The notes below the pieces were generated by a model. It was not told the DNA's origin. It did not search any database and saw only the letters and a program-made list of their open reading frames with translations. This document shows positions 1 to 10,573 of a DNA stretch of 10,573 nt, piece after piece; the stretch's first letter is position 1; each line of letters opens with the position of its first letter. Position numbers and translations under genes: made by a program. The stretch comes from Fidelibacterota bacterium (GTDB lineage: Bacteria > Fidelibacterota > Marinisomatia > Marinisomatales > UBA2128), in the NCBI GenBank assembly GCA_046861645.1, contig JBHHUM010000075.1, positions 1-10,573 on the forward strand, written 5' to 3'.

Positions 1-769
1 AGCCTGTATTACCCCTGGCGGCTTTTTCCCACTCAAATTCATCAGGTAAGCGTAATCCGTAATGTTCAGAAAATGCATTTGCGCCGAACCAGGTGACCCT
101 TGTAACTGGATGATCTCCATATCCTTCTTCTACAATAAAAGTGGTTCCATTCCAGGATATTCTACTTTCTGGAAGGTAGATGAAACCGTAATTACTTGGT
201 CCGTAGTATTCATCACCACTATAAAAACCTTGTACATAGTCGCCTGATATCCACACTTCCCCCGCTTCCAATGCCTCAATGAGATATTGGCCATATTCGG
301 CATTGGTCACTTCATATTTCATGATCTCGTAGTTGTAGTCAATCAAACGTATTTCATCCCCACCCCCAAACGTATAATCCCCGGAATCCACTAATACAAA
401 TTCAAAGGGGACTTCAATCAACCTCCCTGTAGCTATTACCTTTACCTTTACCTGGTCGCTGAAAACGCCTCCGTATTCCGCTCCCAGGTTCCAGACGATT
501 TGTTTCCCGGTTCCAGCCGTAACCCCGGCTCCCACATCCCCGGATACATAACTGGTAGAAGTATAGGTAACTCCGTCATCGAAACTCACTTCCACCGTCA
601 CTTTGTATTCGTTAAAGAGGGTGTCCTCAGCCAGATCATAGGTGATATCCACCATTTTGGACCCATCAGTACGCTGGGCAGCAGTCACATTTGTCACCGA
701 TGCTGTTTGAGAGAATCCGACTGATATTCCGAAAATTATCGTTAAAATGATTAAGTTAAATTTTCTCAT
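1..769 (-). CDS. Exported FGE-sulfatase (SUMF1/formylglycine-generating-enzyme-like, C-type-lectin fold) domain protein with N-terminal Ig-like domain; 3' end truncated by the window edge
   Basis: Not in the ORF track because it has no stop in the window. Manual translation from ATG 769..767 (AGGAG RBS at 780..776) gives 256 open codons. Signal peptide MRKFNLIILTIIFGISVGFSQ; beta-rich domain VTNVTAAQRTDGSKMVDITYDL...SFDDGVTY...KQIVWN; then FGE-sulfatase motifs FVLVDSGDYTFG, IMKYEVTNAEY, HPVTRVTWFGANAF, RLPDEFEWEKAARG. Confidence 0.9.
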   Translation of the reverse strand, partial: MRKFNLIILTIIFGISVGFSQTASVTNVTAAQRTDGSKMVDITYDLAEDTLFNEYKVTVEVSFDDGVTYTSTSYVSGDVGAGVTAGTGKQIVWNLGAEYGGVFSDQVKVKVIATGRLIEVPFEFVLVDSGDYTFGGGDEIRLIDYNYEIMKYEVTNAEYGQYLIEALEAGEVWISGDYVQGFYSGDEYYGPSNYGFIYLPESRISWNGTTFIVEEGYGDHPVTRVTWFGANAFSEHYGLRLPDEFEWEKAARGNTG

Positions 770-851
770 AACTGACTCCTTTATCCTGACCCCATATTAA
801 AAAACCTGTCCAATTGTAAAAATATTATCATAGTCTGAAAGTTAATTTTAT

Positions 852-949
852 TGTCTGAACCTTGATTTGCCTGATTCGCTTGATTTGCTTGATTGATAAG
901 ATTTTTAATTATGCATAATCCTGTAATCCCGTTAATCATGGTTCAGATA
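852..949. repeat. Imperfect palindromic element with 9-nt-periodic GATT/AATC repeats
   Basis: Terminal inverted repeat TCTGAACCtTGATT (854-867) / AATCAtGGTTCAGA (934-947), 13/14 match. GATT at 864, 873, 882, 891, 900; AATC at 917, 925, 934; perfect palindrome ATTATGCATAAT at 908-919. Confidence 0.8.
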
Positions 950-952
950 TTA

Positions 953-1843
953 TTACCAGACATAAACCACCCCATCCCCACTATCAAGAAGAATATCTTC
1001 ATTTGAGAGATTCCTCAGGGCCGATCCTGCTCCAAATTCCAAGTAAAAAGTATCTACCTGGGTAGAATCTAGGGGGAGTTGCTGAAACTTCAGTTCCATG
1101 ATATCTCCACTACCGTTTAAGCCGTCTTCGGCACCCGTGACTAAAGCCAGGTCCACTGTTAACGATCCTGCCAAGGAATCCCATTCCACAAAATCAAGAA
1201 TTGATCCGCCACTCTGGGTCAGAAAATCACTCGAATCTTTCAGAATCGCATATTCCTTTAAGCTCATTCCTTCTGGATCGTAAAACATCTCTACATGAAC
1301 ACCCATCATTGCCGATACGTCTTTTAAGGTAACATTGACTACAAATTCATCCCCGGATTCCTGGAAGGACAGGATAGTCGTTCGAGGTGTTATCATCAGG
1401 GCAGAAGAATAGGCATCCATCGTCCAGGAACGAGAGGGAAAGGGTTCATCTTCTGTGATATTGGTGGGATAACGAGCCATAACCTGGAAAAAATAACTGG
1501 TATCGTCCAGATAAGACAGGGTGACAAAAGTATCGGTAAAAAAGGGTGACCAGTGCCCCTGATTCAATCGGTAGGTATAAGCAATAGCGCCATATAGGCT
1601 ATCAATGTTGCCTGTACGATAGAAAGGATCCTTGGGTTGCCAGATGATGGTTACTTCCCTGGTAGAAACCGTCCCAGAGGGACCGGAAAGAATCCTCGTT
1701 TCAGGTTCTTTGAATTCCGGGTTAAGAGGATCGAAGGGATTTTCCGGTAGAGGTTGGAGGACATCACAGGTCCACACAACCAGCCCGATGATCATAACAA
1801 GTATGATCCGATTGAAGGATCTAGAGTAAACCACTTGCTTCAT
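953..1843 (-). CDS. Predicted lipoprotein with Ig-like domain and C-terminal cohesin-like domain
   Basis: 296-aa ORF. Basic N-terminus and hydrophobic stretch ending in lipobox-like LVVWT-C27, then NPFDPLNP and PETRILSGP Ig-like segment. The C-terminal GDEFVVNVTLKDVSAMMGVHVEMFYDP...GSLTVDLALV...LNGSGDIMELKF follows the cohesin beta-sandwich pattern. No clear SD, so the exact start is less certain. Confidence 0.8.
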   Translation of the reverse strand: MKQVVYSRSFNRIILVMIIGLVVWTCDVLQPLPENPFDPLNPEFKEPETRILSGPSGTVSTREVTIIWQPKDPFYRTGNIDSLYGAIAYTYRLNQGHWSPFFTDTFVTLSYLDDTSYFFQVMARYPTNITEDEPFPSRSWTMDAYSSALMITPRTTILSFQESGDEFVVNVTLKDVSAMMGVHVEMFYDPEGMSLKEYAILKDSSDFLTQSGGSILDFVEWDSLAGSLTVDLALVTGAEDGLNGSGDIMELKFQQLPLDSTQVDTFYLEFGAGSALRNLSNEDILLDSGDGVVYVW

Positions 1844-1888
1844 ACCATATTAAACAGTTGCTCAAATTCTGAACAATTTTCCGCTTAG

Positions 1889-1931
1889 ATACTACACTTA
1901 AGAAACTTACAAAATTGTGACGTATTTCACG
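1889..1931 (-). promoter_or_regulatory. Putative class II CRP-dependent promoter: CRP box (1916-1931) plus -10 TAGTAT (1894..1889)
   Basis: TGTGA-cgtatt-TCACG matches TGTGA-N6-TCACA at 9/10 core positions with an AT-rich flank. Box centre 1923.5 is at -41.5 relative to a TSS at 1882 implied by the -10 hexamer TAGTAT on the minus strand. Confidence 0.65.
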
Positions 1932-1973
1932 TAAGGTTTTCGATCGAAAATAGAGATCGTCTTATAAATAAAA

Positions 1974-4586
1974 CTACTTCTTGGTCAGGGTCCAAACTTT
2001 ATCCCAATCTTCACCAGGTGGGTTTTCTTTAAAATACATACATCTCTCTATATAAACTCGACTGGGATTTGAAGGTCGTAAAGTAAACATGTCCTCCAAC
2101 TCTTCAGCTGCTTTAAACACTCTCAAGGCATCGTTCCACTTCTGATCATAGTACAACTCCAAGCCTTCGTGAAAAGTATCCAGGAGTTTCGTCTGGTTAC
2201 CATTTAGCCCCCCCTTCTCAACCATCAATTCGTAGGTTCTTATGGGGACTGTTTTCCCCTTAACACGGACGTAATCAAGCGTCCTCCATTCAAACTGATC
2301 TTTTACTCTTTCGTAAGTGGATTCACTCACCTGAATATATACTCCATACTGTTTAGCGGAAGCCTCCAACCGGGCTGCAATATTAACTGTATCGCCCATC
2401 ATGGTATAATTCATGCGCATGTTGGAGCCCATATTTCCTGTAACCATTTCACCGGTACAAAGCCCGACCCTATGACGAAGATTATGAACCAGATCAGGCC
2501 AATCCCCCTCTTGTTCCCACTTCTGTCGCAGCTCAGCAATATGTTTATCCATCTCCAGGGCAGTCATACACGCTTGAAACTCATGATCCTCAACAGGTAC
2601 CGGAGCTCCATAGAAAGCCACTATGGCATCACCGATATATTTATCCAATGTACCTCGTCGAGCCAGGAGAATATCCGTCATCTCTGTCAAATACTCATTC
2701 ATCAGAGCCACCATTCGCTCTGGCTCCAACACTTCTGAGAAAGAGGAGAAACTCTGTATATCTGAGAAAAACGCCGTATGATAACCTGCTTCTCCTCCTA
2801 ATTTAGGCTCTTGGTGCTCTTCATACATCTGGTCGATAAGTTCGGGAGAAACGTACGTTCCAAAAGTGTTCTTCAGGAATCGCTTGTCCTTCTGCTCCAT
2901 GATGAACCTGTACAAAACATTGGTAATGTAGGTCACAGCGACACCAATGAAAGAGGCTACTACGGGTACGTAAAGAGATTCTCCCTTTCCGGGTACGTTG
3001 ATATTATTCCAGTTTCCAAACGTTAGCTTAACCAACCAGAAATAATCATTTGTAAATGATCCCAAAGCTATGCTGAAAAATATCAACAGTTCTACAAGAA
3101 TGCTCACGCCAGCGAAAAGGGGATTCATGGAAGCCAGAAAAATGAAGGCAATAAAAGCAAGAATGGCGATGAGAAAGATGTGTGATACCCACGATTTCTC
3201 CGACCATTCCTTATCTTTGCCGTACATCGTTATGAAATTCTGATCAATGATAGTCTGCAGGGCGTTAGCGTGAACCTCAACACCCGGCATCAGCTTCTGC
3301 TCACCAGCGAAACTGAAGTAGGGCGTTTCCTTGGTATCGTGAAAAACCTCTACAGATACTCCCAGAAGCACAACTTTATCACGGAATGGACTTTCATCCG
3401 GCCCCCCCATCCCGGGAATGTAATAGGCCCAATGTGTTGAATCGATAAACATGTCCATCCAGTCGATATCAGCATCAAAATCTCTCAGATCCACATCAGC
3501 CACATCAACAACTTGGAAGAGTGAATAAGTATCAAAAGTTTTCCAGGGAGGGTTGTCTCCGGTTTTTGCCGAAGAAGTAGGACCATAGAAGTTAATGAAA
3601 AATGTGGAAGTTGCTCCGTAGGTTGGAATTTCAATATCCTCGAATTGAATGATACCCTCTTCGGGGTCGCCTTCCAGTCGCAGAGAGTCATCGGGAGGAA
3701 AATCCAGGAATTCCATAGCGGAACGCATGGCTATGGTAAGATACCAGGTATTTGGATCTTCCCTGAGCATGTTAAAGGCGTAGTAACGCCGGGTAGTTCC
3801 ATCTGGGTCTTTGGTCTCATCCACGAGAGCAGTACGAGGTGCTGCCGACATAATCACGTCATTAGGTAAGATGAGTTCGTTACGTTGCTCCAGGGAATTA
3901 TATCCAATCTTTGAGGCTAAAATAACAGCAGTGCCCATCTCTTGCACTTCACTGATTGCGGCAGCAAAAGCACTGTCACCATGGGTGGGCACCAATTCGC
4001 GCAGTCCTCTGTCCATTAATTCACTTCGGATTTCTTTCAACGCTGGCTCTTCAGCGAGGCGGTCAGGAGCATCAAATTGAAAGTCAAATACGATAACTTT
4101 AGCACCAGCCCTGGCCAGATTTCTGACGACGCGTGCCCAAACTTCCCGTGTAAATGGCCATGACCAGGGAATGATCTCATACGATTTCTGGTCAAAATCA
4201 ATGATGACCACATCGAGCCCTTTATCCCACCTTCCATTTCCTTCATCAGAAAACGGTTCTCCATCATCCCAAACACTATTTCCATTCAAGTCTTCAAAGT
4301 CTTCTCCTTCGTTCCAATTCCCATCACCCACATCCTCGAAAGGTTCACCAATATCCCACTTCCCATTACCATTTTGGTCATGAAATGATTCAGAATTCCT
4401 AGGAATGGGTTCCCTGGCTGCCCATCCGGATAGAGGACCACGGATACGGAAAGCGAGATCATACATCTTATTTTCCAGGCTATCAAAGACGTGGAGTTGA
4501 TGGAAAAAAATAACAATAAGGATTGAGATTAAAGTCAGGATGATACCTACACCCTGTTTCTTAAATATTTTGATCAGATCCTTCAT
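1974..4586 (-). CDS. CHASE2-domain membrane adenylate cyclase (class III, IIIb-type) with C-terminal TPR-like tail
   Basis: 870 aa. N-terminal TM; CHASE2 motifs (LENKMYDLAFRIRG, DVVIIDFD, WPFTREVWARVVRNLARAGAKVIVFDFQF, DPDGTTRRY, FRDKVVLLG, MPGVEVHANALQTI); three further TM helices; cyclase motifs FSDIQSFS, DKYIGDA, RVGLCTGEMVTGNMGS, NYTMMGDTVNIAARLE. Lys in DKYIGD plus Thr in NYT indicate ATP specificity. Confidence 0.95.
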   Translation of the reverse strand: MKDLIKIFKKQGVGIILTLISILIVIFFHQLHVFDSLENKMYDLAFRIRGPLSGWAAREPIPRNSESFHDQNGNGKWDIGEPFEDVGDGNWNEGEDFEDLNGNSVWDDGEPFSDEGNGRWDKGLDVVIIDFDQKSYEIIPWSWPFTREVWARVVRNLARAGAKVIVFDFQFDAPDRLAEEPALKEIRSELMDRGLRELVPTHGDSAFAAAISEVQEMGTAVILASKIGYNSLEQRNELILPNDVIMSAAPRTALVDETKDPDGTTRRYYAFNMLREDPNTWYLTIAMRSAMEFLDFPPDDSLRLEGDPEEGIIQFEDIEIPTYGATSTFFINFYGPTSSAKTGDNPPWKTFDTYSLFQVVDVADVDLRDFDADIDWMDMFIDSTHWAYYIPGMGGPDESPFRDKVVLLGVSVEVFHDTKETPYFSFAGEQKLMPGVEVHANALQTIIDQNFITMYGKDKEWSEKSWVSHIFLIAILAFIAFIFLASMNPLFAGVSILVELLIFFSIALGSFTNDYFWLVKLTFGNWNNINVPGKGESLYVPVVASFIGVAVTYITNVLYRFIMEQKDKRFLKNTFGTYVSPELIDQMYEEHQEPKLGGEAGYHTAFFSDIQSFSSFSEVLEPERMVALMNEYLTEMTDILLARRGTLDKYIGDAIVAFYGAPVPVEDHEFQACMTALEMDKHIAELRQKWEQEGDWPDLVHNLRHRVGLCTGEMVTGNMGSNMRMNYTMMGDTVNIAARLEASAKQYGVYIQVSESTYERVKDQFEWRTLDYVRVKGKTVPIRTYELMVEKGGLNGNQTKLLDTFHEGLELYYDQKWNDALRVFKAAEELEDMFTLRPSNPSRVYIERCMYFKENPPGEDWDKVWTLTKK
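4218..4391 (-). repeat. Four tandem 14-15 aa acidic repeats (ExFxDx(N)GNGxWDxG) inserted in the CHASE2 domain
   Basis: Residues 66-123: ESFHDQNGNGKWDIG / EPFEDVGDGNWNEG / EDFEDLNGNSVWDDG / EPFSDEGNGRWDKG, alternating 15 and 14 aa (2 x 29 aa). Confidence 0.9.
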
Positions 4587-4607
4587 TTATCTTTTAATTG
4601 GACCAGA

Positions 4608-7352
4608 CTAAAATAAGTAATTCACAGAAAACTTCACAGCCAAGGTTCCTAAACTAAATTCACTATCCAATTGATTCATTTTTAACGAGAATCCCGCTTT
4701 CGCAGAAAATCGCTGCCACGGTTTCCACTCTACACCTCCATTAATGCCATAGTTACCAAACTTGGAAATTCCAGATGCCAGGAGACCATTAAGTCCACTC
4801 ATAAGTTTAAGTTTTTCGGGAATCAAAAAATAGGAGGAGTTGAATCCTATACTGGTATAAACCGTCTTTAATCCTTCTTCTCCAGCAGTCATTGTCTCTG
4901 GTAGTTCAAATGAATAGCGGCTGAAATTTATGGAAGATCGCCACCTTTTACCTAATTGTACATTGGTACCAAAGGCAATTGTTCTTGCTAAAGAATTTGG
5001 CGATAGAAAATCTAAGTCGCGGTCATCTACCAGCAGATCCTCCACGGTGATAGAACTCATCGTCATGGTGAATTGATAGCTGTTATTTCCTGATCGAACG
5101 GGTACGCTAAACGAAAAGAGACTGTTTTTTGTACGCATGTCTTCACGAAGGTCTTGCAGAGTTAAAGAGTCCTCCCCGGTACTGCTGGTAAACCAGACTG
5201 AGTCTAGAGCAGTTTTATCATTTCCACGATGTATAGATTGGAGATTTATCACTGCAGACGGCAAATCGATGCCTGGCGTAAACGTAAAATTCATTGTATA
5301 GGTCCCCTGAAAATCAGGATCGGATTCCGTTATCAGAACTTTATTGTCTTTGAATTTATAACTGAAATTTAAACGTAGTTTGTTGTGGAAAAGGCGAATT
5401 CTATCTGAGATTATAAATTCCCTTACATTGGTATTAAGATAGGGATTAGCCAGGGAATTGAATTCAGGTCCAACCTGGGAATACTGTATTTCAAATGTAT
5501 TTTCGTAGTAGTAAGCCCGGAGTTTCATTTTATAAGCTGCAGATGGCATTCTCATATAAGCCTGGAAAGGAGACTGATCAAACAGGTCGATATCCACAGG
5601 CACAAGAGGTGTCATATACTGGTTGACAATAAAGAAATCTTTTACAGAGGATGGATCCATCAAATCCTCAATTGAGAACCCCAGACTGGTCACAACACCG
5701 TAGTCATCGTACAAACGACCCACAAAACCATCCACAGAATCGTCAAGAGCCGTATCCATTTGTGCCAGAGTCAAAGCTCCATCCCATATGTTCTTATTCA
5801 GAAGGCTCATCGCCCAGGATATATCAAATGTCAATCTGCGATTATCAAAAGCAAGGCCCGCATCAAAACCAAAAACTATATTGTCCTGAGGATCGTCATC
5901 AGCCCAATTGGTAGTAGGCAATTCATAATCTCCAATACCCTTAAGGGCATTCTCAAATTCAGTTAGGGTATAGACCGCCGAGTCAATGCCAGGGTTACTA
6001 ACATAATCCTCCCAATTTGGAACTGTGAATTTAGCATCGCTTAGGATACGGTTAACTGTCCAGGTCTGATCCTTGGCTTTATGAAAATTTAGTCCCAAGT
6101 AATAACGATTTTTGTAATTAAGCATTAATCGATAAGCCTGATAGCTCCTTTCGAAAGTATATCCCACACGATTGAGAGAATACAAGGGTTGACCTGAACT
6201 CTGACTCTTTATGTCAGTGATCACATAGGATTTATCAACATCTGGAAGTCCATTCACTGCTCTCTCGAGTTGTCCATTCACAATCTGTACTCTGAGAAAA
6301 TTCAGGTTCACGTTCACTCCAAATCCTCGAATACGTTTCCCATCAATAGTGTATGGAGAAAGAACCGGAGTAAAATCTCCAAGATTAACCAGAATATTTT
6401 TACCTGATTTAATGGCGAGGGAAAAGCGGTTCCGAGGTTGTTGGTACTCACTTTCTTCGGTGGAAAGCTTAATATCAGTATTAAAACTGAGCCAGTCCCA
6501 GCCTCCTTCAATATTAATCTGTGATACTCCCACGCCGAGAGTTGCTGTTTCGACTCGATCCAAAGAGTAATCAGAACGTAGTTTTCCCGAGTAGGTAAAC
6601 TCTTCGGTAGCAGTCACTAGTCTGGCACCTATTCCAGCAACTGTAAACGACCAGGTTGTAGGAACTAAAGCATAACCATAAATGTTTCTCAGTTCTATTC
6701 GAGCAGTGTGCATACCTGCTTCTAAATCAGGTAATTCACAGGTTATTATTTCAGGGGTAATTTCACACAAACGAGTGACATTCTCTTGATCGATGAATAC
6801 TTGTACCTCATCCAAGTCAATACCAGTCACACTAAATAGAGAGACTGCAATCAGAACATCATCCGGATCAAGGATCTCCTCTACCTCCGGACTGATTATC
6901 AGCACATCAGCCTCAAGCAATTTAGCTGAAGTATCAGTTGCATTTTCAAACACTCGCCCCAGTTTTACTGCAGGTTCAACAGGTAACAAATGAGGGGATT
7001 CAAAGGGATCATCCGTGGGAAAAGCAACTACGGATAAATCTTCTAATGTAAAAATTACCGCATACTCTAATCCCTTTTCAGAAATATGTCCCCCCGAAAT
7101 AGTTGCATACCAAGTACCTTCAGAAAATTGCATGTGAACCTCCTGAAAACTCTCACTACCCACTATTCTATGAAACAGACGAGCGCTCAAAACCGCTTTG
7201 TCTCCAAAAATTACAGCCTCGATGGTTAATGGCTCACCCGCTGTAGGAGGATCGGGCGGAACATGATAAAGTCTGGTATCTGCGATTAAGAACTCAGGAA
7301 GTAATGTGAGGACTAAACATCCGGATATGATTGTTTTAAGTACCCGGATCAC
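4608..7352 (-). CDS. Large predicted outer-membrane beta-barrel protein with two N-terminal Ig-like domains
   Basis: 914 aa, GTG start with AAGGA RBS. Signal peptide; two beta-sandwich-like segments (LYHVPPDPPTAGEPLTIEAVI...GLEYAVIF; IISPE...GMHTARIELRN...TTWSFTV); many alternating amphipathic beta-strands; C-terminal VKFSVNYLF ending in Phe (BamA beta-signal). Confidence 0.8.
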   Translation of the reverse strand: MIRVLKTIISGCLVLTLLPEFLIADTRLYHVPPDPPTAGEPLTIEAVIFGDKAVLSARLFHRIVGSESFQEVHMQFSEGTWYATISGGHISEKGLEYAVIFTLEDLSVVAFPTDDPFESPHLLPVEPAVKLGRVFENATDTSAKLLEADVLIISPEVEEILDPDDVLIAVSLFSVTGIDLDEVQVFIDQENVTRLCEITPEIITCELPDLEAGMHTARIELRNIYGYALVPTTWSFTVAGIGARLVTATEEFTYSGKLRSDYSLDRVETATLGVGVSQINIEGGWDWLSFNTDIKLSTEESEYQQPRNRFSLAIKSGKNILVNLGDFTPVLSPYTIDGKRIRGFGVNVNLNFLRVQIVNGQLERAVNGLPDVDKSYVITDIKSQSSGQPLYSLNRVGYTFERSYQAYRLMLNYKNRYYLGLNFHKAKDQTWTVNRILSDAKFTVPNWEDYVSNPGIDSAVYTLTEFENALKGIGDYELPTTNWADDDPQDNIVFGFDAGLAFDNRRLTFDISWAMSLLNKNIWDGALTLAQMDTALDDSVDGFVGRLYDDYGVVTSLGFSIEDLMDPSSVKDFFIVNQYMTPLVPVDIDLFDQSPFQAYMRMPSAAYKMKLRAYYYENTFEIQYSQVGPEFNSLANPYLNTNVREFIISDRIRLFHNKLRLNFSYKFKDNKVLITESDPDFQGTYTMNFTFTPGIDLPSAVINLQSIHRGNDKTALDSVWFTSSTGEDSLTLQDLREDMRTKNSLFSFSVPVRSGNNSYQFTMTMSSITVEDLLVDDRDLDFLSPNSLARTIAFGTNVQLGKRWRSSINFSRYSFELPETMTAGEEGLKTVYTSIGFNSSYFLIPEKLKLMSGLNGLLASGISKFGNYGINGGVEWKPWQRFSAKAGFSLKMNQLDSEFSLGTLAVKFSVNYLF

Positions 7353-7411
7353 AAGGAGATGTCCTTAAGAGACTAAGCTCAGATTAGCAGTTTGGCGTAA
7401 GCTCAGGTAGC

Positions 7412-8095
7412 TCACTGAAACTTGATGATGAGCTCCTTTTCCTGACCATCAACATCCTGAAGTTGGATTCGGAGTTCGTGAATCTCCTCCTCCACTTCTA
7501 TATCTTCAGGGATATCTTCAGGATTTGTTTCTTCAACATTTAGAGTTCCGTTAGGTGTAGAAGTACCCGTCTGGTTTACACCCACATTTATCACTTCACC
7601 CGAAACTAAATTCAGTAGTTCTACTAATCCTTCTATGCCAATAAGCTTGTCTCCCAAGAGAGGATCAGACATTATCCAGAATTCAGTACCCTTTACGGAA
7701 GCTACAGATGTAGGGGTAGAAATAGCAAAATCACCTTTACGTTGTTTGGATACATTAGCTTTCAAGGTACCGGCCATCATATCCACTTTTTTGGATAATC
7801 CCTCTCCACTGCGAGTACCCCTGATTTCCAGATCGGTATTGGCTTTCACCTTTAACATACTTTTATCATCCAGGTAAACAACGACCAGGGCTCCATCCGA
7901 TCCAGTTCTGATCAAATCACGATCATTCAGAACAAATCCCTTTTTCAGGGGAGCAAAATTCGACTTACCTGTTGTTTTGACCTCGACACTACCCTTGACT
8001 TTCGTAACTACTGCAACTCTCTCTGCAGCATATATAAAGGATAAAAAGACAATTAAAGTAATTAATACACCAGAAATTTTATTTGTCAATTTCAT
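7412..8095 (-). CDS. Exported stand-alone FecR-domain protein
   Basis: 227 aa. Signal peptide ending IYA-A; FecR-domain motifs VAVVTKVKGSVEV, LNDRDLIRTGSDGALVVVYLDDKSMLKVKANT, GTLKANV, FAISTPTSVASVKGTEFWI, IEGLVEL; acidic tail. No cytoplasmic anti-sigma domain. Confidence 0.9.
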   Translation of the reverse strand: MKLTNKISGVLITLIVFLSFIYAAERVAVVTKVKGSVEVKTTGKSNFAPLKKGFVLNDRDLIRTGSDGALVVVYLDDKSMLKVKANTDLEIRGTRSGEGLSKKVDMMAGTLKANVSKQRKGDFAISTPTSVASVKGTEFWIMSDPLLGDKLIGIEGLVELLNLVSGEVINVGVNQTGTSTPNGTLNVEETNPEDIPEDIEVEEEIHELRIQLQDVDGQEKELIIKFQ

Positions 8096-8107
8096 AGTAC
8101 AGTCCCG

Positions 8108-9298
8108 CTACTCTATGGTGATAGTGATTATAGTCGCTGACTCATCAGCGATCTCACTAAAAACGGAATGGACTTGATCTTCACCTACATTTGAACCATC
8201 CAAACTGTAAATTCCAGTAGGAGAAAATCCTTCAAGATTACCTGTATCGCCAAAGTACACTTTGAATTGCTGTTCCCCTAAAATATCCATCAAATGTTGC
8301 AGTACGGGGTGAAGCATTTCTTCTTCTGGTCCACGTGGAGAAGTGGCATCTACCATTACGAACGCAAAAATGGAACTGATGTAGCTCTCTGTTCCGACTG
8401 TAGTAGGCAAATCTTTTTTAATCTGCCAGACATAGATATGACCCGGAATTAATTCTGGTGCCATTACCGGATATTGATACATGGTCGAGACCCCTACGGG
8501 CTGCCACCCTGCGGTCTGGTCCAGAGGTAAGATTGTCACATCTTCAATTGCTTCCTGAGGTGAGCTATGGGTTGTGGGATCAAACTCTGCAAGGCGGATA
8601 TGTGCTTCACAATTCGGACATGGTTCAGTTTCCCATTGGAAAATAGGGTAAGGACTGTAAACCAGGTTCTGACTGGTATCAGCCAGGGCACCGCCAGGAC
8701 CAATCAATGTCAACGAAGTAGGAGTGGTAATAACAATCGATTCTTGAACCTGGTCAGATATTTCAAATCCACCTGTCTCAGTGTTGCTACTCTTCACAAT
8801 CACATTAAATGAATAGGTTCCGTTAGGCATTCTACCTGAAGAGAGGATGGCGCTTTTCATGCTCTCAAATTCAGCCATATCAAGCTGTTCAACCACATGA
8901 ATCTTTCCACCCAGATCCACAGGATTAGAAGCCATATCGAATATTTCACTGGTTTCCATATTTAGATCCCGATTGTCAATACGAATATCAGCAAGCATTC
9001 TGAAAGGGTCCGTCTCTATTTTAAGGACAGTAGTGGGTTCATCAATACCCAAAGCTGGAGATTGCATAGTCATCTCAAATTCGATACTGACCCATACGTT
9101 AGAGTAGTCGTTATTTTCATCAGCTAAACGATATCCAAAGAATAGGACATCACTAGAACCTGTAGTAAGATCAATACTGCTGATATAATACATCTCGTAA
9201 GGGACAAACCCGGGGTCGGGTATCAGTTTAACTGATTGAGATGGTAATTGCTGCCATAAAAAGAGTACTGCAGCAAGAGTCATTAGAGTCTTTTTCAT
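8108..9298 (-). CDS. Exported hypothetical protein, acidic and beta-rich, with an Ig/FnIII-like C-terminal segment
   Basis: 396 aa. AGGAGG RBS at 9311..9306; signal peptide MKKTLMTLAAVLFLWQQLPSQ; LTLIGP...PYPIFQWE...YQYP...LIPGHIYVWQI pattern typical of FnIII-like domains; CPNC motif. Confidence 0.85.
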   Translation of the reverse strand: MKKTLMTLAAVLFLWQQLPSQSVKLIPDPGFVPYEMYYISSIDLTTGSSDVLFFGYRLADENNDYSNVWVSIEFEMTMQSPALGIDEPTTVLKIETDPFRMLADIRIDNRDLNMETSEIFDMASNPVDLGGKIHVVEQLDMAEFESMKSAILSSGRMPNGTYSFNVIVKSSNTETGGFEISDQVQESIVITTPTSLTLIGPGGALADTSQNLVYSPYPIFQWETEPCPNCEAHIRLAEFDPTTHSSPQEAIEDVTILPLDQTAGWQPVGVSTMYQYPVMAPELIPGHIYVWQIKKDLPTTVGTESYISSIFAFVMVDATSPRGPEEEMLHPVLQHLMDILGEQQFKVYFGDTGNLEGFSPTGIYSLDGSNVGEDQVHSVFSEIADESATIITITIE

Positions 9299-9343
9299 AA
9301 CGAAGCCTCCTGACTTAAGTTAAACCTTCCAAGCGCAGGTTCT

Positions 9344-9359
9344 TGTGACGCATATCAAC
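9344..9359. promoter_or_regulatory. Second CRP/FNR-family-like box upstream of the cyclase operon
   Basis: TGTGA-cgcata-TCAAC. TTGTGACGcATaTCA (9343-9357) is 13/15 identical to TTGTGACGtATtTCA (1915-1929). Confidence 0.5.
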
Positions 9360-9391
9360 TTATCTCAGAAGGAAAAATTAAGAGCAGCCAG

Positions 9392-9420
9392 AATTTATGT
9401 CTCAGAAGAGGGTAAGTCAA
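9392..9420 (-). promoter_or_regulatory. Putative sigma70-type promoter of the four-gene operon
   Basis: Minus strand TTGACT (9420..9415), 17-nt spacer, TAAATT (9397..9392); about 95 nt upstream of ATG 9298 and downstream of the rRNA terminator. Confidence 0.65.
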
Positions 9421-9475
9421 TTAAAAGAACTTAGAAAATGTAAATGTAAAAGATAGAGTTACAGGTTAATAAGAT

Positions 9476-9507
9476 AAAAAACCCTTGAAAAAAAGTCTTC
9501 AAGGGTT
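9476..9507 (-). terminator. Intrinsic terminator of the rRNA operon
   Basis: 10-bp inverted repeat AACCCTTGAA (9480-9489) / TTCAAGGGTT (9498-9507), 8-nt loop, ending in a U6 run (9481..9476) on the minus strand, immediately after 5S. Confidence 0.85.
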
Positions 9508-9514
9508 AAAAAGT

Positions 9515-9632
9515 CCCCGGCGATGACCTACTCTCCCACCCTGTTACCGGGGCAGTACCATTGGCGCTGCAGGGCTTAACTACCGAGTTCGGAATGGGAT
9601 CGGGTGTGCCCCCTACGCTATGATCGCCGAGA
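9515..9632 (-). rRNA. rrf: 5S ribosomal RNA
   Basis: Minus strand CUCGGCGAUCAUAGCG...CACACCCGAUCCCAUUCCGAACUCGG...GUGGGAGAGUAGGUCAUCGCCGGGG; conserved CCGAAC loop; paired termini; about 118 nt. Ends approximate. Confidence 0.97.
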
Positions 9633-9697
9633 GAAATCTGCAATTGGTCAACGTGAATAGTGCTCATTCTCAAAATCTGAAGAGAATACAGAAAGTT

Positions 9698-10573
<876 letters not shown>

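Follow-up and report, generated by a model that had tools for sequence, protein, structure and literature searches.

A conserved four-gene operon with a predicted outer-membrane barrel, a FecR-domain protein and a CHASE2 adenylate cyclase: a candidate envelope-to-cAMP relay

Organization of the locus

The stretch of DNA analysed here (the window; 10,573 nucleotides) carries four minus-strand open reading frames, which in the ORF listing are separated by gaps of 12, 59 and 21 nt, just as an earlier sequence-only reading had described them. They encode an exported protein (gene A), a FecR-domain protein, a large barrel (gene B) and a CHASE2 adenylate cyclase. A terminator and a CRP-type box with its -10-like hexamer both sit just upstream of gene A, and the remaining listed ORFs are antisense to these genes or lie within rRNA. 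The features are as follows.

9698..10573, minus strand: 23S rRNA, 3' part (Rfam RF02541; context)
9515..9631, minus strand: 5S rRNA (Rfam RF00001; context)
9480..9507, minus strand: intrinsic-terminator-like hairpin ending the rRNA operon (12-bp stem and T run)
9344..9359, minus strand: CRP-type box upstream of gene A, with 2 mismatches to TGTGA-N6-TCACA
9317..9322, minus strand: -10-like hexamer TAACTT, following the box at a spacing of exactly 21 nt, suggesting class II CRP geometry
8108..9298, minus strand: gene A, exported 396-aa protein with Ig-like (22-190), FN3 (194-317) and small C-terminal domains
7412..8095, minus strand: FecR-domain-only protein of 227 aa with an N-terminal signal-like segment (Pfam)
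4608..7352, minus strand: gene B, predicted outer-membrane beta-barrel of 914 aa, GTG start (AF2 model)
1974..4586, minus strand: inner-membrane CHASE2 adenylate cyclase of 870 aa (Pfam, conserved catalytic residues)
1916..1931, minus strand: second CRP-type box, upstream of the 296-aa gene, with 1 mismatch
1889..1894, minus strand: TAGTAT hexamer, 21 nt behind the second box, the same spacer as before gene A
953..1843, minus strand: 296-aa lipoprotein-like protein, with only a weak cohesin match (PF00963, E 0.083)
2..769, minus strand: FGE-sulfatase-like secreted protein, truncated by the contig end (PF03781, E 5.4e-15)

The gene A protein, for which no Pfam family scored above cut-off, is modelled as an Ig-like domain, an FN3 domain and a small C-terminal domain, which agrees with the exported Ig-like protein first proposed. 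It carries an invariant Cys pair, and a weak E-set (TcfC) match is found by Pfam in 4 of 34 A proteins. A-like genes grow to 700-1900 aa of FN3-type repeats. A link to DUF928 was discarded as weak (1/34 A proteins, at E 0.03); it is stronger in the long FN3-repeat relatives. In the FecR protein, only one hydrophobic segment, at the N-terminus, precedes the PF04773 match (E 1.7e-11), which begins at residue 61, and the anti-sigma part is indeed missing. The protein has a predicted soluble part of 204 residues, a G136-T137 motif, an acidic linker and a conserved hairpin-like C-terminal segment; the Gly-Thr motif is kept in 53 of 55 members. As had been claimed for the ECF type, no sigma factor was matched among the six window proteins scanned with Pfam.

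Conservation of the gene order

Marinisomatota are a widespread, largely uncultured phylum. The A-FecR-B-cyclase order is kept in 53 of the 80 loci fetched from it, and most of the remaining ones are A-FecR-B paralogues without the cyclase. The same order was found in 37/50 loci of KSB1, Calditrichota and one spirochaete, where the misses are mostly contig ends; among the loci with enough room outside Marinisomatota, no alternative arrangement was found. Counted per locus set, the complete run is present in 20/40, 33/40 and 39/55 loci. Such conservation far exceeds chance, and the synteny to which the sequence-only reading had looked as a check thus extends across phyla. Across one set of 151 genomes, the barrel is present in 122 and CHASE2 in 125, and the two are jointly absent from families f12 (0/12) and f15 (0/1).

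The existence of three-gene cassettes without a cyclase might suggest that the cyclase is a mere neighbour of an unrelated surface module. However, identical order and tight spacing span several phyla despite differing flanking genes, and barrel and CHASE2 are lost together; the idea is largely refuted by the cross-phylum synteny and is given hardly any weight here. Cyclase-free A-FecR-B cassettes were seen in 21 loci having at least 1 kb of room. For at least 15 of the 18 that were checked, the genome holds a four-gene copy too, so that they could feed its cyclase in trans. In a barrel tree of 64 rows (all cyclase-free loci and every second other locus), the cyclase-free copies fall into two groups; the tree is unrooted and gives no order of events.

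In Marinisomatota, the usual position of the operon is between the rRNA genes and porX: rRNA adjoins 44 of the 53 four-gene loci, with the operon directly behind the rRNA genes in relatives, and porX comes next after it in 35 of 47. As porX is a regulator of the type IX secretion system (T9SS), this fixed place would suit a module that senses the state of the envelope, whether through the assembly of B or through the flow of T9SS cargo, and not an external ligand; correctly assembled B would hold FecR and A, while free FecR would set the cyclase rate. Retention is near-universal in the phylum, which suggests a housekeeping role, and the many signal-peptide proteins among the candidate CRP targets (below) fit as well. 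Yet porX follows the operon in just 2 of 37 loci of a further set, both being Marinisomatota duplicates, and the loop insertions of B described next would rather suit a ligand site. We regard this explanation as improbable.

The barrel protein

Gene B was modelled by AF2 (pLDDT 90.5) as two N-terminal Ig domains followed by about 26 long strands (253-913), the strand count being taken from DSSP output and not from coordinates, and the chain ends in a C-terminal Phe. The model predicts a very large outer-membrane barrel without a plug domain, and the suspicion that the 914-aa protein is barrel-like has thereby held. Two large loop insertions (about 430-490 and 520-605) contain conserved residues. 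LptD, likewise a barrel of 26 strands, does not appear in the list of fold matches, an absence that carries no weight.

The best fold match is MtrB (6r2q_B; Z 21.1, rmsd 4.9, 447 residues aligned over the whole barrel), with a Z 4 above the next matches, among which are ushers (FimD, Z 16.1). The identity with MtrB is 9%, no MtrB family match was found for B, and the likeness may reflect barrel size only. In Shewanella, MtrB of the MtrAB conduit is a 26-strand barrel sheathing a separate protein (PMC7198977). An electron-conduit role for the operon was rejected because CxxCH is absent from all six window proteins; B also differs from MtrB in its two periplasmic Ig domains.

No Pfam family above cut-off was found for B, and 56 barrel members showed no Plug, TonB-receptor, TPR, usher, POTRA or chaperone family, in line with the early impression of a barrel free of plug and TPRs. 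Against the sequences of solved structures, the first Ig domain alone was matched (PPAD, E 2e-4), and the ESM Atlas neighbours of B are Fidelibacterota clusters lacking names. The family counts 833 representatives at E 1e-30, Ig-repeat proteins included.

The cyclase and its pairing with FecR

The Pfam matches of the fourth protein (CHASE2, E 7.8e-39; Guanylate_cyc, E 8.9e-25) confirm an inner-membrane CHASE2 cyclase. One N-terminal membrane segment precedes CHASE2 and three more follow it, with hydrophobic stretches at 7-37, 463-513 (two-helix length) and 537-558; the cyclase domain comes after these. Class III cyclases rely on a metal-binding Asp pair, an ATP-specifying Lys with Thr/Ser, and a transition-state Asn and Arg. 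D609, K649, D653, N735 and R739 are invariant in 49/49 orthologues, and position 728 is T in 48 and S in 1. Judged by its residues, the cAMP-making catalytic site is intact.

A FecR gene lies directly upstream of 9 of 20 other CHASE2 cyclases, and likewise of this genome's second cyclase; a pair of FecR and a CHASE2 kinase is present in L116. The other 11 of the 20 have no adjoining FecR gene, the partner in 9 of them being an SH3-M48 peptidase-sized gene (Pfam check for 2). One genome (G051) retains a close cyclase orthologue, but A, FecR and B are not adjacent to it. A complex prediction of CHASE2 (36-462) with FecR (24-227) from paired 80-row alignments (score 0.00, mark 0.32) favours neither side, and inter-protein MI-APC over about 100 paired loci (Neff 47-82) was uninformative, its top pairs being recurring clade-marker columns. 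The FecR and CHASE2 profiles found no match among the sequences of solved structures.

A putative CRP-type promoter

Class II CRP-activated promoters are described in PMC10127613. In E. coli, the CRP box of such a promoter lies at the -35 position, with a spacer of 21 nt to the -10 hexamer. The sequence upstream of gene A matches this layout. Of 52 four-gene loci in Marinisomatota, 39 have the box ahead of A, where 4.0 would be expected; for the cyclase-free cassettes the count is 13 of 22 (2.3 expected). The box is not enriched outside the phylum (5/37, 3.5 expected). The many cyclase-free cassettes, often with a box, suggest that A-FecR-B may function apart from the cyclase. Among 59 sites, 25 have TAnnnT at a spacer of 21, or 23 of 57 once the two sites of the window are set aside, against 0-6 at other spacers; it is the box and the spacing that are conserved, while the spacer sequence varies. 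A generic sigma-70 scan gave 14 sites versus 21 in shuffles, and its site at 9420-9392 is not relied on.

One CRP of the genome (at C89) carries the motifs of the cAMP pocket and of the recognition helix; two further CRP/FNR-family proteins are encoded as well. The conserved geometry upstream of A thus implies a feedback in which cAMP-CRP would likely bind the box and activate the operon. Of 40 loci, 8 carry the 296-aa gene after the cyclase, and 7 of these 8 have a box with no more than 2 mismatches following the cyclase gene; the 296-aa gene is lineage-specific and likely a cAMP-CRP target.

Comparison with known systems

The closest known arrangement is the NsrA-CyaK system of Sinorhizobium meliloti (with CyaD1/D2 and the CRP-like Clr), in which NsrA is required for CyaK signalling (PMC7529298). 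The sequence-only reading had described this system correctly (PMC7529298, PMC13001267). Both systems encode an outer-membrane barrel and a FecR domain immediately ahead of a class III cyclase with CHASE2, and in both the output is of the CRP family. Homology between them covers the FecR, CHASE2 and cyclase domains; the FecR domain of the S. meliloti 1190-aa gene upstream of cyaK matches the operon FecR profile at E 3e-23. NsrA, assigned by position and size, is a single 1190-aa chain of FecR, TPR and barrel, whereas here FecR is a separate ORF, no TPR family is matched in the window proteins and an Ig/FN3 protein is added. The barrels have no detectable homology (a 150-sequence barrel profile gave no hit at E 10 in the 1190-aa protein), so the analogy is carried by FecR and CHASE2. 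The analogous split relay proposed in that reading is partly supported, the checks on synteny and on the barrel fold having come out in its favour; it had not included the CRP-type promoter, the cyclase-free paralogues or SMc02177.

S. meliloti also has a FecR protein that stands by itself, SMc02177; this Clr target is a cAMP output and is dispensable for signal perception (PMC5498481). It keeps alive a reading of A-FecR-B as a cAMP-controlled output. In that reading, B would be a pore dedicated to export or assembly, resembling an usher or a two-partner system, that displays A on the cell surface; FecR would be a periplasmic chaperone, and the co-transcribed cyclase would either regulate the set from upstream or just monitor the load of the pore. 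The A-like genes that expand into FN3-type repeats do resemble adhesin cargo. Cyclase-free cassettes persist with a CRP box, yet most of those checked could act in trans on a four-gene copy; ushers are among the fold matches of B, but the family and chaperone signatures of fimbrial ushers, and POTRA, are missing from the barrel members; and FecR pairs with CHASE2 even without A or B. On balance, we find such an output role unlikely, though worth keeping in view.

FecA-FecR-FecI shares with the operon an outer-membrane partner and PF04773 with a Gly-Thr pair, whose equivalence is suggested by its place in the domain; FecR self-cleaves at G181-T182 (PMC12036975). In the operon, by contrast, the FecR protein lacks the cytoplasmic anti-sigma part, the window proteins match no ECF sigma factor and the output domain is a cyclase; B, unlike FecA, has neither a plug domain nor a TonB-receptor family match. 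TonB-dependent transporters and transducers have an N-terminal plug and 22 strands; the B model instead has about 26 strands, preceded by two Ig domains. FecR-domain genes are also clustered with a CHASE2 cyclase in Campylobacterota (PMC9239204) and, as LysM-FecR, with a CHASE2 kinase in Burkholderia (PMC5192318). Their partners differ (phosphodiesterase, TPR protein, response regulator), and the accessible portions of both descriptions contain no Ig/FN3 protein and no such barrel. A description of the four-gene module was not found in the open-access literature.

Proposed relay and its candidate regulon

We propose, with a probability of roughly 57%, that the products of this conserved operon form a sigma-independent envelope-to-cAMP relay with CRP feedback. 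B, a barrel predicted to have no plug, likely has A and/or the FecR protein bound to it or closing it. A cue from outside or from the envelope would be handed on by B to the soluble FecR protein, whose action on the periplasmic CHASE2 domain would turn the cyclase on. CRP would be loaded with the resulting cAMP and would likely activate the operon and other secreted-protein genes from a class II promoter. The gene order with its conservation, the domains, the catalytic residues, the geometry of box and hexamer and the CRP of the genome are observed, whereas we infer the contacts, the direction of the signal and the binding and action of CRP; as to the cue, a protein or peptide is a first guess by analogy with NsrA.

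A bolder version, which is conceivable though doubtful, takes B as a signalling sheath, where A or FecR would thread the 26-strand lumen, span the outer membrane and pull on CHASE2. If true, this surface-to-cAMP conduit would amplify itself and depend on neither TonB nor a sigma factor; it would be ancestral in Marinisomatota, KSB1 and Calditrichota, and FecR would be the CHASE2 input that has long been sought. What CHASE2 domains sense is stated as unknown in PMC5192318, and the route from NsrA to CyaK across the periplasm is left unexplained in the available passages. The split operon isolates the FecR domain and thus makes FecR as the CHASE2 input directly testable, with the CRP box as a native reporter. 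It also gives context to an unnamed family of very large plug-less barrels.

The relay also suggests that Marinisomatota have a cAMP-CRP regulon made up of secreted proteins. In a genome-wide scan, 14 of 1731 genes had a box at spacer 21, and other spacers gave 1-7; doublet shuffles gave 3-9 and no excess was seen at 3 mismatches, so about half of the hits may be due to chance. Signal-peptide proteins make up 11 of the 14 candidates, compared with a background of 29%. One hit, before pilT, coincides with the end of the ORF ahead of it and serves as a lead only.

Layout and conservation of the operon

The window, which is contig C58 in full, belongs to a genome of 2.5 Mb (94% complete) and carries the four-gene operon between an rRNA end and two further genes. 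The minus-strand order is as follows.

23S rRNA end, 5S rRNA, terminator hairpin
A, exported protein, 396 aa
FecR-domain-only protein, 227 aa
B, predicted outer-membrane barrel, 914 aa
inner-membrane CHASE2 adenylate cyclase, 870 aa
lipoprotein-like gene, 296 aa
FGE-like gene (cut)

The gaps of 12, 59 and 21 nt between the four operon genes agree with the sequence-only reading. The host phylum is called Marinisomatota here because close homologues of B bear the labels Fidelibacterota / Ca. Marinimicrobia. The operon is adjoined by rRNA in 44 of 53 four-gene loci of this phylum. After the cyclase, porX is found in 35 of the 47 Marinisomatota loci with room, over the NCBIfam NF052313 cut-off (for example, L100:3150-4715 and L072:7789-9372), and tsaE is there too in most. 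A sensor of the envelope state, a rather improbable reading of the module, would be consistent with this link. In the present genome, porX lies on contig C93, and the 296-aa and FGE-like genes occupy its usual place.

Relatives of B were found in 27 of 31 near genomes and in 122 of 151 phylum genomes. Three sets of loci were compared: 40 of 52 near-genome places, 40 of 150 listed phylum places (score and family spread guided both choices) and every one of the 55 loci that a GTDB scan gave with a KSB1-biased alignment as its seed. The full A-FecR-B-cyclase run is present in 20/40, 33/40 and 39/55 of these, respectively. Five of the 55 are of Marinisomatota type, four of them repeats of genomes already sampled; the remaining 50 are labelled KSB1, Calditrichota, 'Cytophagia', 'Deferribacteres', Gemmatimonadota and, once, Spirochaetota. 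The synteny extends to these lineages, with 37 of the 50 complete, 12 cut by contig ends and one having only a weak A match. The four-gene module is real and phylum-wide.

The 151 genomes searched for B include 125 with CHASE2. Both are missing from the small-genome family f12 (0/12) and from f15 (0/1), a co-absence that amounts to a few losses and not a statistic, since kin are not independent; in family f25, CHASE2 occurs in 9/20 genomes versus 5/20 for B. A-FecR-B without a cyclase gene, and with at least 1 kb behind it, was found at 21 loci. Eighteen of these come from the near-genome and phylum picks, and at least 15 of the 18 share their genome with a four-gene copy. In the present genome such a cassette is split over C148 and C150, and a third A copy lies on C77. 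The cyclase-free cassettes weigh against a simple four-part machine.

Predicted barrel, exported protein and FecR protein

The structure of B was predicted from 83 of 150 aligned sequences (pLDDT 90.5) and consists of two Ig domains followed by barrel strands with two large loop insertions. DSSP lists 30 long strands; as two short pairs resemble hairpin extensions, the barrel probably has about 26 strands, not 30. DSSP of the predicted structure shows no plug domain. In a comparison with 48,161 chains, MtrB has the best-matching fold, with 447 residues aligned at rmsd 4.9 and Z 21.1; the runner-up scores Z 16.8. Another fold search also places MtrB at the top. In Foldseek it comes fourth by E-value, and its query TM-score is the highest among the matches listed. 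MtrB is described as a 26-strand barrel forming a sheath around MtrA (PMC7198977). Since CxxCH is absent from all operon proteins, the likeness of B to MtrB is architectural. Something would likely have to fill a predicted 26-strand pore that has no plug, and two products of the operon are candidates for this.

Protein A matches no Pfam or NCBIfam family. Its predicted structure (34 sequences, pLDDT 84) comprises an Ig-like domain, an FN3 domain (structural match, Z about 9) and, at the C-terminus, a third, small domain. In distant versions of the locus (L058, L059, L060, L086), FN3-repeat proteins of 700-1900 aa with weak DUF928 matches stand in place of A; in L060, FN3-type repeats are fused to a FecR domain.

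A single hydrophobic segment at the N-terminus precedes the PF04773 domain of the FecR protein; an acidic linker (mean charge -6.6, 80 rows) and a conserved last segment come after the domain. Its Gly136-Thr137, kept in 53 of 55 orthologues, is presumably equivalent to the Gly-Thr dipeptide at which E. coli FecR is reported to cleave itself (PMC12036975). Extended versions of this protein, of 520-700 aa, occur in the cyclase-free cassettes L041, L042, L044, L065, L093, L094 and L095; five of these loci are in the barrel tree, where they fall in one group. A 738-aa protein of the present genome (G000:C18:3252-5468, L107) has a FecR domain, a long acidic linker and a region ending in Phe, to which no Pfam family was assigned. 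It looks like a FecR-barrel fusion, NsrA-like but without TPRs, with a presumed barrel part.

Cyclase and other CHASE2 contexts

Both a CHASE2 and a catalytic domain are present in the cyclase, and the key residues are all kept in 49 of 49 orthologues; Lys649 and Thr728 point to ATP as substrate. Acidic Gly-rich repeats are inserted in the CHASE2 domain (window 4220-4390, residues ~66-121). They are lineage-specific, also match proteins on C120 and C34 of the present genome, and might, at a guess, bind calcium.

A second CHASE2 cyclase of the present genome, on C131, has its own FecR gene directly upstream. Twenty further CHASE2 cyclase loci, picked from the phylum-genome matches, have FecR upstream in nine, a ~410-aa gene behind in nine and neither in two. 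Thus, FecR is a frequent but not universal partner of CHASE2. The ~410-aa gene encodes SH3 plus M48 peptidase in the two scanned, possibly a different input for CHASE2; these loci, without a FecR neighbour, are L167, L168, L169, L170, L173, L175, L180, L181 and L184. FecR-CHASE2 pairs without a barrel (G000:C131:6981-10434; L174, L176-L179, L185, L186) have a large protein upstream, of ~2000 aa in most; the one that was scanned has a FlgD-Ig domain at its C-terminus. Directly 3' of the four-gene operon, L116:7431-10853 encodes another FecR protein and a Ser/Thr kinase with CHASE2. In L182 (G051:C12), a close orthologue of the operon cyclase lacks adjoining A, FecR or B; this genome (94% complete) gave no B match in the phylum-genome search.

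CRP-type boxes

Boxes were scored by mismatches to the CRP consensus TGTGA-N6-TCACA, with expectations from doublet shuffles. The window holds two.

9344-9359: upstream of A, 2 mismatches
1916-1931: upstream of the 296-aa gene, 1 mismatch

The 220 nt preceding A were scanned in 52 Marinisomatota four-gene loci: a box with at most two mismatches occurs in 39 of them (4.0 expected), and one with at most one mismatch in 14 (0.3 expected). Of the 8 loci with the 296-aa gene, 7 have retained the second box. The four-gene loci of the KSB1-seeded scan show no enrichment (5/37 versus 3.5 expected).

A TAnnnT hexamer lies exactly 21 nt behind the box at 25 of 59 sites, against 0-6 for each other spacing from 12 to 31; without the window's two sites, which prompted the test, it is 23/57, and ties give some loci two rows. 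This spacing spans many families, with unrelated spacer sequences. In class II CRP promoters of E. coli, the box-to-hexamer distance is 21 nt. The box of such promoters is placed at the -35 position (PMC10127613). Judged by sequence, box and hexamer have the geometry of putative class II CRP promoters.

The CRP candidate of this genome, on C89, is one of seven cNMP-domain matches. It matches 4ev0 (E 2.6e-37), falls below the NCBIfam CRP cut-off and has FFGE, TRSA and RETVSR, which we take to be cAMP-pocket and recognition-helix motifs. Another CRP/FNR-family protein could read the box instead, as the 9344-9359 box has one FNR-like half.

Proposed signalling route

It is proposed, with a probability of about 0.57, that a cue arriving at B would be handed on via A and/or FecR to CHASE2; the cyclase would then make cAMP, and cAMP, acting on CRP, would activate the four-gene operon and secreted-protein genes in a positive loop. 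This direction is supported because CyaK signalling in S. meliloti is reported to require NsrA (PMC7529298, PMC13001267). Upstream of cyaK lies a gene for a 1190-aa protein, which from its position and size is presumably NsrA. It has FecR, TPR and a C-terminal region; its FecR domain matches the operon FecR profile (E 3e-23), and no match to B or A was found in it. The module would work like NsrA-CyaK and differs from it in receptor architecture and barrel homology.

The main rival, that A-FecR-B is a cAMP-driven export or display module, is less likely. It is favoured by CRP boxes upstream of A in 13 of 22 cassettes scored as cyclase-free, four being contig-end cases (2.3 expected), and by SMc02177, a S. 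meliloti FecR protein described as a Clr target dispensable for perception (PMC5498481). Clustering of FecR and CHASE2 genes has been published for Burkholderia and Campylobacterota (PMC5192318, PMC9239204); no description of the four-gene module was found in the open-access literature searched.

As regards targets of the proposed loop, box and hexamer at 21 nt precede 14 of 1731 genes genome-wide, a list that is only a lead since shuffles give 3-9; 11 of the 14 have signal-peptide-like starts versus a 29% background. A type IV pilus cluster of the present genome (G000:C161:12072-19700, L187) holds two PilT/PilU-family ATPases, PilB-like and PilC-like proteins; its first pilT has a CRP-box/-10 match 52 nt ahead of it, but this falls at the end of the preceding ORF.
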